Part shown: piece after piece, positions 1 to 30,850 of the stretch | How positions within the stretch are numbered: the stretch's first letter is position 1 | How the letters are laid out: the number at the start of each line of letters is the position of its first letter | From: a virus | Lineage: Duplodnaviria > Heunggongvirae > Uroviricota > Caudoviricetes | Virus record (IMG/VR): IMGVR_UViG_2563366976_000009 | Location: 1-30,850 of that record | Direction: 5' to 3' (one strand) | DNA length: 30,850 bases | Translations under genes and position numbers: made by a program | The notes under the pieces: model-generated | Database searches by the model: none | Told to the model about the DNA's origin: nothing | The model's input: only the letters and a program-made list of their open reading frames with translations

Positions 1-201
1 AAGAGCTGGAAAAACCGTGCAGAAGTGGAACTGGCCACACTCACGTGGGTGGACTGGTATAACAATCGACGATTGCTGGAAAGGCTGGGCCATACTCCTC
101 CGGCAGAAGCAGAAAAAGCTTATTATGCTTCCATCGGAAACGATGATCTGGCAGCCTGAGTTCACAGATAAAATACTCTCCAGGAAACCCGGGGCGGTTC
201 A
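1..201 (+). mobile_element. 3' end of an IS3-family insertion sequence. Frame 1 (1..159) encodes the C-terminal end of an rve-type transposase (…LATLTWVDWYNNRRLLERLGHTPPAEAEKAYYASIGNDDLAA*), followed by the probable right terminal repeat ending near …CCCGGGGCGGTTCA (about 201). Truncated by the window start.
   Basis: Frame-1 translation ends with the WxDWYNNxRxHxxLG-like integrase-core C-terminal motif and a TGA at 157-159. The element boundary is placed where cII-like coding sequence resumes. The ORF-track entry 17..226 is a different, spurious frame. Confidence 0.55.
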
Positions 202-390
202 ATTGGTTGTCATGAATCGAAGATAAGCAGAACGGACTGGCGGTTTATTGCTTCGGTCTTGTGTGCTTTCGGAATGGCATCAGACATCAGTCCAATTAGC
301 AGGGCTTTTAAGTATGCGCTTGATGAAATCACAAAGAAAAAATCCCCGGCCGCCACCGAGGATTTTAAGCAAATTGATATGCAATTCTGA
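202..390 (+). pseudogene. cII: cII-like transcriptional activator, C-terminal fragment only; the N-terminus is replaced by the IS element.
   Basis: The frame open from the IS boundary to TGA 388-390 translates …ESKISRTDWRFIASVLCAFGMASDISPISRAFKYALDEITKKKSPAATEDFKQIDMQF*. This closely parallels the remembered lambda CII C-terminus (…SQISRWKRDWIPKF…TNKKRPAATERSEQIQMEF). Confidence 0.55.
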
Positions 391-422
391 GGGAATTACT
401 GGATCAATCCACAGGAGTAATT

Positions 423-584
423 ATGACAAAACGTCGTAAGAAATACCAGGAAAAAGAAGAGATTCGACACCCTGATTCACCTGAGGGATTAGTGGTAGCC
501 GCAGCAAATAACAGGGCGTTCGCAGAGCGCCTTGTTGGTGTTTACAGACTAGCCAAAGCAGGAGTGAAACATGGGCGTCGTTAA
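423..584 (+). CDS. Hypothetical small basic protein (53 aa) between the cII fragment and the replication initiator gene.
   Basis: ATG 423 preceded by AGGAG; stop at 582-584. No family recognised. Confidence 0.3.
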   Translation: MTKRRKKYQEKEEIRHPDSPEGLVVAAANNRAFAERLVGVYRLAKAGVKHGRR

Positions 585-1461
585 GTTAGCTGATTACAGG
601 CATAACCCTGTACAACATCAGGAGGCATCCAGTATGGGGTATGCCTATATACACCGCCAGTTTATGGACAGCAGGCTCTATAAGGACTCTCAGGCAGTAC
701 ATCTTTGGCTTCACTTAATCCTCAAGGCTAATCACGAATCTACTGTCGTCAATACGGATATCGGGCCGATAACTGTTGATCGCGGTCAGATGATAACTGG
801 ACGCCCGTCGCTGGTCAGAGAAACATTCATCCCCGACAACAAAGTTCGGAGCTTATTACGGACTTTTGAGTCGAAAGGGATGCTTAATATTTGCTCGATG
901 GGGAAGAAATTTAGCCTGTTTACAATCGTTAAATATGACGATTTTCAGGCAAAAAATTGTCCAACGGTTGTCCAACGGTTGTCCAACGCAAACACCAGTA
1001 ATGGCGAGGCTCTCAGCGGAGATTGTCCAACGGTTGTCCAACGGTTGTCCATAAACAATAATATAAATAATATCTCTAATACTGACGTATTAGAGAGTGC
1101 CACAGCAGACAAAAAGTCTGACAAGAAAAAACCTTCCGTTAGCTGTCAGGATGTTGTCGATGCTTACCACGAAATCCTTCCTGAAGCGCCAAGAATCCGC
1201 GCACTGAATGACAAGCGTAAAAACCAGATCCGAACGTTCTGGCGCAAAGCCGGAGTGATAACCCGCCAGCTTGACGGGCATGGGTTCACGATGCAGGACT
1301 GGAGAAATTATTTGAGATACGTAGGCGAAAATTGCCGATGGATGTTCGAAGAGCGCCCAAACCATCAGCGAGGAACCGTCTGGCACAAAAAGGGATTTGA
1401 TTTCCTGCTTAACGATAATACCTACCTGAAAGTTCGTGAGGGTGAACACGATGACCGATAA
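571..1461 (+). CDS. Replication initiation protein, lambda O / P22 gp18-like, containing the origin iterons inside its coding sequence.
   Basis: Position immediately upstream of a DnaB-type helicase; internal iteron array plus AT-rich tract typical of lambdoid ori within the O gene; AGGAG RBS before ATG 571. Confidence 0.7.
   Translation: MGVVKLADYRHNPVQHQEASSMGYAYIHRQFMDSRLYKDSQAVHLWLHLILKANHESTVVNTDIGPITVDRGQMITGRPSLVRETFIPDNKVRSLLRTFESKGMLNICSMGKKFSLFTIVKYDDFQAKNCPTVVQRLSNANTSNGEALSGDCPTVVQRLSINNNINNISNTDVLESATADKKSDKKKPSVSCQDVVDAYHEILPEAPRIRALNDKRKNQIRTFWRKAGVITRQLDGHGFTMQDWRNYLRYVGENCRWMFEERPNHQRGTVWHKKGFDFLLNDNTYLKVREGEHDDR
957..1085 (+). repeat. Origin of replication: two clusters of three direct 11-bp iterons (TTGTCCAACGG, at 957-989 and 1023-1055) followed by an AT-rich unwinding tract (about 1053-1085).
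   Basis: Direct tandem repeats read in the sequence. The arrangement matches the ori-lambda layout (iterons then AT-rich region inside the initiator gene). Confidence 0.7.
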
Positions 1462-2887
1462 TTTTTATGCGCCGCCCCATAGCATCGAGGCAGAGCAGGC
1501 GGTGATTGGTGGATTGCTTCTGGATGATGACAGCAGTGAGCGCGTCCAGAAAGTTCTGGCGATGCTGAAGCCTGATTCATTTTACAGCCGATCACACAAA
1601 ATCCTTTTCGAAGAAATAACCAGAATGCACCGGGAGCAAAAGCCAGTAGATGGCCTGACGCTTTTCGATGAACTGGAGCGTAAATCGTTAACGGCGTCTG
1701 TTGGCGGTTTTGCTTATATCGCTGAGATCGCAAAGAACACGCCGAGCGCCGCAAACATCGTTGCCTATGCAATGCAGGTTCGCGAAACCGCAATGGAACG
1801 CTACGCCATCAACCGCATGACTGAAGCGACGGAATTGCTCTATTCCCGCAACGGAATGACTGCGACGCAGAAGTACGAAGCTATTCAGGCGATTTTCACG
1901 CAACTGACAGACCATGCAAAAACCGGATCGCGTCGCGGCCTTCGCTCATTTGGCGAGGTCATGGAAGACTGGGTTAGCGACCTTGAGAAGCGATTTGACC
2001 CATCAGGCGAACAACGGGGAATGAGCACAGGGATCCCATCGCTGGACAGGATGCTGTCACCGAAAGGTCTGGTGAAAGGCTCTCTGTTTGTCATTGGCGC
2101 TCGCCCTAAGATGGGGAAAACGACGCTATACAGCCAGATGGCAATCAACTGCGCAGTGCATGAGAAAAAGCCCGCTCTGATGTTCAGCCTTGAAATGCCC
2201 GGTGACCAGATACTGGAAAAACTGGTAGGACAGAAGTCAGGTGTTAACCCGAATATTTTTTACCTTCCGGCGACAAATGACGCTGATGACGGCTATCAGG
2301 GTGATTACGATGGTGACTTCAACAGGGCGATCGAAACAGCCAATCGCTTGAGTGAAATCGACCTGCTTTACATCGACGACACGCCGGGATTATCTCTGGC
2401 TCAAATCGTCAGCGAAAGCCGTCGAATCAAGCGAGAAAAAGGATGTGTTGGCATGATTCTGGTCGATTACCTGACACTAATGACCGCTGAAAAGGCCGAT
2501 CGCAACGACCTTGCTTACGGCATGATCACCAAAGGACTGAAGAACCTTGCCAAAGAGCTTGATTGCGTTGTTGTGCTTCTGACACAGCTTAACCGCGCAC
2601 TGGAAAGCCGAACCAATAAACGCCCATTACCAAGTGACTCACGAGATACAGGGCAGATTGAACAGGATTGCGATTATTGGGTGGGGATCCATCGTGAAGG
2701 TGCTTTTGATGACAGCGTTCCTCCTGGTGAAACCGAACTAATCCTTCGCCTCAATCGTCATGGCAATACCGGCACGGTGTATTGCATTCAGGCAAATGGC
2801 GCTATTTATGACACAGACCAACAGTCTGCTGAAATGCGCCGACGTGAACGCGAGGAACCGCAGTCCAAGAAGAAAGGAGGATTCTGA
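1436..2887 (+). CDS. DnaB-family replicative DNA helicase (P22 gene 12-like).
   Basis: 483 aa; Walker A GARPKMGKT and the DnaB N-terminal domain (…AEQAVIGGLLLD…). Alternative ATG start at 1451. Confidence 0.9.
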   Translation: MRVNTMTDNFYAPPHSIEAEQAVIGGLLLDDDSSERVQKVLAMLKPDSFYSRSHKILFEEITRMHREQKPVDGLTLFDELERKSLTASVGGFAYIAEIAKNTPSAANIVAYAMQVRETAMERYAINRMTEATELLYSRNGMTATQKYEAIQAIFTQLTDHAKTGSRRGLRSFGEVMEDWVSDLEKRFDPSGEQRGMSTGIPSLDRMLSPKGLVKGSLFVIGARPKMGKTTLYSQMAINCAVHEKKPALMFSLEMPGDQILEKLVGQKSGVNPNIFYLPATNDADDGYQGDYDGDFNRAIETANRLSEIDLLYIDDTPGLSLAQIVSESRRIKREKGCVGMILVDYLTLMTAEKADRNDLAYGMITKGLKNLAKELDCVVVLLTQLNRALESRTNKRPLPSDSRDTGQIEQDCDYWVGIHREGAFDDSVPPGETELILRLNRHGNTGTVYCIQANGAIYDTDQQSAEMRRREREEPQSKKKGGF

Positions 2888-3156
2888 TGAATAAAAAACA
2901 ATTAGCCATTCTCGAAAAGGCATGGGATGCACAAATATCATGCGCTTTGAAAGAACAGGCACTACCAATAATCCAGACCAAATCGAAAATAGCCAGGCAG
3001 TTATGCGATGACGGATTCCTGAACGAAGTTGAGATTACGCGCCAGATGGTAACGTTCAAAGGGTATGAGATAAATCATCATGGTATAGCGGCGTATTGCT
3101 CCCATCTTCCTGATGACGTTGACATTGATGAAATGGAAAGGGAGATGAAGCAATGA
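2887..3156 (+). CDS. Hypothetical nin-region protein (89 aa).
   Basis: ORF start overlaps the helicase stop; no family recognised. Confidence 0.4.
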   Translation: MNKKQLAILEKAWDAQISCALKEQALPIIQTKSKIARQLCDDGFLNEVEITRQMVTFKGYEINHHGIAAYCSHLPDDVDIDEMEREMKQ

Positions 3157-3245
3157 CTATCTACATCACTGAGCTTGTAACAGGCCTGCTGGTAATCGCA
3201 GGCCTTTTTATTTGGGGGAGAGTAATTGGAGGATTTAAGAAATGA
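3153..3245 (+). CDS. Possible 30-aa single-pass membrane peptide (MTIYITELVTGLLVIAGLFIWGRVIGGFKK).
   Basis: ATG overlaps the upstream stop (ATGA) and its own stop overlaps the next ATG (ATGA), suggesting translational coupling. One hydrophobic helix followed by a basic tail. Confidence 0.25.
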   Translation: MTIYITELVTGLLVIAGLFIWGRVIGGFKK

Positions 3246-3457
3246 GTACGATAGCTGAGCTTGTCAGGGCTAATTTTCGTGAAGAGTTGGTGCGTTGGTA
3301 TCGGTATCGTTCATCGTCAAGTTTGCCGCTTGATGAGTTGTATGAGCATTCACCTGCCGCACGACGCTATCCGCGTGACCGTGTTCTTCGGCGGTTGTTC
3401 AGACTCAACAATGAGTTTCAGCGCAACAGAATTATCCGGAGTCTGGATTTAAAGTGA
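3242..3457 (+). CDS. Hypothetical Arg-rich protein (71 aa).
   Basis: ORF in operon context; no family recognised. Confidence 0.35.
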   Translation: MSTIAELVRANFREELVRWYRYRSSSSLPLDELYEHSPAARRYPRDRVLRRLFRLNNEFQRNRIIRSLDLK

Positions 3458-3467
3458 AGGAGTGAGC

Positions 3468-3704
3468 ATGAGCGACCTATCATTAACCCAGCCAAAGCTA
3501 AAAGAATGTCCGTTTTGCGGCGGTAATGCTCGTCTGTGGGTTGAGGCCGGAATAAATATTGATGTGTGGGGCTATGCAGAATGTGACCTCTGTGAAGCCA
3601 GGGGGGCATGGGCACCATCAGTTGCTGCGGCGGCTGAAAAATGGAACCGGAGAGCAGGAGATGAAGCAAACCTTTCTGCTTCGCAACGAAGCAATCAGAA
3701 ATAA
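3468..3704 (+). CDS. Lar-family restriction-alleviation protein (Rac prophage Lar-like).
   Basis: Translation contains CPFCGG … C-x2-C … WNRRA, resembling Lar; AAGGAG RBS 5 nt upstream of ATG 3468. Confidence 0.5.
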   Translation: MSDLSLTQPKLKECPFCGGNARLWVEAGINIDVWGYAECDLCEARGAWAPSVAAAAEKWNRRAGDEANLSASQRSNQK

Positions 3705-4107
3705 CGCCATAGACGCAATACTCTCACTTCCCATCGACGACAAGTCACCCCACGAAGTCCACGTTAAAGAATCCAAGCGTAGCAAAGCGCAGAATGACCG
3801 TATGTGGCCGATGCTGAACGATGTTTCGCGTCAGGTGCTATGGCATGGTCAACGGCTGGCGCCGGAAGACTGGAAAGACCTGTTCACTGCCCTGTGGCTT
3901 AAGACCAAAAAACTGGAGCAACGAAGTGTGCCTGGTATCGACGGTGGCGTTGTCATGCTTGGCGTGCGTACCAGCAAAATGCGAAAGGCCAGCATGACTG
4001 AGCTTATCGAAATCATGTTTTGGTTCGGCTCAGAGCGCAACGTGCGGTGGAGTGATGACTCCCGGCGAGAGTATGAATGGTCACAACGAACAGGGAGGGA
4101 GGCATGA
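3661..4107 (+). CDS. ninB: NinB recombination protein.
   Basis: MKQTF…DQNRxxW…DVSRQVxWHG…SDD… matches remembered lambda NinB along its length. The ORF-track start at 3559 is an upstream extension. Confidence 0.85.
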
Positions 4108-4286
4108 GGCGACAGCGACGAAGTTTCACCGACATCATCTGCGAAAACTGCAAATACCTTCCAACGAAACGCTCCAGAAATAAACGCAAGCCAATCCCAA
4201 AAGAATCTGACGTAAAAACCTTCAACTACACGGCTCACCTGTGGGATATCCGGTGGCTAAGACATCGTGCGAGGAAAACAAGGTGA
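4104..4286 (+). CDS. ninE: NinE protein.
   Basis: [60 protein letters not shown], near-identical to remembered lambda NinE. ATGA overlap with ninB. Confidence 0.85.
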
Positions 4287-4462
4287 TTGACCAAAATCGA
4301 AGTTACGAACAAGAAAGCGTCGAGCGGGCTTTAACGTGCGCTAATTGCGGTCAGAAGCTGCATGTGCTGGAAGTTCACGTGTGTGAGCGTTGTATATATG
4401 AATGCTTAAATATGGTGGAACATAATGAGAAATATAAGCAACATAGACGAATTAAGAAATAA
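4283..4462 (+). pseudogene. ninF: ninF interrupted by an insertion. The N-terminal 37 codons are NinF-like ([37 protein letters not shown]), then the frame runs into unrelated sequence inside the inserted HNH gene.
   Basis: GTG start overlapping the ninE stop (GTGA). Similarity to lambda NinF stops abruptly after …HVCERC at about 4395. Confidence 0.7.
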
Positions 4463-4931
4463 ATTATCATATGATGATGTTTTAGGTGTACTTAGATGGA
4501 AAGTGTCTCCTTCTAATAATGTTAAGGTTGGCAGTGTTGCTGGTTACATTAGGAGTGATGGTTATAGGATGTTAACTATCGATGGTGTAATTACTTATGC
4601 TCACCACGTTATATGGATGATAAATAATGGTGAGATTCCATTAGGGTATAAAATTGATCATATAAATGGAGTAAGGTCAGATAATAGGCTATCTAATCTT
4701 CGATTGGTTACACACCAACAGAATGCACAGAACCAAAAGAGAAAAATAACCAATTCGTCAGGAGTGACTGGAGTATATTTCAATAAAGAGAGATGCAAGT
4801 GGATTGCGAATATATGCGTAGATGGGCGCACCAAATATCTTGGAATATTTGCTAGCATCATTGACGCTATTGCAGAAAGGAAGAGGGCAGAAAAAGAACT
4901 GGGTTTTCATGAAAACCATGGCAGACCATAA
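4425..4931 (+). CDS. HNH endonuclease with C-terminal AP2-type DNA-binding domain (free-standing homing-endonuclease-like), inserted within ninF.
   Basis: HNH motif …IDHINGVRSDNRLSNLRLVTHQQNAQN; AP2-like segment SGVTGVYFNKERCKWIANICVDGRTKYLGIF. Confidence 0.8.
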   Translation: MRNISNIDELRNKLSYDDVLGVLRWKVSPSNNVKVGSVAGYIRSDGYRMLTIDGVITYAHHVIWMINNGEIPLGYKIDHINGVRSDNRLSNLRLVTHQQNAQNQKRKITNSSGVTGVYFNKERCKWIANICVDGRTKYLGIFASIIDAIAERKRAEKELGFHENHGRP

Positions 4932-4932
4932 C

Positions 4933-4992
4933 TGCGCAGAACTGATGAGCGATCCGAATAGCTCAATGTACGAGGAAGAAGACGATGGCTAA
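4933..4992 (+). other. ninF: Displaced 3' remnant of ninF ([19 protein letters not shown]), in a different frame from the ninF 5' part.
   Basis: Translation matches the remembered lambda NinF C-terminus (…[19 protein letters not shown]). It begins 1 nt after the HNH stop and overlaps the ninG start as in lambda. Confidence 0.6.
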
Positions 4993-5596
4993 ACCAGCGC
5001 GAAGACGATGTAAAAACGATGAATGTCGGGAATGGTTTCACCCTGCATTCGCCAATCAGTGGTGGTGCTCTCCAGAGTGTGGAACCAAGATAGCACTCGA
5101 ACGACGAAGTAAAGAACGCGAAAAAGCGGAAAAGGCAGCAGAGAAGAAACGACGACGAGAGGAGCAGAAACAGAAAGATAAACTTAAGATTCGAAAACTC
5201 GCCTTAAAGCCCCGCAGTTACTGGATTAAACAAGCCCAACAAGCCGTAAACGCCTTCATCAGAGAAAGAGACCACGACTTACCATGTATCTCGTGCGGAA
5301 CGCTCACGTCTGCTCAGTGGGATGCCGGACATTACCGGACAACTTCTGCGGCACCTCAACTCCGATTTGATGAACGCAATATTCACAAGCAATGCGTGGT
5401 GTGCAACCAGCATAAAAGCGGAAATCTCGTTCCGTATCGCGTCGAACTGATTAACCGCATCGGGCAGGAAGCAGTAGACGAAATCGAATTAAACCATAAC
5501 CGCCATCGCTGGACTGTCGAAGAGTGCAGGGCCATCAAGGCGGAGTATCAGCAGAAACTTAAAAATCTGCGAAACAGCAGAAGTGAGGCAGCATGA
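4985..5596 (+). CDS. ninG: NinG (Rap) recombination protein.
   Basis: 203 aa, Cys-rich N-terminus and lysine-rich coil; size and position match lambda NinG. Confidence 0.8.
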
Positions 5597-6264
5597 ATAT
5601 CTACGAAAGAATTGATGGCAGCAAATACCGAAATATTTGGGTAGCTGGCGACCTGCACGGATGCTACACGAACCTGATGAACAAACTGGATACGATTGGA
5701 TTCGACACCAAAAAAGACCTGCTTATCTCGGTTGGCGATTTGGTTGATCGTGGTGCAGAGAACGTTGAATGCCTGGAATTAATCACATTCCCCTGGTTCA
5801 GAGCTGTACGTGGAAACCATGAGCACATGATGATTGATGGCTTATCAGAGCGTGGAAACGTCAATCACTGGCTGCTTAATGGCGGTGGCTGGTTCTTTAA
5901 TCTCGATTACGACAAAGAAATTCTGGCTAAAGCTCTTGCCCATAAAGCAGATGAACTTCCGTTAATCATCGAACTGGTGAGCAAAGATAAAAAATATGTC
6001 ATCTGCCACGCCGATTATCCTTGTGACGAATACGAGTTTGGAAAGCCAGTTGATCATCAGCAGGTAATCTGGAACCGCGAACGAATCAGCAACTCACAAG
6101 ACGGGATCGTGAAAGAAATCAAAGGCGCGGACATGTTCATCTTTGGTCATACGCCAGCAGTGAAACCGCTCAAATTTGCCAACCAGATGTATATCGATAC
6201 CGGCGCAGTGTTCTGCGGAAATCTCACATTGATTCAGGTACAGGGAGAAGGCGCGTGGGCATAA
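5593..6264 (+). CDS. Ser/Thr protein phosphatase (lambda orf221 / NinI-type).
   Basis: GDLHG, GDLVDRG, GNHE calcineurin-like metallophosphatase motifs; near-identical to remembered lambda phosphatase. Confidence 0.9.
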
Positions 6265-6773
6265 GAGAACTAAACCTCACCAAAGAACAGCATGAGTGGC
6301 TGAATGGCTGGCTTGAACTGTGGGGCGCATGGGTTTATTCAGGTCGTCTGGAAAAGCGCATGAGCAGCGTAATAGCGAAGTTCATGGAGAGCGTAGAGCC
6401 GGGAAGAGTTATGACAAGGCCAATGTGTAATGATGATGATGGAATGTTGATTTCTCAGGTCGTCGATTCCGTCATGTACATTGACAAGAAAGCCTTTGGC
6501 ATCCTCCTCAGCTACTACGCTCATGGTTCATCTAAGCGAGCAATTGCATCCTACTATCACGCGACTGCAAAGCCACGCAAGATGTGTGGACGTGGTGGCG
6601 AGGGATGGAGAAAACCTTCAATGGCAACCTGTAGAAACGAAATTGACGACATCCTGAAAGCGTCGTTATTTGTTTTGTACCAACCAATGCAAAATGCTTT
6701 CAAAATGCGTAAACGTGTTGAGAAAGTTAAGCATGTTGCTGTTAAAAGTCTTGACATGCAATTAGCCATTTAG
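6255..6773 (+). CDS. Late-gene antiterminator Q (non-lambda Q family).
   Basis: Position immediately upstream of a late-promoter/terminator pair; WLELWGAW…RPMCNDDD motif resembles the Quu-type antiterminator family; not similar to lambda Q itself. Confidence 0.65.
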
Positions 6774-6780
6774 CCATAAT
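6751..6780 (+). promoter_or_regulatory. Candidate late promoter (PR'-like): -35 TTGACA (6751-6756), 18-bp spacer, -10 CATAAT (6775-6780), overlapping the Q stop codon.
   Basis: Consensus-like sigma70 hexamers read in the sequence; location matches lambdoid late promoters. Confidence 0.5.
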
Positions 6781-6820
6781 ATTCACATATGCTGCTGCTT
6801 TTGCATTCAGCAACCATCAC

Positions 6821-6846
6821 AAGCCCACCTCCTGTGGGCTTTTTTG
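6821..6846 (+). terminator. Rho-independent terminator about 40-60 nt downstream of the candidate late promoter (tR'-like): AAGCCCAC-ctcct-GTGGGCTT followed by TTTTT.
   Basis: Perfect 8-bp GC-rich stem and U-run read in the sequence. Confidence 0.65.
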
Positions 6847-6967
6847 CATTCGCGTGCAATCAAAACAAGAGTCTTAGTGATATGGGCCTGAGATATGGTG
6901 GTGGAAACATCGCTCCGCTCTTGGCTGTCATATCTACGCGAACAGGCTCTATCCCTAAGGTAAAGCG

Positions 6968-7480
6968 ATGAAAGAAATAAAATTAACGCCAGAAATGGTG
7001 CTTTCTGTTGTTGATTACAATCCATCATCAGGCGACTTTCACTGGAGATGGAGGCAGGGGAGAGAGAGGACCACTTTGACATGGAACTCTCGTTTTGCTT
7101 TCAAGAAATGCTCATCAATAAATTCTGATGGGTATTTAATGATTATGATTAATGGTAAAGCATGCCCTGCTCACAGACTGGCATGGTTGATTGTTTATGG
7201 CACCATGCCCGATGGTTTTATTGATCACATCAACAGGGTAAGAACAGATAACCGGATATCAAATCTTCGTCTTGTCACTCATTCCGAAAATATGCAAAAC
7301 AGGAAAATTCAGAAGAATAATAAATCTGGATACCGTGGCGTGTCTTGGGATGCTAAGTACGGGAAATGGAGAGCAAGAATTAATGCGTCTGGAAAGTGTA
7401 TTAACCTTGGATACCATGACACTGCCGAACTTGCCGCTGCGGCTTTTGAGGCAGCCAGAATGAAATATCATACCGTTTAA
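6968..7480 (+). CDS. Second HNH endonuclease with AP2-type domain, paralogous to the one in ninF.
   Basis: …IDHINRVRTDNRISNLRLVTHSENMQN… and YRGVSWDAKYGKWRARINASGKCINLGY; RBS AAGG before the ATG. Confidence 0.8.
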   Translation: MKEIKLTPEMVLSVVDYNPSSGDFHWRWRQGRERTTLTWNSRFAFKKCSSINSDGYLMIMINGKACPAHRLAWLIVYGTMPDGFIDHINRVRTDNRISNLRLVTHSENMQNRKIQKNNKSGYRGVSWDAKYGKWRARINASGKCINLGYHDTAELAAAAFEAARMKYHTV

Positions 7481-7491
7481 AGATGTAAGCT

Positions 7492-7530
7492 GCCGTTAGT
7501 GACTCTTAAGTTGCAACGGTGGCTTTTTTT
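7492..7530 (+). terminator. Weak terminator-like hairpin with a 7-T run downstream of the second HNH gene.
   Basis: Imperfect stem (GCCGTT…AACGG/GGC) followed by TTTTTTT. Confidence 0.35.
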
Positions 7531-7913
7531 ATTTGCACAACAGGTAAGAGCATTGAGTCGATAATCGTGAAGAGTCGGCGCGCCTGGTTAGCCAGTGCTC
7601 TTTCCGTTGTGCTGAATTAAGCGAATACCGGAAGCAGAACCGGATCACCAAATGCGTACAGGCGTCATCGCCGCCCAGCAACAGCACAACCCAAACTGAG
7701 CCGTAGCCACTGGCTATCCTGAATTCATCAGTGATAGTTACGCTGCGGCCTTCTACACATGACCTTCGTGAAAGCGGGTGGCAAGAGGTTGCGCTAACAA
7801 CCTCCTGCCGTTTTGCCCGTGCATATCGGTCACGAACAAATCTGATTACTAAACACAGTAGCCTGGATTTGTTCTATCAGTAATCGACCTTATTCCTAAT
7901 TAAATAGAGCAAA

Positions 7914-7948
7914 TCCCCTCAATGAAGGGGTAGAGCATGTACCGTATG
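7914..7948 (+). promoter_or_regulatory. Holin translational control region: stem-loop CCCCT-caatga-AGGGG (7915-7930) just upstream of dual in-frame starts (ATG 7937 and ATG 7946, giving MYRM…).
   Basis: Hairpin and two in-frame Met codons read directly; same architecture as the lambda S sdi structure with S107/S105 dual starts. Confidence 0.5.
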
Positions 7949-8140
7949 GACAAAATCAGAGAATGGTTCAGTTACAGCTTCGGAGGACTGACTGCGATGG
8001 GTGGCATTCTCTCCCTGAATGACTGGGCTGTCATCATTGGTATTCTTTGTACTGTCGGCACATTTGGCATCAACTGGTACTACAAGCGCAAAGAGCGCGA
8101 GGACAGATTGAATGGCAATGTCACCGGCACTACGAAATAG
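7937..8140 (+). CDS. Holin (two predicted transmembrane segments, possibly pinholin-like) with a dual-start motif.
   Basis: 67 aa with two hydrophobic segments ([33 protein letters not shown]) and a charged C-terminus; located immediately 5' of the endolysin. Confidence 0.55.
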
Positions 8141-8615
8141 CGTAATAGCGGCGATAAGTGGCGGGGCTATTGCTATAGCATCTGTGTTAATCACTGGACC
8201 AAGTGGTAACGATGGCCTGGAAGGTGTCAGCTACATACCATACAAAGATATTGTTGGTGTATGGACTGTATGCCACGGACACACCGGAAAAGACATCATG
8301 CTCGGTAAAACGTATACCGAAGCAGAATGCAAAGCCCTCCTGAATAAAGACCTTGCCACGGTCGCCAGACAAATTAACCCGTACATCAAAGTCGATATAC
8401 CGGAAACAACGCGCGGCGCTCTTTATTCGTTCGTCTATAACGTGGGCGCAGGCAATTTCAGAACATCGACGCTTCTTCGCAAAATCAACCAGGGCGATAT
8501 CAAGGGCGCATGTGACCAGCTACGTCGCTGGACATACGCTGGCGGTAAGCAATGGAAAGGGCTGATGACTCGCCGTGAGATTGAGCGTGAAGTCTGTTTG
8601 TGGGGGCAGCAATGA
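8112..8615 (+). CDS. SAR endolysin (phage 21 R-like lysozyme with N-terminal signal-anchor-release domain).
   Basis: Weakly hydrophobic Gly/Ala-rich N-terminus ([17 protein letters not shown]) followed by the lysozyme core [23 protein letters not shown]. Confidence 0.9.
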
Positions 8616-9049
8616 GCAGAGTAACTGCGATTATCTCCGCTCTGGTTATCTGCATCATCGTCTGCCTGTCATGGGCTGTTAATCATTACCGTGATAACGC
8701 AATCGCCTACAAAGAGCAGCGCGATAAGGCCGCATCCACAATTGCTGACATGCAGAAGCGTCAACGTGATGTAGCAGAACTTGACGCCAGATACACAAAG
8801 GAGCTTGCTGATGCTAACGCGACTATCGAAAGTCTCCGTGCTGATGTTTCTGCTGGTCGTAAGCGCCTGCAAGTCGCCGCCACCTGTGCAAAGTCAACGA
8901 CCGGAGCCAGCAGCATGGGCGATGGAGAAAGCCCAAGACTTACAGCAGATGCTGAACTCAATTATTACCGTCTCCGAAGTGGAATCGACAAGATAACCGC
9001 GCAGGTTAACTACCTGCAGGAATACATCAGGACGCAATGCCTGAAATAA
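8612..9049 (+). CDS. Rz: Rz i-spanin.
   Basis: [31 protein letters not shown]… near-identical to remembered lambda Rz at the N-terminus; ATGA overlap with the endolysin. Confidence 0.9.
8811..8996 (+). CDS. Rz1: Rz1 o-spanin lipoprotein, embedded in the +1 frame of Rz.
   Basis: Signal peptide with lipobox ([20 protein letters not shown]), then a proline-rich segment ([13 protein letters not shown]); fully nested within Rz. Confidence 0.7.
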
Positions 9050-9080
9050 TTTTTTTGCAAATCACAAAGTCAATTTAATG

Positions 9081-9103
9081 AGCCTCGCGATGCGGGGCTT
9101 TTT
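9081..9103 (+). terminator. Rho-independent terminator after the lysis cassette.
   Basis: AGCCTCG-cgatg-CGGGGCT stem followed by TTTTT. Confidence 0.5.
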
Positions 9104-9110
9104 GCAATAA

Positions 9111-9135
9111 ATGCGTACCGCAACGCATGTTTTTT
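9111..9135 (+). terminator. Second tandem terminator.
   Basis: ATGCGT-accgca-ACGCAT stem followed by GTTTTTT. Confidence 0.5.
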
Positions 9136-9250
9136 ACACCGAACCTGCCCCTTTGGAATGGGCCTTTGAGGATACCAGTTAGTGCTGGCGAGCCTCGGTG
9201 GGCTGGTTTCCTATGCGGCAAAGGTTCATTTCAAATGGTAGGTAAACGTT

Positions 9251-9772
9251 ATGAATATCGTGCCACTTAATTACAAAGGTGAAATTGTCAGTTTCAACAC
9301 TGATGGTTGGATCAACGTCACAGGTGTTGCTGAGAGATTTGGAAAACGCATTGATAACTGGATGCGTTTGGCAGAAACGCTTGAATACGTTCGTGCTTTA
9401 GACGAAGCGTTGACCGGGAAAGAATCTCAAATTTTACATCCCTCACAATCGAGGTATGTAAAAACCAGCAAGGCACGAAAGGACAGGGGTGGTGGTACGT
9501 GGCTACATCCAAAACTTTCAGTTGCATTTGCCCGTTGGTGTGATGCTCGTTTTGCTGTGTGGTGCGACCTGCACATTGATAGTCTGCTTCGCGGTGAACT
9601 GACTGAGCAGCAGAAATATGAGCAAGCATGTCGCATTCGCGATGACCGGAAATCAAAAGCCAGCAATGGGGCAAGAGAGATGGCTCGCTGGCGATGGGAT
9701 AAGCCGGTTATTGAAGCAAATGTTGAGTACTGGCGCGAGCAACTGCAGTTGACTCTCGATATCGCGTGCTGA
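9251..9772 (+). CDS. KilA-N domain protein.
   Basis: N-terminal …FNTDGWINVTGVAERFGKRIDNWMR…LHPKLSVAFARW resembles the KilA-N DNA-binding domain. Confidence 0.55.
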   Translation: MNIVPLNYKGEIVSFNTDGWINVTGVAERFGKRIDNWMRLAETLEYVRALDEALTGKESQILHPSQSRYVKTSKARKDRGGGTWLHPKLSVAFARWCDARFAVWCDLHIDSLLRGELTEQQKYEQACRIRDDRKSKASNGAREMARWRWDKPVIEANVEYWREQLQLTLDIAC

Positions 9773-10187
9773 TGGCAAACGCAAAACTGCGTTATCGGAA
9801 AAATCAAAGCATTACGAGAACTGAGCAACGGCTATCCATTACAAAGCCCATCTACGGGTGGGCTTGATAATGAAACCGTGATTTACATCCCCACAATCCG
9901 GGTATGTAAAAGATAGTTCAGGCGAGAACAGATTTAACTAAATCTGTGCACCACCAGTTGCGGCAATACAGCGAAACAACCCAAGCCAGAAAGTGGGGAA
10001 ATAACACTGGCAGCCACTGAAAGATGAACCTCCTGCCTTATGGCAAAAAAGATTCTTTGTGGTGGCGGACTGATGGAAAGACATCGGTTATTGCAGAGAC
10101 CATTCAATGAGTGGTCTCGACAATGACTTATACCCTACACGGGATAACTTAACTGATATCCCTTTTAACGGATAAACGGAGCCAACA

Positions 10188-10430
10188 ATGGCAGAGATTA
10201 TTCCCATGACTGAAGAACAGAAATTCCAGTTAGAGATTTACAAGCTGGTCATGAACCAGAACGCAGCCGCAGAAGAAGCATTTCAGTTCATTGGCACTGA
10301 CGAGCTGAAGCTTGAGCTATTCAAAATTCACTTCCAGTCAGGTGGCGCTAATTCAGATATCACGACCCGCACTATCGAAGCGGTGCGTAAATCGAAGGAA
10401 GCGTTAGACCTGTTCACCACCGGAGCATGA
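10188..10430 (+). CDS. Hypothetical acidic protein (80 aa) upstream of the terminase genes.
   Basis: ORF with RBS (AACGGAG) before ATG 10188; no family recognised. Confidence 0.35.
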   Translation: MAEIIPMTEEQKFQLEIYKLVMNQNAAAEEAFQFIGTDELKLELFKIHFQSGGANSDITTRTIEAVRKSKEALDLFTTGA

Positions 10431-10459
10431 TGCTCAACCTGAAATAACGATTAAGTGAG

Positions 10460-10954
10460 ATGAATATGGCAGCACCAAAGGGCAACCGATTCTGGGAGGC
10501 CCGCAGTAGTCATGGGCGAAACCCTAAATTCGAATCGCCTGAGGCGCTGTGGGCTGCTTGTTGTGAATACTTCGAGTGGGCTGATGATAACCCGCTATGG
10601 GAGGGTAAGGTATTTTCATATCAGGGAGAAATAATTAAGGCTAATCTTCCTAAGATGCGAGCCATGACTATTTCAGGATTGTGTACCTTCCTTGATATCA
10701 CCAGGCAAACATGGGGAACCTTCCGGTCAATGGAAGGTTTTTCTGACGTCACATCACGAGCGGAAGACATCATCTACGACCAGAAATTCTCTGGCGCAGC
10801 CGCTGACCTTCTCAACGCTAACATCATCGCCCGTGATTTGGGCCTCAAAGAGCAGTCGCAAGTTGAAGACGTGACACCTGATAAGGGAGATCGCGATAAG
10901 CGACGCTCTCGTATCAAGGAGCTATTCAACCGTGGAACTGGACGCGATTCTTGA
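10460..10954 (+). CDS. Terminase small subunit.
   Basis: 164 aa, immediately upstream of and overlapping the large terminase; size and position as P22 gp3. Confidence 0.6.
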
Positions 10955-12428
10955 TAACCTGAGCGACGAAGAGCAAATCGAGTTGCTCGAGCTACTCGAA
11001 GAAGAAGAGAACTACCGGAACACACACCTGCTATATGAATTTACGCCATACAGCAAACAGCGTGAGTTCATCGACGCCGGGCATGACTATCCAGAGCGCT
11101 GTTTTATGGCTGGTAACCAGCTTGGTAAGTCATTTACTGGTGCTGCTGAAGTCGCGTTTCACCTTACCGGGCGTTATCCGGGCACAAAAGGCTATCCTGC
11201 TGATGGTAAATATGGCGGTGAGTGGAAAGGTAAGCGTTTCTATGAGCCTGTTGTCTTCTGGATTGGCGGCGAGACAAACGAGACTGTAACCAAAACGACT
11301 CAACGCATCCTGTGCGGTCGTATTGAAGAGAATGACGAGCCAGGCTACGGTTCCATACCGAAAGAAGACATCATTAGCTGGAAGAAGTCTCCTTTCTTTC
11401 CGAACCTTGTTGATCATCTTCTGGTTAAGCATCACACGGCTGATGGCGTTGAAGATGGCATTTCAATCTGCTACTTCAAACCATACTCGCAAGGACGCGC
11501 TCGCTGGCAGGGTGACACAATCCACGGCGTGTGGTTTGACGAAGAGCCACCATACAGCATTTATGGCGAAGGGCTTACCCGTACCAACAAATACGGGCAA
11601 TTCTCAATTCTGACGTTTACCCCGCTGATGGGGATGTCTGACGTTGTTACCAAGTTCCTGAAGAATCCCAGCAAGTCGCAGAAAGTGGTCAACATGACCA
11701 TCTATGACGCTGAGCACTACACCGACGAGCAGAAAGAGCAAATCATCGCATCTTATCCTGAGCATGAGAGAGAGGCGCGTGCTCGCGGTATTCCTACGAT
11801 GGGTAGCGGTCGAATCTTCCAGATACCGGAAGAGACGATTAAGTGTCAGCCGTTCGAGTGTCCTGATCACTTCTACGTCATCAATGCAATGGACTTCGGA
11901 TGGGATCACCCACAGGCACATATCCAGCTTTGGTGGGATAAAGACGAGGACGTGATTTATCTTTCTCGCGTCTGGAAGGCCAAACAGAAGAAGGCGACAG
12001 AGGCATGGAGTGCTGTTAAAGCATGGAGCAAAAACACCCCTACGGCTTGGCCTCATGACGGGCATCAGCACGAAAAGGGAGGCGGCGCTCAGCTCAAGGA
12101 ACAATACGCCGACGCTGGGTTCGACATGTTGCCAGATCATGCAACATGGCCTGATGGAGGTAATGCGGTCGAACCCGGGATAGCAGAGATACGCGACATG
12201 ATGCTCGACGGTCGTTTCAAGGTATTTAACACCTGCGAGCCATTCTTTGAAGAGTTTCGCCTGTATCACCGCGATGAGAACGGGAAGATCGTCAAGCTAA
12301 ATGACGACATCCTTTCTGCTGTTCGCTATGGCTACATGATGAGGCGTTTTGCAATACAGATGCGAGACATCAAAGATCCTAAAGAGATTGATTACTCAAG
12401 CTACAACATACCTTGCGGAGTTGGATGA
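10932..12428 (+). CDS. Terminase large subunit (GTG start).
   Basis: 498 aa; ATPase/nuclease-type terminase features and P22 gp2-like position and size. Confidence 0.85.
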
Positions 12429-14629
12429 TGGCTGATGATAGAAAGATGACTGACTGGCATCGCAAGGTGCTGTGCAACTTTGATAATGCCTGGTCAGCAA
12501 CGCAGGATATGCGAGAGCAGATTATTGAGGCTCAACGTTTCGTCCGGGTGTCCGGCGCACAGTGGGAAGGCAGCACAAACGCTGGTTACTCATTTGATGA
12601 AGGCAGGTTTGAGCATTACCCGCGCTTTGAACTGAATAAGATTGCCCGTGAATGTGATCGCATCATTGGCGAGTATCGACAGAATCGCATCAGCGTTAAA
12701 TTCAGGCCGAAGGATGACAAGGCATCGGAAGCGTTAGCCGAAAAGATGAACGGCAAATTCCGCGCTGACTATCAGGAAACATCCGGTGGCGAAGCGTGTG
12801 ATAACGCATTTGATGATGCTGTAACGGGCGGATTCGGTTGTTTCCGCATGTGTGCCGATTACGAAGATGAAATGGACCCAAGTAACGAGCAGCGACGCAT
12901 CAGCCTTCTTCCTGTTTACGACCCAGCGACATGCGTTTTCTTCGATCAGGACAGCAAGCAATATGACCGCTCTGATGCTATGTGGGCTATGGAAATGTTC
13001 TCCATGACGCCTAAAGCGTTCGAGGCTGAATACCCTGATTCCATCGCGGCAAGCCTTTCTCGTGATGACACTGGTACTCAGTATGACTGGTCAACGCCTG
13101 ACGCCATCTATGTTGGACGCTACTACGAAGTTCGCGTAGAGAAGGTGAAGCTCACAGCATGGCGTAACCCTGTTAGCGGAGAAACGGCAATCTATGATGA
13201 AGATCAAATCAAAGATATTGTCGACGAGCTGACCGATGGCGCATTCGAACTGATTGGTGAGCGGACAGTGAAGAAACGCCGAGTTTATTGCGGTCTTCTG
13301 TCTGGCGCTGAATGGCTGGAAGAACCGAAGCGTATTCCGGGCGAACATATTCCTCTCATCCCGGTATATGGGCGTCGTTCATTTGTTGATAATCAGGAGC
13401 GAATCGAAGGCCACGCAGCAAAAGCGATGGATGCACAGCGTCTTGAGAACCTGATGGTTTCCATGATTGCAGATAACGCTACTCAGGCTGGCGGCGATGG
13501 CATTCCTGTAGTTGATGTTGACATGATTCCTGGTCCTCTTGCCACTCATTGGGCGGAGCGCAACAAAAAGCGCCCGGCGTTCCTGCCGATGGTCAGTCTG
13601 AAAAACAAAAACGGAGATATTACTGCGCAGGCTCAGGTCAGCAGTTATACACCTACAACACAAATGCCTCCTGCTCTTGCCGGGCTATTGCAGTACACCG
13701 GAACTGCTATTCAGCAAATTACAGGTGCGTCGCAGCTTGAGAACATGCCGAGCAACGTCGCCACCGATACCGTTGATAGCATCTTTAACCGGATGGACAC
13801 GCAGTCCTATATCTACATGGACAACATGGCTAAATCCATGCGTCGCGCTGGCGTTGTGTGGCTTTCTATGGCGCGTGAGGTCTATGGCAGTGATACGCCG
13901 ATGCGTATCGTTAATGAGGACGGCAGCGATGACGTGGCGCTGATGACTGGTGAAGTGGTTGACCGTCAGACAGGGCAGGTTATCGCGCTTAATGACCTTT
14001 CGCAGGGCAACTATGAAGTGACTGTCGATGTCGGTCAGTCGTTCGCTACTCGTCGTGATGCAACGGTTAAGTCGTTACTTTCCATGCTGGCACTTATCCC
14101 ACCAGGAACGCAGAAGCACGACCTTGTATCGTCGATGATTCTCGACAATATGGACGGCGAAGGGATGGACGACCTTAAAGAATACAACCGCAATCAGTTG
14201 CTTCTGTCTGGCGTTATCAAGCCGAGAACGCCTGAAGAACAGCAGATGGTTGAACAGGCGAAACAACAACAGGCCAGTCAGCCAGATCCGGCTATGGTTG
14301 CAGCGCAAGGTCAACTTCTTGCTGGTCAGGCTGAATTGCAGAAAGCGCAGAACGAACAGGCAGCTATTCAGGTTAAAGCATTCCAGGCACAGACGGATGC
14401 TCAGGTTGCTGCGGCAAATGTTGTGAAAATCCTCGCATCTGCCGATAGCCAGCAGAAATCTGATATCCGCGAGGCTCTGAAACTGCTCGGACAGTTCCAG
14501 CAACAGCAAGGAGATAACGCCCGTGCTGATGCAGAGCTTGTCCTGAAAAGTCAGGCACAGGGCCATGCACAACGAATGGACATCAGCAGCATCCTGCAAA
14601 AATCAACCCAGCAACAATCACAGCAGTAA
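12428..14629 (+). CDS. Portal protein (P22 gp1-like), with a Gln/Ala-rich C-terminal coiled-coil barrel.
   Basis: About 733 aa; N-terminus MADDRK… and C-terminal …PEEQQ…QAKQ…DPAMV…AQG…LL.GQAEL.KAQN… parallel remembered P22 portal; start overlaps the terminase stop. Confidence 0.85.
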   Translation: MADDRKMTDWHRKVLCNFDNAWSATQDMREQIIEAQRFVRVSGAQWEGSTNAGYSFDEGRFEHYPRFELNKIARECDRIIGEYRQNRISVKFRPKDDKASEALAEKMNGKFRADYQETSGGEACDNAFDDAVTGGFGCFRMCADYEDEMDPSNEQRRISLLPVYDPATCVFFDQDSKQYDRSDAMWAMEMFSMTPKAFEAEYPDSIAASLSRDDTGTQYDWSTPDAIYVGRYYEVRVEKVKLTAWRNPVSGETAIYDEDQIKDIVDELTDGAFELIGERTVKKRRVYCGLLSGAEWLEEPKRIPGEHIPLIPVYGRRSFVDNQERIEGHAAKAMDAQRLENLMVSMIADNATQAGGDGIPVVDVDMIPGPLATHWAERNKKRPAFLPMVSLKNKNGDITAQAQVSSYTPTTQMPPALAGLLQYTGTAIQQITGASQLENMPSNVATDTVDSIFNRMDTQSYIYMDNMAKSMRRAGVVWLSMAREVYGSDTPMRIVNEDGSDDVALMTGEVVDRQTGQVIALNDLSQGNYEVTVDVGQSFATRRDATVKSLLSMLALIPPGTQKHDLVSSMILDNMDGEGMDDLKEYNRNQLLLSGVIKPRTPEEQQMVEQAKQQQASQPDPAMVAAQGQLLAGQAELQKAQNEQAAIQVKAFQAQTDAQVAAANVVKILASADSQQKSDIREALKLLGQFQQQQGDNARADAELVLKSQAQGHAQRMDISSILQKSTQQQSQQ

Positions 14630-14719
14630 TTAACCAATAACGTGCAATGGCTGTCTTTATGAGGCCTGGCACCCTATTGCCTTCCGATGGGCTGAACATC
14701 GAGTAAACAGGGGTAACAA

Positions 14720-15616
14720 ATGGACCAGATGGCAGAAAACACACCAGAAGTTGAAATAGAAACCGATACATCAGAGCAGATTCCTGATGATGTCGAACTG
14801 GCTGAAGAAGTCGAAACAGAAGATGGCAGTGAGTCCTCCGGCAATGATGCAGAGGAAGCTACTGAAACTGATGACGACGAATCAGAACAGGAATTCTACT
14901 TTGGTGACGAAAAGCTGGATTCGCCAACCAGCGAAGATGGCGCTGAGCATGGACTGGTAAAACACCTGCGCAAGACGATTAAAGAGAAAGACCGCGAGCT
15001 GAAAGAGCTGATGCGTCAGTCCCAGAAACCCGTCGAGCAGCAGCCGGTAATCACTCAACCACCGCGAATGCCAAAACTGGATGATGAGGACATCGGTTTC
15101 GATGAAGAAATCTACCAGCAACGCATGGCTAAGTGGGCGGAGGACAACGGCAAATACCAGGAGCAAGTACGAGAGCGGAAACGAGAGGAAGAGGCGCGTA
15201 CCGCAACGCTTCAGCAGAAAGCAGCCAATTACATGCATAGAGTAAAAGCACTGAAAGTGGCTGGTTACCAGGATGCAGAGCAGGCTGTACGCGAAGATGT
15301 TCCTGTTCACATTCAGGACATGATCCTTCTTGAGTCAGAGAAGCCGGAAATCGTTGTTCTGGCACTCGGTCGCAACGCTGAACTGCGCAAGCAACTGGCA
15401 GAAGCTACCAACCCCGTAGCAATTGGTCGTCTGCTGGAACGTATCGAATCGAAGGCCAGAATCATGCCAAAAGCAAAAACCACGGCAGCCACAACCCCGA
15501 CAGTTAAGGGGAGCAACGGCGCAGTAATCAATAACCTCGACAAACTTCTCGAAAAAGCGCGCGACACCGGTGATTACACCGAATACCGGGCGGCGAAGAA
15601 CAAAGCTAAAAAATAA
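14720..15616 (+). CDS. Scaffolding protein.
   Basis: 298 aa, highly acidic N-terminus, Glu/Lys/Arg-rich helical body; position between portal and coat. Confidence 0.65.
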   Translation: MDQMAENTPEVEIETDTSEQIPDDVELAEEVETEDGSESSGNDAEEATETDDDESEQEFYFGDEKLDSPTSEDGAEHGLVKHLRKTIKEKDRELKELMRQSQKPVEQQPVITQPPRMPKLDDEDIGFDEEIYQQRMAKWAEDNGKYQEQVRERKREEEARTATLQQKAANYMHRVKALKVAGYQDAEQAVREDVPVHIQDMILLESEKPEIVVLALGRNAELRKQLAEATNPVAIGRLLERIESKARIMPKAKTTAATTPTVKGSNGAVINNLDKLLEKARDTGDYTEYRAAKNKAKK

Positions 15617-15636
15617 TCCATCGGAGCTAAATACCT

Positions 15637-16896
15637 ATGTCTAACCAGTTAACAAAAGACCTCGAAATCCTCTTTGAGAGCGTCATTGATAGTTTTGAGG
15701 CGTCCAATGTCGTTTCCCGCGAGTGCAGCAAGTTCCGACCGGGCGACATTGAAATGCAGCGCGCTGGCGACGTTGTTTATCGCCCTCAGGGCTACCACCT
15801 GAAAACCGTGAGCGGACTTGATCTGACTTCGGCCACTGCAAACTCACTCGTTCAGCGTCAGGTGCCTGCTCGCTTCCGCGAGCCAGAGAACGTCATCTAC
15901 GAACTGGACGCAAAAGAAATGCGCGATCCGTGGCACAAAGAGCAGGCTGGCAAGGCGGCGGGTCGCCAGTTGGCGGCGTGGGTTGATAACATGATCGTCG
16001 ATGAGGTGGTCGCTCGCTCCACCAACGTGGTCACCATTAAATCGGCGTCCACCGGTAGCACTCTCGGCGAAGAACTCTGGAACGCATCGGCTGACGTTGA
16101 TGCAATGATGCTGTCCATTGGTGTGCCTCAGGGTGGTCAGCGCAAGGCGTTCTACAACCCGTTCAACTACAAAGACCTGGCTAAGGAGCTTGGCTCTCGC
16201 GCATATGCGGTCGGTGCAACTCTGACAGCCTATGAGAAAGCTCAGATTCCACCTGTGGCATCCTTCGACAGTTTCCGCGTTGATTATGCTGGCGCAATGA
16301 AGGCTGGTTCAGCTACCGCTGTAACTCTCGGCGGCGCAGTAGCACATAAAGTTACCGCGATGGATTCCAACGGAGCGCCTACCGATAACCGCCAGGGTGA
16401 TATCACCGTATCCGCTGAGAACGTACTGGCTGTCGGTGATGCATTCACTATCGAAGGCGTTAACAGTGTCCACATGATCAAGAAGGTGGATACAGGTCAG
16501 CCGCAGGTATTCCGCGTCCTGGATGTAAAAGGCACTACCGTTACCATCAGCCCGAAAATTCTGCCACCAGACAACGCGGATAAGGCGTCTATTCCTTACC
16601 AGAACGTTACCGCCAATCCGAAGAATAGCGCGAAGATCAACATCCTCAACAAGAAGGCTGCGGCTTCCAACATCTTCTTCGCTGAGGGTTCTGTTGAGCT
16701 GATGTATGGCAAGTTGGCATTCCCTACCGGCCAGGGTCCGCAGGTTATGACCGCAACGACCGAGCAGGGTGCGACCATCATCATGGCTTACCAATTCGAC
16801 GCTAAATCTGGCAAAACGTGGACTCGCTTCACCACGCTGGCTGGCGCAAGCGTACTGGTCCCGGAATTCACCGGCCTGGTATTGGCTAACCAGTAA
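15637..16896 (+). CDS. Major capsid (coat) protein.
   Basis: 419 aa, follows the scaffold gene, and is followed by a strong terminator as is typical for coat genes. Confidence 0.7.
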   Translation: MSNQLTKDLEILFESVIDSFEASNVVSRECSKFRPGDIEMQRAGDVVYRPQGYHLKTVSGLDLTSATANSLVQRQVPARFREPENVIYELDAKEMRDPWHKEQAGKAAGRQLAAWVDNMIVDEVVARSTNVVTIKSASTGSTLGEELWNASADVDAMMLSIGVPQGGQRKAFYNPFNYKDLAKELGSRAYAVGATLTAYEKAQIPPVASFDSFRVDYAGAMKAGSATAVTLGGAVAHKVTAMDSNGAPTDNRQGDITVSAENVLAVGDAFTIEGVNSVHMIKKVDTGQPQVFRVLDVKGTTVTISPKILPPDNADKASIPYQNVTANPKNSAKINILNKKAAASNIFFAEGSVELMYGKLAFPTGQGPQVMTATTEQGATIIMAYQFDAKSGKTWTRFTTLAGASVLVPEFTGLVLANQ

Positions 16897-16900
16897 TCCA

Positions 16901-16926
16901 AGGGGCTTCGGCCCCTCTTTTTTTTT
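16901..16926 (+). terminator. Strong rho-independent terminator after the coat gene.
   Basis: AGGGGC-ttcg-GCCCCT stem followed by a 9-T run. Confidence 0.7.
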
Positions 16927-16936
16927 GGAGATCGAA

Positions 16937-17125
16937 ATGTCTCAAATCATGCTTTATAAGCCGGGATCGATGATCACCTGCGGCCCCCACTCGCTGGATT
17001 ACATCATCGTTGATGACGAAGAAGTTAAATCTCACCTGAAAAAAGGCTGGGTAAAAACTCCTGAAGAAACCGCAACGAAGCAAAAAGTGGCTAAGGCGGA
17101 AGAAGATGGCGAAAACGAAGGGTGA
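16937..17125 (+). CDS. Hypothetical small protein (62 aa).
   Basis: GGAG RBS 6 nt before ATG 16937; no family recognised. Confidence 0.3.
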   Translation: MSQIMLYKPGSMITCGPHSLDYIIVDDEEVKSHLKKGWVKTPEETATKQKVAKAEEDGENEG

Positions 17126-17567
17126 TCTCGTTCTAAAGGCTTTACGAAAAGCCGGGCTGTATTCCAATGCCACGTTGACAGATGCTGACCCTCAGGCAAT
17201 TGAAGATGCCATTAATGACCTCGAAGACATGATGGCAGCATGGCAGGCTAAAGGTATCGAGCTTGGATATCAGTTTGCTGATACAGAAAACGGCATCATG
17301 CCGTTACCTGACGATGATTCAGGTATCCCTGCATGGGCAAATGATGGCGTCGCTTTGAAACTCGCTGTGCAAGTGTGCATGGATAACGTCATTCAGCCGT
17401 CAGACGCTCTCCTTACCGCTGCTGACAGTGCATATCAAACAATCTGTATCGCTTTAACCAAAATACCACCACTTGAGCGGCGAAATGATATGCCTCGCGG
17501 GGCGGGGTTAAAAAGCGCGTTTACGTGGAATCGGTTTTACATCGAGAAAGATGATCCGAGTACGTGA
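17106..17567 (+). CDS. Head-tail adaptor / tail accessory protein (P22 gp4-like by position and size).
   Basis: 153 aa; synteny with the P22 order 5-4-10-26. Confidence 0.5.
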   Translation: MAKTKGDLVLKALRKAGLYSNATLTDADPQAIEDAINDLEDMMAAWQAKGIELGYQFADTENGIMPLPDDDSGIPAWANDGVALKLAVQVCMDNVIQPSDALLTAADSAYQTICIALTKIPPLERRNDMPRGAGLKSAFTWNRFYIEKDDPST

Positions 17568-17576
17568 GGTGAATAA

Positions 17577-18995
17577 ATGCCGATTCAGCAACTTCCGCTT
17601 ATGAAAGGTGTCGGCAAAGACTTTCGAAACGCCGACTATATCGACTATCTGCCAGTGAATATGCTGGCTACGCCCAAAGAAATACTCAACAGCAGCGGAT
17701 ATCTTCGCTCATTCCCGGGCATTGCCAAACGTTCTGATGTGAACGGCGTATCGCGGGGCGTCGAGTACAACATGGCGCAGAATGCTGTTTATCGCGTATG
17801 TGGTGGTAAGCTGTACAAAGGAGAAAGTGAAGTCGGTGACGTCGCCGGAAGTGGTCGCGTATCAATGGCGCATGGTCGAACATCTCAGGCTGTAGGCGTT
17901 AATGGTCAACTGGTCGAGTATCGCTATGATGGTACGGTTAAAACCGTCTCAAACTGGCCTACAGACAGCGGATTCACGCAGTATGAGTTAGGCTCAGTCC
18001 GCGACATTACGCGATTACGTGGGCGTTATGCGTGGTCAAAAGACGGTACTGATTCATGGTTTATCACTGACCTTGAAGACGAATCTCATCCTGACCGCTA
18101 CAGCGCACAATATCGCGCAGAATCGCAGCCTGACGGCATCATCGGCATCGGAACATGGCGAGACTTCATCGTATGCTTTGGTTCATCAACGATTGAATAT
18201 TTCTCCCTGACTGGCGCAACCACCGTTGGTGCCGCGTTGTATGTCGCACAGCCATCACTGATGGTGCAGAAAGGAATTGCCGGAACCTACTGCAAAACGC
18301 CGTTTGCTGATTCGTATGCGTTCATCAGCAATCCGGCAACGGGTGCGCCGTCTGTGTACATCATCGGTTCCGGTCAGGTGTCACCAATCGCCAGCGCGAG
18401 CATTGAGAAAATCCTCCGCTCCTACACTGCTGATGAACTGGCTGATGGCGTGATGGAATCGTTGCGCTTTGATGCTCATGAGTTGCTGATTATCCACCTT
18501 CCGCGCCACGTCCTAGTATATGACGCATCTTCAAGCGCTAATGGTCCGCAATGGTGTGTGCTGAAAACAGGCTTGTATGACGATGTGTACCGCGCTATCG
18601 ACTTCATTTACGAAGGCAATCAGATAACGTGCGGAGATAAGCTGGAATCGGTTATCGGCAAATTGCAGTTCGATATCAGCAGCCAGTATGGGCTACAGCA
18701 AGAACACCTGTTGTTTACACCACTCTTCAAAGCTGAGAACGCCAGATGTTTTGATCTGGAAGTTGAATCATCGACTGGTGTCGCTCAGTACGCTGACCGC
18801 CTGTTCCTCTCTGCAACCACTGACGGCATCAATTGGGGAAAAGAGCAGATGATTGAGCAGAATGAACCGTTCGTTTACGACAAACGCGTTTTGTGGAAGC
18901 GAGTAGGGCGCATCAGGAAAAATGTCGGCTTCAAATTGCGCGTTATCACGAAGTCACCTGTCACTCTGTCTGGCGCTCAGATAAGGATCGAGTAA
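17577..18995 (+). CDS. Tail hub / tail accessory protein (P22 gp10-like).
   Basis: 472 aa, same length as P22 gp10; synteny. Confidence 0.55.
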
Positions 18996-19696
18996 TGGCT
19001 GATTCGAATCTCAACACCCCTGTTATTGTGCAGGCGACGCGGCTCGATACATCAATCCTTCCACGCAATATATTCAGCCAGTCTTACCTGCTGTATGTCA
19101 TTAATCAGGGGGCTGATGTCGGCGCAATTGCCGGGAAGGCAAATCAGGCTGGTCAGGGCGCTTACGATGCTCAGGTGAAAAACGATGAACAGGACGTCGA
19201 ACTGGCAGATCACGATTCAAGAATCACCGCAAACACAAAAGCGATAAATCTCCTTGAGGTCAGGTTAACAACCGCCGAAGGGAAGATAGTCGTACTGCGT
19301 AGCGATGTTGATTACTTGCTGGATGAGGTTATCGATATTCAGGCGCATCTGGTCACTGTTGACAAAAGACTGGATGGCGTAGAAAGCGATGTATCTGACA
19401 TTAAGAGTGATTACGTATCGAAAACCGTAACAGAATCGCAGTCTCTTGCGTCACCGCTGGATGTAAAAACATCATATTCAGTTGATGGAATTCAGGTTGT
19501 TGGAGCAAGAAATACCGGATGGACTGCAGCCACAGGTACGCCACTTCTTGGCTCATTCAACGCTAACCAGTCATACACTGTCGGCACTACGTACACACAA
19601 TCCGAAGTCGCAGCTATCGCTACAGGTTTGGAGCAGGCGCGGCAGCGTATTCTGGCGCTTGAAACAGCACTTAGATTACATGGGCTGATTGACTGA
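18995..19696 (+). CDS. Tail needle (plug) protein (P22 gp26-like).
   Basis: [36 protein letters not shown]…[27 protein letters not shown]… and the C-terminal …[48 protein letters not shown] match remembered P22 gp26. TAATG overlap with the upstream gene. Confidence 0.8.
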
Positions 19697-20151
19697 TGAT
19701 TACATTCAAACCAACACGAAACATCGACCTGATAGAAGCCGTGGGAAATCACCCTGACATTATTGCCGGGAGCAACAACGGTGATGGATACGACTACAAG
19801 CCTGAATGCCGTTACTTTGAGGTTAACGTGCACGGTCAGTTTGGCGGCATTGTTTACTATCAGGAGATTCAGCCGCTTACATTCGATTGCCACGCCATGT
19901 ACCTGCCAGAGGTTCGCGGATTCAGCAAGGAAATCGGGCTGGCGTTCTGGCGATACATTCTGACTAACACCACCGTTCAGTGCGTCACATCGTTCGCTGC
20001 ACGCAAATTCCGCCACGGGCAGATGTACTGCGCAATGATTGGCCTTAAGCGTGTAGGAACCATCAAGAAATACTTCAAAGGCGTGGATGACGTGACGTTT
20101 TACAGCGCCACACGCGAAGAACTAATCGACTTCCTGAATCACGGGAGATAG
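19696..20151 (+). CDS. P22 gp14-like head assembly protein (by synteny).
   Basis: 151 aa; ATG overlaps the upstream stop. Confidence 0.45.
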   Translation: MITFKPTRNIDLIEAVGNHPDIIAGSNNGDGYDYKPECRYFEVNVHGQFGGIVYYQEIQPLTFDCHAMYLPEVRGFSKEIGLAFWRYILTNTTVQCVTSFAARKFRHGQMYCAMIGLKRVGTIKKYFKGVDDVTFYSATREELIDFLNHGR

Positions 20152-20153
20152 CC

Positions 20154-20846
20154 ATGTTATATGCATTTAAGCTGGGCAGAAAACTGCGCGGCGAGGAACC
20201 TTATTGCCCTGAAAAAGGCGGGAAAGGTGGCAGTTCTGATAAAAGCGCAAAGTATGCAGCAGAAGCCCAGAAGTATGCTGCAGACCTGCAAAATCAGCAG
20301 TTCAACACCATCATGAATAACCTGAAGCCGTTTACTCCTCTGGCTGATAAGTATGTAGGCAGCCTCGAAAACTTATCGTCTCTGGAGGGGCAAAGTCAGG
20401 CACTTAACCAGTATTACAACTCTCAGCAGTATAAAGACCTTGCTGGTCAGGCGCGCTATCAGAGTCTGGCGGCAGCGGAAGCAACAGGTGGATTGGGTTC
20501 CACCGCAACCAGTAATCAGTTAGCAACAATCGCACCAACGCTTGGTCAGCAATGGCTGTCTGGACAAATGAACAATTACAACAACCTGGCAAATATCGGT
20601 CTTGGCGCTCTTCAGGGGCAGGCAAACGCCGGGCAGACATATGCCAACAACATGAGCCAGATTTCACAGCAAAGCGCGGCTCTTGCAGCGGCAAACGCCA
20701 ACCGACCGTCAGCATTGCGGCAGGGTGTTAGTGGTGCTGCATCCGGTGCGCTTTTGGGTGGTGGCATAGCCAGTGCTCTCGAGCTATCAACTCCGTGGGG
20801 TGCTGGTATCGGTGCTGGTCTTGGTCTGCTTGGCTCGTTGTTTTAA
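20154..20846 (+). CDS. Ejection (injection) protein, P22 gp7-like.
   Basis: 230 aa; Gly/Ala/Gln-rich low-complexity tail; synteny. Confidence 0.5.
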   Translation: MLYAFKLGRKLRGEEPYCPEKGGKGGSSDKSAKYAAEAQKYAADLQNQQFNTIMNNLKPFTPLADKYVGSLENLSSLEGQSQALNQYYNSQQYKDLAGQARYQSLAAAEATGGLGSTATSNQLATIAPTLGQQWLSGQMNNYNNLANIGLGALQGQANAGQTYANNMSQISQQSAALAAANANRPSALRQGVSGAASGALLGGGIASALELSTPWGAGIGAGLGLLGSLF

Positions 20847-20856
20847 GGGGTAATCA

Positions 20857-22308
20857 ATGGCTACGTGGCAACAGGGTATTAATTCTGGTGGTTTTCTGGC
20901 TGGCATCGGTACGCAAAATGAGAATGCGCCAAAGGCAAGCGACATTAACGCAACGCTTGGTCTGATCCGCGAAAACAATGAACTGGCTCGATCAGGTGCA
21001 AATAACGTTGCTCTGACAGGTCTTCGTGGTCTGGCTGGAGTTGCTGATATTTATAAGCAGCAGCAACAGCAGGAGCGTAAAGCGGCATTCCAGAAAGGTT
21101 ATGCGGATGCTTATGCGTCCGGCGACAGGGAGCAGATGCGTAATCTTATTACAGCATTCCCCGAAGAGTTTGAGGAAGTCCGTAAAGGCATGGGGTATGT
21201 CGATGACGCCCAGCGGGATGATTTTGGCAATCTGGCGCTTAAGGCTCAGGTCGCTTCGTCGCTTGGTCCGGGTGCATTTGGCAGGTTCATGATGGATAAC
21301 GAAAAGGAGATGCGTCGTTTAGGTATCCCTCCAGAAACTATTGCGGAAATGCAGGTTAATGACCCGCAGGGCTTCCAGCACTTCACAGGTAATCTGGCAC
21401 TATTTTCTCTCGGTCATGAGAAGTATTTCGATATCAAAGATCAAATGGAAGGTCGGGATATTGAGCGTGGCAAGTTGGCAGAGACGATTCGCAGCAATAA
21501 AGCTGGGGAAGGTTTAAAGGCGCAAAGCATTGCTGTTAGCCGTGAAAACTCCCTGCGCACTGCTGGAGGTGCTGTTCCTGCATCTGTTAAAGAATATCAA
21601 TATTTCAACAGCCTGTCTCCAGAGCAACAAAAGACATATCTTCGTGTTCGAGGTCGTCCTGATGCTGGCGGGGAGAATGTTGTGCAACTGGCAGATGGCA
21701 GAACGGTAACGGTTGGTAGGAAGCTTCACGGCGCTGGTGCTAATGCGTTCTACGAAGGAATAGACAACGAGGGCAATATGATTCGCGTCCCCGCCAGTTC
21801 TATTGCTGCTCCGGCTACATCGGCAGCTAATGCACAGAATTACGAAATGAAGAAAGATCTTGATGCAATTTCTGGCGCATCAATTGACGATCTTGGCTTC
21901 ATGACAGGTATTACAGGTTCTTCAGGTTCTTTTGCTCTTGGTGCAGATATTCGTAGCAGGGCATCTGGTGTTGAGGAGAGGAGGCTATACAACGCTGCAC
22001 AGCGAATCATGGGCAAAATGCAAAATCAGGGGATTGCAGCAGCCCGAGATATGGGGGCATCTGGCATCAACACCGAAGCAGAGGCCAATAGGTATTTTCA
22101 GGGTATGCCAAAGCCTGATTTCTCAAGTCCTGAAGCGCTGCAACAATCAATGCGCGACATTCAGCAATATACCGACAATTACAACCAGCAATATAACGTT
22201 AATGTTGGTAATGGCGGGAAGAAATCATCAAGGCAACAGCCAGCTACTCAGCAATCAGCAGGAGGTAGCTACACGTCAAAATCAGGCATTCAATTTACGG
22301 TGGAATGA
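20857..22308 (+). CDS. Ejection protein, P22 gp20-like.
   Basis: 483 aa; synteny. Confidence 0.5.
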
Positions 22309-24146
22309 TGAAAGTAACTGCAAACGGTAAGACATTTACCTTTCCTGATGGTACGAGCACCGAAGATATTGGCACCGCCATTGATGAGTATTTTGCTGGT
22401 CAGGCTGTTCAGCAACAAACAGTTAATCAGGCCAATAATGCACCAACACGGGAAGAACCATCATTGATGCAACAAGCTGGCGATTGGCTCACTGGTGGTC
22501 AAAGTGCAGGGCAAATTGCAGAACAGGCTGGTCGTGGTCTGGTAAACATACCATTTGACGTATTGCAGGGCGGCGCAAGTCTGATTAATGCAATCAGCCA
22601 GGGGCTTGGTGGACCCAAGGTTTTGGATGATGTTTATCGTCCAGTAGACAGACCGACAGACCCCTACGCACAAGCCGGTGAAACAATTGGTGGGTATTTA
22701 GTTCCAGGAGTTGGAACGGCAGGAAGCATGGCTATTGGATCACTGGCAGAGGCCGCAAATCAGAAAGGCGATTTCGCACAAAATGCAGCTAAAAATGCCG
22801 GAGTTAACCTTGCCGCTCAGGGTGTTCTTTCCGCCGCAGCAAAGGGAATAGGGCGTGGAATAACGGCTATAAAAGGTGATATTGCGCCAGAAGTGGCGAA
22901 GAAAATTGCCACATCAGAATCGATGGGCGTGACACCAATGACATCTGATGTTATCCCGCCGAAAAATGCTTTCACTCGCGGCCTTACTCAGGATGCCGAG
23001 GGGGCTTTGCTCGGGACAGGCTCAAAGCGAGCGGAGCAATATGCAACGCGTAGTAAGCTGGTAAGTAATTATTTTGACCGTTTTGGTGAGTACAACCCTG
23101 ATGATGTGGTGAAATCTCTGACCACCACGTTAAGGGGGAGGAAGGATGCCGCTGGCGCTGTTATCAATGACGTCACCAATAAAATGGGTAATGCCGCAGT
23201 TGATACCACAAATACCATGAATGCTCTGAATACAGCGATCGCAAGACAGGAACGACTTGGGACGTCTGCCAATCAAAGCCTGCTTACATCCTTGCGTAAC
23301 CTACGTGAAGAATTAGCAAACCCTGCAACTGATTTGGATGTTACGTTTGATCTCTTGCGTCAGCACAGAACAGCATTTAGATCTAATGTTCAGGGAGATG
23401 CTATGGTCTTCCCCAACCAGGCAAAAGCAGCTACCAATATGGTAGAGAATGCAATGTCAAAAGACCTTCGTAACGCAGTTGCTAAAAACCTCGGTGCATC
23501 AGACGCAGCAAAATACCTTAAAGCAAATTCCGATTATGCAAACGTTTATAATAAGGTGCTTAATAAAAACATTGCTAACAAACTCAACAAGGCAAGCAGT
23601 GAAGCCAGTCCTGAACTTATAAATACCGTTGTATTAAGCAGAAAACCATCTGACGTGAAACGAATCTGGAGCGCACTGGATGATAAAGGGAAAGATGCTA
23701 TGCGTGCAGCTTACGTCAGCAAAATAGCGGAAAAGGCCGGTGACTCTCCAGCCAAGTTCATCACTGAAGTTAATAAGCTGAAATCTCAGTCAGGCGGTGA
23801 AATTTACAACACTATTTTTTCTGGAAAGCACATGAAAGAACTTGATGCTCTTCATGAAGTTCTGCAGCAAACAGCAAGGTCAGACACCGCAAATGTAGTA
23901 ACTCAGACGGGGCAATCGCAAGCCAACAGGATAAGGACGATTGGCGCAACTGCGACTCTTGGCGTATCAATGGGGCTTGAGGCTGGTTTCGGTGCAATGA
24001 TGCGCTTGTATGAGTCCAAAGCAGCAAGGAATGCGCTCTTACGTCTGGCAAACACCAAAGCAGGAACACCAGCCTATGAAAGAGCGTTGAGTAACGCTGC
24101 AAATGCCATCAGGCCGCTGCTTGCTACTGAGGCAACACAGCAGTAA
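22305..24146 (+). CDS. Ejection protein, P22 gp16-like.
   Basis: 613 aa; ATGA overlap with the upstream gene; synteny. Confidence 0.5.
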
Positions 24147-24170
24147 CGTATGGGGAATTGGATTCAATCG

Positions 24171-24560
24171 TTAACATTTTCTTTTTACTTTTCCAACAAA
24201 AGCTTTGGTTGAATCCATATTCCCATAACCAGAAATGGTTTTTGACATTAAAACTGTTCCAGTAGGATGTATTACCCATGAGTCGATAACGCGTTGAGTT
24301 TCGCCATTCGCGCCGATTCCTATGATGGAGTTTTTAGACAATGCTTTGTAAGCCATGCCGTCCGCATCTGTCCCAGAATATGTGATGCTGGCATCTTCAC
24401 CGCTTGTCTTAATGATGAATGTTCCACTAAAACCATCTTCTTCCGGATGGAAATTATTTCGTTCTGAATAGCTTATTCCGCGCATATCTCCAACGACCCA
24501 GCACTCTGCTGTAGCCCCAAAAGATATGAATAAGAACATAGCAGCAAGAAATTGCTTCAC
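24171..24560 (-). CDS. Secreted (signal-peptide) protein of unknown function, about 129 aa, in the cargo island.
   Basis: GTG start with AAGGAG RBS 6 nt upstream on the minus strand. N-terminus MKQFLAAMFLFISFGATA/ECW… is a signal-peptidase-I type signal. One Cys near the mature N-terminus and one at the extreme C-terminus. Confidence 0.5.
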   Translation of the reverse strand: MKQFLAAMFLFISFGATAECWVVGDMRGISYSERNNFHPEEDGFSGTFIIKTSGEDASITYSGTDADGMAYKALSKNSIIGIGANGETQRVIDSWVIHPTGTVLMSKTISGYGNMDSTKAFVGKVKRKC

Positions 24561-24590
24561 ACCAAGCTCCTTAGTTTTGAGCAGGATACC

Positions 24591-24956
24591 ATGAAAAAAG
24601 TTAACATTGGAAACGTACCAAAGATGCTCGTTCCGCTCTTTGAGAGCGGTACAATTGTGTTTTGTAGAGACTTTCCAGAATGGCAACGCCTGCATCAAAA
24701 ACTTGGCGTTGACGTGCATGACTCGGACGCCAACGGAGCGTCTCATACAATGAGCAGCGAGAATGGTGTTTTGCATGTGATAGGCGTGTTCAATGGCAAA
24801 CTATCTACTATTGCCCATGAGTGCGCTCACATGGCATTCGATATCTGCTCAAGGGTCGGTGTTGATGTTGAACCAGGAAGAGCCAATGAGACTTACTGCT
24901 ACTTAATGAGCAGGCTTGTTGAGTTCTGCGAGCGACATATCAAAAAGCCGGAGTGA
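24591..24956 (+). CDS. Small HExxH protein (121 aa), putative zinc metallopeptidase of the ImmA/IrrE (M78)-like type.
   Basis: Motif STIAHECAHMAFD followed about 14 residues later by E…ANE. Divergent from the secreted-protein gene, with only about 30 bp between start codons. Confidence 0.45.
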   Translation: MKKVNIGNVPKMLVPLFESGTIVFCRDFPEWQRLHQKLGVDVHDSDANGASHTMSSENGVLHVIGVFNGKLSTIAHECAHMAFDICSRVGVDVEPGRANETYCYLMSRLVEFCERHIKKPE

Positions 24957-24963
24957 CCCGGCT
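24941..24963 (-). terminator. Rho-independent terminator for the minus-strand small gene, overlapping the stop codon of the + strand HExxH gene.
   Basis: AGCCGG-agtgac-CCGGCT stem with the U-run on the minus strand (plus-strand AAAAA at 24942-24946). Confidence 0.5.
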
Positions 24964-24969
24964 TGAGTA

Positions 24970-25149
24970 TTACTTTTTGCTGTCTGGAGTTCGCTTATCC
25001 AATACCCAGCCATGACCTGGCTTTGTTGTTGGTGGAAGCCTTTCGTTGTCCTTGACGGTTGCAAAATTGTCTTTCTTACCGCCGCGTGGGCCAACTTCTT
25101 GGTATATTCCGCCGTTTTTTCCTGTGTTTTCACCTGGTTTTTTCGCCAT
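24970..25149 (-). CDS. Small hydrophilic Gly/Lys-rich protein (59 aa), YjzC-like.
   Basis: MAKKPGENTGKNGGIYQEVGPRGG… resembles the YjzC-type small-protein pattern. GAGG RBS; candidate promoter TTGACT-17-AATATT upstream on the minus strand. Confidence 0.4.
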   Translation of the reverse strand: MAKKPGENTGKNGGIYQEVGPRGGKKDNFATVKDNERLPPTTKPGHGWVLDKRTPDSKK

Positions 25150-25240
25150 GATATACCTCAACATATACCCGTTATTGGGCGATTAAATATTGATCTCATT
25201 TTATAAGTAGTCAATATGGCCCAGGTAAATGCAAAAATTA

Positions 25241-25264
25241 ACCCACCGTCAGGTGGGTTTTTTT
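25241..25264 (+). terminator. Strong, probably bidirectional, rho-independent terminator.
   Basis: ACCCACC-gtca-GGTGGGT stem followed by TTTTTT on the + strand and preceded by an A-run (U-run for the minus strand). Confidence 0.65.
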
Positions 25265-25296
25265 ATCTTCTCTACTTTAAAGATTAAGGAAATACC

Positions 25297-25482
25297 ATGA
25301 CCATAGAAGAACGTCTGAACAACATTGAGTTGAATCAAACCCTGCTTGACCAGCGACTTTCAGATCTTGAGCTTAAAGATCTAGATGTGCAAATATCAGA
25401 AGCAGAAGCCAAGCTCTCCAGCTTAAACCACCGCAGGAAGCAAATCCGCGACAGAATTACTCGTGGACGCGGAGGCTGTTAA
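25297..25482 (+). CDS. Hypothetical 61-aa coiled-coil protein.
   Basis: AAGGAAA RBS before the ATG; heptad-like leucine spacing; no family recognised. Confidence 0.35.
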   Translation: MTIEERLNNIELNQTLLDQRLSDLELKDLDVQISEAEAKLSSLNHRRKQIRDRITRGRGGC

Positions 25483-25559
25483 GGTGTGATGGTAATCCTT
25501 GCTCACTAAATTTAAGGATGCGAATCTTTCCGGCCATAGGAGTAATCATGATTTACCCA

Positions 25560-26096
25560 TCAAACAACCCACCAGTTTGCCTGATTGGATACCAGCCTTG
25601 CAGTTTTTATGGAATTAATTATGCCATGCTCAAGAGCCTTGTTAGCATCCAAAATGGTCGAGTCTGCTATCAGGGATGCCCACCTAATATGGGTTCCGAT
25701 GTCGATATTGAACGTCTCAACGAAGCGATCAAGATCGTTATCGAGGCATTTCCCGTACTCTCTCAATCTGGCATGGTCGGCGGCTGGGGAGGCAAAGCAC
25801 CATAATAGAGGATGTAACAGGAATCTTGATAATGGGTTTGCGAAACGTTCTGAGCCAGCCAGGAAAACGATATTAGCTATGGATTCAACATTGCTTATGT
25901 TGTGAGTTCTAACGGTAACAGGGAGTGACTTAAGAAAGTTATACGCAGTAAAGCCAGCGGCAGTTTCCCCTCCCTGACTTGATATATGGATATTTAATTC
26001 AGTTGCGCCTTGAGATAATGCGGTGAGACAGTGGTTCTGAAGTTGCCCAACAGTGGCAGTGTTAACGGGGCATAAGAAATGAATTGTGTGCAGCAT
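25560..26096 (-). CDS. ClpP-fold (Clp protease-like) serine protease, 178 aa, translationally coupled to mnt.
   Basis: …IHISSQGGETAAGFTAYNFLKSLPVTVRTHNISNVESIANIVFLAGSERFANPLSRFLLHPL… aligns with the ClpP core (INSPGG…TAG…GQAASMG…LPNSRxMIHQP). The Ser and His positions appear conserved. Its ATG overlaps the mnt stop (TAATG). Confidence 0.6.
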   Translation of the reverse strand: MLHTIHFLCPVNTATVGQLQNHCLTALSQGATELNIHISSQGGETAAGFTAYNFLKSLPVTVRTHNISNVESIANIVFLAGSERFANPLSRFLLHPLLWCFASPAADHARLREYGKCLDNDLDRFVETFNIDIGTHIRWASLIADSTILDANKALEHGIINSIKTARLVSNQANWWVV

Positions 26097-26350
26097 TATT
26101 TATCATCCTTGCCATAAATCTTTTTAAGTGTCTCAAACACAACGGCCTTGAACTGCTCTGCTTGCTGATCAGCCAAGCGTTCAGCTTCGTCTCGATAGCC
26201 TGCAATCGGTGATGGCTTTGAGAGAGCATCCTGAACGATTTGTAATAACTCAGAGTTCATTGACCTTCCGTTAGCCTCTGCTCTTAATTTCAATTTTTCT
26301 CTTACTTCCAAAGGCATACGGAAGTTAAAGTGCGGATCGTTTCTAGCCAT
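26096..26350 (-). CDS. mnt: Mnt repressor (ribbon-helix-helix), P22 Mnt-like.
   Basis: MARNDPHFNFRMPLEVREKLKLRAEANGRSMNSELLQIVQDALSKPSP… near-identical to remembered P22 Mnt. Confidence 0.85.
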   Translation of the reverse strand: MARNDPHFNFRMPLEVREKLKLRAEANGRSMNSELLQIVQDALSKPSPIAGYRDEAERLADQQAEQFKAVVFETLKKIYGKDDK

Positions 26351-26440
26351 GCCATCACCCCAAGTTAGTGTATTGACATGATAGAAGCACTCTACTATAT
26401 TCTCAATAGGTCCACAGTGGACCTATATTGTGAGGTAAAT
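26351..26440. promoter_or_regulatory. immI control region. Pant (-35 TTGACA 26373-26378, -10 TATATT 26396-26401); Arc operator ATGATAGAAGCACTCTACTAT (26378-26398); Mnt operator palindrome AGGTCCACAGTGGACCT (26408-26424); divergent Pmnt on the minus strand (TTGAGA-17-TATCAT).
   Basis: Sequence matches the remembered P22 Pant/Oarc/Omnt arrangement; hexamers and palindromes read directly. Confidence 0.7.
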
Positions 26441-26599
26441 ATGAAAGGAATGAGCAAAATGCCGCAGTTCAATTTGCGGTGGCCTAAAGAAGTATTGGAT
26501 TTGGTGCGTAAGGTGGCGGAAGAGAACGGGCGATCTGTTAACTCTGAGATTTACAAGCGAGTGTTGGACAGCCTGAAGAGAGAGGGGATAACGGTATGA
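26441..26599 (+). CDS. arc: Arc repressor (ribbon-helix-helix).
   Basis: MKGMSKMPQFNLRWPKEVLDLVRKVAEENGRSVNSEIYKRVLDSLKREGITV matches remembered P22 Arc. The ORF-track start at 26378 is an upstream extension through the operator region. Confidence 0.9.
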   Translation: MKGMSKMPQFNLRWPKEVLDLVRKVAEENGRSVNSEIYKRVLDSLKREGITV

Positions 26600-26817
26600 G
26601 GTTTATTGAGGTTGATGAGATTGGCTATGAGAATGCACTTGGTAGAGGTAAATCTTTAGTTAACATTGATGGCATTGAATCGATAAGGAGTGGTGAATTT
26701 ACGGAGATCAGAATGATGTCAGGCGGAATCATTCCTTGCCGTGATTCAGTAGAGTCAATCAAATCAAAAATGAGTGGTCAGTGGCTTTATAGCTACAGTG
26801 ACTTACAAAAACAGTGA
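26596..26817 (+). CDS. Hypothetical 73-aa protein inserted between arc and ant, with ATGA overlap to the arc stop.
   Basis: ORF read from the sequence; no family recognised; not part of the canonical P22 immI gene set as I remember it. Confidence 0.4.
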   Translation: MRFIEVDEIGYENALGRGKSLVNIDGIESIRSGEFTEIRMMSGGIIPCRDSVESIKSKMSGQWLYSYSDLQKQ

Positions 26818-26880
26818 AGCCCCAACTGCGGGAACAGTCAGGGCTTCGGTATCGTAAAACCACGCATAGGAATTAACGAC

Positions 26881-27804
26881 ATGACGAGTGTAGCAATTGC
26901 AGAACATACAATCAACGTTCCATTCCACGGAACAAATCTCTTTTTGGTCAGCATTAACAATGAACCTTACGTTCCTATGAAACCCGTTGTAGAAGGCATG
27001 GGTATGGTTTGGGCTGCTCAATTTGTTAAATTAAAACAGAGATTTGTCAAAGGTATTTCGGAAATCGAAATACCTTCTGCTGGCGGTAAACAGTTAATGA
27101 TATGCCTTGCCTTTCGTAAGTTTGCGGCTTGGCTTTCAAGCATTCAGCCAAACAAAGTCCGCCCTGAAATCCGCGACAAGGTAATCCAGTATCAGGAAGA
27201 GTGTGACGATGTGCTCTACGAGTACTGGACTAAAGGCCATGTGGTTAACCCGCGCAAAGCTAAAAAGGCATTGCCGGGGAAAATCACCACTGAACAGCAG
27301 GAAGCCATTAAACAACTCGTCATGAGTCGCGGTCAGTCTCTGCCAAAAGAAAAACAGGCTAAGGCGATGATCACCATGTGGTCGTCACTGAAATCCCATT
27401 TTGGGTGTTCATACAAAGAAATCAGCGAGGAGCAGTTTACCGAAGCTCTGTCACTTGCTGCTCGCGTTCCGCTTGAAGGTGAGTTCATTGGCAAACAAGA
27501 GAAGAAAACCAACGAGCTTTCTGCAAAAGAAGCAAACAGCCTTGTATGGTTATGGGATTATGCCAACCGTTCACAGGCATTATTCCGCGAATTGTATCCG
27601 GCGCTAAAACAAATTCAATCGAACTATTCAGGCAGATGTCATGACTGCGGTTATGAGTTCTCCCGTATTATCGATATGGCGAGAGATGTTTTAATCAACC
27701 ATACACGAGATGTTGATATTAATGAGCCAGGCGGACCGACGAACCTTTCAGCATGGATAAGACTTAAGAATAAAGAATTACCTCCTTCAGTACATAACTA
27801 CTGA
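26881..27804 (+). CDS. ant: Antirepressor Ant.
   Basis: N-terminal …VPFHGTNLFLV…PYVPMKPVVEGMGMVW…PEIRDKVIQYQEECDDVLYEYWTKG parallels remembered P22 Ant; position after arc. Confidence 0.8.
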   Translation: MTSVAIAEHTINVPFHGTNLFLVSINNEPYVPMKPVVEGMGMVWAAQFVKLKQRFVKGISEIEIPSAGGKQLMICLAFRKFAAWLSSIQPNKVRPEIRDKVIQYQEECDDVLYEYWTKGHVVNPRKAKKALPGKITTEQQEAIKQLVMSRGQSLPKEKQAKAMITMWSSLKSHFGCSYKEISEEQFTEALSLAARVPLEGEFIGKQEKKTNELSAKEANSLVWLWDYANRSQALFRELYPALKQIQSNYSGRCHDCGYEFSRIIDMARDVLINHTRDVDINEPGGPTNLSAWIRLKNKELPPSVHNY

Positions 27805-27822
27805 CAGATAACCAACGCAACG

Positions 27823-27847
27823 ACCCAGCTTCGGCTGGGTTTTTTTA
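27823..27847 (+). terminator. Rho-independent terminator after ant.
   Basis: ACCCAGC-ttcg-GCTGGGT stem followed by TTTTTTT. Confidence 0.7.
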
Positions 27848-27904
27848 TGCCCAAAATTCACCGTAGCCATGCTGCGGCGATTCCTTGTGTCTGGAGCAAA
27901 TTAA

Positions 27905-30850
27905 ATGAGAGACATTACAGCCAATGTGATCGTATCGATGCCTTCGCAACTCTTCACTATGGCGCGTTCTTTTAAAGCCGTAGCCAATGGCAAAATTTAT
28001 ATCGGTAAAATTGACACTGACCCTGTAAATCCTGAAAACCAGATTCAGGTTTATGTGGAAAACGAAGACGGCTCTCACGTTCCTGTTTCGCAACCAATCA
28101 TCATTAACGCTGCTGGATATCCTGTATATAACGGACAGATTGCCAAATTCGTAACTGTGCAAGGCCATTCTATGGCTGTTTATGATGCGTATGGTGCGCA
28201 GCAGTTCTATTTTCCGAATGTGCTGAAGTATGATCCTGATCAGTTACGGCGGCAATTAGAAGACCCAGATGGAGCGAATAAATACCCAAAACTTCAGATA
28301 GCAAGATGGAGAGACAGTTATGATGTAAGAGGTTGGGGGGCTATTGGTGATGGTGTTCATGATGATACATCAGCTCTATCAGAATTACTTTCTGTTGCAA
28401 CAGGTGGTGAAAAGATAGATGGGCGAGGGCTTACTTTTAAAGTATCAAATCTTCCGGATGTCAGTCGATTTAAAAATGCTCGTTTTTTATTTGAGAGAAT
28501 ACCGGGTCAGCCTCTTTTTTATGCTTCTGAAGATTTTATCCAGGGAGAGTTATTTAAAATTACAGATACACCGTGGTACAACGCCTGGACGCAGGATAAA
28601 ACGTTTGTATATGACAATGTCATCTATGCGCCTTTTATGGCTGGAGACCGCCATGGTGTAAATAACCTCCATGTTGCATGGGTTCGCTCAGGAGATGACG
28701 GGAAGACCTGGACAACGCCGGAATGGCTTACAGATTTACATGAAAACTATCCCACAGTTAACTATCACTGCATGAGTATGGGGGTTGTCAGAAATCGCCT
28801 TTTTGCTGTAATTGAGACGCGGACCGTGAGAGGAAATAAACTGCAGGTTGCAGAGTTGTGGGATCGCCCAATGAGTCGCAGCCTTCGCGTTTATGGTGGT
28901 ATAACGAAAGCAGCAAATCAGCAAGTCGCTTATATTCGCATTACTGATCACGGATTATTTGCTGGTGATTTTGTCAACTTCTCAAACTCTGGTGTTACAG
29001 GTGTTACCGGGAATATGACGGTGACTACTGTTATTGATAAAAATACTTTTACAGTTACGACGCAAAATACCCAGGATGTGGATCAGAATAACGAGGGTAG
29101 ATACTGGAGTTTTGGTACATCATTTCACTCGTCACCATGGAGAAAAACCAGTCTTGGAACTATTCCTTCTTTTGTTGACGGAAGCACTCCTGTTACTGAG
29201 ATTCACAGTTTTGCGACGATTAGCGATAACAGTTTTGCTGTTGGCTACCATAATGGTGATATTGGTCCACGCGAGCTTGGGATACTCTATTTCTCTGATG
29301 CTTTCGGTTCTCCTGGTAGCTTTGTTCGCAGACGCATACCTGCAGAATATGAGGCGAATGCATCTGAGCCATGTGTAAAATATTATGATGGCATTCTGTA
29401 TCTGACGACCAGGGGGACATTAAGTACTCAACCCGGTAGTTCATTGCACAGAAGCTCTGATTTAGGTACATCATGGAATTCTCTTCGCTTCCCAAATAAT
29501 GTTCATCACTCAAACCTTCCTTTTGCCAAAGTTGGCGATGAGCTGATTATTTTTGGCAGTGAGCGCGCATTTGGTGAGTGGGAAGGAGGAGAACCTGATA
29601 ACCGTTATGCAGGAAATTATCCAAGAACATTTATGACCAGAGTTAACGTCAATGAGTGGAGTCTGGATAATGTAGAGTGGGTTAATGTTACTGATCAGAT
29701 TTATCAGGGCGGAATAGTTAACTCTGCGGTTGGTGTTGGTTCAGTTTGTATCAAAGACAACTGGCTGTACTACATTTTCGGTGGGGAAGACTTTCTAAAC
29801 CCATGGAGCATAGGGGATAACAACAGAAAATATCCTTATGTTCACGATGGTCACCCGGCTGATTTATATTGTTTCAGGGTGAAAATCAAACAGGAAGAAT
29901 TTGTTTCAAGGGATTTTGTCTACGGAGCCACTCCTAACAGAACGCTTCCTACTTTGATGTCGACGTCAGGCGTGAGGACGGTTCCTGTACCCGTTGATTT
30001 CACAGATGATGTTGCCGTCCAGTCACTGACTGTCCATGCAGGTACATCAGGACAAGTTCGCGCGGAAGTCAAACTTGAGGGTAATTACGCCATTATTGCG
30101 AAGAAAGTACCGTCTGATGATGTTACCGCTCAGAGATTAATCGTTAGCGGCGGTGAAACAACGTCTTCAGCAGATGGTGCAATGATAACGTTGCATGGTT
30201 CCAGAAGCAGTACTCCACGTCGCGCGGTATATAACGCACTCGAACATCTTTTTGAGAACGGAGATGTTAAACCTTATCTTGATAATGTAAATGCTCTTGG
30301 TGGTCCGGGAAACAGGTTCTCGACAGTTTATCTTGGCTCCAATCCTGTGGTTACCAGTGACGGAACATTAAAGACAGAGCCGGTCTCTCCTGACGAAGCA
30401 TTGCTGGATGCCTGGGGTGACGTCAGGTATATCGCTTATAAATGGCTGAACGCTGTCGCTATAAAGGGGGAAGAAGGGGCGAGGATACATCATGGTGTAA
30501 TCGCGCAGCAACTTCGTGATGTTCTTATTTCTCACGGACTCATGGAAGAAGAAAGCACAACATGCCGCTATGCCTTTCTTTGCTATGACGATTATCCCGC
30601 AGTATATGATGACGTCATTACTGGCCAAAGGGAAATGCCGCTGACTGATAATGACGGGAGCATCATTGTTGATGAGGATGATAATCCAGTGATGGTAATG
30701 GAAGACATCATTGAGCGCGTTGAAATAACGCCAGCAGGATCTAGATGGGGGGTCAGACCTGATCTCTTATTCTATATCGAGGCGGCATGGCAGCGCAGAG
30801 AAATGGATAAGATAAAAGCTAGGTTAGACTTAATAGAAGGGAAGCACTAA
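27905..30850 (+). CDS. Tailspike: N-terminal P22-type head-binding domain fused to an endosialidase (endo-N-acetylneuraminidase) with a C-terminal intramolecular chaperone domain.
   Basis: N-terminus [11 protein letters not shown]…[38 protein letters not shown]…[15 protein letters not shown]…NVLKYDPDQ matches remembered P22 gp9 residues 1-110. GDGVHDDT motif, two Asp-boxes (SGDDGKTW near 28687-28710; SSDLGTSW near 29450-29475), and a C-terminal …[12 protein letters not shown]…[15 protein letters not shown]…WGVRPDLLF…AAWQRR… chaperone domain, as in K1-phage endosialidases. Stop codon at the last 3 nt of the window. Confidence 0.85.

What the first reader, a model, noticed from the sequence alone, without database searches (positions are those of the whole stretch)
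1..390. IS3-family element inserted into the cII-like gene
The transposase 3' end and terminal repeat are followed directly by an open frame encoding only the C-terminal part of a CII-like activator, with no N-terminus or start codon. Loss of CII would impair establishment of lysogeny by this phage. It may also indicate that the prophage early region is decaying while cargo and late genes remain intact.
Basis: partly seen in the sequence, partly recalled or inferred. Interest (0 to 1): 0.45.

Follow-up and report, generated by a model that had tools for sequence, protein, structure and literature searches.

The report
IS629 inserted in prophage cII gene
A well-known mobile element (IS629) has recently inserted into the cII lysogeny-control gene of a resident E. 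coli prophage; the event is real and precisely defined but ordinary.

Summary
Window 1-201 is the right end of IS629 (IS3 family): the last 52 codons of transposase OrfB, stop at 157-159, and a terminal inverted repeat ending ...GGCGGTTCA at 201. Window 202-390 is codons 37-98 plus stop of an HK97/Stx-phage-type cII gene; it matches Pfam Phage_CII positions 33-90 only and has no usable start. I found the source scaffold (GCA_000351465.1, KB732669.1), which has 0 mismatches with the window over 11,461 nt. The window starts one base after a 575-N assembly gap inside the IS. Upstream lie the IS left end, cII codons 1-37, and intact cro, cI and N. A 3-bp direct repeat, ATT, flanks the IS. A second assembly carries the same prophage without the IS: 100% identical over 8,678 nt on the left, 1 mismatch in 8,490 nt on the right, and a single ATT. 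This is therefore a recent, simple transposition, not a deletion, and there is no sign of wider decay of the early region. CII is split between the two helices of its DNA-binding motif and is almost certainly null. I infer that prophage maintenance is unaffected and that released phage would lysogenise poorly. The host prophage is P22-like, related to CUS-3, with a K1 endosialidase tailspike. Novelty and interest are low.

The parts
1..201 (+). Right-hand 201 nt of an IS629 copy (IS3 family). The rest of the element lies upstream of the window, partly in a scaffold gap.
   Evidence: 200 of 201 nt are identical to the copy annotated 'insertion sequence: IS3 family IS629' in LC567824. Thousands of near-identical copies occur in E. 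coli genomes.
1..159 (+). 3' end of IS629 orfB (transposase): the last 52 codons plus the TGA stop at 157-159.
   Evidence: The translation is identical to the IS629 OrfB C-terminus. It gives weak sub-threshold matches to the Pfam integrase-core tails rve_3 and rve_2, as expected for a 52-aa fragment.
174..201 (+). Right terminal inverted repeat (IRR) of IS629, ending ...GGTTCA.
   Evidence: 25 of 28 positions match the left-end repeat TGAACCGCCCCGGGAATCCTGGAGACT of the same element in the source scaffold.
202..204 (+). Right copy of the 3-bp target-site duplication ATT (cII codon 37). The left copy lies just before the IS left end, outside the window.
   Evidence: The source scaffold reads ...AAGATGATT|TGAACCGCC...GGCGGTTCA|ATTGGTTGT. 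The empty site in L012 and in phage 1717 reads AAGATGATTGG with one ATT. The two blastn blocks overlap by exactly 3 nt in the IS-free prophage.
202..390 (+). 3' fragment of the cII-like gene: codons 37-98 plus TGA at 388-390. It has no start codon or ribosome-binding site.
   Evidence: It matches Pfam Phage_CII at E=8.7e-19, profile positions 33-90 only. It is 99.2% nt identical to cII of phage 1717, Nil2, 2851 and others. Joined to the upstream 37 codons it gives a 98-aa protein identical to the intact CII of L012.
330..420 (-). Probable oop-like antisense RNA overlapping the 3' end of cII, untouched by the insertion. Its intrinsic terminator lies at 366->339 and is followed by a T-run. The limits given are approximate.
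   Evidence: The terminator-like site has a 12-bp stem and a T-run. The strand folds into two hairpins at -30.4 kcal/mol, z = -3.8, with 0 of 200 shuffles folding as well. Window 338-430 is far better conserved with lambda 38600-38700 than the rest of cII. That this stretch of lambda encodes the oop RNA and its terminator is from my own knowledge. No Rfam family matched.

Best explanation
A copy of IS629 transposed into the cII gene of a resident P22-like, CUS-3-related prophage of E. coli. IS629 is a 1,310-bp IS3-family element. As general knowledge of the family, it uses a DDE transposase made by a -1 frameshift between orfA and orfB and moves by copy-out/paste-in. It landed between codons 37 and 38 in the same orientation as cII, and duplicated the 3-bp target ATT. 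The first three bases of the IS (TGA) stop the 5' fragment right after codon 37, which leaves a 37-aa peptide. The 3' fragment (window 202-390) has no start codon. The break aligns with lambda CII residue 33. From my recollection of the lambda CII structure, that position lies between the two helices of the helix-turn-helix, so neither fragment should bind DNA or tetramerise, and the phage is cII-null. Shown: the anatomy, the duplication, the empty-site allele and the recency of the event. Inferred from lambda biology: CII is needed only to establish lysogeny, by activating PRE, PI and PaQ. Prophage maintenance by cI from PRM and induction would therefore be unaffected, but released virions would lysogenise new hosts very poorly, with a clear-plaque phenotype. 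The IS also lies in the rightward early transcript between cro/nutR and the replication genes. It may be somewhat polar on the O-like gene, the helicase, the nin genes and Q, although N antitermination would be expected to read through it. The most economical view is a recent hit that is neutral for the lysogen.
For: IS identity: searches show 176/176 nt at the left end and 200/201 nt at the right end identical to an annotated 1,310-bp IS629. Junction and cII fragment. Source scaffold: searches show 0 mismatches over 11,461 nt. Left junction, cII codons 1-37 and the TGA supplied by the IS. The ATT duplication and the empty site in a near-identical prophage (GCA_958310775.1): searches show 8,678/8,678 nt on the left and 8,489/8,490 nt on the right. 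IS629 makes 3-4 bp duplications, and 62% of its copies in O157 genomes lie in prophages (PMC3271280). IS629 is a main driver of variation among Stx prophages (PMC4587872). Homology to lambda CII, which has solved structures 1XWR, 1ZPQ and 8IGR, and alignment of the break to lambda residue 33. No strong intrinsic terminator in the sense strand of IS629. No outward promoter-like site in window 1-700.
Against: The middle of the IS is not sequenced in the source scaffold. The gap is 575 N, whereas about 932 nt are expected, so a full-length intact IS629 is assumed, not shown. All functional consequences are inferred from lambda and not tested for this phage: the null phenotype, normal maintenance, poor lysogenisation and the degree of polarity. 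The exact junction was found in only one assembly. It is absent from 5,426 complete E. coli genomes and from IMG/VR viral contigs, so it cannot be cross-checked in an independent gap-free assembly.
Confidence: 0.93

Rival explanations
1. IS-associated deletion or IS-IS recombination. Under this reading the IS abuts an orphan 3' piece of cII, and the 5' part of cII, possibly with cro and cI, has been lost. This would mark a degraded, immunity-deficient prophage remnant.
For: Within the window alone, only the 3' part of cII is visible. This architecture does exist elsewhere. In E. coli E2865 and about 25 other complete genomes, an IS629-type element joins a truncated sieB directly to cII codon ~11, with cI and cro missing.
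Against: In the source scaffold the 5' 37 codons of cII sit directly at the IS left end. A 3-bp duplication flanks the element. cro, cI and N are all present. The flanks are collinear with, and identical to, an IS-free prophage.
Confidence: 0.02
2. The gap hides something other than a single IS629. Possibilities are an internally deleted IS, a composite of two IS629 copies carrying extra DNA, or a scaffolding error that joined two different IS629 copies.
For: 575 N replace the interior of the element. The implied total length, 953 nt, is shorter than 1,310 nt.
Against: Gap sizes in draft scaffolds are estimates. The two ends are in the correct relative orientation. They flank exactly complementary halves of one gene, with a 3-bp duplication typical of IS629. 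A chance mis-join of two unrelated IS copies would not produce these features.
Confidence: 0.04
3. The insertion is not neutral but selected as a step of prophage domestication. By knocking out cII and being polar on replication and late genes, it would reduce productive induction or spread while the host keeps prophage cargo.
For: The IS lies in the PR operon upstream of all replication and late-control genes. IS629 insertions are common in prophages.
Against: The allele occurs in a single assembly and its flanks are identical to the IS-free prophage, so there has been no time or spread to indicate selection. IS629 has no strong sense-strand terminator. A putative nutR (boxA/boxB read by eye in L004 8430-8500) lies upstream, so N-modified transcription should pass through. 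No other lesion is seen in the prophage.
Confidence: 0.06

Closest known systems
IS629 copies in Stx and other lambdoid prophages of E. coli O157:H7 (for example the annotated copy in Stx2a phage Stx2_499, LC567824)
   Same: It is the same element, with 376 of 377 visible nt identical. It is 1,310 bp, belongs to the IS3 family, has TG...CA ends and makes 3-4 bp target duplications. It preferentially resides in prophages and interrupts phage genes.
   Different: Here the target is cII of a P22-like, CUS-3-related K1 prophage, not an Stx phage. The papers I read (PMC4587872, PMC3271280) list insertions in roi, lysozyme, methyltransferase and other genes, but not in cII.
Classical lambda polar mutants r14 (IS1 in cII) and r32 (IS2 in the cII-O region). 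This is from my own knowledge; I could not retrieve a paper.
   Same: An insertion sequence lies in or next to cII within the PR operon, upstream of the replication genes. It inactivates cII or is polar on O and P, and the polarity is relieved by N.
   Different: The IS family differs (IS1 and IS2 versus IS629). Those were laboratory-selected mutants of lambda, whereas this is a natural allele in a wild prophage. No phenotype has been measured here.
sieB'-IS629-cII' junction of E. coli E2865 and about 25 other complete genomes, and the IS629-type insertion in the 3' end of cro in Z1323CEC0013
   Same: An IS629-type element in the same orientation lies within a few hundred bp of the same cII allele.
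   Different: The insertion points differ: cII codon ~11, and the cro 3' end. The E2865 type has lost cI and cro, so it is a deletion or recombination product. The window's event is a clean simple insertion with a duplication.
Phage lambda CII (PDB 1XWR, 1ZPQ, 8IGR) and HK97/HK022-type CII
   Same: The reconstructed 98-aa protein is a full-length Phage_CII family member (E=6e-32). It is 35% identical to lambda CII, including the conserved C-terminal KKxPAATE...Q(I/M)xF tail.
   Different: In this genome the gene is split after codon 37, and only residues 37-98 are encoded in the window.
Phage CUS-3 of E. coli K1 RS218
   Same: It has P22-like late genes. The tailspike combines a P22 head-binding domain with endosialidase domains. 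The ant/mnt/tailspike region is 95.8% nt identical.
   Different: It is mosaic: only about 41% of window 202-25000 aligns to CUS-3. The early region is of the HK97/Stx-phage type.

Membership tests
IS629 (IS3 family) | At least 95% nucleotide identity to a reference IS629 (the isoform criterion) | tested here: met
   Left end 176/176 nt and right end 200/201 nt are identical to the copy annotated IS629 in LC567824. Only 377 of 1,310 nt are visible.
IS629 (IS3 family) | Imperfect terminal inverted repeats ending 5'-TG...CA-3' | tested here: met
   IRL is TGAACCGCCCCGGGAATCCTGGAGACT. IRR is its complement, ending ...GGCGGTTCA at window 201. 25 of 28 positions match.
IS629 (IS3 family) | 3-4 bp direct target-site duplication | tested here: met
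   ATT is present on both sides in the source scaffold and once in the empty site. The 3-4 bp range is given in PMC3271280.
IS629 (IS3 family) | Two overlapping reading frames, orfA and orfB, with a -1 programmed frameshift and a DDE (rve) catalytic domain; total length 1,310 bp | tested here: inconclusive
   The orfA start (MTKNTRFSPEVRQ...) and the orfB C-terminus are present and identical to IS629. The frameshift site and the DDE core fall in the 575-N scaffold gap. Pfam rve_3 and rve_2 hits on the 52-aa tail are below cut-off.
Phage_CII (PF05269) transcriptional activator | Significant match to the family profile | tested here: met
   Window 202-387 scores E=8.7e-19 and 68 bits against a cut-off of 21.3.
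Phage_CII (PF05269) transcriptional activator | Complete protein including the N-terminal helices and the helix-turn-helix | tested here: not met
   Only profile positions 33-90 of 91 are encoded in the window. The intact allele covers 1-90. The missing 37 codons lie on the other side of the IS. The locus is therefore a disrupted cII gene, not a functional member.
Phage_CII (PF05269) transcriptional activator | Activates PRE-, PI- and PaQ-type promoters and is degraded by FtsH | not testable with these tools
   This needs genetics or biochemistry. It is inferred only from homology to lambda CII.
oop-like antisense RNA of lambdoid phages | Short transcript antisense to the 3' end of cII, ending in an intrinsic terminator inside cII | tested here: met
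   A terminator-like hairpin with a T-run lies at 366->339 on the minus strand. The strand gives a stable two-hairpin fold with z = -3.8. The block conserved with lambda is shown.
oop-like antisense RNA of lambdoid phages | Own promoter (Po) in the cII-O intergenic region | tested here: inconclusive
   The strict consensus scan found no promoter in 1-700. By eye, an extended -10 (TGtCATAAT) lies on the minus strand at about 428-420, overlapping the ATG at 423, and it is conserved with lambda. No Rfam family exists to test against.

The most novel reading that the evidence does not exclude
The IS629 hit could have a phenotype worth studying. It may turn a K1-capsule-specific temperate phage into a variant that is still inducible but cannot re-lysogenise, effectively a naturally virulent K1 phage released from a lysogen. 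Alternatively, through polarity on replication and Q, it may be the first step of locking the prophage and its cargo into the host. The evidence excludes neither reading, because no expression or phage-production data exist.
Probability: 0.1. Interest if true: 0.3.

Novelty: already known. Interest (0 to 1): 0.12.

Why it matters
It matters little beyond annotation. The result gives an exact, base-resolved description of a strain-specific IS629 insertion allele, with the target ATT after cII codon 37, together with its empty-site counterpart. It also corrects the impression that the prophage early region is eroding. Practically, the locus should be annotated as a cII pseudogene interrupted by IS629. 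The strain could also provide a natural cII-null derivative of a K1-specific, CUS-3-like phage. More generally, it is one more example of IS629 diversifying otherwise identical prophages.

Tried and rejected
- **Exact junction in complete E. coli genomes.** I searched 5,426 complete genomes with a 600-nt and a 122-nt query. None carries the junction. The best hits are two-piece matches in which an IS629-type element sits at other positions near cII.
- **Exact junction in viral contigs.** A 32-nt junction search of IMG/VR gave 0 hits.
- **Rfam scan.** I scanned window 1-1500 at E<=1. It returned only two chance-level hits (a snoRNA and a Brucella sRNA). No family exists for an oop-like RNA.
- **Outward promoter from the IS end.** The promoter scan found none in window 1-700.
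- **Literature on lambda r14/r32.** Two searches for IS insertions in lambda cII found nothing in the held library. That comparison therefore rests on my own knowledge.
- **In-frame fusion of transposase or IS sequence to the cII fragment.** I rejected this. Stops at 157-159 and 169-171 intervene, and there is no ATG, GTG or TTG in frame between 172 and 258.
- **Deletion model.** I rejected this once the source scaffold showed the 5' half of cII and the duplication.
- **Searches not run.** I did not use the metagenome or genome-representative scans. The source and an empty-site twin had already been found.

Full report
**What is in the window.** Frame 1 of window 1-159 encodes ...WVDWYNNRRLLERLGHTPPAEAEKAYYASIGNDDLAA and stops at 157-159. 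The sequence then runs to ...CTCTCCAGGAAACCCGGGGCGGTTCA, ending at 201. From 202 the same frame reads IGCHESKISRTDWRFIASVLCAFGMASDISPISRAFKYALDEITKKKSPAATEDFKQIDMQF and stops at 388-390. Stops at 157-159 and 169-171 separate the two coding pieces. No ATG, GTG or TTG lies in frame between 172 and 258. Downstream come a 53-codon ORF (423-584), an O-like replication gene with iterons (571-1461) and a DnaB-type helicase (1436-2887).

**Identity of the two pieces.** Window 202-600 is 99.2% identical at the nucleotide level to the cII / small ORF / O region of Stx2 phage 1717, Nil2, 2851, YYZ-2008 and others, and 98% identical to HK97. In phage 1717, cII is annotated at locus positions 2393-2689 and the match begins at 2501. 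Window 202 is therefore the first base of codon 37 of a 98-codon gene. Pfam gives Phage_CII (PF05269) at E=8.7e-19 for the fragment, but only profile positions 33-90 of 91. An intact allele covers 1-90 at E=6e-32. The intact protein is 35% identical to lambda CII, which has solved structures 1XWR, 1ZPQ and 8IGR. The break aligns with lambda residue 33. From my recollection of the lambda structure, that is between the two helices of the helix-turn-helix.

Window 1-201 matches thousands of places in E. coli genomes that are annotated 'IS3 family transposase'. Against a 1,310-bp copy annotated 'insertion sequence: IS3 family IS629' in Stx2a phage Stx2_499 it is identical at 200 of 201 nt, and the OrfB tail is identical.

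**Finding the other side.** An exact-sequence look-up of the O-like protein returned ten loci. One of them, L004 (NCBI GCA_000351465.1, scaffold KB732669.1), contains the junction. It is identical to the window at all 11,461 comparable positions. The window begins one base after a 575-N scaffold gap, so L004 is the source or an identical assembly. On the far side of the gap lie 176 nt of IS629 left end (TGAACCGCCCCGGGAATCCTGGAGACT..., including the orfA start). These are 176/176 identical to the annotated IS629.

Immediately to the left is cII from its ATG through codon 37...CTGGCAAAGATGATT|TGAACCGCC. The right junction reads GGCGGTTCA|ATTGGTTGTCATG. Intact cII reads AAGATGATTGGTTGTCATG. ATT is thus present once in the empty site and twice around the IS, which is a 3-bp target-site duplication. 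IS629 is reported to duplicate 3-4 bp (PMC3271280). The annotated reference copy carries a 4-bp duplication. The IS's own first triplet, TGA, terminates the 5' fragment, giving MERTSYSKLSQRDVDRAETDLLINLSTLTQRGLAKMI*. Removing the IS and one ATT restores a 98-aa CII identical to that of L012.

**Recency and state of the prophage.** L012 (GCA_958310775.1) carries the same prophage without the IS. L004 1-8678 aligns to L012 957-9634 at 100% identity. L004 9632-18121 aligns to L012 9632-18121 with one mismatch. The two blocks overlap in L012 by exactly the three bases ATT. The insertion is therefore very recent relative to any other change.

Upstream, gene calls for cro, a cI-type repressor (HTH plus Peptidase_S24), an N-type antiterminator, sieB, cIII, kil and recombination genes are all present in L004, as in the IS-free relatives. 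Downstream, the window shows an unbroken series:
- the nin region, Q and the lysis genes;
- small and large terminase, portal, scaffold and coat;
- head-completion and injection genes, and ant;
- a tailspike that runs off the end of the window.

I see no evidence of general decay of the early region. The exact junction is absent from 5,426 complete E. coli genomes and from IMG/VR viral contigs. It looks like a private allele.

**How it most likely works.** The shown facts are as follows:
- a simple IS629 transposition into cII, in the same orientation as the gene;
- a 3-bp duplication;
- both halves of cII retained but separated;
- a 37-aa N-terminal peptide;
- a start-less C-terminal fragment.

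The following is inferred from established lambda biology. CII is required only after infection, to activate PRE (cI), PI (int) and PaQ, so an established prophage does not need it. The lysogen should be stable and inducible, but progeny phage should lysogenise poorly.

The IS also sits in the rightward early operon, downstream of a putative nutR that I read by eye in L004 8430-8500 (boxA-like CGCTCTTTGTAACAA and a boxB-like hairpin TCGCT-GAAA-AGCGA). It lies upstream of the replication genes. A full-length IS629 shows only one weak sense-strand terminator-like site, at the level expected by chance. No outward promoter-like site occurs in window 1-700. I therefore expect modest, N-suppressible polarity. 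This parallels the classical lambda r14 (IS1) and r32 (IS2) insertions in the cII region. That comparison is from my own knowledge, because searches for papers found nothing.

**The other strand.** The 3' end of the cII fragment and the intergenic region (window ~338-430) are much better conserved with lambda (38600-38700) than the rest of cII. On the minus strand there is a 12-bp hairpin followed by a T-run (366->339). The 91-nt minus-strand stretch 420->330 folds into two hairpins at -30.4 kcal/mol, with z = -3.8. This corresponds to the lambda oop antisense RNA and its terminator (from my own knowledge). The IS insertion leaves it intact. No Rfam family covers it.

**Uncertainties.**
- The interior of the IS is an assembly gap of 575 N, where about 932 nt are expected. 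Its integrity, and the assumption that the gap holds only IS629, are therefore unproven. Even so, matching ends, correct orientation, complementary halves of cII and the duplication make a mis-join very unlikely.
- The tools did not give the organism name of the source assembly. All close matches are E. coli.
- No phenotype has been measured.

**Comparison and verdict.** This is a known element (IS629) doing a known thing, interrupting a prophage gene. IS629 is documented as a major source of variation among otherwise identical prophages, and 62% of its copies in O157 genomes lie in prophages (PMC4587872; PMC3271280). Its speculation about early-region decay is not supported. Novelty: already known. 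Interest: low.

Noticed in passing
window 27905-30850 (runs off the end): The tailspike combines a P22-type head-binding domain with endosialidase domains (End_N_terminal, beta-propeller, beta-barrel, tail_spike, Peptidase_S74 chaperone). The ant/mnt/tailspike region is 95.8% nt identical to phage CUS-3 of E. coli K1 RS218. The prophage is therefore a K1-capsule-specific, CUS-3-like P22-like phage.
   Followed up: partly
window 25560-26350, minus strand: A 178-aa Clp-protease-like ORF (PF00574, E=2e-11) is preceded by an 84-aa ORF (26096-26350). Both sit in the immI-like region between the injection genes and ant. Phage phiv205-1 annotates a 'head maturation protease' in this stretch. It could be cargo or a defence or exclusion module. 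Function not examined.
   Followed up: no
window 24171-24776, minus strand: A 201-aa ORF with no Pfam match lies directly after the last injection-protein gene, in the position of sieA in P22.
   Followed up: no
window ~950-1055, inside the O-like gene (571-1461): There are five copies of TTGTCCAACGG: three in tandem, then a 36-bp spacer, then two more in tandem. These are the probable origin iterons bound by the O-like initiator.
   Followed up: no
window 4425-4931 and 6968-7480: Two HNH_3-type homing-endonuclease-like ORFs, the second with an AP2 domain, are inserted in the nin region and after Q. Some relatives lack the first one, for example L009.
   Followed up: no
L004 6546-6562 and L012 7502-7518 (outside the window, between N and a DUF2335 gene): A 17-nt exact copy of the IS629 right tip (AAACCCGGGGCGGTTCA) is present in both the IS-bearing and the IS-free prophage. 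It may be a scar of an older IS629 event or a chance match.
   Followed up: partly
L003 (E. coli E2865, NZ_AP018808) 2673-4469 and L002 (Z1323CEC0013) 2730-4696: Other E. coli genomes carry IS629-type elements at different points next to the same cII allele. In E2865 and about 25 other genomes the IS joins a truncated sieB to cII codon ~11, cI and cro are missing, and RefSeq annotates a 108-aa 'CII family' ORF that starts inside the IS. In Z1323CEC0013 the IS sits in the 3' end of cro. This may reflect a regional preference or just IS629 abundance.
   Followed up: partly
L004 8855-9429: The window's first base lies one nucleotide after a 575-N scaffold gap in the source assembly. The window's left edge is therefore an assembly artefact, not a biological boundary.
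   Followed up: yes

Follow-up and report, generated by a model that had tools for sequence, protein, structure and literature searches.

A probable free-standing homing endonuclease gene of the HNH-AP2 type splits ninF in lambdoid prophages

INTRODUCTION

Our understanding of phage homing endonucleases comes almost exclusively from T4-like phages and lytic phages of Bacillus. Among the free-standing endonuclease genes that split another gene are mobE in nrdA of phage Aeh1, mobA at gene 60/39 of T4, and seg in gene 43 of phage 25 (PMC2988022). Here we describe a locus of this general type in a temperate phage, where a cassette interrupts ninF. This gene is dispensable in lambda (PMC10695390), and its product is without known function (PMC3224144).

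The ninF cassette resembles mobE of the Aeromonas phage Aeh1 in several ways. Each is a promoter-less, free-standing HNH gene that lies within a coding region and is associated with neither intron nor intein. The host gene is broken into two ORFs, the start of the endonuclease gene overlaps or abuts the upstream fragment, and expression occurs as part of the host operon, as we predict here for the ninF cassette. The two systems differ in their setting. The ninF cassette resides in a temperate lambdoid (P22-like) prophage of E. coli, whereas mobE belongs to a T4-like lytic phage, and ninF is a non-essential gene of 56 codons, whereas nrdA encodes an essential enzyme whose pieces must reassemble. 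Furthermore, the 3′ piece of ninF has no evident translation start or expression signal of its own, and the DNA-binding module of its endonuclease is predicted to adopt an AP2 fold.

At the level of the protein, two comparisons are informative. I-HmuI of Bacillus phage SPO1 (PDB 1U3E), a nicking HNH enzyme, is similar in size to the 168-aa product of the cassette (174 versus 168 aa) and has an aligned motif. However, it is encoded within a group I intron, its C-terminal DNA-binding part has a fold other than AP2, and its target is unrelated; sequence identity is ∼23%, and the structures superpose poorly overall (TM 0.45). The HNH_3/AP2 enzymes of phrog_99, represented in KpS2, MezzoGao and HK629, belong to the same family as the ninF-borne protein and are of the same length.

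RESULTS

A 539-bp cassette lies between codons 37 and 38 of ninF

The window analysed is a stretch of 30,850 nt, corresponding to positions 1 to 30,850 of IMG/VR record IMGVR_UViG_2563366976_000009. Based on Pfam matches, positions 3900-5700 constitute a lambda-like nin region, with NinB, NinE, NinF, NinG, a NinI-type phosphatase and Q. The features around ninF are collected in Table 1. The start of ninE was assigned by inference from lambda NinE and from the Pfam match, which covers residues 10-67 of the ORF beginning at 4077. The ninE stop codon overlaps the ninF start (GTGA).

Table 1. Features of the interrupted ninF locus (coordinates of the window)
Feature	Position	Strand	Remarks
ninE	4104..4286	+	ATG start; Pfam NinE, E = 7.6e-43; upstream neighbour of ninF
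ninF 5′ part, codons 1-37	4283..4393	+	GTG start at 4283; Pfam NinF, E = 6e-12
Junction-proximal variants CGT TGT	4388..4393	+	CAC TGC in intact alleles; G4389 and T4390 solely in occupied alleles
Inserted cassette, 539 bp	4394..4932 (equivalently 4393-4931)	+	Exact indel when compared with lambda and 123 intact alleles
Foreign 22-codon tail of truncated NinF (IYECLNMVEHNEKYKQHRRIKK) and stop	4394..4462	+	Overlaps the start of the HNH ORF
Shine-Dalgarno-like GGTGGA	4414..4419	+	5 nt upstream of the HNH ATG; read from the sequence
HNH-AP2 endonuclease ORF, 168 aa	4425..4931	+	ATG at 4425, TAA at 4929-4931; HNH_3, phrog_99
ninF 3′ remnant, codons 38-56 and stop	4933..4992	+	Frame differs from that of the 5′ part
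ninG (rap)	4985..5596	+	Pfam NinG, E = 5.3e-90; start overlaps the ninF stop, lambda layout

An original prediction, made from the sequence of the window, held that ninF follows lambda NinF and then diverges. Comparison of the translations bears this out through codon 37, with a single change, H36R; the corresponding PHROG match is to positions 3-44 of the 58 in phrog_672. The insertion point falls directly after the second CxxC of NinF, such that the N-terminal fragment retains all four cysteines of the CxxC-11-CxxC motif (C19, C22, C34 and C37). Past TGT 4391-4393, the ninF frame enters foreign sequence and continues to a stop at 4460-4462, so that the acidic tail of NinF is swapped for a basic one. 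In strain Z1323CEC0006, variant G4418T cuts this foreign tail to eight residues.

The C-terminal part of NinF had been predicted to reappear one nucleotide after the stop of the inserted gene, in another frame and overlapping ninG, and this is what we find. The remnant is identical to residues 38-56 of lambda NinF except for Y49, which is His in lambda and which is also seen in uninterrupted E. coli alleles (e.g. L005). Its near-identity to the 3′ ends of real ninF genes means that the match is not a chance similarity. Since the 539 bp do not make up a whole number of codons, the remnant is shifted in frame relative to the 5′ part, and the in-frame ATG that gene callers take as the start of a second ‘NinF’ (4822) sits within the HNH ORF. 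The remnant contains the Shine-Dalgarno-like motif and the start of ninG, and this translation start region of the next gene would explain why it is kept. From this arrangement, translational coupling of ninG to ninF is predicted to be lost. NCBIfam has no model that matches the 5′ part of ninF, the HNH ORF or the 3′ remnant.

To define the cassette, we aligned the locus with uninterrupted alleles. With 901 nt spanning the region as query, lambda was matched in two blocks (97.8% identity) that are contiguous there and total 362 nt, which identifies an exact, single indel of 539 bp. In lambda and hundreds of other phages, both flanks are matched as two contiguous blocks with 95–99% identity, and the alignments as a whole reveal a clean presence/absence polymorphism. 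The 5′ junction is 4393/4394 or 4392/4393 and the 3′ junction 4932/4933 or 4931/4932, with the ambiguity of one nucleotide due to the wobble base (T/C) of Cys37. Thus, the insertion point originally proposed, about 4396, was 3 nt off and is corrected here, while the proposed 3′ junction of 4932/4933 stands.

The cassette consists of a 31-nt leader, the 507-nt HNH-AP2 ORF and one trailing base (C4932). Its GC content is 35%, compared to 49–51% in the 500 nt on each side. The GGTGGA in the leader presumably acts as the Shine-Dalgarno sequence of the HNH gene. A consensus scan for a promoter or terminator belonging to the cassette returned nothing beyond chance, and a weak terminator-like hairpin at 4373-4388 is part of ninF itself. 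We also considered an RNA hairpin over the HNH start, like those of mobE and I-TevI, and dropped it; the Shine-Dalgarno-like motif is mostly in the loop. The segment 4389-4442 folds with z = –2.4, in a structure that includes the substituted bases, and the equivalent segment of a diverged copy (described below) shows no such fold (z = +1.1).

Many HNH homing endonucleases, such as I-HmuI, are encoded within introns. On the strength of this general fact, one could imagine that the cassette is a self-splicing intron (group I or II), or else an intein or a transposon, and that ninF is not in effect split at the level of RNA or protein. Several lines of evidence make this extremely improbable. Non-coding sequence makes up just 32 of the 539 nt, too little to accommodate a ribozyme, and a permissive Rfam scan (E ≤ 1) of positions 4000-5300 returned no family. 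An intein is contradicted by the length of the cassette, which is not divisible by 3, and by the ORF, which starts and stops independently in another frame. Finally, we found neither terminal inverted repeats nor a target-site duplication, and the cassette encodes no transposase, its sole ORF being that of the HNH enzyme. Based on the Rfam, frame and termini evidence, we rejected intron, intein and transposon (including IS and MITE) for this cassette.

The inserted gene encodes an HNH enzyme with a predicted AP2 fold

The complete HNH ORF of the original prediction is confirmed. Its product matches Pfam HNH_3 (PF13392) over residues 58-102 with a score of 70.1 bits (E = 1.2e-19; gathering score 24.8), and the PHROG match is phrog_99, ‘HNH endonuclease’ (E = 3.4e-70). 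The HNH core spans approximately residues 58-103, with catalytic residues D78-H79...N87/N91...N100/N103 in the motif IDH(79)INGVRSDN(87)RLSN(91)LRLVTHQQN(100)AQN(103). Across 38 homologues, no variation is seen at D78, N91 and N103, and next to none at H79, N87 and N100. The only informative sequence match in the PDB is I-HmuI, with which the D-H...N...N motif aligns.

We then modelled the protein with AlphaFold2, using an alignment of homologues (pLDDT 88.6). I-HmuI was again the best PDB match when the model was searched with Foldseek (1u3e; E = 8.9e-4, probability 1.00, 165 aligned columns). Residues ∼112-160 of the model form an AP2 fold, with strands at 117-120, 125-132 and 135-142 followed by a helix at 145-159. 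Foldseek matched this region to the AP2 domains of TEM1, AtERF1 and WRI1 with probabilities of 0.99–1.00, and superposition on TEM1 and AtERF1 gave rmsd values of 1.6–1.9 Å over 49–50 residues.

The AP2 part of the original label thus holds up by fold and fails by the Pfam AP2 model, against which the 168-aa protein scores 15–17 bits, below the gathering score of 33.3. Several homologues, along with a second HNH ORF in the window, do pass the Pfam AP2 threshold, which makes the assignment right by family as well. Taken together, the structural model and the family argue that ‘HNH-AP2’ is the correct name, although the 168-aa protein itself does not satisfy the Pfam criterion.

Among phage genomes in GenBank, the nearest relatives are 46–52% identical over ∼95% of the length and are mostly from Klebsiella siphophages (KpS2, MezzoGao); no relative in this set exceeds 52% identity. 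In a set of 5.8 billion proteins, the close relatives are copies of the same ninF insert plus one protein at 85% identity only. The second HNH ORF of the window, at 6968-7480, is a paralogue with 49% identity. Both it and its HK629 counterpart, an HNH gene in the Q-holin intergenic region, sit between genes.

The cassette occupies a single, conserved site in ninF

To characterize the target, we collected 123 uninterrupted ninF alleles (120 from IMG/VR, that of lambda, and those of two E. coli prophages). Every one of them reads GAG-NNN-TGY/TGY-GCA, where the slash marks the point of insertion. The variable codon 36 is CAC in 119, TAC in three and CTC in one; CGT does not occur at this position in any of the 123. 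By comparison, occupied alleles uniformly read GAG CGT TGT/ATATATG...CCATAAC/TGC GCA (30 of 30 from IMG/VR and RefSeq, plus four from metagenomes), and every complete occupied copy has the same junctions. A candidate founder, intact but with CGT, was absent from the top E. coli matches when the reconstructed empty site was used as query; of the uninterrupted matches, the best is 98.5% identical and has CAC as the codon.

The insert is found in 45 of 5,426 complete E. coli genomes, at 47 places and with 98–99.8% identity, and all 47 places are annotated over fragments of NinF. Homology to ninF is present on both sides in each of these 45 genomes and in every complete copy among 34 loci from IMG/VR, metagenomes and RefSeq; the metagenome loci include four additional copies with the same arrangement that were recovered by a junction scan. 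In a public assembly collection, 3,440 index blocks contain the exact 168-aa protein, and NinF lies directly upstream in all 10 further places seen among the matches listed there (26 contigs read). We also looked into a possible second type of insert in ninF, suggested by 468-bp two-piece matches, but these reflect an extra gene between ninF and ninG.

About one-third of complete E. coli genomes contain a ninF-like target. The cassette occupies 47 of ∼2,900 ninF-homologous places in these genomes, or ∼1.6%. Some genomes with the cassette have further ninF-homologous places that lack it (six places versus one in strain Z1323CEC0006). Searches for the protein and the junction pattern showed the cassette to be absent from 185,579 GTDB species representatives, and it is likewise absent from 50,697 GenBank phage records.

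In public annotation, the element is present without comment. RefSeq loci already bear the labels ‘protein NinF’ (twice) and an HNH gene, and one occupied allele is that of a prophage in the well-studied EPEC strain E2348/69. Annotation pipelines often flag the HNH gene as a pseudogene, whereas the ORF was intact in both of the flagged loci that we translated. Our literature search found no paper connecting ninF with an HNH insertion.

A near-invariant cassette resides in diverse backgrounds

We next compared flanking haplotypes across a span running from 130 nt left of the site to 80 nt right of it. The 29 occupied loci yielded 23 distinct haplotypes, which were set against 103 distinct empty ones. 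Just three positions track with the cassette. All 23 occupied haplotypes have G at position –5 and T at position –4, neither of which occurs in any of the 103 empty ones, and position –1 is T in 23 of 23 versus 4 of 103. Every other common polymorphism (among them –49, –67, –76/–80, +33 and +37) occurs in both classes, indicating exchange within 33–49 nt of the cassette on both sides.

The wider surroundings are equally mixed. The ninF N-terminal module comes in two forms, one lambda-type (VIDQNRSY...) and one P22-type (MLSPSQSLQY...), and each is represented in the occupied and the empty class alike. Downstream of occupied ninF, there are at least six different genes, including those for NinG and a KilAC/Ant antirepressor as well as a 70-aa ORF that precedes YbcO; each of the downstream genes begins at the same ATG, overlapping the ninF stop. 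Pairwise difference between –60 and +30 is 0.003–0.03 in occupied and empty haplotypes alike, and beyond ninF, where unrelated modules are juxtaposed, it rises to ∼0.6 in both. Hence, the target of insertion lies within the most conserved ∼90 nt of this mosaic region. The cassette itself varies at no more than 5 of 539 nt among copies, its 168-codon ORF is intact in 33 of 34 complete copies, and the within-clade changes comprise 14 synonymous and 8 non-synonymous substitutions. Collectively, these data show that a near-invariant cassette, together with a few adjacent bases, sits in many differing ninF and nin-region backgrounds.

Such a small block of linkage is what repair with short co-conversion tracts might be expected to leave. 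The same pattern could be obtained by general lambdoid recombination, and here a simpler history must be weighed, in which an HNH gene entered ninF once, by illegitimate insertion, and was then spread as a passenger by ordinary Red/Rec-mediated recombination, with ninF no longer (or never) being targeted. The low frequency of the cassette among ninF-homologous places is in keeping with this scenario, as is the equal flank diversity of occupied and empty haplotypes. The ends of ninF are general mosaic joints, in cassette-free phages too, and recombination there may have carried one insertion into many backgrounds. In addition, the three junction-proximal variants common to all copies are consistent with a single origin. 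On the other hand, exchange as close as 33–49 nt to a near-invariant cassette is easier to explain by breaks at the site, and the whole protein family is made up of phage homing-type HNH enzymes.

An older copy at the same codon indicates long-term constraint

A diverged copy of the locus (L004), on a 909-bp Logan contig, encodes the 85%-identical protein and is 81% identical at the DNA level. Its insert begins directly after ...ATT CAT GTT TGT GAG AAA TGT/ATATATG, which is the same codon position, here within a diverged ninF (IHVCEKC), and a YbcO gene lies downstream. The 3′ junction of this copy lacks 27 nt, among them the stop codon and the codons for CAELMS, and consequently the HNH ORF extends for 8–9 codons into the diverged ninF tail (DPNGQMLEKDDG).

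Relative to the copy in the window, dS is ∼1.24 and dN/dS is 0.07. These values show that strong purifying selection has acted on the enzyme during its stay at the ninF site. A functionless passenger should decay, and a dN/dS of 0.07 at a dS of about 1.2, along with 33 of 34 intact ORFs, argues against one. On balance, we consider passive spread of a single insertion to be rather unlikely.

DISCUSSION

In this study, we delineate an insertion in ninF to the base and find that it is best explained as a compact, free-standing homing endonuclease gene located between codons 37 and 38, a reading we hold to be probable. The insert has the traits associated with such genes: it is rich in AT, it carries start and stop codons of its own along with a Shine-Dalgarno-like motif, and its product combines an HNH core with a predicted AP2 fold. 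The original prediction of a homing endonuclease gene inserted in ninF is thereby supported, through the exact indel, the protein family and the gene's own signals. No new mechanism is involved, and the locus is otherwise an ordinary case of a known kind of element.

How might the element operate? Based on what the family does, we infer a series of steps encompassing expression, cleavage specificity, homing and immunity. Without a promoter of its own, the cassette would be transcribed with the delayed-early nin operon during phage replication and lytic growth. The AP2-fold domain would then bind the highly conserved centre of an uninterrupted ninF in a co-replicating lambdoid phage, with the HNH domain nicking or cutting the DNA close to GAG CAC TGC/TGC GCA. 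Recombinational repair from the occupied allele would copy in the cassette along with a few flanking bases, leaving short co-conversion tracts. Having its site split would make the occupied allele immune, perhaps with a further contribution from the linked changes CAC>CGT and TGC>TGT. With ninF being non-essential, the split can be tolerated and disruption should cost little.

Some of our observations sit less comfortably with homing. The frequency of ∼1.6% is low for an efficient drive, and the linked changes at –5 and –4 could be mere hitch-hikers from the founding allele. We view as doubtful the stronger proposal that the cassette is a currently active gene drive among temperate lambdoid phages, at once a selfish element and a weapon of competition between prophages, with CAC>CGT and TGC>TGT conferring immunity and with the truncated, zinc-ribbon NinF remaining functional. 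If this proposal were correct, a co-replicating lambdoid phage or an induced prophage would have its nin operon cut and converted.

The purifying selection and the intact copies could also point to a nuclease that benefits its phage in some other way, either by marker exclusion of competitors with an intact ninF or through a role in DNA processing or regulation, in which case its position in ninF would be accidental. An AP2-fold domain could serve regulation, and a ninF-like target is carried by about a third of complete E. coli genomes. There is also precedent, in that competition by intron-encoded HNH enzymes favouring flanking markers is cited in PMC2988022 (reference 43). Against this, marker exclusion would rely on the same cleavage as homing and is hardly a separate mechanism, and a packaging role of the HK97 gp74 type is unlikely because the gene lies far from terminase in a P22-like phage with headful packaging. 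A domesticated nuclease is, in our estimation, very unlikely.

If the cassette is a homing endonuclease gene, as we favour, it would represent a compact and naturally polymorphic case of homing in the genetically tractable lambda/P22 family. Its assets for study would include a cassette of 539 bp defined to the base, a short and conserved target, a dispensable host gene, and hundreds of natural alleles, both empty and occupied. The tools of lambda genetics would allow homing to be measured, along with the length of co-conversion tracts and the share of lambdoid mosaicism that is due to endonuclease breaks. The element itself already exists, unremarked, in thousands of public assemblies.

HNH genes in the nin region and downstream of Q

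Besides the ninF-inserted endonuclease gene, additional HNH_3 genes occur in related prophages, at gene boundaries of the nin region (L166, 3553-4077; L167, 1581-2183 and 3553-4077; L168, 1268-1753). Within this set of three loci, a further HNH_3 gene separates YbcO from RusA, NinB and NinE flank a NUMOD4+HNH_3 gene, and an HNH_3+AP2 gene lies upstream of NinB. HNH_3-type genes seem to land often in the nin region. In the prophage of the window, a second HNH-AP2 gene (see table) is flanked on one side by the Q antiterminator gene and its terminator-like hairpin, and on the other by the holin gene. Its product shares 49% identity over the core with the ninF-inserted HNH protein. Phage HK629 carries a counterpart at the same Q-holin position, which in many relatives is occupied by tRNA-Asn and tRNA-Thr.

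Additional features predicted in the window
Feature	Position	Strand	Support
HNH_3 + AP2 ORF, 170 aa	6968-7480	+	AP2 35.1 bits, above threshold
ClpP-like protease ORF	25560-26096	-	CLP_protease E = 2.2e-11
Tailspike, P22 head-binding domain and endosialidase domains	27905-30850	+	End_beta_propel E = 5e-233

The tailspike belongs to a P22-like prophage that also encodes gp3, a terminase, an injectosome protein and a P22 antirepressor; the gene for this P22-type antirepressor lies near the ClpP-like ORF. We take the prophage to be a CUS-3-like phage, specific for the K1 capsule.

Joints around ninF and the cassette

The ninF stop codon and the start of the next gene (ATGnnTRA) form a fixed mosaic joint, seen at 4985-4992 of the window and in compared loci L003, L008-L033 and L157-L170. 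Across these sequences, at least six unrelated downstream genes share exactly one start, the ATG that overlaps the ninF stop.

In two RefSeq loci, L002 (strain Z1323CEC0006, 3226-3471) and L003 (E2348/69, 3370-3519), the HNH gene carries the PGAP label 'incomplete/pseudogene', and PGAP places the start of a 50-aa 'protein NinF' within it. The 168-codon HNH ORF is nevertheless intact at both loci, with the same product as in the window; the overlap with the NinF match looks to have produced an artefact of annotation.

The 3' junction has been altered in the 85%-identical lineage represented by Logan contig L004, where a 27-nt deletion, in the region 560-600 of the contig, has taken out the stop codon of the HNH ORF along with the initial six codons of the ninF remnant. 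As a result, the HNH ORF is fused to out-of-frame ninF tail sequence; the fused ORF, as called, is 176 aa long and starts five codons upstream. A modest RNA hairpin (window 4389-4442, z = -2.4), in which cassette-linked GUUGU pairs with GCAAC inside the HNH ORF, spans the HNH start region within its fold. This hairpin is not conserved in L004.

Genomes with several ninF places

Two genomes, NZ_CM135826.1 (strain FXCREC035) and NZ_CP148466.1 (strain Z1323CEC0006), contain multiple ninF places. One of them has two cassette-bearing places, and the other has one occupied place together with up to five ninF-homologous places that carry no cassette. Whether such cassette-free ninF sites are intact bears on whether there is homing between co-resident prophages.

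Follow-up and report, generated by a model that had tools for sequence, protein, structure and literature searches.

The pairing of an HNH nuclease domain with an AP2 domain is a recognised architecture of homing endonucleases (PMC10448857, citing Magnani 2004). The described family most similar to the gene analysed here comprises the free-standing, sporadically distributed HNH-AP2 genes (Magnani et al. 2004), such as the 'IPA-HNH' genes of vibriophage ICP1, in which the HNH domain is N-terminal and the AP2 domain C-terminal (Barth et al., 2023; PMC10448857). The HNH domains of the ICP1 type are too divergent to be recognised by the Pfam HNH_3 profile, and their genes cluster near those for polymerase, RNR and terminase (PMC10448857). 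Structurally, the best match to the HNH core of our protein is the nicking enzyme I-HmuI of SPO1 (PDB 1u3e), the product of a group I intron ORF with a helical, helix-turn-helix C-terminal DNA-binding part. Two members of the lineage itself, HK629 gp61 (AFM76545) and the E2348/69 protein (WP_000658764), are already annotated as 'HNH endonuclease'; they belong to the same cassette, with 99.2%–99.9% nucleotide identity and the same position after the antiterminator gene Q, although the modules downstream differ (lambda-type holin, tRNAs). In the HK629 record, the first terminator is annotated but the leader RNA is not, and a putative late promoter is placed inside the leader.

Leaders that fold over the start of nuclease genes are likewise known. 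Those of T4 I-TevI and Aeh1 mobE are simple, gene-specific hairpins that cover the Shine–Dalgarno (SD) sequence of nuclease genes located in a longer operon. In the control of the antirepressor by the c4 antisense RNA of P1 and P7 (a1/b1 sites), a stem-loop RNA in the leader of the antirepressor-type genes leaves two regions unpaired, and these base-pair with two short segments that lie upstream of it. The locus described below departs from each of these precedents: unlike the ICP1-type genes, its HNH-AP2 lineage has a canonical HNH_3 domain, occupies one non-coding niche, the late leader of phages with a phage-21-type Q (Q21), and is preceded by a structured leader RNA; unlike I-HmuI, it is not associated with an intron and has an AP2 domain in place of the helical C-terminal part. 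The leader resembles those of I-TevI and mobE in placing a helix over the SD sequence of a nuclease gene transcribed within a longer operon, but it is ~120 nt long, contains two pseudoknots and is common to HNH-AP2, KilA-N, Rha and GIY-YIG genes. The likeness to c4, which we treat as a lead only, lies in the pairing of two short upstream segments with unpaired regions of a downstream stem-loop; in contrast to c4, the segments pair in cis within one compact fold, the SD sequence is held by a separate helix and there is no Rfam match.

The DNA analysed here, hereafter the window, is a 30,850-nt stretch of a tailed phage genome (IMG/VR record IMGVR_UViG_2563366976_000009). It represents a P22-like prophage of the CUS-3 kind, with terminase, portal and coat genes of the Sf6 type and a tailspike in which the P22 head-binding domain is fused to an endosialidase. 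Around the locus of interest, the genes are arranged in the order NinB, a first HNH gene (HNH#1), NinG, NinI, Q, the HNH-AP2 gene that is our subject (HNH#2), class II holin, lysozyme, Rz and a KilA-N gene, and the late control region runs from the promoter pR′ through the terminator tR′a, the 121-nt leader, the HNH-AP2 gene, a second terminator, tR′b, and a lambda-like leader into the holin gene (Table 1).

Table 1. Features of the late control region and related loci in the window
Feature	Position	Strand	Basis
First HNH(-AP2) gene (HNH#1), within ninF	4425-4931	+	homology to HNH#2
Late antiterminator Q, phage 21/Sf6 type	6255-6773	+	Pfam Phage_antitermQ, 1.1e-25
Late promoter pR′	6751-6794	+	promoter scan, 11/12 positions match
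pR′ hexamers	-35 at 6751-6756; -10 at 6775-6780	+	promoter scan
QBE-like repeats ATTAGCCA/TTTAGCCA	6761-6776	+	alignment to annotated phage 21 and Sf6 records
First intrinsic terminator tR′a	6821-6846	+	terminator scan: 8-bp stem and T-run
Structured leader RNA, 121 nt	6847-6967	+	covariance models, covariation
Leader helix H1, hairpin directly after terminator U-tract	6844-6847/6856-6859	+	
Leader kissing interaction K, H1 loop with Pb bulge	6849-6855/6936-6942	+	
Leader pseudoknot Pa, segment 5′ of Pd with apical internal loop	6866-6871/6918-6923	+	
Leader helix Pd, long; 3′ strand covers SD 6957-6960	6873-6877/6955-6959 and 6879-6882/6950-6953	+	
Leader helix Pb, carries 5-7-nt bulge	6884-6890/6943-6949 and 6891-6898/6928-6935	+	
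Leader apical hairpin Pc, variable loop	6900-6903/6908-6911	+	
HNH-AP2 endonuclease gene (HNH#2)	6968-7480	+	170 aa, ATG start; Pfam HNH_3 and AP2
Second intrinsic terminator tR′b, phage-21-type tR′	7486-7535	+	sequence identity
Lambda-like late leader, up to holin gene	7524-7932	+	96.6% identity to lambda 44775-45181
Second, diverged leader copy, upstream of KilA-N gene 9251-9772	9097-9253	+	covariance model R2

The Q region is 99% identical at the DNA level to Sf6 gene 59 and 85% identical to the Q region of phage 21. Alignment to the annotated phage 21 record would place the pR′ start near position 6787 and, by homology, the TATGCTG at 6788-6794 is a putative sigma-dependent-pause-like element. 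The first terminator, tR′a, is part of a leader variant also found in Hafnia phage yong1, whose post-Q leader is 80% identical to window positions 6781-6866 and runs directly to the holin gene. The second, tR′b, is 100% identical to the annotated terminator of phage 21 (39543-39590) and 98% identical to those of Sf6 and SPN9CC; because it lies immediately 3′ of the HNH gene, this gene is bracketed by two tR′-type terminators within the late leader. Homology to Sf6 and SPN9CC stops at position 6780, within the -10 hexamer, and restarts at 7485 with the phage-21-type tR′. An earlier note on this DNA had located the gene downstream of pR′ and its terminator and upstream of a holin leader that reads as lambda-like; the lambda-like character of that leader is borne out by its identity to lambda, and the placement stands except that a terminator also follows the gene. 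The lambda-like segment takes the place of the tRNA-Asn and tRNA-Thr genes of phage 21, Sf6 and E2348/69, and a tRNA scan detected no tRNA gene in the window, including the Q-S interval, whereas tRNAs are found at this place in other HNH-carrying prophages. A sigma-70 consensus scan of the + strand between positions 6600 and 8000 recovered pR′ only, with no promoter dedicated to the HNH gene, which starts at least 34 nt downstream of the inferred pR′ start and behind an intrinsic terminator. Given the scan and this position, transcription only by Q-modified RNA polymerase would be expected.

The encoded protein is, as judged from its sequence, a real and ordinary-looking phage HNH-AP2 nuclease of the homing type with a predicted nuclease activity, and the HNH plus AP2 architecture assigned to it in the earlier note is confirmed. 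Both domains score above the Pfam cut-offs (HNH_3, PF13392, His-Me finger, 65.3 bits versus 24.8; AP2, PF00847, 35.1 bits versus 33.3), the catalytic D-H…N…N motif is intact, and the gene is preceded by the SD sequence AAGG at 6957-6960. In the AlphaFold2 model (mean pLDDT 86), residues ~15-115 find I-HmuI as the top PDB match (Foldseek probability 1.0, E 6e-3, 108 aligned columns), accompanied by weak sequence similarity across the HNH_3 core; with unlike C-terminal domains, the two structures reach only a modest TM-score overall (0.36). The C-terminus of our protein instead superimposes on plant AP2 folds (AtERF1, 1gcc, rmsd 1.8; TEM1, 7et5, rmsd 1.3), and a match to WRI1 at 2e-6 supports the AP2 assignment at the sequence level. 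The identical protein occurs on 475 contigs. A search against NCBIfam profiles returned no match, and the PADLOC matches are solely to auxiliary, generic 'homing endonuclease' models; a role in a defence system was considered for the HNH protein and dropped, as no match was found. Taken by itself, the nuclease is an ordinary member of a known family of selfish genes.

We favour, with a probability of roughly 60%, the reading that HNH#2 is a free-standing homing-type endonuclease, with an I-HmuI-like HNH_3 core and a C-terminal AP2 domain, which is carried as a leader RNA-ORF-terminator cassette settled in the Q21-type late leaders of lambdoid and P22-like phages, is expressed late in dependence on Q and under the gate of its leader, likely cuts relatives devoid of the cassette, and did not make the surrounding mosaic joints. 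The distribution of the cassette displays the presence/absence polymorphism among close relatives and the intact empty sites that are a trait of homing genes. Among 5426 complete Escherichia coli genomes, 39-41 contain the 704-bp insert with ≥99% identity, whereas ~360 genomes have an uninterrupted Sf6-type pR′-tR′ region; the insert is also present in phage HK629. About 10% of the E. coli prophages with a phage-21/Sf6-type Q carry the HNH cassette and ~90% lack it. Its carriers include both cos (HK629, a lambdavirus) and pac (P22-like headful) phages. Three types of empty site were recognised: pR′ followed by tR′b and the lambda-like leader in NU14 and F5, pR′ followed by tR′a and the lambda-like leader, again with no HNH gene, in E. 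coli WCHEC115106, and the site revealed by comparison of yong1 with loci L086-L089, in which the insert cleanly follows tR′ and has the direct repeat CTTTTTGCATT at its borders. The optional nature of the gene is thereby upheld. As for the possibility, raised in the same note, that the gene is a fixed and conserved part of the late leader of this phage lineage, it is not fixed but is a long-standing resident of one site: in E. coli, Serratia and other hosts, the relatives with 70%, 66%, 61% and ~53% amino acid identity are each found between a Q21-family Q gene, which they follow directly, and the lysis genes, and the ten HNH-bearing loci, which form ~7 sequence lineages with 53%–100% amino acid identity to the window protein, are without exception located directly after a Q21-family Q.

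Such fidelity to one site also invites the view that the protein is a domesticated late nuclease which benefits the phage, is inherited vertically with the Q module rather than by homing and may act in interference with rival phages, co-infecting or resident, or with satellites or in degradation of host DNA. In keeping with this view, the divergence of Q and that of HNH are correlated (r = 0.82), the position is constant across the ten loci, the anatomy of the region predicts late Q-dependent expression, and the gene is under moderate purifying selection, with 42 of 45 copies intact and a ratio of synonymous to nonsynonymous codon changes of 23:20, a pattern that could reflect a phage-useful function instead of selfish spread. 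However, only ~10% of the prophages with near-identical Q alleles are occupied, three of the 45 copies are degenerate, identical HNH genes occur beside Q genes with just 95% identity to one another (L086/L087 and L090/L091), and PADLOC offers nothing beyond the generic homing models mentioned above. The tree of E. coli Q alleles, read alongside a SNP table, can accommodate one acquisition and one loss of the cassette, together with recombination. On these sequence comparisons, long vertical co-inheritance with the Q module accounts for the observed pattern roughly as well as active homing, itself plausible, would, and the cassette is an old yet optional resident of its late-leader niche; a domesticated, non-homing nuclease nevertheless seems to us unlikely.

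The earlier note describes the two HNH genes of the window as paralogues, both situated at junctions between lambda-like and non-lambda segments, and suggests that they contributed to the creation of these mosaic joints. Homology is confirmed by 49% identity over a 99-aa core (BLASTP pairwise alignment, E 3e-28) and end-to-end matches of both proteins to PHROG phrog_99; in HNH#1, no AP2 domain is called by Pfam at E ≤ 0.01, but the AP2 core residues nevertheless align. With 35% identity across the whole alignment, the two genes belong to different sub-lineages and are not recent duplicates. Neither lies at a lambda/non-lambda joint. HNH#1 is a clean 543-bp insertion in ninF with collinear flanks, the empty site being preserved in the F5 prophage, where the sequences corresponding to window positions 4094-4388 and 4932-5596 are 4 nt apart, and both flanks of the HNH#2 cassette, Q and pR′ on the left and the terminator on the right, are phage-21-family sequence.

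That cutting by the two nucleases stimulated recombination between lambda and non-lambda segments has some initial appeal: for other phages, it has been published that nuclease genes mark the borders of exchanged segments (PMC10448857), the joint between phage-21-like and lambda-like sequence lies only 45-55 bp past the HNH stop codon, and PhiR12 phages retain only the first 255 nt of the insert, up to a recombination joint located after the first 68 nt of the HNH ORF. The last case shows that recombination can cut through the gene as well. Furthermore, each of the two terminators, tR′a and tR′b, occurs alone in HNH-less phages, where it is already joined to the lambda-like leader, and since the same terminator/lambda-like-leader joint is found in the HNH-less NU14, F5 and WCHEC115106, a nuclease origin of the joints is unsupported. 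Downstream of the cassette, some carriers combine tRNA-Asn/Thr and a lambda-type holin, some combine the lambda-like leader and a class II holin, and others have different modules, but the range of downstream modules is equal in HNH-less genomes. For these particular joints, the joint-making scenario thus appears largely refuted from the sequence comparisons, and we consider it improbable overall; the HNH nuclease is not supported as the maker of the mosaic that surrounds it.

Less probable still is that the nuclease is inactive and the main task of the protein is to regulate late or lysis genes by binding DNA through its AP2 domain. The AP2 domain is indeed well conserved, with its core residues G121, G124, V125 and W134 kept in 15 diverse homologues, and the gene is embedded in a regulatory leader; yet the catalytic DH…N…N motif is invariant in the same homologues, which include both window proteins (D86, H87, N89, D94, N95, R96, N99 and N111), and no homologue devoid of the HNH domain was seen at this position. 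Because cos phages often rely on HNH proteins as cofactors of packaging, an HK97 gp74-like protein that works with terminase comes to mind as well, but position and distribution already exclude it: ~3 kb and the lysis cassette separate the gene from the terminase genes downstream (10460-12428), the same HNH cassette is found in a cos lambdavirus and in headful packagers, and the protein combines an HNH_3 plus AP2 family membership and I-HmuI/AP2 folds with absence from ~90% of phages with this Q type.

The free-standing homing-type nuclease thus retained as the preferred reading is preceded by a leader that is, as compensatory changes among its relatives show, a conserved structured RNA which includes the ribosome-binding site of the gene. 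Its structure was derived with RNAalifold and hand parsing, and the helices were verified in 10 representatives; in order, the terminator is followed by a hairpin, the loop-bulge kissing interaction, the second pseudoknot and the helix over the SD sequence. None of the three sequence subfamilies lacks the Pd helix that sequesters the SD sequence. No polymorphic site was observed in the leader among 41 collinear copies, as opposed to 24 in the 513-nt coding sequence; as 19 of the 121 leader positions were fixed by the search anchor, the expectation for the other 102 nt is ~4.8 polymorphic sites. In a model-fitted alignment, 92.9% of the cells are consistent with pairing versus 87.1% in shuffled alignments, with 17 double-changed pairs, a result reached by 0 of 500 shuffles, and slid controls pair at 34%–54%; Pa and K had been left out of the model behind this alignment. 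The same picture emerged when 20 sequences of another subfamily were simply aligned with MAFFT (89.2% versus 85.5% pairing, 17 versus 4.1 double changes, 0 of 500 shuffles). The kissing interaction K alone exists in at least 10 covarying, still complementary versions (UUCGCGU/ACGCGAA, UCGCA/UGCGA, UUCACC/GGUGAA, UUCGCAU/AUGCGAA, CGCUC/GAGCG, UGCCC/GGGCA, CCGCA/UGCGG, CUGACAU/AUGUCAG, UCACAC/GUGUGA and UCGUAC/GUGCGA).

Comparison with described RNAs yielded no counterpart. Rfam 15, including c4, isrK, ribozymes and riboswitches, produced no match at E ≤ 1 in window positions 6000-9500, a threshold of E ≤ 5 left the leader copies of loci L008, L010, L011 and L132 equally unmatched, and no described RNA motif upstream of Rha, KilA-N or HNH genes was found in the searchable literature. 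Features reminiscent of riboswitches are confined to the complex fold and the SD helix, which resembles an expression platform. Two other interpretations of the segment were discarded, namely, a leader peptide encoded by the upstream ORF 6789-6971, which spans the terminator and whose family indels are not multiples of three, and a hammerhead-like core or tRNA remnant, for which there was no match.

The window contains a second, diverged copy of the leader. Covariance model R1, built from the HNH/KilA-N subfamily, scores 121 bits at positions 6847-6967 but is blind to this copy; model R2, built from the Rha-type subfamily only and without the window sequence, detects it with 59.9 bits (E 3e-14, filters off) and also recovers the leader of the HNH-AP2 gene (positions 6830-6970, 41 bits, E 4e-9), versus 11.6 bits for the next, unrelated match in the window. 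All six helices are collinear in the second copy, and 99 nt of it are 98% identical to the region upstream of P22 rha. More generally, the leader is still recognisable before HNH genes that are just 53%–70% identical, and in Klebsiella and other phages it precedes unrelated KilA-N genes, with the similarity ending exactly at the ATG. It is found upstream of rha/ORF201 in P22, upstream of GIY-YIG nuclease genes in HK106 and g341c and before a gene of Klebsiella phage origin whose annotation is 'homing endonuclease', as well as in CUS-3, ES18, HK544, many Stx phages and phages of Hafnia, Erwinia and Enterobacter. One leader subfamily alone is represented in 546 of the 5426 complete E. coli genomes (~10%), including DH5alpha, where the annotation of the underlying gene reads GIY-YIG nuclease family protein and the copy probably belongs to the phi80-derived prophage. 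In the copies with an inspected flank, an intrinsic terminator is located no more than ~25 nt upstream, except for a few Rha-type copies with no obvious one. A scan of a one-genome-per-species collection with a degenerate motif returned chance matches only, in unrelated phyla.

Since the leader precedes unrelated genes, it is not specific to the HNH nuclease; what the genes behind it, encoding Rha, KilA-N, GIY-YIG and HNH-AP2 proteins, have in common is that they are DNA-binding or nuclease accessory genes. We propose that the leaders constitute an undescribed, widespread class of doubly pseudoknotted RNA, which travels as the 5′ part of accessory cassettes in the late operons of lambdoid and P22-like phages and, perhaps on sensing a ligand or factor, gates the synthesis of DNA-binding or nuclease proteins that could be toxic, a proposal that in our judgement stands about an even chance of being correct. 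Rha of P22 and phi80 is reported to be detrimental once control by host IHF is lost (PMC4936722, citing Henthorn & Friedman 1995), which shows that at least one gene behind the leader needs tight control. The presence of the leader in front of the true start also accounts for mis-annotated gene starts, such as that of P22 ORF201, which falls within the leader, and that of the HNH protein in its 199-aa form.

The expression of the HNH cassette can be envisaged as follows. The cassette would be transcribed only within the Q-antiterminated RNA, late in lytic growth. In the predicted fold, pairing of Pd with the SD sequence would hide the ribosome-binding site, so that translation of the nuclease is probably kept low or conditional; the fold could be opened through binding of a ligand or a factor, through processing of the RNA or through the use of alternative 5′ ends. 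By analogy with other homing-type enzymes, the nuclease most likely cuts DNA of related phages that lack the cassette, and such cutting would favour copying of the cassette via the conserved flanks, Q and pR′ on the left and terminator and leader on the right, or, alternatively, might just put competing phages at a disadvantage.

Two aspects of this locus are new. First, one HNH-AP2 lineage is faithful to a single niche between tandem terminators in the Q21-type late leader, a location from which the nuclease is expected to be expressed only after antitermination. Second, a complex, strongly covarying leader RNA is common to HNH and many unrelated accessory genes, P22 rha among them. Neither the shared doubly pseudoknotted leader nor the terminator-bracketed niche was found in Rfam 15 or the searchable literature. 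The conclusion that the nuclease is not a joint-maker removes an attractive but unsupported story. Should the leader indeed control translation, it would represent a common, unnoticed regulatory device of temperate enterobacterial phages, easily testable in P22 and lambda-type phages, and a ready-made modular 'gene socket' that would explain how one accessory gene can replace another with the junction precisely at the start codon.

The ninF gene is interrupted by a clean insertion of ~543 bp bearing the first HNH gene, and the N-terminal and C-terminal parts of ninF remain, one on each side; in the F5 prophage (L009), the flanks of this insertion lie only 4 nt apart. In many related prophages the nin region holds an additional gene of the HNH or HNH-AP2 kind, whose place varies: before NinG, in the NinG-Q interval or in the NinH-Q interval. 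Genes of the HNH/HNH-AP2 family have landed in this region repeatedly.

The HNH-bearing insert after Q has been reduced to its first 255 nt in phage PhiR12_1 and likewise in E. coli NCTC9112. The remnant consists of the terminator, the leader RNA and a 68-nt piece of the HNH ORF; since it abuts a late region of the Stx-phage type, the recombination joint falls inside the nuclease gene. Immediately 3' of the late terminator tR' is a small hypervariable slot, which in the window holds 158 nt of lambda-like leader in place of the tRNA-Asn and tRNA-Thr found at the matching position in phage 21, Sf6 and SPN9CC. Several HNH-positive prophages (E2348/69, TUM1880, M160133 and pCDF6_2) also carry the two tRNA genes after tR', and HK629, NU14 and F5 have other sequences again.

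Farther downstream, two minus-strand ORFs, one encoding a ClpP-like protease and the other a 201-aa protein without a Pfam match, separate the injection-protein genes from the P22-type antirepressor gene and are probably a moron or immunity-region insert. The tailspike, the gene for which continues past the window end, comprises a P22 head-binding domain, then endosialidase domains and the start of the chaperone domain. The phage is CUS-3-like and K1-capsule-specific.

The leader RNA also bears on gene-start annotation. A 60-aa ORF spans the terminator and leader and meets the HNH start in an ATGA overlap at its end; its translation reappears in the homologue P0010 as a spurious N-terminal extension of the 199-aa database form. 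The conservation of this stretch resides in the RNA and not in the encoded peptide. The P22 copy of the leader RNA extends across the start annotated for rha/ORF201; because the leader model places the likely true ATG downstream, P22 Rha may be ~23 aa shorter than annotated.

A diverged second copy of the leader RNA, preceded by a terminator and with all six helices collinear, lies immediately 5' of the KilA-N gene in the window. Several phage contigs likewise contain two copies, each upstream of a different gene and differing in kissing-loop sequence. Such different loop/bulge 'codes' inside one genome might prevent cross-pairing of the copies.

Coordinates of the features discussed (window or own locus)
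Feature	Genome	Position	Strand
First-HNH insertion	window	4389-4931	
60-aa ORF	window	6789-6971	
Slot after tR'	window	7536-7693	
Terminator	window	~9084-9107	
Second leader RNA	window	9097-9253	
KilA-N gene	window	9251-9772	
Minus-strand pair	window	24171-26096	-
201-aa protein	window	24171-24776	-
ClpP-like protease	window	25560-26096	-
Antirepressor gene	window	26881-27804	
Tailspike	window	27905-30850	
Truncated insert	PhiR12_1 (L006)	2501-2755	
Leader RNA	P22 (L272, AB362338)	1163-1317	
rha start, annotated	P22	1246	
rha ATG, likely (model)	P22	1315-1317	
Leader RNA pair	L227	997-1137, 3050-3197	
Leader RNA pair	L162	8831-8978, 11112-11256	
Leader RNA pair	L120	9718-9866, 10612-10753	
Extra HNH/HNH-AP2	L086/L088	2776-3297	
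Extra HNH/HNH-AP2	L090/L092	2544-3098	
Extra HNH/HNH-AP2	L091	2042-2518	
Extra HNH/HNH-AP2	L150	489-1055

Follow-up and report, generated by a model that had tools for sequence, protein, structure and literature searches.

Genes and signals between gene 16 and mnt

The window, that is, the whole stretch of 30,850 nucleotides of viral DNA analysed here (IMGVR_UViG_2563366976_000009:1-30850), carries five small genes on alternating strands between its gene 16 homologue and mnt. As outlined in a preliminary description of this DNA, all five ORFs lie inside 24150-26100. The features of the region are the following:

22305..24146, + strand: gene 16 homologue, a 613-aa ORF aligning with P22 gp16; last ejection (DNA transfer) protein
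24171..24560, - strand: secreted protein of the sieA slot, 129 aa, GTG start, N-terminal hydrophobic signal-like segment, phrog_2651
24561..24621, - strand: signals of the sieA slot, Shine-Dalgarno AAGGAG and the equivalent of the P22-annotated sieA promoter
24591..24956, + strand: hkcC, 121 aa, motif HECAH, phrog_1365
24945..24964, no strand assigned: hairpin 1, between the convergent hkcC and orf59a; 'mnt terminator' of P22, 'bidirectional terminator tORF59A' of HK620
24970..25149, - strand: orf59a homologue, 59 aa, Gly- and Lys-rich, phrog_3202
25186..25214, - strand: putative sigma-70 promoter of orf59a (TTGACT, 17 nt, AATATT), from a consensus scan
25240..25259, no strand assigned: hairpin 2, 'tMNT' of HK620, followed by a seven-T run on the + strand
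25297..25482, + strand: cc61, 61 aa, helical, probably coiled-coil, phrog_7586
25560..26096, - strand: ClpP-like gene, 178 aa, Pfam CLP_protease
26096..26350, - strand: mnt, ribbon-helix-helix maintenance repressor (Pfam Arc 94.5 bits, Repressor_Mnt 46.1 bits)

The gene 16 homologue, which homologous loci name P22_gp16 or DNA transfer protein, is the left edge of the variable region, while mnt is its right boundary and the first gene of an mnt/ClpP-like operon. Each of the five proteins in between has a PHROG family match (E 7e-21 to 1e-60). In homologous loci, variable sites are distributed by codon position as 0:2:8 in cc61, 2:2:27 in hkcC, 3:1:14 in orf59a and 2:3:9 in the gene of the secreted protein, and the substitutions that separate the ClpP-like gene from a 79%-identical homologue are distributed as 34:16:82. 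This codon-position bias indicates that purifying selection acts on all five genes. A sixth ORF (25518-25805, + strand) matches phrog_7758 and lies antisense to the ClpP-like gene. It was rejected as a gene and is regarded as a shadow ORF, since the substitutions fall on third positions of the ClpP-sense frame and neither its own stop codon nor its sequence is conserved.

Three of the labels originally given to the proteins hold. The ClpP-like protein reaches 44.4 bits with Pfam CLP_protease (cut-off 20.2), the HExxH motif is present in hkcC and conserved across its family, and the secreted nature of the 129-aa protein agrees with its sequence and with an AF2 model in which a beta-barrel begins at residue 18. 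The name YjzC-like had to be dropped, as the match to Pfam PF14168 (19.4 bits, E 0.0013) is below the 25-bit cut-off. For cc61 (PHROG match E 1e-43) a coiled coil is still probable, but its matches to named families are all sub-threshold: XhlA (Pfam PF10779) gives E 0.02 and 15.5 bits, with a threshold of 34.7. In a related prophage, PGAP calls a longer ORF and names it XhlA. We infer the functions of all five proteins; as had been expected, no structural or lysis role is assigned to any of the genes.

Conserved backbone and exchangeable cargo

It had been proposed that the five genes are carried in place of sieA and hkcC and that none of them is a standard P22-like gene. While sieA is indeed replaced, the HExxH gene is hkcC itself, annotated under this name in HK620 and present as an intact ORF in P22. 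The gene called YjzC-like is orf59a of P22 (P22 annotation; PHROG E 7e-31), and the second proposal is therefore wrong for two of the five genes. Both belong to a 0.7-kb block that shares about 94-97% identity with P22 and HK620 and runs in the order sieA-slot promoter, RBS and GTG, hkcC, hairpin 1, orf59a, orf59a promoter region and hairpin 2. As judged by sequence comparison, the differences from P22 are limited to the sieA-slot barrel and an insertion of about 0.83 kb between tMNT and mnt. This insertion consists of cc61 and the ClpP-like gene, which are absent from P22 and HK620.

The two hairpins, first placed at 24941-24963 and 25241-25264, are real and were located by our scan at 24945-24964 and 25240-25259. 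With z-scores computed against shuffles, the folding energy of hairpin 1 is -11.7 kcal/mol on one strand and -12.1 kcal/mol on the other (z -3.3 and -4.4), and that of hairpin 2 is -15.5 kcal/mol on the + strand and -13.6 kcal/mol on the - strand (z -6.0 and -4.1). Hairpin 2 is strong on the + strand and terminator-like on the - strand too. In total, the region holds 7 terminator-like sites, compared with 2.5 +/- 1.5 in shuffles. Both hairpins are annotated backbone terminators of P22 and HK620. Three other phage contexts place a hairpin of different sequence at the hairpin 1 site, and two loci without mnt (L179 and L182) have an equivalent of hairpin 2 flanking orf59a. In P22 hairpin 2 abuts the mnt stop codon, whereas here it lies 0.83 kb from it.

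With hairpins on its flanks and a promoter-like site with conserved hexamers, orf59a may have expression signals of its own, as a moron would. The hexamers of this putative promoter are kept while the spacer has diverged, as read from the sequences of L182 (TTGACT-17-AATATT) and L183 (TTGAGA-17-AATATT). We found that hkcC and orf59a are a mobile convergent pair carrying its own hairpins. The pair and its hairpins also occur in siphovirus-type prophages, and orf59a homologues of 63-80% identity face hkcC homologues convergently in unrelated prophages. Many IMG/VR loci encode a 100% identical hkcC protein. Its family comprises 517 clusters at 50% identity; across 38 homologues, the most distant of 24% identity, H76, E77 and E100 never vary and at least 90% retain H80. 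The AF2 model of hkcC has a pLDDT of 89, and searches of Pfam gave no match and those of PDB sequences, family profiles and folds no significant one. A PMC/bioRxiv text search returned no function for orf59a or hkcC.

To the left of this pair, the secreted 129-aa protein fills the position of P22 sieA, in place of SieA. It is predicted to be an eight-stranded beta-barrel behind a signal peptide (AF2 model). The promoter annotated in P22 (L001 2534-2564) aligns with 24591-24621 of the window, over which P22, the window and E. coli LR882493 have essentially the same sequence (alignment columns 601-700). The putative sieA-slot promoter thus sits within the first 31 nt of hkcC. In the 81 hkcC-anchored loci that we compared, at least 12 unrelated cassettes occupy the slot, all with one common GTG start, 30 nt from the hkcC ATG. 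Read from their sequences, most of them open with a hydrophobic signal, a lipobox or a transmembrane-like segment. P22 SieA had no tblastn match in the window, and the secreted protein shows neither similarity to SieA types A-C nor multiple transmembrane helices, an all-beta soluble barrel being predicted instead. A PDB sequence search gave no significant match for it or for orf59a. Most likely, the barrel would be an envelope stand-in for SieA that interferes with incoming phage.

To the right, cc61 is preceded by AAGGA 7 nt upstream of its ATG. It was found in 19 of the 81 loci, where it adjoins varied downstream cassettes. Like the ClpP-like gene and the sieA slot with its 12 alternatives, it is present at the same site in some relatives and absent in others, as morons are. 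Overall, the comparison of relatives bears out the idea of a hotspot: with unrelated cassettes in the left slot and dozens of layouts on the right side, this is a genuinely hypervariable cargo region in P22-like phages.

We searched PADLOC, Pfam and NCBIfam with the five proteins and 10 alternative cassettes, and the significant matches were limited to ClpP, Mnt and Rap1a. For four of the five proteins these resources gave nothing, which counts against the explanation of the interval that we favour below.

Could the five genes work together as a single multi-gene system against phages, or make up a dedicated defence island? P22 keeps its exclusion gene sieA at this site, a known hotspot, and the set includes two protease-like proteins and a protein predicted to be exported. 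However, the genes assort independently across loci and are therefore not a single system: the ClpP-like gene accompanies the secreted protein in only 3 of the 12 loci that encode the latter, the secreted protein is found in 3 of the 6 loci that carry the ClpP-like gene, and P22 has hkcC and orf59a without the other three. At least 80% of the interval was found in none of the complete E. coli genomes, though each of its parts occurs in 128-147 of them. Moreover, a search of PADLOC-DB 2.0.0 that admitted E values up to 1 left four of the five proteins unmatched, and the single match of cc61, to PbeC, is weak (E 0.001, 15.7 bits) and covers a coiled-coil stretch. This null result is itself weak, since SieA is likewise unrecognised by PADLOC. 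The idea of one island thus does not stand, and we consider a common defence role very improbable. It is somewhat easier to imagine, though still doubtful, that hkcC and orf59a alone are a functional pair, for example a late metallopeptidase that neutralises a small protein expressed by the prophage, or a toxin/antitoxin-like arrangement acting via convergent transcription. Around hkcC homologues of 43-62% identity the convergent pair and the hairpin between the stop codons are kept in all contexts checked, which span three different phage settings, and purifying selection on both genes is strong. In about 11 of the 81 loci, however, a 74-aa membrane protein replaces orf59a while hkcC is retained, and distant hkcC homologues sit in co-directional operons without orf59a.

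The ClpP-like gene behind mnt

The ATG of the ClpP-like gene overlaps the mnt stop codon (TAATG) and its Shine-Dalgarno falls inside the final mnt codons; by its sequence, the gene appears to be translationally coupled to mnt. Here it lacks a separate promoter and would rely on the predicted Pmnt, where a promoter-like pair (26373-26406) lines up with the Pant/Pmnt operators of the P22 annotation. The cassette extends exactly from the stop codon of the repressor to that of the ClpP-like gene itself, and at least 7 repressor N-terminal types precede it. The gene was found in 128 of 5426 E. coli genomes, and a P22-like prophage of Pectobacterium has it coupled to mnt in the same way. A stand-alone version on the opposite strand is present in Klebsiella lambdoid prophages and in a Chromobacterium contractile-tail prophage. 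We also considered Mnt and the ClpP-like protein as a toxin-antitoxin pair and rejected this, as each is found without the other.

In ETEC1747 the same mnt-coupled slot is occupied by a Rap1a T6SS immunity protein, and the slot therefore looks like a general cargo expression site. This supports a post-mnt slot for cargo useful to the lysogen. The Rap1a case also shows that cargo in the slots can be non-anti-phage, a point against our preferred explanation.

The Pfam PF00574 match of the protein covers profile positions 37-180 of 182. All of the 21 family members share S72 and H95, whereas the position of E. coli ClpP Asp171 is taken by Ser or Ala, after a residue that varies; the canonical Asp of the Ser-His-Asp triad is missing. 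The absence of this third catalytic residue speaks against peptidase activity. Compared with mature E. coli ClpP, the protein lacks about the first 24 residues and with them the N-terminal axial loops, which form the pore gate and the contact to ClpX/ClpA. Its best scores with the NCBIfam ClpP equivalogs are 19-40 bits, compared with cut-offs of 228-361. The match to PDB 9UXT, the ClpP1 of P. plecoglossicida, has E 1.8e-35 and covers residues 3-175, and on sequence criteria the protein belongs with the PpClpP1-like truncated ClpP paralogues. PpClpP1 has been shown to assemble into a homotetradecamer whose pore measures 42.7 A; it fails to bind ClpX, and together with canonical ClpP it forms a hetero-tetradecamer of higher activity (PMC12900304). 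By analogy, the ClpP-like protein would most likely either assemble into a gate-less tetradecameric peptidase unable to bind ClpX or mix with host ClpP, and either assembly would change proteolysis in lysogens. Our literature search returned no paper on a prophage ClpP paralogue of this type. Scanning genome contigs with the ClpP-like alignment yielded 8 loci, all of them enterobacterial and none from Pseudomonas.

Two other roles were weighed for this protein. It might serve immunity I as an accessory that is produced along with Mnt and breaks down Ant, Arc or some other regulator, tightening lysogeny and acting neither on other phages nor on host proteostasis. The coupling speaks for such a role: in the E. 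coli P22-like clade all but one of the full-length loci examined join the gene stop to start with a Mnt-type repressor, PGAP annotates an Arc-family neighbour in complete genomes, and the ribosome-binding site is embedded in mnt as described above. Relatives of 52-58% identity nevertheless stand alone in lambdoid and contractile-tail prophages, where the called neighbours include no Mnt, Arc or Ant, and the same slot accommodates Rap1a, so that we regard this role as unlikely. Far less credible still, to the point of being almost negligible, is a prohead (head maturation) protease or a remnant of one, which is how the gene is annotated in the record of phage phiv205-1. The best PHROG match is indeed phrog_94, 'head maturation protease' (E 7e-21), and NCBIfam Clp_rel_HeadMat gives 49.3 bits, but this score is far under the 120-bit cut-off. 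In addition, the gene lies in the mnt operon, outside the head cluster and on the strand opposite to the head genes, the protein has no fused scaffold or capsid domain, and the nearest relative that has been characterised is a tetradecameric ClpP paralogue of the cellular type. Prohead maturation in P22, moreover, proceeds without proteolysis, which also counts against a head protease.

The reading that we prefer, a truncated ClpP paralogue carried as lysogen cargo, can be extended. Temperate phages of several types may carry a gate-less, Asp-less ClpP paralogue that is made in the lysogen, here with Mnt, and co-assembles with host ClpP, with PpClpP1 itself included in this prophage cargo family. 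We offer this generalisation tentatively and regard it as doubtful. If it is true, ClpXP/ClpAP proteolysis would be reprogrammed, either as immunity conferred by the prophage or as lysogeny control.

The ant moron and related systems

The hotspot has already been published: the paper by Villafane, Casjens and colleagues from 2008 describes it as the 'ant moron', comprising immunity I and the sieA region, with ten types in sixteen genomes, and reports that PLate transcription crosses it into the tailspike gene (PMC2629481). The interval is probably the left half of such a P22-like ant moron, made of a conserved scaffold and independently exchangeable cargo modules. Its strand alternation would mirror two expression programmes, where the assignment of strands to programmes is extrapolated from P22. 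The lysogen would express the minus-strand genes, with PsieA driving the secreted protein, a separate sigma-70 promoter driving orf59a, and Pmnt driving the ClpP-like protein alongside Mnt. The plus-strand genes hkcC and cc61 would be read by PLate transcription en route to the tailspike gene.

The comparison also resolves the anatomy of the slots, namely the common GTG start and the stop/start-coupled slot behind mnt. The region shows the loading of cargo by P22-like prophages: one slot gives exported proteins a common promoter, RBS and start codon, while a second, coupled to Mnt, takes a ClpP-like protease or a T6SS immunity protein. Both are compact, sequence-defined sites in which to search for superinfection-exclusion and lysogenic-conversion genes. 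Of the five genes, the ClpP-like one is the most unusual and offers the most testable lead, because the structure of a close relative has been solved and this relative is known to assemble with canonical ClpP; finding such a gene in a phage suggests that prophages may tune host proteolysis. In addition, hkcC represents a large family outside Pfam with an invariant HExxH...E motif, and P22 itself carries it together with orf59a.

Several known systems can be compared with the parts of this locus. P22 SieA and the 129-aa protein have the slot, promoter, RBS and start-codon scaffold in common, but SieA is a polytopic inner-membrane protein (PMC10883804), whereas the 129-aa protein, whose export is predicted, would be a soluble periplasmic eight-stranded barrel. 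Like the gluzincin metallopeptidases, hkcC has an HExxH motif and a downstream Glu (in NE), family-conserved and about 20 residues away as is typical of the third ligand; the spacing from the first His to this Glu equals the 24 residues between H142 and E166 of thermolysin. The ClpP-like protein belongs to the fold family of E. coli ClpP and its catalytic Ser and His align, but it is only 27% identical to canonical ClpP (peptidase family S14) and has a family-specific C-terminal NWWV motif. PpClpP1 (PDB 9UXT) is closer, with about 40-50% identity over the full length. It is also N-terminally truncated, with no axial loops, and keeps Ser and His without the canonical Asp, although the third-residue position is Pro in PpClpP1 and Ser in the ClpP-like protein of the window. 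PpClpP1 was studied as a chromosomal paralogue, while the gene described here is prophage cargo in the mnt operon.

The closest counterpart of the whole interval is the published ant moron. The two agree in position, from gene 16 to the tailspike gene, and in the scaffold genes hkcC, 59a, mnt, arc, sar and ant; there, as here, gene sets differ between relatives and PLate transcription passes through. The version in the window differs in its combination of a secreted beta-barrel, cc61 and an mnt-coupled ClpP-like gene, and the text of PMC2629481 consulted here mentions none of the three.

Gene content between gene 16 and mnt

The window represents a P22-like phage of the Lederbergvirus type. 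Of the phages in the collection searched, the K1-specific coliphage CUS-3 is nearest to it (94.6% identity across 57% of the 24.9-kb query). The preliminary description had placed five small genes on alternating strands to the right of gene 16. We found all five ORFs, each with a match to the PHROGs phage-protein families (E 7e-21 to 1e-60), and the two hairpins proposed between them were also recovered (z -3.3 to -6.0 against shuffled sequence).

Genes and hairpins of the interval and its surroundings
20857-22308: gene 20
22305-24146: gene 16, bordering the interval on the left
24171-24560, minus strand: secreted-protein gene, 129 aa
24591-24956, plus strand: HExxH gene (hkcC), 121 aa
24945-24964: first hairpin, annotated as "mnt terminator" in P22 and as bidirectional terminator tORF59A in HK620
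24970-25149, minus strand: orf59a, 59 aa
25240-25259: second hairpin, tMNT in the HK620 annotation, lying directly after the mnt stop codon in P22
25297-25482, plus strand: predicted coiled-coil gene (cc61), 61 aa
25560-26096, minus strand: ClpP-like gene, 178 aa
26096-26350, minus strand: mnt, bordering the interval on the right and followed by arc
26881-27804: ant, after arc
From 27905: endosialidase-type tailspike gene, after ant

All five genes carry a signature of purifying selection in the proposed frame. Polymorphic sites at the three codon positions number 2:3:9 in the secreted-protein gene, 2:2:27 in hkcC, 3:1:14 in orf59a and 0:2:8 in cc61, and the ClpP-like gene differs from a 79%-identical Pectobacterium homologue by 34:16:82 substitutions. 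Opposite the ClpP-like gene, the plus strand has an ORF (25518-25805) that matches phrog_7758 (E 1.6e-61). We rejected it as a sixth gene, since third positions in the ClpP sense take the substitutions and neither its stop codon nor its sequence is conserved in the homologue. Judged by sequence, it is treated here as a shadow ORF, annotated so often that a family arose, and phrog_7758 looks like a family of such annotations.

Beyond mnt, the arc-ant gap, which measures 282 bp in the window versus 69 bp in P22, is filled by a 73-aa ORF (26596-26817, plus strand) whose start overlaps arc at its stop codon; an intact sar antisense RNA comes just after it (26813-26879, minus strand; Rfam RF00262, 76.6 bits). 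This ORF has no family match beyond FlbD at E 0.025, and only one other locus was seen to carry it.

Two probable expression slots and their cargo

The position of P22 sieA, 3' of gene 16, was surveyed in 80 IMG/VR loci anchored on hkcC. By sequence, the 300 bp adjoining the conserved block in these loci form 12 unrelated clusters, every one of which has a common GTG start on the opposite strand, 30 nt from the hkcC ATG and preceded by AAGGAG. The stretch annotated in P22 as the sieA promoter corresponds to 24591-24621 of the window, within the start of hkcC, and is essentially invariant. Hence, the scaffold provides promoter, ribosome-binding site and start codon, and cassettes are exchanged directly after the start codon. 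The alternatives in this slot include SieA, hkcB (a membrane anchor with a coiled coil), a 161-aa lipoprotein and several small membrane proteins, and by reading of the sequences most of them have an N-terminal signal or transmembrane-like segment. The 129-aa protein of the window, which fills the slot in 12 of 81 loci, has an N-terminus resembling a signal sequence, a Cys19 that is invariant and a C-terminal Cys that is nearly so; it does not resemble SieA, and its AF2 model is a confident all-beta barrel (pLDDT 83). Its position, promoter and export suggest that it may be an envelope-level exclusion factor.

The lead of greatest interest is the ClpP-like gene in the mnt operon. Its product scores above the Pfam CLP_protease threshold and, in NCBIfam, below every ClpP and head-protease cut-off. 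The closest solved relative, over the full length, is PDB 9UXT (E 1.8e-35), the "ClpP1" of Pseudomonas plecoglossicida, an N-terminally truncated protein with a Ser-His-Pro triad, which forms a homotetradecamer with a 42.7 A axial pore, does not bind ClpX, and assembles with canonical ClpP into a more active hetero-tetradecamer (PMC12900304). Compared with mature E. coli ClpP, the window's protein and 20 relatives likewise lack about the first 24 residues; all of them have Ser72 and His95, and Ser or Ala is aligned with E. coli ClpP Asp171. P. plecoglossicida ClpP1 and these prophage cargo genes belong to one truncated family without the catalytic Asp. Since every family member whose neighbourhood was inspected sits in a prophage, the Pseudomonas protein may itself be prophage-derived; PMC12900304 makes no mention of phage in connection with it.

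In E. coli P22-like prophages the ClpP-like gene is found at full length with 97-100% identity, and in all loci but one its start overlaps the stop codon of the upstream Mnt-type repressor gene (TAATG). This coupling spans at least seven repressor N-terminal types. Identity between loci rises to 100% at the ATG and drops right past the stop codon in several of them, and the Shine-Dalgarno sequence AAGGA lies within the last Lys-Asp codons of the repressor. The same coupling is present in a Pectobacterium P22-like prophage (gene 79% identical). Relatives at 52-58% identity stand alone on the opposite strand: in Klebsiella lambdoid prophages their neighbours are lysis genes on one side and the terminase gene on the other, and in a Chromobacterium contractile-tail prophage the gene lies between tail and lysis genes. 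A prophage of E. coli ETEC1747 carries a Rap1a T6SS immunity protein in the mnt-coupled position (Pfam 55.3 bits), so that the post-mnt position acts like a slot from which cargo of benefit to the lysogen is expressed, the ClpP-like gene being one of its portable occupants. We considered whether the gene encodes a head protease and rejected this, as it is encoded away from the head genes and on the strand opposite to theirs, and a scaffold domain is lacking. Proheads of P22 mature without proteolysis.

The ETEC1747 gene (NZ_CP122722, 1931-2266 of the fetched locus, minus strand) overlaps the end of an mnt-type gene by 4 nt and is an orphan Rap1a/Tai T6SS immunity gene in a P22-like prophage. 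In two of the Klebsiella lambdoid prophages (L003 and L005, 5100-6717) the ClpP-like gene adjoins a PhageMetallopep (PF18894) gene, and the same kind of gene adjoins an hkcC-orf59a pair on a metagenomic contig (L179, 544-1968); there may be a second hotspot that takes either module as cargo. The source data give the Klebsiella homologue (L003-L005, 6001-6717) a length of 238 aa, versus 178-202 aa in its relatives, probably through an over-extended start codon.

The hkcC-orf59a module and cc61

Across 89 loci hkcC keeps 97-100% nucleotide identity, and third positions account for 27 of its 31 polymorphic sites. When 1.84 billion representative proteins were searched with a profile, 517 clusters matched at E <= 0.001; of the 150 best hits listed, nearly all are proteins of roughly 110-140 aa that stand alone. 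Among 38 members, the most distant at 24% identity, three residues never vary (H76, E77 and E100) and H80 hardly varies; the HExxH motif is followed by a Glu 24 residues past the first His, the spacing of thermolysin H142-E166. The AF2 model is confident (pLDDT 89), and fold and profile searches gave no significant link to any peptidase. The protein is best described as belonging to an uncharacterised family, absent from Pfam, with a gluzincin-like motif.

Homologues at 43-62% identity have three readable contexts: siphovirus-type prophages of Rosenbergiella and of Klebsiella oxytoca, and the metagenomic contig with the PhageMetallopep gene. In all three, a convergent 59-aa orf59a homologue (63-80% identical) follows hkcC, and a GC-rich hairpin of differing sequence separates the two stop codons; a second hairpin past the orf59a upstream region is present in two. 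Sequence reading and a scan place a putative -35/-10 promoter upstream of orf59a (TTGACT, 17 nt, AATATT), the hexamers conserved and the spacer diverged. As pair and hairpins recur in other phages, the backbone block is itself a mobile convergent two-gene module, and tMNT looks like its boundary terminator and not mnt's own. The pairing is not absolute: a 74-aa membrane protein replaces orf59a in about 11 of 81 loci, and remoter hkcC homologues stand in co-directional operons without it. The pair is widespread but unexplained.

By its codon-position polymorphism, cc61 is a real coding gene. It occurs in 19 of 81 loci, has sub-threshold family matches only, and always lies between tMNT and a variable minus-strand gene, namely the ClpP-like gene (6 loci), a gene for a 69-aa protein (10) or one for a 105-aa secreted protein (4). 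The terminator scan found no hairpin between cc61 and the convergent ClpP-like gene; transcription from Pmnt would thus continue as far as tMNT, crossing cc61 in antisense.

Assortment, expression and comparison with P22

The five genes are not a system, since they assort independently. The ClpP-like gene is present in three of 12 loci with the secreted protein, which in turn is found in three of six loci with the ClpP-like gene. In a set of 5426 complete E. coli genomes the secreted-protein gene occurs in 147, hkcC-orf59a in 132 and the ClpP-like gene in 128, and none contains at least 80% of the whole interval; the full arrangement is present in two IMG/VR contigs (99.7-100% identity). Apart from one weak match of cc61 (PbeC, E 0.001), PADLOC gave no matches for the five proteins, which says little because SieA is also missed by PADLOC. 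Extrapolating from P22, the strand alternation would be best explained by two expression programmes. In a lysogen, the minus-strand genes would be transcribed from PsieA, the orf59a promoter and Pmnt, and the plus-strand genes would be reached by late transcription en route to the tailspike gene (PMC2629481). The gene arrangement is observed directly; as to function, we infer that the barrel protein would act in exclusion at the envelope and that the ClpP-like protein would be a peptidase made in lysogens, either gate-less or mixed with that of the host.

At this region CUS-3 (CP000711, 17484-19405 of the fetched locus), the nearest named phage overall, has quite different content, namely hkcB, two hypothetical genes (139 and 199 aa) and two tandem mnt-type genes; hkcC, orf59a and the ClpP-like gene are all absent from its annotation. 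The P22 homologue of hkcC (BK000583, 13849-14226) is near-identical to the window's and unannotated in the curated record, and the annotated P22 sieA promoter falls inside its 5' end.

Window positions 24558-25263 are about 94-97% identical to P22 and to an E. coli prophage. The HExxH gene is an intact ORF without annotation in the P22 record BK000583 and is annotated as hkcC in HK620; the 59-aa gene is P22 orf59a. Both of these genes, two of the five, and the two hairpins fall in the aligned block and so belong to the P22 backbone. The preliminary description was thus correct in what it observed and partly mistaken in its comparison with P22, where it had the whole set standing in place of sieA and hkcC. 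Compared with P22, sieA is replaced, and an insert of about 0.83 kb (25264-26095) between tMNT and mnt brings in cc61 and the ClpP-like gene. PMC2629481 already lists sieA, hkcC and 59a for this P22 region, names the whole stretch from gene 16 to the tailspike the "ant moron", distinguishes ten types in sixteen genomes, and describes PLate transcription crossing it into the tailspike gene. Overall, the variable region is already known, and what is new in the cargo is its individual members.

Follow-up and report, generated by a model that had tools for sequence, protein, structure and literature searches.

The accessory gene hkcC of a P22-like phage encodes a predicted minimal gluzincin-type zincin and recurs beside a YjzC-like gene

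The stretch of DNA analysed here in full, which we refer to as the window, is 30,850 nucleotides long and is a P22-like (Lederbergvirus-type) phage or prophage. From position 24558 onward its DNA is about 94% identical to that of P22 (megablast), and its replication, nin, lysis, terminase, portal, scaffold, coat, gp7/20/16 and tailspike genes all lie on the + strand. That strand also carries the gene studied here, a real ORF that encodes 121 aa, runs from an ATG at 24591 to a TGA at 24954-24956 and is preceded by a Shine-Dalgarno sequence; the initial annotation had correctly described an ORF with an HExxH motif at this place. The features of the locus are as follows.

24171-24560, - strand: divergent gene for a 129-aa secreted-looking protein (phrog_2651, E=2.2e-60) in the slot of P22 sieA (ORF list and PHROG profile; P22 homology resumes at 24558).
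24583-24586, + strand: AGGA Shine-Dalgarno sequence, 4 nt 5' of the hkcC ATG (direct reading of the sequence).
24591-24956, + strand: hkcC-type CDS, 121 aa, phrog_1365, predicted minimal HExxH+E zincin (ORF list, P22-pbi and UAB_Phi20 match, PHROG profile).
24816-24830, + strand: codons H76-E77-C78-A79-H80, two proposed zinc ligands and the proposed catalytic Glu (invariance in alignments A3, 78 sequences, and A4, 109 sequences; predicted helix 71-89).
24885-24890, + strand: codons N99-E100, proposed third zinc ligand in an 'NE' gluzincin motif at the start of predicted helix 100-116 (E100 in 109/109 and N99 in 80/109 sequences; weak phmmer alignment with thermolysin E166).
24945-24964, - strand: predicted hairpin terminator for the orf59a transcript (AAGCCGGGTCACTCCGGCTT with the tail TTTGATATGT, 5 T in 8 nt; terminator scan; 't mnt' is annotated at the corresponding position of P22-pbi).
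24970-25149, - strand: orf59a/YjzC-family CDS, 59 aa from the ATG at 25149, or 64 aa from an in-frame ATG at 25164 (ORF list, phrog_3202 at E=1.3e-31, weak Pfam YjzC match).
25186-25214, - strand: sigma-70-like promoter candidate, TTGACT-17-AATATT, 5' of orf59a (consensus scan, 9/12 matches).
25240-25259, both strands: strong bidirectional hairpin terminator between orf59a and the mnt-side genes (terminator scan, found on both strands).

The ORF at 24591-24956 is the P22/HK620 accessory gene hkcC. It is about 97% identical to an ORF of P22-pbi, which is present there without annotation between sieA and orf59a, and to a 121-aa CDS of UAB_Phi20 described as 'similar to HK620 hkcC'. Known ever since the genomes of HK620 and P22 were published, the gene has stayed without a function: it has been tabulated as 121 aa with no function assigned (PMC4837284), the RefSeq entry for the Escherichia coli protein (WP_000757525.1, 121 aa) reads 'hypothetical protein', and the protein is unnamed in Pfam, NCBIfam, PGAP and PHROGs. 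Our literature searches found no experimental work on hkcC, and no functional studies of hkcC, orf59a, YjzC or SprT-like phage anti-defense. The window holds one copy only, as a search for a second hkcC paralogue within it found none. Of 5426 complete E. coli genomes, 550 (about 10%) have DNA that matches part of the hkcC island, and since a coverage of at least 80% is never reached in them, the island is highly mosaic.

The immediate surroundings of hkcC are compact. As the initial annotation had stated, the gene is arranged divergently with a secreted-protein gene; the distance between the hkcC ATG and the GTG start of this neighbour at 24560 is exactly 30 nt (24561-24590), or 51 nt if an alternative ATG at 24539 is used, and the N-terminus of the 129-aa protein looks like a signal peptide (VKQFLAAMFLFISFGATA, then E, judged by eye). 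The proximity of the mnt/arc/ant region is likewise confirmed, with mnt (26096-26350, - strand), arc and ant (26881-27804) lying about 1.1-1.9 kb downstream of hkcC. On its 3' side hkcC converges with orf59a across a stop-to-stop gap of 13 nt. No HTH gene adjoins hkcC in the window, where its neighbours are the secreted-protein gene and orf59a; the earlier remark that an obvious cognate HTH partner is missing is right to that extent, but it passed over a recurrent partner, namely the convergent, 59-aa YjzC-like orf59a. PADLOC defence models gave no match at E<=0.1 for HkcC, Orf59a or the divergent neighbour.

HkcC belongs to a large family. It matches phrog_1365 over its full length (residues 1-121, E=1.7e-39), and this PHROG is also the match of all 109 diverse relatives scanned. 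A word-indexed profile search of 5.8 billion proteins returned 278 relatives, and HMMER, run exhaustively over 1.84 billion representatives, returned 546 clusters at 50% identity (E<=1e-3). Nearly all members are stand-alone proteins of 100-140 aa (about 120 aa). The longer ones have charged tails, in several cases Lys-rich basic C-terminal tails, and no Pfam domains were found in them that could serve as domain-fusion clues to function. The HkcC query had no qualifying Pfam, NCBIfam or PADLOC match; lantibiotic matches at E 0.03-0.14 were discarded as noise from its Cys/His-rich stretch.

Conservation within the family singles out one site. We used two alignments, A3 with 78 homologues and A4 with 109 members whose identity to the query is 23-44%. 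The ORF encodes the peptide STIAHECAHMAFD, and H76, E77 and H80 of its HExxH motif are invariant in 78/78 and 109/109 homologues, which answers the question of whether these residues are conserved. A4 has just one further invariant column, E100 (codon 24888-24890), 20 residues past H80. The motif is not a chance occurrence, because HExxH and E100 are the only invariant columns among 109 homologues at 23-44% identity. The distance from H80 to E100 is 18-22 residues across the 109 members, with a mode of 20; an Asn precedes the invariant Glu in 80 of them ('NE'), and Y104 is kept in 106. HExxH followed by x19 and (N)E is the thermolysin-type gluzincin signature. The initial annotation had pointed instead to a Glu followed by Ala-Asn about 14 residues downstream of the motif. 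These residues exist (E94, codon 24870-24872, 14 residues past H80, followed by P-G-R-A98-N99), but E94 is variable, being Glu in only 26/78 and 30/109 aligned homologues, and it was therefore rejected as the third metal ligand. The cysteines C25, C78, C86 and C103 were also considered as metal ligands and rejected, as they are kept in close relatives and replaced in distant ones; C86 is Leu in 69/109 members and C25 is variable.

The predicted structure places these residues on two helices. An AlphaFold2 model computed from the 78-sequence alignment is confident (pLDDT 91.6, pTM 0.85) and has strands at residues 11-13, 21-25, 49-56 and 59-66 and helices at 28-37, 71-89 and 100-116. The HExxH motif sits on the long helix 71-89, and helix 100-116 begins at E100. 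In the model, the order of elements (sheet, backing helix, HExxH helix, Glu helix) is that expected of a minimal zincin catalytic domain, and a zincin fold is a plausible assignment. Foldseek of the model against the PDB gave nothing significant (best E 0.11), and no solved zincin was matched significantly. Among predicted viral structures (BFVD) there were 27 matches at E<=1e-3, mostly to uncharacterised proteins; the annotated close neighbours were 'SprT-like' (TMq 0.68 and 0.56), and a 'Metalloprotease' (TMq 0.54, E 2e-3) fell just past the 1e-3 cut-off.

Searches for a named peptidase family pointed in the same general direction at low significance. The commonest Pfam match among family members was SprT-like (PF10263), found weakly in 24/78 (best E 0.01) and 16/109 (best E 1e-4), with no such match for the HkcC query itself; single sub-threshold matches of members were to DUF5700, DUF4344, DA1-like, M48 and reprolysin-type families. 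No profile match of the query or the scanned members is shown to reach the curated Pfam threshold. A single-protein phmmer search of the PDB returned thermolysin and neutral protease at non-significant E-values of 0.09-0.66, in alignments that pair the HkcC site with thermolysin H142/E143/H146...N165-E166 and set E100 opposite E166. The family profile retrieved only zincins from the PDB sequences, all weakly: myroilysin (0.013), BMP1/tolloid, which are astacins (0.11), and peptidyl-Lys metalloendopeptidase (0.6). Homology of HkcC to a defined peptidase family is unproven, the similarity being sub-threshold only, and a conserved HExxH-type metallopeptidase signature is supported. We read the HkcC proteins as a zincin family that is so far unclassified and has a ligand set of gluzincin type, nearest to the loose SprT-like assemblage and distinct from M78.

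Based on this, we think it somewhat probable that HkcC is a small cytoplasmic zinc-dependent peptidase of gluzincin type, made late in lytic growth and having an accessory, non-morphogenetic function. We infer metal binding and peptidase activity from the conserved site and the model. H76 and H80 on the HExxH helix, together with E100 in the first turn of the next helix, would hold the metal, E77 would act as general base, and Y104, one turn past E100, might stabilise the transition state. HkcC would be a near-bare catalytic core, made up of sheet, backing helix, active-site helix and Glu helix, and for that reason an open cleft would be expected, suited to flexible peptides or protein tails.

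The timing of expression is suggested by the genomic setting. We collected 340 HkcC-like loci from viral and genome collections and grouped them into 52 clusters at 90% identity. Throughout this set hkcC is sense to the flanking late genes, so that late lytic production by read-through from a late promoter would be expected. In about half of the clusters, hkcC is followed within 6 bp by another late gene on its own strand, which in the cases scanned is either a small terminase gene (GP3_package, Terminase_2 and Sf6_terminase, which are unrelated families) or a PF18894 PhageMetallopep gene; in two loci, L092 and L192, a PhageMetallopep gene lies 4 bp downstream of the hkcC-like gene. Small terminase genes often start 3-6 bp past hkcC, which is then found just beyond the lysis/spanin genes; other slots are among tail or head genes. 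In the P22-likes it lies within the ant moron, where the copy is far from the terminase gene, and some P22-like contigs have both an ant-moron copy and a terminase-proximal paralogue. In our view hkcC is a mobile accessory gene of late operons.

No promoter-like site for hkcC itself was found in a scan of the region, and in P22 the PsieA promoter lies within the first 30 bp of hkcC in the opposite direction. Because a promoter-like site is absent and PsieA points away, expression by late-operon read-through would be the simplest account. [quoted passage not shown] On the opposite strand, the promoter candidate at 25214-25186 could serve orf59a, with the proviso that promoter-like sites in the region are no more numerous than in shuffled sequence. 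The hairpin at 24945-24964 extends over the final codons and the stop codon of hkcC, and the same DNA encodes the conserved C-terminal KKPE of HkcC; given its position, the orf59a transcript should end without an antisense run into hkcC.

The genes hkcC and orf59a form a compact convergent cassette not only in the window and in P22, but also in several unrelated phages. Relatives of Orf59a in UniRef are named 'YjzC family protein'. Its AlphaFold2 model is small and all-beta (pLDDT 86.8), and a search for a solved structural relative found none. A convergent homologue of 59-61 aa follows hkcC in the window and in P22, as it does in prophages that include those of Klebsiella, Citrobacter, Rodentibacter, Xenorhabdus, Proteus and Serratia, and the pairing occurs in five or more phage contexts, among them the ant moron, the tail-gene region, the lysis-terminase junction and the head-gene region. 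An obligate pairing was rejected, as the linkage is facultative both ways.

These observations raise a more specific possibility, of a two-gene switch in which Orf59a, a small basic beta protein expressed from the prophage strand, is a substrate, inhibitor or specificity partner of the late zincin, which may clear a lysogeny-phase factor. We regard this as unlikely overall. The convergent pairing is found in 12 of the 52 HkcC clusters and in 143 of 160 P22-like loci, with a stop-to-stop gap of 5-29 bp in 13/13 pairs examined, and it recurs in unrelated slots while HkcC identity ranges from 13% to 99% and Orf59a identity stays at or above 52%. HkcC and Orf59a show correlated divergence (Pearson r=0.53, from 78 non-independent pairs) and opposite charges (pI 6.4 for HkcC against 9.9 for Orf59a). 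Orf59a is predicted to be folded, and a common terminator overlaps the hkcC stop codon. On the other hand, 40 of the 52 clusters lack orf59a, 11 of 80 near-identical P22-like loci have a gene for a 74-aa membrane protein in its place, YjzC-family genes exist without hkcC in prophages and chromosomes, and genes packed this tightly could be co-transferred by hitch-hiking. Orf59a is nonetheless the most concrete candidate for a partner or substrate of HkcC, at a correspondingly low probability. In its fullest form, the proposal would be a mobile hkcC/orf59a module with opposite expression phases, Orf59a being made in the lysogen and the zincin from late transcripts, in which the protease cleaves or is gated by Orf59a and so resets a lysogeny-phase function (exclusion, host modulation or toxicity) at the lytic turn; we give this version a small chance.

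It is improbable, in our estimation, that HkcC is not a protease at all, and that its H/E/H/E site binds metal for a structural or non-peptide hydrolytic role or that the protein is solely a binding or inhibitory anti-host factor. The very small size of the protein and the lack of a significant match to solved peptidases or of a curated family match would fit such a role. However, E77, in the position of a general base, is invariant along with the three ligand positions, as would be expected of a catalytic zincin, and all of the weak sequence and structure neighbours are peptidases.

The frequency of the SprT-like matches, together with the SprT-like annotation of the closest annotated viral structural neighbours of HkcC, raises the question of whether the HkcC family acts as SprT and Spartan do, ridding phage DNA of the proteins bound or cross-linked to it in late infection, for instance before packaging. 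The short distance, 6 bp at most in about half of the clusters, from hkcC to a following late gene that is in many cases the small terminase, and the Lys-rich basic tails of several longer relatives would be in keeping with this. The core protein, however, is mildly acidic (pI 6.4, family median 6.0), and the P22-type copy is distant from the terminase gene. In SprT, Spartan and Wss1 the third metal ligand is a His, whereas in HkcC it would be a Glu. The solved SprT domain of Spartan (6mdx) fits the HkcC model poorly (E 0.31, TMq 0.31), and hhalign of the family profile against an approximate E. coli SprT sequence gave an uninformative 5% probability with the wrong region aligned, a single-sequence template having little power. 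We therefore hold a role of this kind to be quite improbable.

The initial annotation had proposed an ImmA/IrrE-like metallopeptidase; the metallopeptidase signature has held up, being invariant and set on a helix in a confident model, and the M78 part has not. M78 proteases carry a motif 'E..AN.FA', of the Glu-x(2-3)-Ala-Asn type, that supplies the third ligand, and they usually share their orientation and transcript with an Xre-type HTH gene. That HkcC is an anti-repressor protease of this family, cleaving Mnt, Arc or C2 and controlling the immI region or prophage induction, is very unlikely: the HExxH motif, the mnt/arc/ant genes beginning about 1.1 kb away in the window and in P22, and the superficial likeness of E94-x3-A-N to the M78 motif speak for it, but Peptidase_M78 (PF06114) matched neither the query at E<=1 nor any of the 187 members scanned (0/78 and 0/109, even at E<=0.1-1), IrrE-annotated viral models fit poorly (TM 0.28-0.40, E>=0.02), E94 is variable, the co-transcribed Xre-type gene is absent, and most family members lie beside lysis, terminase, tail or head genes with no consistently adjoining repressor gene in other genomes.

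What is new here is at the level of annotation, namely the invariant gluzincin site of HkcC and the recurrent YjzC partner; small phage HExxH zincins are familiar as a kind. In the classic immunity-I or 'ant moron' region of P22, few genes other than hkcC and orf59a are still unassigned. If HkcC is an active minimal zincin, it would represent a so far unclassified family of late-expressed phage proteases that comprises 546 clusters or more at 50% identity, and it would offer a mutable active site (H76, E77, H80 and E100) and, with Orf59a, a candidate partner, both in a system with easy genetics. The slots of the family, such as the ant moron and the lysis-terminase junction, are accessory hot-spots typical of counter-defence and host-manipulation genes. 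Should the switch proposed for hkcC and orf59a be true, a model phage would be shown to have a new protease/small-protein switch, and a first function could be given to the widespread YjzC family. A likely route of mis-annotation is also corrected, in that HkcC proteins should not be labelled ImmA/IrrE.

Finally, it is useful to compare HkcC with the known systems that it resembles. PhageMetallopep (PF18894) proteins are likewise small phage HExxH proteins and occupy the same slot between lysis and packaging genes, but they are about 210 aa long and form a separate Pfam family, and HkcC members do not match PF18894. ImmA/IrrE proteins (MEROPS M78) share with HkcC the HExxH motif, the mobile-element setting and a small soluble form; they differ from it in profile, structural fit, third-ligand region and the presence of an adjoining repressor, and in most phages hkcC lies in the late operon, not in the immunity region. 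Small HExxH proteins of the SprT-like type (SprT, Spartan, Wss1-related) are common in phages and plasmids, and among annotated viral models theirs come nearest to HkcC; however, HkcC has a proposed Glu ligand and lacks a zinc ribbon or a DNA-binding region. Gluzincins of the thermolysin M4 type share with HkcC the HExxH motif on one helix and a downstream Glu, which in the HkcC family comes 18-22 residues later (mode 20), where the next helix begins, and mostly after an Asn. The stand-alone minigluzincins proabylysin and projannalysin, at about 105-110 aa, are near in size to HkcC with its approximately 120 aa and share the order of elements predicted for it, from sheet and backing helix to active-site helix and Glu helix.

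The conserved C-terminal residues of HkcC, the predicted minimal HExxH+E zincin encoded by hkcC, are KKPE followed by the stop codon, and they are encoded within the minus-strand terminator stem-loop at 24945-24964; thus, a single sequence serves both as RNA structure and as coding sequence. Of 80 near-identical P22-like loci, 11 lack the convergent neighbor, the YjzC-like gene orf59a, and have in the same convergent position a gene for a 74-aa predicted membrane protein:

L011, L054 4380-4604, minus strand: 74-aa predicted membrane protein gene in place of orf59a

Some P22-like genomes contain two HkcC paralogues, which are about 40% identical to each other. In these genomes one copy lies in the ant moron, a P22 accessory region, adjoining orf59a, and the other lies 3 bp 5' of the gp3-type small terminase gene. 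Two-paralogue IMG/VR contigs, with their collected loci, are:

650627081_000001: L111 and L228/L319
2531839002_000002: L121 and L239/L329
2651869843_000001: L138 and L227/L318

The following genes neighbor hkcC-like genes in other phages:

L092 5376-6014: gene for a 212-aa protein that matches PF18894, "putative phage metallopeptidase" (E=1.4e-42)
L006 5744-5938: 64-aa gene with a PF21825 match, directly 5' of a Citrobacter hkcC homologue

At L092 the PF18894 gene starts 4 bp after the hkcC-like gene, and L192 is arranged likewise; therefore, these two loci carry two distinct small HExxH proteins in tandem, 5' of the terminase genes. PF21825 is named "Sequestin" in the contig table, whereas the Pfam scan calls it "crAss001_48 related protein". 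The longer family members P0155, P0208, P0225 and P0242 (173-189 aa) combine the predicted zincin core with a Lys/Glu-rich, net-basic, low-complexity C-terminal tail, and no Pfam domains were detected in them.

Four further genes in the window lie around hkcC and the mnt/arc/ant genes:

24171-24560, minus strand: 129-aa secreted-looking protein (phrog_2651), filling the slot of P22 sieA
25297-25482, plus strand: 61-aa coiled-coil ORF (phrog_7586; weak XhlA match)
25560-26096, minus strand: 178-aa ClpP-like serine-protease ORF (Pfam CLP_protease, E=2.2e-11)
26596-26817, plus strand: 73-aa ORF occupying the arc-ant interval and overlapping the arc stop codon

Identity with P22 starts again at 24558, precisely at the GTG start of the 129-aa gene, which indicates that the coding sequence in the sieA slot has been exchanged behind a retained PsieA-type upstream region. 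The 61-aa ORF follows a strong bidirectional hairpin terminator (25240-25259), and PGAP labels some of its relatives "hemolysin XhlA family protein". The PHROG and NCBIfam matches of the 178-aa ORF are ClpP-related head-maturation proteases, and its E. coli relatives bear the PGAP name "ATP-dependent Clp protease proteolytic subunit". Its start and the stop of mnt overlap at 26096; this ORF and mnt are therefore probably expressed as one transcript in the lysogen. The 73-aa ORF had no match in the PADLOC scan.

In P22, by contrast, no gene is present at the position of the ClpP-like ORF, and the arc-ant interval, occupied here by the 73-aa ORF, encodes the sar antisense RNA.

Follow-up and report, generated by a model that had tools for sequence, protein, structure and literature searches.

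Gene organisation of the immI region

The window (the whole stretch of phage DNA that was analysed, 30,850 nucleotides), from a CUS-3/P22-like E. coli prophage, carries an immI region in which a P22-like mnt on the minus strand is followed by an ORF of the ClpP family (Table 1). The stop codon of mnt (TAA, 26098-26096) and the start codon of the clpP-like gene (ATG, 26096-26094) have one base in common; coordinates and sequence both agree with the original prediction, which had paired a P22-like mnt with a 178-aa minus-strand ORF through a TAATG overlap. The N-terminal part of Mnt is P22-like, and comparison with P22 Mnt assigns its last ~12 residues (ETLKKIYGKDDK) to the module that brings the clpP-like gene. 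The junction, with its overlap and the AAGGA motif, is kept in all of the related junction sequences extracted (37/37) and in a Pectobacterium prophage.

Scanning of the window revealed no terminator-like site between mnt and the clpP-like gene. Upstream of mnt, the promoter-like sites match Pant and Pmnt of P22, and in the alignment the Pant-like site falls on the promoter annotated for arc/ant in P22, as well as on the Arc and Mnt operators. As far as can be judged from the DNA, the expected co-transcription of the gene with mnt is supported. The Pmnt-like and Pant-like sites overlap in divergent orientation.

Table 1. Features of the immI region and their coordinates in the window
Feature	Position	Strand	Basis or remark
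Terminator-like hairpin, counterpart of the annotated P22 'mnt terminator'	24945..24964	-	
P22 orf59a homologue (phrog_3202, weak YjzC-like match)	24970..25149	-	Next same-strand gene
Bidirectional hairpin AACCCACC-TGAC-GGTGGGTT	25240..25259	.	Window/P22 comparison
860-bp stretch missing from P22	25264..26123	.	blastn of the window against the P22 region
Mobile clpP module	25538..26139	-	22 bp past the stop, the gene itself, ~14 final mnt codons
ClpP-family ORF, 178 aa, N-terminally truncated	25560..26096	-	Ser72 and His95 predicted catalytic pair; Ser146 at the ClpP Asp position
TAATG stop/start overlap of mnt and the clpP-like gene	26094-26098	-	Sequence: ...GGCAAGGATGATAAATAATGCTG
mnt, 84-aa ribbon-helix-helix repressor	26096..26350	-	Pfam Arc 3.4e-27, Repressor_Mnt 3.8e-12
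AAGGA Shine-Dalgarno of the clpP-like gene	26106..26110	-	9 nt 5' of the ATG, within mnt Gly-Lys-Asp codons
Pant promoter-like site TTGACA-17-TATATT, drives arc, orf73, ant	26373..26401	+	11/12 matches
Pmnt promoter-like site TTGAGA-17-TATCAT	26378..26406	-	10/12 matches; coincides with the annotated P22 mnt promoter
arc, 52 aa	26441..26599	+	Pfam Arc 5.9e-26; start set by alignment to P22 arc
sar antisense RNA	26813..26879	-	Rfam RF00262, 76.6 bits vs gathering score 43
ant antirepressor, 307 aa	26881..27804	+	Pfam P22_AR_N 7e-40, P22_AR_C 2.4e-28; phrog_245

Mosaic structure and the clpP module

The stretch that is missing from P22 lies between the main part of mnt and a hairpin. In P22 that hairpin comes after mnt and overlaps its stop codon, and here it lies 300 nt beyond the clpP-like gene; it probably acts on the Pmnt transcript as a partial terminator. 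The same hairpin is a mosaic joint, 100% conserved in Emek (L111), phiv205-1 (L001), locus L003 and P22 (L110, inside a longer match). Both edges of the clpP module are sharp: among 44 related loci, the left edge falls at 25538 in 30 and the right edge at 26134-26183 in 31.

What follows mnt is variable. P22 has orf59a and then the annotated mnt terminator in this slot, Emek has orf77 and orf69, and comparison with P22 puts the ~600-bp clpP module in this same place, where the cargo of the Pmnt operon varies. Lying directly 3' of mnt, on the same strand and ahead of the operon terminator, the clpP-like gene takes the position of Pmnt-operon cargo. The whole ant-arc-mnt-clpP cassette was also found in a lambda-like siphophage, between the tail genes K and L.

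Fold, active site and truncation of the ClpP-like protein

The motifs from which a ClpP core had been proposed (ISSQGG, TAAG, NVESIAN and LSRFLLHPL) are each found in the 178-aa translation. The profile search that had been called for gives a significant match to Pfam CLP_protease (PF00574; 2.2e-11, 44.4 bits vs a cut-off of 20.2), with residues 24-165 aligned to profile positions 37-180. The AlphaFold2 model of the protein (pLDDT 92.5) has a helix, the handle, at residues 108-132. Its best Foldseek match is 9UXT (TM 0.92, rmsd 1.8 A), while canonical solved ClpPs reach TM 0.72-0.81; the PDB chain 9uxt_A also matches the protein over its full length (E 1.8e-35). Profile, model and structural match agree in showing a ClpP fold and a genuine member of the ClpP family. 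Among viral structures, nothing closer than 25% identity was found in BFVD.

In the alignment with E. coli ClpP, the sequence of which was checked against 1TYF, Ser72 and His95 correspond to Ser97 and His122. Both residues are invariant across 29 relatives, down to 31% identity. Ser146 stands where E. coli ClpP has Asp171, and the third-triad Asp is absent. Across the wider alignment of the family this column holds Ser, Ala, Thr or Gly, with Pro in the sequences from Pseudomonas; no conserved catalytic Asp was found among the 29 relatives aligned. Of the Ser-His(-Asp) residues that had been proposed, the serine and the histidine occupy the catalytic positions and the aspartate is replaced by Ser146. 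Judging by the alignments, the family is of the Ser-His type, as in the solved relative PpClpP1 (Ser-His-Pro). The protein retains the GG oxyanion motif as well as the handle helix, where D107, H108 and R110 are invariant.

The protein begins where mature E. coli ClpP has reached residue 24-25, and it lacks the axial loop and helix A, which form the pore gate and touch the ATPase. The E. coli residues Y60, Y62, F82, I90 and L114, which we take to form the hydrophobic pocket for the IGF/LGF loops of ClpX/ClpA, correspond to N35, H37, S57, H65 and N87, all of them polar. The protein is thus like canonical ClpP (1TYF; MEROPS S14) in its fold (TM ~0.8), the equivalents of Ser97/His122, the GG motif and the handle helix, but unlike it in its ~25% identity, the absence of the first ~24 residues and of an Asp171 equivalent, and the five polar pocket positions. 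It scores far under every NCBIfam ClpP cut-off.

Relation to phage head proteases

The name of the gene in RefSeq is Clp protease subunit, and its annotation in phiv205-1 is head maturation protease. Both labels, the housekeeping Clp subunit and the head protease, are misleading. The best PHROG match is indeed phrog_94 'head maturation protease' (7.4e-21) and the NCBIfam model Clp_rel_HeadMat (NF045542), the top match in that collection, is found at 5.2e-13, but with 49.3 bits against a cut-off of 120. The protein is like the head-maturation proteases in the fold of the protease domain. Unlike them, it has its gene apart from the head module, on the other strand, and is devoid of the C-terminal scaffold/capsid extension.

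P22-type heads are built with a scaffold and without a protease. The head module of the window (10932-16896) is of this type, with terminase, P22 portal, scaffold and P22 coat genes, and no protease gene was found in it; the clpP-like gene lies ~8.7 kb downstream on the other strand. Its placement outside the morphogenesis cluster was thus correctly foreseen. In a Leclercia prophage, a 284-aa ClpP protease of the head module and a protein of the present type (179 aa, opposite strand) are both present. A prohead protease was rejected because the head module of the window is P22-type and lacks a protease, and also by position, strand, size, the NCBIfam cut-off and the coexistence with a true head protease.

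The phrog_94 and Clp_rel_HeadMat matches, together with the phiv205-1 annotation, might instead be read as the trace of a ClpP-type prohead protease in decay, hitch-hiking with immI and without present function. This is disfavoured and seems very improbable. Between the clpP-like gene and its 79%-identical Pectobacterium copy dN/dS is 0.08, Ser and His are invariant, and 126 of the 128 E. coli genomes that carry the gene have an intact ORF of full length. The NCBIfam score far under the cut-off and the prophage with a true prohead protease alongside argue in the same direction.

Distribution and relatives

Of 5426 complete E. coli genomes, 128 (2.4%) carry the clpP-like gene, and 127 hold DNA at least 99% identical to it. 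Together with the profile match, the 9uxt_A match and the dN/dS value, this distribution sets the ORF far apart from a chance reading frame. The carriers include the E. coli type strain ATCC 11775 and APEC O1. Large clusters of family members occur in Klebsiella, Proteus, Pectobacterium and Leclercia. Within the E. coli/Pectobacterium branch every copy of the gene was found with mnt, and none alone. The linked Mnt and the linked Ant each vary from 36 to 100% identity beside a near-invariant clpP, and the Pectobacterium copy adjoins an antirepressor of the Bro-N type. In this branch the constant link with mnt may reflect a functional connection with immI instead of mere cargo status.

One rival reading makes the protein a dedicated part of the immI switch, which would degrade leaky Ant (or Arc/Mnt) and act as a post-translational lock on induction. 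The invariable fusion to mnt in E. coli and Pectobacterium is consistent with this, as are the transfer of the ant-arc-mnt-clpP cassette as a unit into the lambda-like siphophage and the coupling signals, which outlast saturated synonymous divergence. However, the gene overlaps mnt, and the linkage can be merely physical. A near-invariant protease beside Ant proteins of such varied identity and type is, moreover, a poor fit to a specific enzyme-substrate pair. The more distant homologues (50-74% identical) are stand-alone prophage genes on the opposite strand, with mnt, arc and ant absent nearby; the proteolytic control of the Ant/Arc/Mnt switch, suggested in the original prediction, is therefore weakened, and we consider a dedicated role in the switch improbable.

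These stand-alone homologues are located between lysis and terminase genes, beside N, or near tail and lysis genes. A consensus scan upstream of them found a promoter-like and a terminator-like site at one of three loci and none at the other two. Their setting also bears on a reading of mnt and the clpP-like gene as a toxin-antitoxin-like pair, with a ribbon-helix-helix antitoxin and a ClpP-like toxin. The two-gene operon with the ribbon-helix-helix gene first and a stop/start overlap has the form of such a pair, and Mnt gives weak FitA-like and RelB-like matches. The partner is nevertheless Mnt, a protein with an operator of its own and a separate role at Pant, and the pairing is missing in most of the family. 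A type II toxin-antitoxin system was rejected, since the 50-74% homologues and the stand-alone Pseudomonas orthologues have no upstream ribbon-helix-helix gene; of all the readings considered it is the one given the least credence.

Comparison with PpClpP1 and other known systems

The closest solved relative, PpClpP1 of Pseudomonas plecoglossicida, was described in 2026 by cryo-EM (9UXT) and biochemistry (PMC12900304). It is a tetradecamer with a 42.7 A pore and a Ser/His-dependent peptidase ~13-fold weaker than its canonical paralogue (PMC12900304). PpClpP1 does not bind ClpX; with canonical ClpP it forms a heterotetradecamer, which boosts ClpX-dependent degradation (PMC12900304). Phages are nowhere mentioned in that paper.

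The phage protein is like PpClpP1 in its full-length homology, equal N-terminal truncation, size (178 vs 183 aa) and Ser-His site without Asp. It differs in sequence, with 38% identity in the Foldseek structural alignment, and at the third position, which is Pro in PpClpP1 and Ser/Ala here. The genomic settings differ as well: the orthologues of PpClpP1 are chromosomal and lie beside KGG stress genes, whereas the enterobacterial genes are prophage cargo. The possibility that PpClpP1 is itself a prophage gene was rejected, as its orthologues (183 aa) are chromosomal and widespread in Pseudomonas and Azotobacter, where they adjoin KGG and DUF6555 genes. The Pseudomonas 'ClpP1' paralogue and the widespread phage cargo genes are one family.

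In its slot right after mnt, ahead of both the hairpin and the terminator of orf59a, the gene is like the cargo of the P22 immI left operon (orf59a, sieA). Those relatives that lie between lysis and terminase genes, on the strand opposite to them, are placed like the lambda-type morons (bor). Unlike both kinds of cargo, it encodes a predicted cytoplasmic protease, is translationally coupled to mnt and has no promoter of its own. The mnt-clpP pairing was not found described in the literature searched, which yielded the PpClpP1 paper and the background on SieA only. In PADLOC-DB 2.0.0, no model matched the ClpP-like protein, its neighbours or six relatives at E <= 0.1; a known defence system was rejected on this ground. 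Hence the earlier view that the pairing is not a described system holds as far as these searches extend, although the protein family itself is already known from a homologue with a structure and from its Clp name in RefSeq. Nothing that had been named beforehand as refuting the prediction came up.

Position also suggests that the protein could be a self-sufficient exclusion or abortive-infection protease, a gate-less barrel produced in the lysogen that would, independently of host ClpP, degrade proteins of superinfecting phages, either unfolded or just ejected, or else proteins of the host once infection sets in. The slot is one used by exclusion genes: in P22, sieA and orf59a adjoin mnt. SieA is absent from the window, and a different gene lies in its slot. 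The relatives occupy classic opposite-strand moron sites. Unfolded proteins can be degraded by ClpP without the help of an ATPase once its N-terminus is truncated. A plasmid with sieA, orf59a and mnt confers resistance, and the region is expressed from the prophage (PMC10883804). On the other side, no PADLOC model fits the protein or its six relatives, no link between the family and defence was found in the literature searched, PpClpP1 alone is a weak peptidase, and the chromosomal Pseudomonas orthologues are set among stress genes, not in a defence island. Exclusion by the protease acting in this self-sufficient manner is rather unlikely, if less so than a dedicated role in the immI switch.

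Proposed role in the lysogen

The reading preferred here, to which we give about an even chance, is that of an accessory ClpP paralogue expressed in the lysogen and carried as prophage cargo (a 'moron'), acting alone or stacked on host ClpP. In the window the ~600-bp clpP module has been inserted into mnt at its 3' end, so that the gene would be transcribed from Pmnt and its translation coupled to that of Mnt. By analogy with P22, from which the activity of Pmnt is extrapolated, the protein would be made when Pant is shut and Pmnt is on, chiefly in the established lysogen.

From its homology to PpClpP1 the protein is predicted to form ClpP-type rings of seven subunits and a barrel of fourteen, with Ser72 and His95 as the active site. 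Since both the N-terminal gate and the ClpX/ClpA docking pocket are absent, its peptidase activity would be expected to be weak and independent of an ATPase, and its pore wide. One ring may stack on a ring of host ClpP, as for PpClpP1, or the protein may act on its own. In our view the hybrid-ring mode, with host Clp proteolysis retuned in the lysogen, appears to be the most likely mechanism. The analysis itself shows the gene and its fold, the conserved Ser-His pair, the truncation, the coupling signals, the mosaic structure, the distribution and the purifying selection. We infer lysogen expression, oligomeric state, activity, hybrid rings and benefit to the prophage; for the oligomer, the activity and the hybrid rings, the argument proceeds from a 38%-identical chromosomal homologue of Pseudomonas. 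Exclusion of other phages and stabilisation of lysogeny are the leading candidates for the benefit.

Whether a phage regulator or replication protein persists is in many cases, such as lambda O, the Mu repressor and P1 Phd, decided by ClpXP and ClpAP. In a bolder and less probable form of the proposal, the gate-less ClpP ring on host ClpP would reprogram ClpXP/ClpAP and make up a new, Mnt-wired device for immunity or lysogeny control in phages of Enterobacterales. Through its wiring to Mnt, such a ring would exist only while the antirepressor is off. With the PpClpP1 structure and the heterocomplex results published in 2026, the idea of hybrid rings can be put to a direct test in E. coli. If true, the prophage ClpP ring would be a direct phage handle on ClpXP/ClpAP.

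Prophage context and the mnt-clpP junction

The window, a P22-type E. coli prophage, resembles CUS-3, to which it is 94.6% identical over 57% of the 24.9 kb compared. Its morphogenesis cluster encodes the large terminase, P22 portal, scaffold, P22 coat and gp10-, gp7- and gp20-like proteins, and the tailspike is a K1 endosialidase. Together with mnt, the divergent arc, orf73, the sar RNA and ant make up a P22-type immI region. When aligned to P22, two overlapping promoter-like sites occupy exactly the positions of the annotated Pant (driving arc/ant) and Pmnt (driving the mnt operon). The placing of orf73 between arc and ant is common to phage Emek and has no P22 counterpart; the end of this ORF is overlapped by the sar RNA.

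Features of the immI region and its flank in the window
Feature	Position	Strand	Match or content
phrog_2651 gene, replacing sieA	24171-24776	-	phrog_2651, 7e-60
134-aa ORF	24552-24956	+	phrog_1365, 1.3e-39
P22-like segment	24558-25263		P22 PsieA region, orf59a, hairpin overlapping mnt stop codon; 97.7% identity
Terminator-like hairpin	24964-24945		
Hairpin	25259-25240		
Segment of 860 bp	25264-26123		no P22 equivalent
61-aa coiled-coil ORF	25297-25482	+	phrog_7586; Emek orf61
30-aa ORF	25457-25549	-	
ClpP-like gene (clpP), 178 aa	25560..26096	-	
mnt, 84 aa	26096..26350	-	Pfam Arc 3.4e-27; Repressor_Mnt 3.8e-12
P22-like segment	26124-26587		P22 mnt, Pmnt/Pant promoter region, arc; 84.7% identity
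Pant promoter-like site	26373-26401	+	
Pmnt promoter-like site	26406-26378	-	
arc	26441-26599	divergent from mnt	
orf73, 73 aa	26596-26817	+	phrog_11805, 2.8e-53
sar RNA			Rfam, 76.6 bits
ant	26881-27804		

The TAA stop codon of mnt overlaps the ATG of the ClpP-like ORF on the minus strand (TAATG, at 26096), just as the original prediction had read it. The Shine-Dalgarno sequence AAGGA lies within the mnt Gly-Lys-Asp codons, 9 nt 5' of the clpP ATG. This junction, (T/G)AAGGAT(G/A)A(A/T)AAATAATG, is conserved in a Pectobacterium prophage and in 36 of the 37 related junction sequences extracted, the deviating one having one A fewer in the A-run. Three damaged clpP copies were seen (IMG/VR loci L062 and L055, and NZ_CP122712.1, H84), the others being intact. 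One is split by an unrelated 326-aa ORF, transposase-like (IS) by eye, one has a junction mutation with Mnt fused to an out-of-frame tail, and one is shortened to 58% of its length.

Comparison with P22 by blastn placed the 860-bp segment between two P22-like blocks. This segment is itself mosaic, combining the clpP module with a portion common to Emek that comprises plus-strand orf61 and the orf69 tail. The slot immediately 3' of mnt varies between phages: in P22, mnt is followed by a hairpin, orf59a and an annotated "mnt terminator", in Emek by orf77 and orf69, whereas in the window it is followed by the ClpP-like gene. From the layout of genes and hairpins after mnt, the Pmnt transcript is predicted to cover mnt and clpP, then a stretch of 300 nt that is antisense to orf61, and to continue through the hairpin and the orf59a homologue to the terminator.

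The 61-aa ORF and clpP converge, so that read-through from Pmnt would yield RNA antisense to this ORF. XhlA and PADLOC PbeC (E 0.001 for the latter) match it weakly, and one copy is named hemolysin XhlA family protein in RefSeq. The 30-aa ORF just 3' of clpP ends in ...PSHLNSLRVHE, resembling the Emek orf69 C-terminus ...ASHLNSFRVPE, and looks, from its sequence, like a remnant of cargo displaced by the clpP module. Further along, sieA is replaced, though the P22 sieA promoter region (24558-24621) is kept at 97.7% identity. The replacing phrog_2651 protein is similar to an Emek protein whose annotation likens it to Sf6 gene 38, begins with what by eye resembles a signal peptide (...FLFISFGATA/ECW), and may represent another cargo for the exclusion slot. 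The 134-aa ORF antisense to its gene lies partly in the sequence 97.7% identical to P22; the P22 RefSeq table has no gene there, and E. coli RefSeq has a 121-aa hypothetical protein at the equivalent position.

Fold and active site

The protein had been read by eye as ClpP-type with residues at the catalytic Ser and His positions, and both readings were borne out. The Pfam CLP_protease match (2.2e-11) is above cut-off, and the closest solved relative, 9uxt_A, is matched over the full length (E 1.8e-35). The confident AlphaFold2 model (pLDDT 92.5, pTM 0.88) superimposes on 9UXT with TM 0.92 and rmsd 1.8 A, and on canonical ClpPs with TM about 0.8. Homologues form 68 clusters from Enterobacterales and Chromobacterium; the search of 1.8 billion representative proteins gave 519 clusters at E <= 1e-10. 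In the alignment with E. coli ClpP (sequence identical to 1TYF), S72 corresponds to S97 and H95 to H122, both being invariant across the family. The third triad position differs: Asp171 is replaced by Ser146, and when the wider family is aligned this column holds Ser, Ala, Thr or Gly, with Pro in the Pseudomonas sequences. Residue 1 aligns to residue 24-25 of mature ClpP, hence the axial loop and helix A are missing. At five positions of the ClpP hydrophobic pocket for ATPase docking, the aligned residues are polar (N35, H37, S57, H65, N87). Against the Pectobacterium copy (79% identical), dN/dS is 0.08 with synonymous sites close to saturation, which marks a functional gene. The ORF product is a ClpP-fold protein, conserved and under selection, that has a Ser-His pair and lacks both the gate and the ATPase pocket.

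The hydrophobic C-terminal motif NWWV(x)(C) (residues 173-177; 25563-25580) is common to the family. It is predicted to be the last beta-strand (pLDDT 86-91), has no canonical ClpP counterpart, and might fill the space vacated by the missing N-terminal helix.

In both PHROG and NCBIfam, the top match is to a "head maturation protease" family, the NCBIfam score being 49, far under the cut-off of 120. Heads of the P22 type use a scaffold and no protease, and none was found in the head module of the window. Some 8.7 kb separate the gene from the coat gene upstream of it; it is on the opposite strand and outside the morphogenesis cluster, as originally proposed. One Leclercia prophage combines a ClpP-type protease of 284 aa, encoded in the head module, with a family member of 179 aa on the opposite strand. 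A head protease is ruled out on these grounds, and descent as a relic of a prohead protease is considered very improbable.

Distribution and mobility

The gene is present, always on the chromosome, in 128 of 5426 complete E. coli genomes, including the type strain ATCC 11775 and APEC O1, and in 127 of these carriers it is at least 99% identical at the DNA level. In 12 rows drawn from across the ranking, every complete copy has an "Arc family DNA-binding protein" annotated beside it. Phages phiv205-1, E212, EC.P3 and PhiR12_1, _4 and _5 carry the gene as well. Among about 40 viral loci, identity is 97-100% for the ClpP protein but only 36-100% for the Mnt fused to it and likewise 36-100% for Ant. 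The block of homology has its left edge fixed at 25538 in 30 of 44 loci and its right edge at 26134-26183, within the last 14-30 codons of mnt. The edges of the block and the near-invariant ClpP beside divergent Mnt indicate that a module of about 600 bp (mnt tail, Shine-Dalgarno and gene) recombines onto many mnt alleles.

The same fusion occurs in a P22-like Pectobacterium prophage at 79% identity. In the lambda-like siphophage PhiR12_5 (L002, 3525-5559), the whole ant-arc-mnt-clpP cassette lies between tail genes K and L, which makes the immI cassette mobile between podophage and siphophage backbones; it ends 22 bp 3' of the ClpP-like gene. Within the Pmnt operon, the gene is coupled to Mnt in translation, and it behaves as mobile prophage cargo.

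No mnt, arc or ant lies near the homologues with 50-74% identity, which stand alone on the strand opposite to late or early operons. In prophages of Klebsiella, Leclercia and E. coli, they separate the lysis cassette from the terminase genes; in Proteus they neighbour N, and in Chromobacterium the site is between tail-fibre and lysis genes. Such sites are classic for lysogen-expressed cargo, for example lambda bor directly after the lysis genes. Scans for promoters and terminators at three loci of this kind gave a promoter-like and a terminator-like site at one and neither at the other two. An immI-specific lock on Ant would agree with the mnt linkage, unbroken in two genera; however, these relatives stand alone and the near-invariant enzyme sits beside very different antirepressors, and such a lock is judged improbable.

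In the 52%-identity branch (L085-L091 and L116, E. coli prophages; e.g. L086, 5374-5922), a conserved 182-aa gene lies 78 nt upstream of the ClpP-like gene on the same strand, and the two could be a two-gene unit. The 182-aa gene has no Pfam or PADLOC match.

Proposed role

The solved relative, PpClpP1 of Pseudomonas plecoglossicida (9UXT), is a homotetradecamer with an axial pore of 42.7 A and a Ser-His-Pro "triad"; its Ser/His-dependent peptidase activity is about 13-fold below that of the canonical paralogue (PMC12900304). It does not bind ClpX, but with canonical ClpP it forms a stable heterotetradecamer that binds ClpX via the canonical ring and degrades substrate faster; phages are not mentioned in that paper (PMC12900304). 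PpClpP1 is not itself prophage-borne, its orthologues being chromosomal in many Pseudomonas and Azotobacter. In Pseudomonas chromosomes (L112-L115) they are flanked by KGG stress-motif proteins and DUF6555, which points to a possible part in stress responses for the chromosomal branch.

The favoured reading, given an even chance, is an accessory ClpP paralogue, for which hybrid rings are the preferred mode of action. The protein would be produced in the lysogen and possibly also late in infection, after Arc shuts Pant. By analogy with PpClpP1, it would form rings and a barrel, and alone would probably be a weak peptidase. A protease sufficient by itself for exclusion or abortive infection is rather unlikely, and a toxin-antitoxin-like pair is scarcely credible.

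The protein family, with its solved homologue, and the RefSeq annotation of the gene are already known. No description was found, in the literature searched or PADLOC, of clpP as widespread prophage cargo, of its fusion to the Mnt repressor operon or of the link that ties the phage copies to the Pseudomonas "ClpP1" paralogue; the pairing with mnt had likewise not been recognised as a described system. Returning to the accessory paralogue, stacking on a host ClpP ring may alter ClpXP or ClpAP output, and the clpP-mnt arrangement gives a concrete, testable hypothesis.

Follow-up and report, generated by a model that had tools for sequence, protein, structure and literature searches.

A 73-codon gene with a predicted SwrD/RemA-like fold occupies a variable slot between arc and sar in a P22-type immI region

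The DNA analysed here (the window: all 30,850 nt of the caudoviral IMG/VR record IMGVR_UViG_2563366976_000009) carries ORF73, a 73-codon reading frame between arc and ant. As judged from its conservation, ORF73 is a real, conserved protein-coding gene, which was previously annotated as a hypothetical protein. Comparison of related loci further places it in a slot whose junctions are fixed and whose content is exchangeable. Our explanation as a whole is that ORF73 is a real gene in an exchangeable slot of the Pant operon and encodes an early accessory protein with a SwrD-like domain, and we regard it as fairly probable. [quoted passage not shown] ORF73 is a new case in the known class of variable accessory genes of the ant moron, hence the novelty of the ORF itself is modest. 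No description of a gene between arc and ant, or of a discrete slot with fixed junctions, was found in the literature searched, which comprised papers outside subscription-only access.

Organization of the immI region

On the basis of the ORF list, Pfam and the promoter and terminator scans, about 26.1-27.8 kb of the window was identified as a P22-type immI region (Table 1). It contains divergent mnt and arc-ant units, the ribbon-helix-helix repressors Arc and Mnt, and a P22_AR antirepressor. The gene order, the divergent promoters, Arc and Mnt, sar with its terminator, an Ant protein with P22_AR domains, and the site between the ejection-protein genes and the tailspike gene are all shared with P22 immI. 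This part of P22-like genomes is known as the 'ant moron' and is in rapid genetic flux (Villafane et al. 2008, PMC2629481). The Pant/Pmnt/Oarc region is about 92% identical to its annotated P22 counterpart, and the DNA identity over Pant and arc is also about 92%. Pant and Pmnt scored 11/12 and 10/12, respectively, in the promoter scan. The mnt stop and the start of the downstream ClpP-like gene overlap by 1 nt.

Table 1. Features of the immI region in the window.
Feature	Position	Strand	Evidence
mnt, maintenance repressor, 84 aa	26096..26350	-	Pfam Arc 3.4e-27 and Repressor_Mnt 3.8e-12
Pant (TTGACA-17-TATATT, +) and Pmnt (TTGAGA-17-TATCAT, -), divergent and overlapping, with operator region	26373..26406	+/-	promoter scan
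arc, Arc repressor, 52 aa (MKGMSKMPQFNLRW...)	26441..26599	+	Pfam Arc 2.2e-26
Slot left junction, conserved, within the 3' end of arc	26555..26595	+	611R6 homology begins at query position 206; pattern AGCYTGAAGAGAGAGGGGRT in 97/97 slot loci
ORF73, 73 aa, acidic, pI 5.0, GC 38.7%	26596..26817	+	ORF list; PHROG 11805; predicted SwrD/RemA-like fold
sar antisense RNA, full length	26813..26879	-	Rfam RF00262, 76.6 bits, E 4.4e-16, model positions 1-68/68
ant, antirepressor, 307 aa	26881..27804	+	Pfam P22_AR_N 7e-40 and P22_AR_C 2.4e-28; PHROG 245 at 2.4e-95
Inferred Psar, TTGATT-17-TACACT	26915-26887	-	inside ant codons 3-12; positional homology with annotated P22 Psar
Terminator-like hairpin between ant and tailspike gene	27822..27841	+	terminator scan; position of the annotated ant terminator in P22, epsilon34 and Emek

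Junctions of ORF73 with arc and with the sar hairpin

As the earlier note described, a 73-aa ORF begins on the arc stop codon: the ATG at 26596 shares its TGA with the arc stop (ATGA), giving a 4-nt overlap. Because of this overlap, translational coupling of ORF73 to arc is plausible. A Shine-Dalgarno-like GAGGGG lies inside the arc tail at 26582-26587, 8 nt upstream of the ORF73 ATG. At the other end, the inverted repeat GAAGCCCC...GGGCTTC (26816-26847) shares its first base with the ORF73 stop TGA (26815-26817). This repeat had been reported as a long-loop structure ending at 26846. It does exist ahead of ant, its end lies one base further on, and as a minus-strand RNA it folds into a stem of 14 pairs capped by a 4-nt loop, and a U run follows.

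The window was aligned with P22, epsilon34, Emek and vB_EcoP-611R6. It matches P22 through Pant and most of arc, diverges in the end codons of arc (...LDSLKREGITV in the window versus ...ESFKKEGRIGA in P22), and its identity to P22 resumes exactly at TGAAGCCCC. The replacement or insertion between the arc end codons and the hairpin amounts to about 227 bp, roughly 26588-26814, in the alignment against P22 and epsilon34. These two phages have no gene between arc and sar, whereas in the window the end codons of arc are replaced and a 73-codon gene is added, so that the ORF is indeed extra relative to both of them.

The promoter scan found no promoter between Pant and ORF73, and the terminator scan found no rightward terminator 3' of ORF73, because the T run of the hairpin is on the minus strand only. 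A moron in the definition of Hendrix/Juhala (quoted in PMC2629481) has its own promoter and terminator and is expressed independently of the operon, which is not the case for ORF73. By its layout ORF73 is an operon-internal cassette rather than an autonomous unit, and the Pant operon probably gains a function from it.

Integrity of the sar antisense RNA

It had been suggested earlier that the insertion may displace or alter the sar-type antisense control of ant. However, a full-length sar with an Rfam score above the gathering score of 43 was found directly upstream of ant. Its terminator hairpin runs from 26847 to 26816, and its U tract is templated by the end codons of ORF73 (about 26812-26806; Lys codons, AAA AAC AG), while stem-loop 1 covers the ant ribosome-binding site TAGGA at 26867-26871. 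When folded, the RNA gave the two expected hairpins and the U tail (-29.8 kcal/mol, z -5.4). Epsilon34 carries an identical hairpin, and the counterpart is annotated as the sar terminator in the GenBank records of P22 and epsilon34. Since an intact sar RNA has its terminator in this inverted repeat, the insertion has not displaced sar.

The leftward promoter that the earlier note proposed to look for in 26818-26880 is not there: nothing promoter-like was found in this interval, nor is there anything in that of P22, and Psar would be located within ant, as in P22. The inferred Psar scores 8/12 and is under the threshold of the promoter scan; the annotated P22 Psar (-35 GTGTTA, 3/6 matches by hand count) would likewise miss it. 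A Psar-like -10, a TAnnnT hexamer at ant +7..+12, is present in 94/94 slot loci. The spacing from the hairpin to the ant ATG is 32-33 nt, as in P22, and the ant ribosome-binding site and its antisense partner are also P22-like. As the sar terminator, the ant ribosome-binding site and Psar all occupy their P22 places, the insertion lies wholly beyond the 3' end of sar.

A perturbation or replacement of sar control by the insertion could be argued from the arc-ant interval, which is 281 nt in the window and 68 nt in P22. This lengthening falls entirely past the sar 3' end, though, and leaves the terminator, the U tract and the anti-RBS loop in place at P22 spacing. Moreover, phage 611R6 combines ORF73 with a sar, a Psar and an ant 5' end that are identical to those of epsilon34, and RF00262 above its gathering score, as a full-length sar, was obtained for every cassette type tested. 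The sequence contradicts such a perturbation, to which we assign hardly any probability.

Conservation of ORF73

PHROG 11805 matches ORF73 over its full length (E 2.8e-53, residues 1-73 against profile positions 1-73 of 73). The protein is 100% identical to orf73 of Salmonella phage Emek and 96% identical to a hypothetical protein of Escherichia phage vB_EcoP-611R6. Among 5426 complete E. coli genomes, 51 carry the gene, each time in overlap with an Arc gene, and 15 IMG/VR contigs have it as well. Every one of the 20 loci inspected has the gene between arc and ant and not in a flagellar (fla-che) operon. The ORF might be taken for a standard feature of P22-like references, a point raised in the earlier note. 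This is so only in part: it is missing from P22 itself, yet it is annotated as hypothetical in Emek, vB_EcoP-611R6 and E. coli prophages, and it is one of several alternative genes in the arc-ant slot.

The reading frame is intact in 19 related loci, which represent 8 distinct nucleotide alleles. The relative P0008 shows 65% identity to ORF73 and has an 11-residue insertion, which falls in a predicted loop. Its locus (L020) has the same layout of mnt, arc, a GTGA stop/start overlap and a stop TGA on the sar hairpin, followed by yet another ant allele. Between ORF73 and P0008 the dN/dS is 0.21 at a dS of about 1.2, and among close ORF73 alleles it ranges from 0.17 to 0.56. The earlier note had left it to related sequences whether the reading frame is conserved, and it is: frame, start overlap and stop are all kept at 65% amino-acid identity.

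The family is small. A word-indexed search of 5.8 billion proteins returned 7 clusters (at 90% identity or more), and P0008 was the one true homologue gained from an exhaustive HMMER search of 1.84 billion representatives, which also brought up one spurious repeat protein. No homologue was found in GTDB with one genome per species, and none of the ORF73 relatives found is a protein of known function. The PADLOC profiles and NCBIfam each gave 0 families for ORF73.

Such a tiny family would be compatible with a non-functional or decaying frame carried along passively between conserved flanks of recombination. Some variants are truncated, deleted or read through (P0006, P0007, P0002), and many O157-type prophages have a frameshift in the neighbouring cassette type c67. 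Decay of this kind is nevertheless very unlikely for ORF73, given a dN/dS of 0.21 with saturated synonymous divergence, a frame, start overlap and stop that are preserved together with an insertion confined to a predicted loop, and a compact fold that is predicted with confidence.

A slot with fixed junctions and unrelated cassettes

IMG/VR viral contigs were scanned for the arc-tail pattern, which yielded 97 loci; the census is biased toward one Arc C-terminal tail because the pattern search required that tail. In 96 of the 97 loci the sar hairpin follows 178-274 nt past the matched arc-tail pattern, and the interval consists of one small ORF. Each of these 96 ORFs has its start in the (A/G)TGA of the arc stop and its own stop in the TGA of the hairpin. 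They fall into at least eight unrelated families (Table 2). Four families are ClpX-type zinc ribbons, and two, ORF73 included, are SwrD/FlbD-like.

Table 2. Cassette types found in the arc-to-sar slot.
Cassette	Loci	Characteristics
c57	20	GTG start; no Pfam match; PHROG 17642 (unknown function)
c60	3	Pfam zf-C4_ClpX 7.6e-11, over threshold
c63	2	zinc ribbon; weak ClpX zinc-finger match, E 0.2; PHROG 7150 (that of c67) at 5.7e-8
c67	24 intact and 11 frameshifted	zinc ribbon; PHROG 5259 common to c60 and c63
c74	8	zinc ribbon; weak ClpX zinc-finger match, E 0.0015
ORF73	14	SwrD/FlbD-like
c80	3	Pfam FlbD 1.7e-4; hhalign against FlbD probability 90%, E 1.7e-6; NCBI name FlbD family protein
c89	11	transmembrane segment and coiled coil

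As delimited by the aligned loci, the left boundary of the slot is a stretch of about 40 nt at the end of arc, comprising ...DSLKREGITV, GAGGGG and the (A/G)TGA stop/start overlap, and the right boundary is an A run, the TGA and the sar terminator hairpin. Across the P22-like and some lambdoid prophages compared, the slot is either empty (P22, epsilon34) or filled with one of at least eight unrelated small genes. In the lambdoid prophages of O157:H7 and O145 and in the P22-like prophage of UTI89, the left junction ...GAGAGAGGGGATAACGGTATGA and the right junction TGAAGCCCCAACTGC enclose sequence unrelated to ORF73. The UTI89 slot harbors an intact, unannotated 67-codon zinc-ribbon ORF. In the O157 and O145 genomes that were examined, this ORF is disrupted by a single T added to a T run. 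Zinc-ribbon cassette sequence of the UTI89/O157/O145 type is present in 373 of 5426 E. coli genomes.

ORF73 itself is joined to at least four Arc N-terminal alleles, always with the same Arc tail, to at least six ant 5' alleles, and to mnt alleles of 35-100% identity. More generally, cassettes of each type occur in free combination with mnt, ant, the tailspike and the adjacent ClpP-like gene. A strict link between cassette type and the ClpP-like gene beside mnt was looked for and not found (ClpP-like gene in 1/11 ORF73, 11/16 c57 and 7/20 c67 loci). Given the many families, the shared junctions and the free reassortment, the compared loci mark ORF73 as one of the alleles of a hypervariable site whose junctions are fixed. 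The constant Arc tail is read here as a recombination flank, and it could also reflect a functional tie to Arc.

Predicted fold of the ORF73 protein

An AlphaFold2 model of ORF73 was obtained with a pLDDT of 83 and a pTM of 0.70, from an alignment of 7 sequences forming two effective clusters. The predicted elements are E2-8, E18-23, a one-turn HHH24-26, E27-32, E36-40, E45-48 and H52-60. FlbD (PF06289) was the sole Pfam match for three members of the ORF73 family (E 0.025-0.063), with 14.6, 14.0 and 13.3 bits, below the Pfam gathering threshold of 24.7 bits. With hhalign, ORF73 aligned to a 34-sequence FlbD alignment over strands 2-5 and the helix in the expected register (E 0.0059, probability 6%). 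A weak match to PHROG 8458, 'flagellar protein', was also observed. For ORF73 itself, none of the sequence links to FlbD reaches significance.

SwrD, a protein of the FlbD family, forms hexameric rings, and its crystal structures have a RemA/LytTR-like fold (bioRxiv 2026 preprint, PMC13232269). The ring is held by Asn15-xxx-Ile19 and Glu20, and the closest structural relatives are RemA, AgrA-LytTR and ComK; the conserved core comprises Asn15, Ile19, Glu20, Glu23 and the peripheral Pro26-Asp27-Thr28 (PMC13232269). Since the AlphaFold2 topology of ORF73 is the SwrD topology of the preprint, two weak signals, the model and the FlbD match, agree with each other.

ORF73 resembles SwrD/FlbD (encoded in flagellar operons of Bacillota and spirochaetes) in its size, in the predicted topology of two strands, a 3-10 turn, three strands and a helix, in the ring-centre Asn-xxx-Ile-Glu motif (N23, I27 and E28 in ORF73), and in having no RemA-type insertion. 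Among the SwrD core residues, these three and T36 occur without variation throughout the ORF73 family, while R31 stands in place of Glu23 and E34-F35 in place of Pro-Asp. The two differ in that the match is below the family threshold, that ORF73 is without Glu23 and the complete peripheral Pro-Asp-Thr, and that its strands 1 and 2 are linked by a long loop and its C terminus is a conserved aromatic tail (SGQW.YSY.DL). Furthermore, ORF73 belongs to a phage immunity operon of enterobacteria, which have no SwrD.

RemA (DUF370; an octameric DNA-wrapping ring and biofilm regulator; PDB 7BM2/7BME; PMC8481266) possesses a helical insertion of about 25 residues with DNA-binding arginines. The RemA sequence has about 25 extra residues between strands 3 and 4 relative to ORF73. 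Because these strands are joined by a turn of only 3 residues (the S32-G33-E34 region) in the predicted ORF73 model, the insertion and its arginines are absent. In addition, ORF73 is acidic and showed no significant sequence match to RemA (hhalign of the ORF73 profile, E 0.23, C-terminal part only). Foldseek against the PDB gave no match with an E below 0.6; RemA and AgrA had the highest TM-scores and probabilities. FAIM1 was the sole match of the ORF73 profile in solved structures and was dismissed as chance (E 0.077).

Taken as a prediction, the fold of ORF73 is probably SwrD/RemA-like, and the protein may form rings. DNA binding in the RemA manner is unlikely. By its sub-threshold scores, ORF73 is not a demonstrable member of the FlbD family. 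As the Asn-xxx-Ile-Glu motif is kept while the arginine-rich insertion of RemA and the Pro-Asp-Thr of SwrD are missing, the model leads us to expect a ring-forming oligomer that acts via a protein partner.

The FlbD signals could also mean that ORF73 works as a FlbD/SwrD homologue and, in the course of infection, targets the stators (MotA/MotB) of the host flagellar motor. The hosts are flagellated, the sister cassette c80 is a credible FlbD relative, and the Pfam, PHROG 8458 and hhalign matches all point to flagellar proteins. However, we find this quite improbable in view of a score under the Pfam cut-off, the presence of E34-F35-T36 and R31 where SwrD has the conserved Pro-Asp-Thr and Glu23, and the location of the gene outside flagellar operons. 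SwrD is absent from Escherichia, and its interaction with MotA could not be validated (PMC13232269).

ORF73 as a possible third regulator of immI

The position of ORF73 within the arc-ant operon, where it overlaps the arc stop, might suggest a third immI regulator, either a RemA/LytTR-type DNA-binder on Pant/Pmnt or a modulator of Arc or Ant. Proteins that bind DNA (RemA and the LytTR domains of AgrA and ComE) are its best structural matches, and ORF73 always occurs with one Arc C-terminal tail. A precedent also exists in the immI of P1, where icd (73 aa, coupled to ant) is needed for ant expression. We consider such a regulator unlikely, for several reasons. The short turn between strands 3 and 4 leaves no RemA insertion with DNA-binding arginines (PMC13232269), and ORF73, which is acidic (pI 5.0), has half the size of a LytTR domain (about 100 residues, ten strands) and not its strand number. 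The same slot with the same Arc tail carries unrelated zinc ribbons and a membrane protein, and ORF73 reassorts with diverse arc, ant and mnt alleles. The circuit runs in P22 and epsilon34 without ORF73, and ant retains its own ribosome-binding site and sar.

The likeness to P1/P7 immI (c4 antisense RNA - icd - ant1/ant2) lies in a 73-codon gene in an antirepressor operon under antisense-RNA control, with a 4-nt stop/start overlap with its neighbour. In P1, though, the coupling is between icd and ant, and the antisense RNA targets the ribosome-binding site of icd, whereas ORF73 would be coupled to arc and is not part of the sar target. The P1 Icd protein carries the annotation of cell-division inhibitor. 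Homology of ORF73 to P1 Icd was rejected, as BLASTP gave no alignment with an E of 100 or less.

Proposed expression and role

In P22 immI, Mnt keeps Pant repressed in lysogens, and Arc represses it after infection. We propose that ORF73, as an accessory gene of this operon, would be transcribed from Pant and translated by coupling to arc. Because of this shared transcription and coupling, it would be made together with Arc in the early burst, shut off by Arc, and kept silent in lysogens under Mnt. It would also be present on late read-through transcripts. Since sar pairs over the ant ribosome-binding site and touches only the end codons of ORF73, ORF73 would escape sar control, and the control of ant would stay as in P22.

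Because unrelated cassettes can stand in for ORF73, and because it is found in free combination with alleles of arc, mnt and ant, its most likely role is an autonomous early accessory function. What that function may be can be guessed from the architecture: host takeover, counter-defence or exclusion. For the same reasons of exchange and reassortment, ORF73 is probably not a component of Ant regulation.

Anti-CRISPR and anti-defence operons place variable small acr genes beside a conserved aca autorepressor gene under a strong early promoter. The immI slot is similar to these acr-aca operons in its very strong early promoter, its conserved autorepressor (Arc) and an adjoining site that takes many unrelated small genes; it differs in that Arc precedes the variable gene instead of following it. 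No homology of ORF73 to known Acr or Aca proteins and no match in PADLOC were found. It is possible, although doubtful, that the arc-to-sar interval is a dedicated exchange site for small effectors, fired by Pant and throttled by Arc in the manner of acr-aca operons. ORF73 would then be a SwrD-like ring effector against a target in the host or in a rival prophage, and its slot-mates with ClpX zinc fingers could be decoys for ClpX-dependent recognition.

The proteins of the slot are good candidates for host-takeover or counter-defence factors. The immI of P22 is a textbook circuit, with Arc, Mnt and sar as model molecules, and many of its natural relatives have an extra gene welded to arc. For the locus studied here, the idea that this insertion disturbs sar is corrected. 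The prediction for ORF73 would also place a SwrD/RemA-type fold in enterobacterial phages. As a hotspot of small early phage proteins, stand-alone ClpX zinc fingers and SwrD-like proteins among them, the slot is compact and easy to search.

Alternative cassettes between arc and sar

The arc-to-sar slot, which holds ORF73 (the 73-aa ORF of PHROG 11805) in the window, was found to accommodate at least seven further, unrelated small ORFs between identical junctions (IMG/VR loci L025-L121, and L023 of E. coli UTI89). Four of these other slot ORFs are zinc ribbons. The intact 67-aa ORF of UTI89 is absent from the RefSeq annotation of that genome. As for ORF73 itself, the public data also hold damaged variants (proteins P0002, P0006 and P0007): in a 90-aa form the TGA is gone and the frame continues across the sar hairpin, a 48-aa form is frameshifted, and a 45-aa form lacks residues 34-61 owing to an in-frame internal deletion.

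Whenever a cassette was present, Arc ended in the same apolar tail, (L/M/I)DSLKREG(I/V)(T/A/M)(V/A) (window 26555-26599; loci L001, L002, L014 and L020), whereas the Arc proteins of P22 and epsilon34, which carry no cassette, end in EGRIGA. At least four N-terminal sequences, very different from one another, are joined to this common tail, namely the P22-like MKGMSKMPQFNLRW..., MQGARKMPQF... of phage Emek, MEKEVSRILVRMPQSLKD... and MKVKTLRMPEKLEK....

A frameshifted cassette in lambdoid prophages

In O157/O145/O55-type lambdoid prophages, the entire mnt-arc-sar-ant module lies between the tail genes L and K. Within this module, a single additional T in the T5/T6 run directly after codon 6 disrupts the 67-codon zinc-ribbon cassette. 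The cassette sequence was detected in 373 of 5426 complete E. coli genomes, 304 of which showed at least 99% identity to the frameshifted O157 form.

Features of the window and of related loci
Feature	Location	Strand	Description
201-aa ORF	window 24171-24776	-	ant moron
61-aa ORF	window 25297-25482	+	ant moron; coiled-coil-like
ClpP-like protein, 178 aa	window 25560-26096	-	Pfam CLP_protease 2.2e-11; NCBIfam ClpP-related head maturation protease domain 5e-13
Tailspike gene	window 27905-30850, continues past window end	+
c57	L025		57-aa uncharacterized slot protein; GTG start
c60	e.g. L089		genuine free-standing zinc finger of the ClpX type (Pfam 7.6e-11); belongs to the four zinc ribbons
c80	L034		FlbD-like slot ORF
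c89	L041		slot ORF with transmembrane segment and coiled coil
67-aa slot ORF, intact	L023 1500-1703		E. coli UTI89
67-codon cassette, broken	L021 2541-2744; L022; 11 IMG/VR loci, e.g. L027		E. coli O157:H7 PV15-279 (L021); O145 RM9873 (L022)

Phage type and neighboring genes

In the tailspike, a P22 head-binding domain precedes a complete endosialidase (End_N_terminal, End_beta_propel at 5e-233, End_beta_barrel and End_tail_spike), and a Peptidase_S74 chaperone domain is present as well. Judged by this combination of head-binding and endosialidase domains, the window derives from a P22-like phage or prophage that is specific for the K1 capsule and belongs to the CUS-3/UTI89 type.

The ClpP-like gene occupies the place of orf59a/sieA in P22 and occurs in only some of the related ant morons, the region between the ejection-protein genes and the tailspike gene. 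Because its start codon and the mnt stop codon share 1 nt (TAATG), joint expression of its product and Mnt from the prophage is probable. A PADLOC profile search with this protein gave no match. The 201-aa and 61-aa ORFs matched no significant family in Pfam, NCBIfam or PADLOC; the former was found again in several related loci at 88-99% identity.

Follow-up and report, generated by a model that had tools for sequence, protein, structure and literature searches.

The last gene of the DNA analysed here raises the question of which host surface a P22-like phage would attack with its tailspike, and whether the protein in question is of a new type. The window, i.e. the whole stretch of 30,850 nucleotides under analysis, makes up three quarters of a genome of the P22-like kind, on its right-hand side. 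It carries genes for a DnaB-type helicase, terminase, P22 portal, scaffold, coat, gp4, gp10, gp7 and gp20, with the tailspike gene as the last one; an immI-like region comprising Arc/Mnt, a ClpP-like ORF and ant is also present. The initial annotation had described the product of the last gene as a chimera of a P22 head-binding domain and an endosialidase with a C-terminal chaperone, and had predicted from this a depolymerase of the K1 capsule.

The gene is a complete ORF for a siaK1-type endosialidase tailspike, located at positions 27905 to 30850; like its upstream signals and all segments of the protein described below, it lies on the plus strand. It starts with ATG, runs uninterrupted over 981 codons and ends with a stop codon that forms the final three bases of the window; the precursor has a calculated mass of 109.4 kDa. 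As read from the sequence, a ribosome-binding site GGAG (27893 to 27896) is situated 8 nt 5′ of the start codon. The antirepressor gene ant (26881 to 27804) precedes the tailspike gene, and between the two lies a terminator-like hairpin (27822 to 27846) with an 8-bp stem including 5 GC pairs, which is followed by the T-run TTTTTAT. Compared with the 'bsq1' boundary region of CUS-3, this stretch shows 3 differences in 120 positions. Short minus-strand and out-of-frame ORFs within the tailspike gene were discounted because they lie inside a strongly conserved coding frame.

The domain architecture of the protein was analysed with a Pfam search, in which six domains exceeded the curated cut-offs with scores far beyond chance, and all modules named in the initial annotation were recovered. 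The protein begins with a P22-type head-binding (particle-binding) domain that ends in a YDPDQ hinge (aa 1-113, positions 27905 to 28243; Head_binding PF09008, aligned along all 113 positions of the model with 221.5 bits and E = 2.4e-66). It continues with a neck or linker (aa 114-145, 28244 to 28339), where the homology to the K1F and phi92 endosialidases sets in, and with the endosialidase N-terminal extension (aa 146-212, 28340 to 28540; End_N_terminal PF12218, E = 1.5e-36), within which the motif GDGVHDDT was found at aa 148-155 (28346 to 28369). The catalytic domain is a six-bladed beta-propeller (aa 213-662, 28541 to 29890; End_beta_propel PF12217, E = 5.4e-233), matched over the full length of the model (1-367 of 367) and scoring 772.9 bits, the cut-off being 24. 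It contains the two expected Asp-boxes of the form S-x-D-x-G-x-x-W, namely SGDDGKTW at aa 262-269 (28688 to 28711) and SSDLGTSW at aa 517-524 (29453 to 29476), and both positions are kept in the aligned K1F and phi92 proteins. Nested in the propeller is a beta-barrel (aa 324-406, 28874 to 29122; End_beta_barrel PF12195, E = 1.2e-46) that would bind polysialic acid by homology. The propeller is followed by the stalk, a triple beta-helix and beta-prism (aa 663-817, 29891 to 30355; End_tail_spike PF12219, E = 1.9e-77), which ends at T817, the predicted mature C-terminus. The remainder (aa 818-981, 30356 to 30847, 18.7 kDa) is the C-terminal intramolecular chaperone and autocleavage domain; here Peptidase_S74 (PF13884) covers aa 818-878, directly after the triple beta-helix, with 41.5 bits (E = 1.6e-10), above the cut-off of 22. 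The phage endosialidase (endo-N-acetylneuraminidase) family to which these domains belong is GH58 of the CAZy classification.

The first roughly 110 residues had been attributed to the particle-binding domain of P22 gp9. Their P22-type nature stands, but the attribution to P22 itself needs refinement, since over aa 1-113 the anchor is nearer to Sf6 gp14 (91% identity) than to P22 gp9 (75%). The homology to both proteins stops at YDPDQ (aa 109-113), with no similarity past approximately aa 118. In the alignment with K1F gp17 and phi92 gp143, homology runs from aa 114 to the C-terminus, and the identity to these two proteins amounts to 56% and 62%, respectively, over aa 114-145, compared with 20% and 4% over aa 1-113. 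Because the P22/Sf6 similarity ends and the K1F/phi92 homology begins there, the fusion junction was placed at aa 113/114, and the chimeric nature of the protein was thereby confirmed. The tailspikes P22 gp9 and Sf6 gp14 (PDB 1LKT, 2XC1 and 7SG7) share the particle-binding domain up to YDPDQ with the window tailspike; unlike the latter, they have right-handed beta-helix endorhamnosidases acting on O-antigen as receptor-binding parts, and they are devoid of an S74 chaperone.

Among solved structures, the top matches of aa 145-817 were the K1F endosialidase endoNF (1V0E/3GVL) with 1049 bits and the phi92 endosialidase endoN92 (4HIZ) with 907 bits. The window tailspike is approximately 62% identical to crystallised endoNF over aa 146-981, and for the propeller domain the identity is 69% to K1F and 66% to endoN92. 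Taken over all domains, each is spanned by solved structures at 62-91% identity. The organisation of K1F gp17/endoNF (PDB 1V0E, 3GVL and 3GW6), with a propeller and nested barrel, a stalk and an autocleaving C-terminal domain, is the same as in the window tailspike; the differences are that K1F is anchored by a T7-gp17-type N-terminus (aa 1-245) instead of a P22-type head-binding domain, and that it does not possess the seven residues FVDGSTP found at aa 423-429 of the window tailspike. That the protein is a non-sialidase beta-helix tailspike of the P22, Sf6 or HK620 type, in which Asp-box-like motifs have arisen fortuitously, can practically be dismissed, as no similarity to the catalytic domains of these three tailspikes was found past aa 118 and all matches beyond this residue were endosialidases, with E = 0. 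The Pfam and structure matches likewise exclude a protein closest to beta-helix tailspikes and devoid of Asp-boxes.

Inspection of the active site agreed with the assignment as an endosialidase. In the alignment with K1F gp17 the endoNF residues H350, R549, E581, R596 and R647 correspond to H250, R456, E488, R503 and R554 of the window tailspike and are all conserved, as are the counterparts of endoNF Q330, D331, H527, S528, K585 and N699. When the K1F tailspike was subjected to deep mutational scanning, these active-site and supporting positions proved critical or intolerant to substitution (PMC12632334). Two of the positions at which endoNF contacts polysialic acid are changed, K410 to G310 and Q853 to M760, and CUS-3 has both changes as well. 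K410 of endoNF was dispensable in a phage-based screen (PMC12632334). Q853 belongs to the binding site in the stalk, where R837 and S848 are conserved as R744 and S755.

The C-terminal part had been proposed to be a chaperone of the kind that is auto-cleaved in the endosialidases of K1 phages, and the comparison with endoNF bears this out. The structure 3GW6 (endoNF-CTD, stalk and chaperone) matches aa 698-979 with E = 5.3e-94. In the K1F record the boundary between the mature chain and the C-terminal domain lies at aa 910/911, and in the alignment T910 and S911 have T817 and S818 of the window tailspike as their counterparts. In endoNF, autocleavage requires the Ser-Lys dyad S911/K916 and R897 of the stalk (PMC8326128); these residues are all conserved, as S818/K823 and R804. 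Autocleavage is thus predicted by homology to take place between T817 and S818, for which products of 90.8 kDa (mature chain) and 18.7 kDa (C-terminal domain) were calculated.

As to whether the protein is new, the comparison with CUS-3, a prophage of Escherichia coli K1, was decisive. In a megablast search against phage records, siaK1 of CUS-3 (CP000711) was matched with 100% coverage and 99.0% DNA identity, and 968 of the 981 amino acids (98.7%) are identical to those of CUS-3 SiaK1 (ABQ88383.1/CAJ29292.1) with zero gaps. The length of 981 aa, the domain order, the fusion junction and the layout of ant, terminator and tailspike are all equal in CUS-3, in keeping with the CUS-3-like host range that had been predicted. 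The GenBank record of CUS-3 names an 'endosialidase tailspike protein' whose endo-alpha-sialidase activity is marked IDA, citing PMID 16689790; this annotation, together with a review, is the source for the experimental standing of the CUS-3 enzyme. The review gives its mass as 109 kDa, which compares well with the precursor computed here. It further describes an N-terminal domain common to CUS-3, HK620, Sf6 and P22 and an endosialidase common to CUS-3 and K1F, the latter being joined to a T7-type N-terminus in K1F; the same fusion as in the window tailspike is therefore on record, as the initial annotation had indicated in speaking of a known type of chimera. On account of the 98.7% identity to an enzyme marked IDA in GenBank, we infer that the window tailspike would endo-cleave alpha-2,8-polysialic acid.

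The two alleles differ at 30 nucleotides, half of them in codons with a changed amino acid, and none of the differences introduces a frameshift or a stop. Eight of the 13 resulting amino-acid substitutions recur in the allele of Escherichia coli VR50, in that of phage ZX5 or in both, and T2R, T182N and F684L are private to the window among the compared alleles. When the 13 substitutions were checked for catalytic, binding and cleavage residues, none was found to fall on such a residue. This bears on the idea that the substrate range is shifted relative to the canonical K1 endosialidase, e.g. towards the alternating alpha-2,8/2,9-polysialic acid of K92, as for endoN92, or towards an altered tolerance of O-acetylated K1. 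The window tailspike is as close to endoN92 as to endoNF (58% overall identity to endoN92, besides the value for the propeller given above); it has M at the stalk-site position of Q853, where phi92 has L; the stalk has been likened to a tuning knob for specificity (PMC12632334); and the carrier prophage is without neuO. Nevertheless, a shifted range is considered very improbable for an allele with 98.7% identity to SiaK1, the enzyme of a K1 phage, and with 0 of 13 differences at a site known to serve binding or catalysis. The window tailspike is an already known, characterised type of protein, and as a feature it is ordinary; the initial annotation was correct.

The phage in which the gene resides was then compared with CUS-3 as a whole. 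The two are not the same phage: from position 6000 to 30850, 57% of the window aligns to CP000711, in 10 pieces and with 94.6% identity. The carrier prophage is a mosaic relative of CUS-3. The window encodes the tail hub proteins gp4 (P22_Tail-4, 17106 to 17564) and gp10 (Phage_stabilise, 17577 to 18992), so that the head-binding domain has cognate docking partners in its own phage, as well as the ejection proteins gp7 and gp20. All of the morphogenesis ORFs that were checked (terminase, portal, scaffold, coat, gp4, gp10, gp7 and gp20) are intact and of normal size.

By an exact look-up of the protein, the gene was located on contig KB732669.1 (GCA_000351465.1), with which the window sequence agrees exactly. 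On this contig the stop codon of the tailspike gene is followed by approximately 690 bp and then by torT-torR-torC-torA. A remnant of the 3′ end of a CUS-3-type int is present after the tailspike gene. In CUS-3 the order is siaK1-neuO-int-attL at the tRNA gene argW, whereas here the prophage end abuts torT, and neither the 836-bp neuO cassette of CUS-3 nor its AAGACTC repeats were found on KB732669.1. The junction between tailspike gene and torT is common to seven complete E. coli genomes, among them that of VR50, in which a prophage of the same type is flanked by torS and torT and has int and xis on its torS side. The early region of the VR50 copy contains an IS3 as well as pseudogenes.

These observations also bear on the possibility that the gene, although intact, is no more than a relic of a prophage that is defective or cryptic, its tailspike never being displayed on a functional virion. 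Decay of such prophages does happen, since insertions of IS903B or IS3 interrupt this gene in related E. coli genomes (M15 and MS20654), and both the int remnant on the source contig and the IS3 and pseudogenes of the VR50 copy would fit a relic. On the other hand, the tailspike ORF is of full length in the window, the morphogenesis ORFs are undamaged, and the 30 nucleotide differences from CUS-3 have left the reading frame open. A relic is therefore regarded as unlikely, and a tailspike that functions on a virion is preferred.

The endosialidase part of the protein was also found on a phage with a different anchor. The tail protein of the Uetakevirus vB_EcoP_ZX5 (QTH80017.1) carries the same endosialidase cassette, with 4 differences across residues 174-971 of the window tailspike and 99.7% DNA identity over nt 522-2914 of the gene. 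It differs in its last 10 residues and in an unrelated N-terminal anchor of approximately 230 aa, which belongs to an epsilon15-like chassis. The cassette was seen on P22-like phages both at argW, together with neuO, and at torS/torT, where neuO may be present or absent, and on ZX5, which is epsilon15-like. It is only tentatively suggested that the CUS-3-type endosialidase cassette circulates near-invariant, with 99% identity or more, among temperate podophages that are unrelated in chassis and attachment site, and that the window may stand for a formally undescribed lineage of K1 prophages that integrate at torS/torT and lack neuO. The finding is modestly new in its context only, that is, for the cassette on a neuO-less P22-like prophage at torS/torT and on ZX5 with a different anchor.

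Taken together, the gene most probably (with a probability of about 93%) codes for a receptor-destroying tailspike, used by a temperate, P22-like podophage to infect E. coli with a K1 capsule. Starting from the domain architecture, the conserved residues, the near-identity to CUS-3 SiaK1 and the tail genes of the window, and by homology as regards enzymatic activity, cleavage and K1 host range, the following course of events is proposed. The C-terminal chaperone domain (aa 818-981) would nucleate the trimerisation of the 109-kDa precursor. Once the triple beta-helix of the stalk has folded, the Ser818-Lys823 dyad, aided by Arg804, would cut between Thr817 and Ser818, which would free the 18.7-kDa chaperone and leave a stable mature trimer of 90.8-kDa chains. 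The P22/Sf6-type domain (aa 1-113) would dock this trimer on the tail hub of gp4 and gp10. The sites in propeller, beta-barrel and stalk would then bind alpha-2,8-polysialic acid and endo-cleave it, whereby the virion may tunnel across the K1 capsule and reach the outer membrane. For the K1 host range of the phage, support without proof comes from VR50, a K1 lysogen (serotype OR:K1:H-, PMC8281228) that carries a prophage of the same type.

A CUS-3-type fusion was reportedly published by Stummeyer et al. in 2006 and the allele is 98.7% identical to that of CUS-3, and the window tailspike therefore holds no new biology, its use being one of annotation. K1 is the capsule type of neonatal-meningitis E. 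coli and of extraintestinal pathogenic E. coli (ExPEC), and endosialidases of this family serve as polysialic-acid reagents. In this setting the gene would be a reliable marker that a phage or lysogen lineage targets K1 (polysialic-acid) E. coli.

The tailspike protein encoded at positions 27905-30850 on the plus strand of the window (981 aa) differs from endoNF, the crystallised endosialidase of phage K1F, at the following sites among others, and the tailspike of the E. coli K1 prophage CUS-3 does likewise at each of them. In the window protein a propeller loop is longer by the seven residues FVDGSTP (aa 423-429, window 29171-29191), K410 of endoNF is replaced by G at aa 310, and Q853, a binding position in the stalk, is replaced by M at aa 760. 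At these sites phi92 is also unlike endoNF.

Upstream of the tailspike gene, a strong terminator-like hairpin that is kept in CUS-3 was located between the antirepressor gene ant and the tailspike gene (27822-27846, plus strand), and expression of the tailspike presumably requires antitermination of the late operon, as in P22. In the immI-like region, a ClpP-like ORF of 178 aa (window 25560-26096, minus strand; Pfam CLP_protease, E 2.2e-11) adjoins the Arc/Mnt genes; this ORF is annotated in E. coli CU37RT-2 and is without annotation in the CUS-3 record. Between the divergent Arc-family genes, face-to-face matches to sigma-70-like promoters were identified on both strands (window 26373-26406; 11/12 and 10/12), an arrangement which we take to resemble Pant/Pmnt of P22.

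In the source genome, torT-torR-torC-torA follow directly beyond the tailspike gene, just past the window end (contig KB732669.1). The 836-bp neuO O-acetyltransferase contingency cassette with its AAGACTC repeats, which is present in CUS-3, is missing 3′ of the tailspike gene in this contig (piece L006, 8947-9636), where approximately 330 bp of CUS-3-like sequence are left, among them the final 84 nt of int from CUS-3. An acyltransferase does occupy that spot in two further genomes that share this torT junction. The same type of prophage was found between torS and torT of E. coli VR50 (NZ_CP011134.1, 1082389-1125171), which is a K1 strain (OR:K1:H-) and belongs to phylogroup A; integrase and excisionase adjoin torS. 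The attachment site of the VR50 prophage at torS/torT differs from that of CUS-3, which lies at argW.

The tailspike gene is interrupted by an IS903B or an IS3-family element in E. coli M15 (NZ_CP185789.1) and MS20654 (NZ_CP082083.1), and therefore the prophage tailspike is sometimes inactivated. The same endosialidase cassette was also detected, behind an unrelated N-terminal anchor, in the Uetakevirus vB_EcoP_ZX5, an epsilon15-like temperate phage (QTH80017.1; positions 2303-5422 of L002, a piece of the ZX5 record). The ZX5 protein and the window protein differ by 4 amino acids across aa 174-971 (numbered as in the latter), with a DNA identity of 99.7%. This likeness of the cassettes points to a recent exchange of the module between podophage genera.
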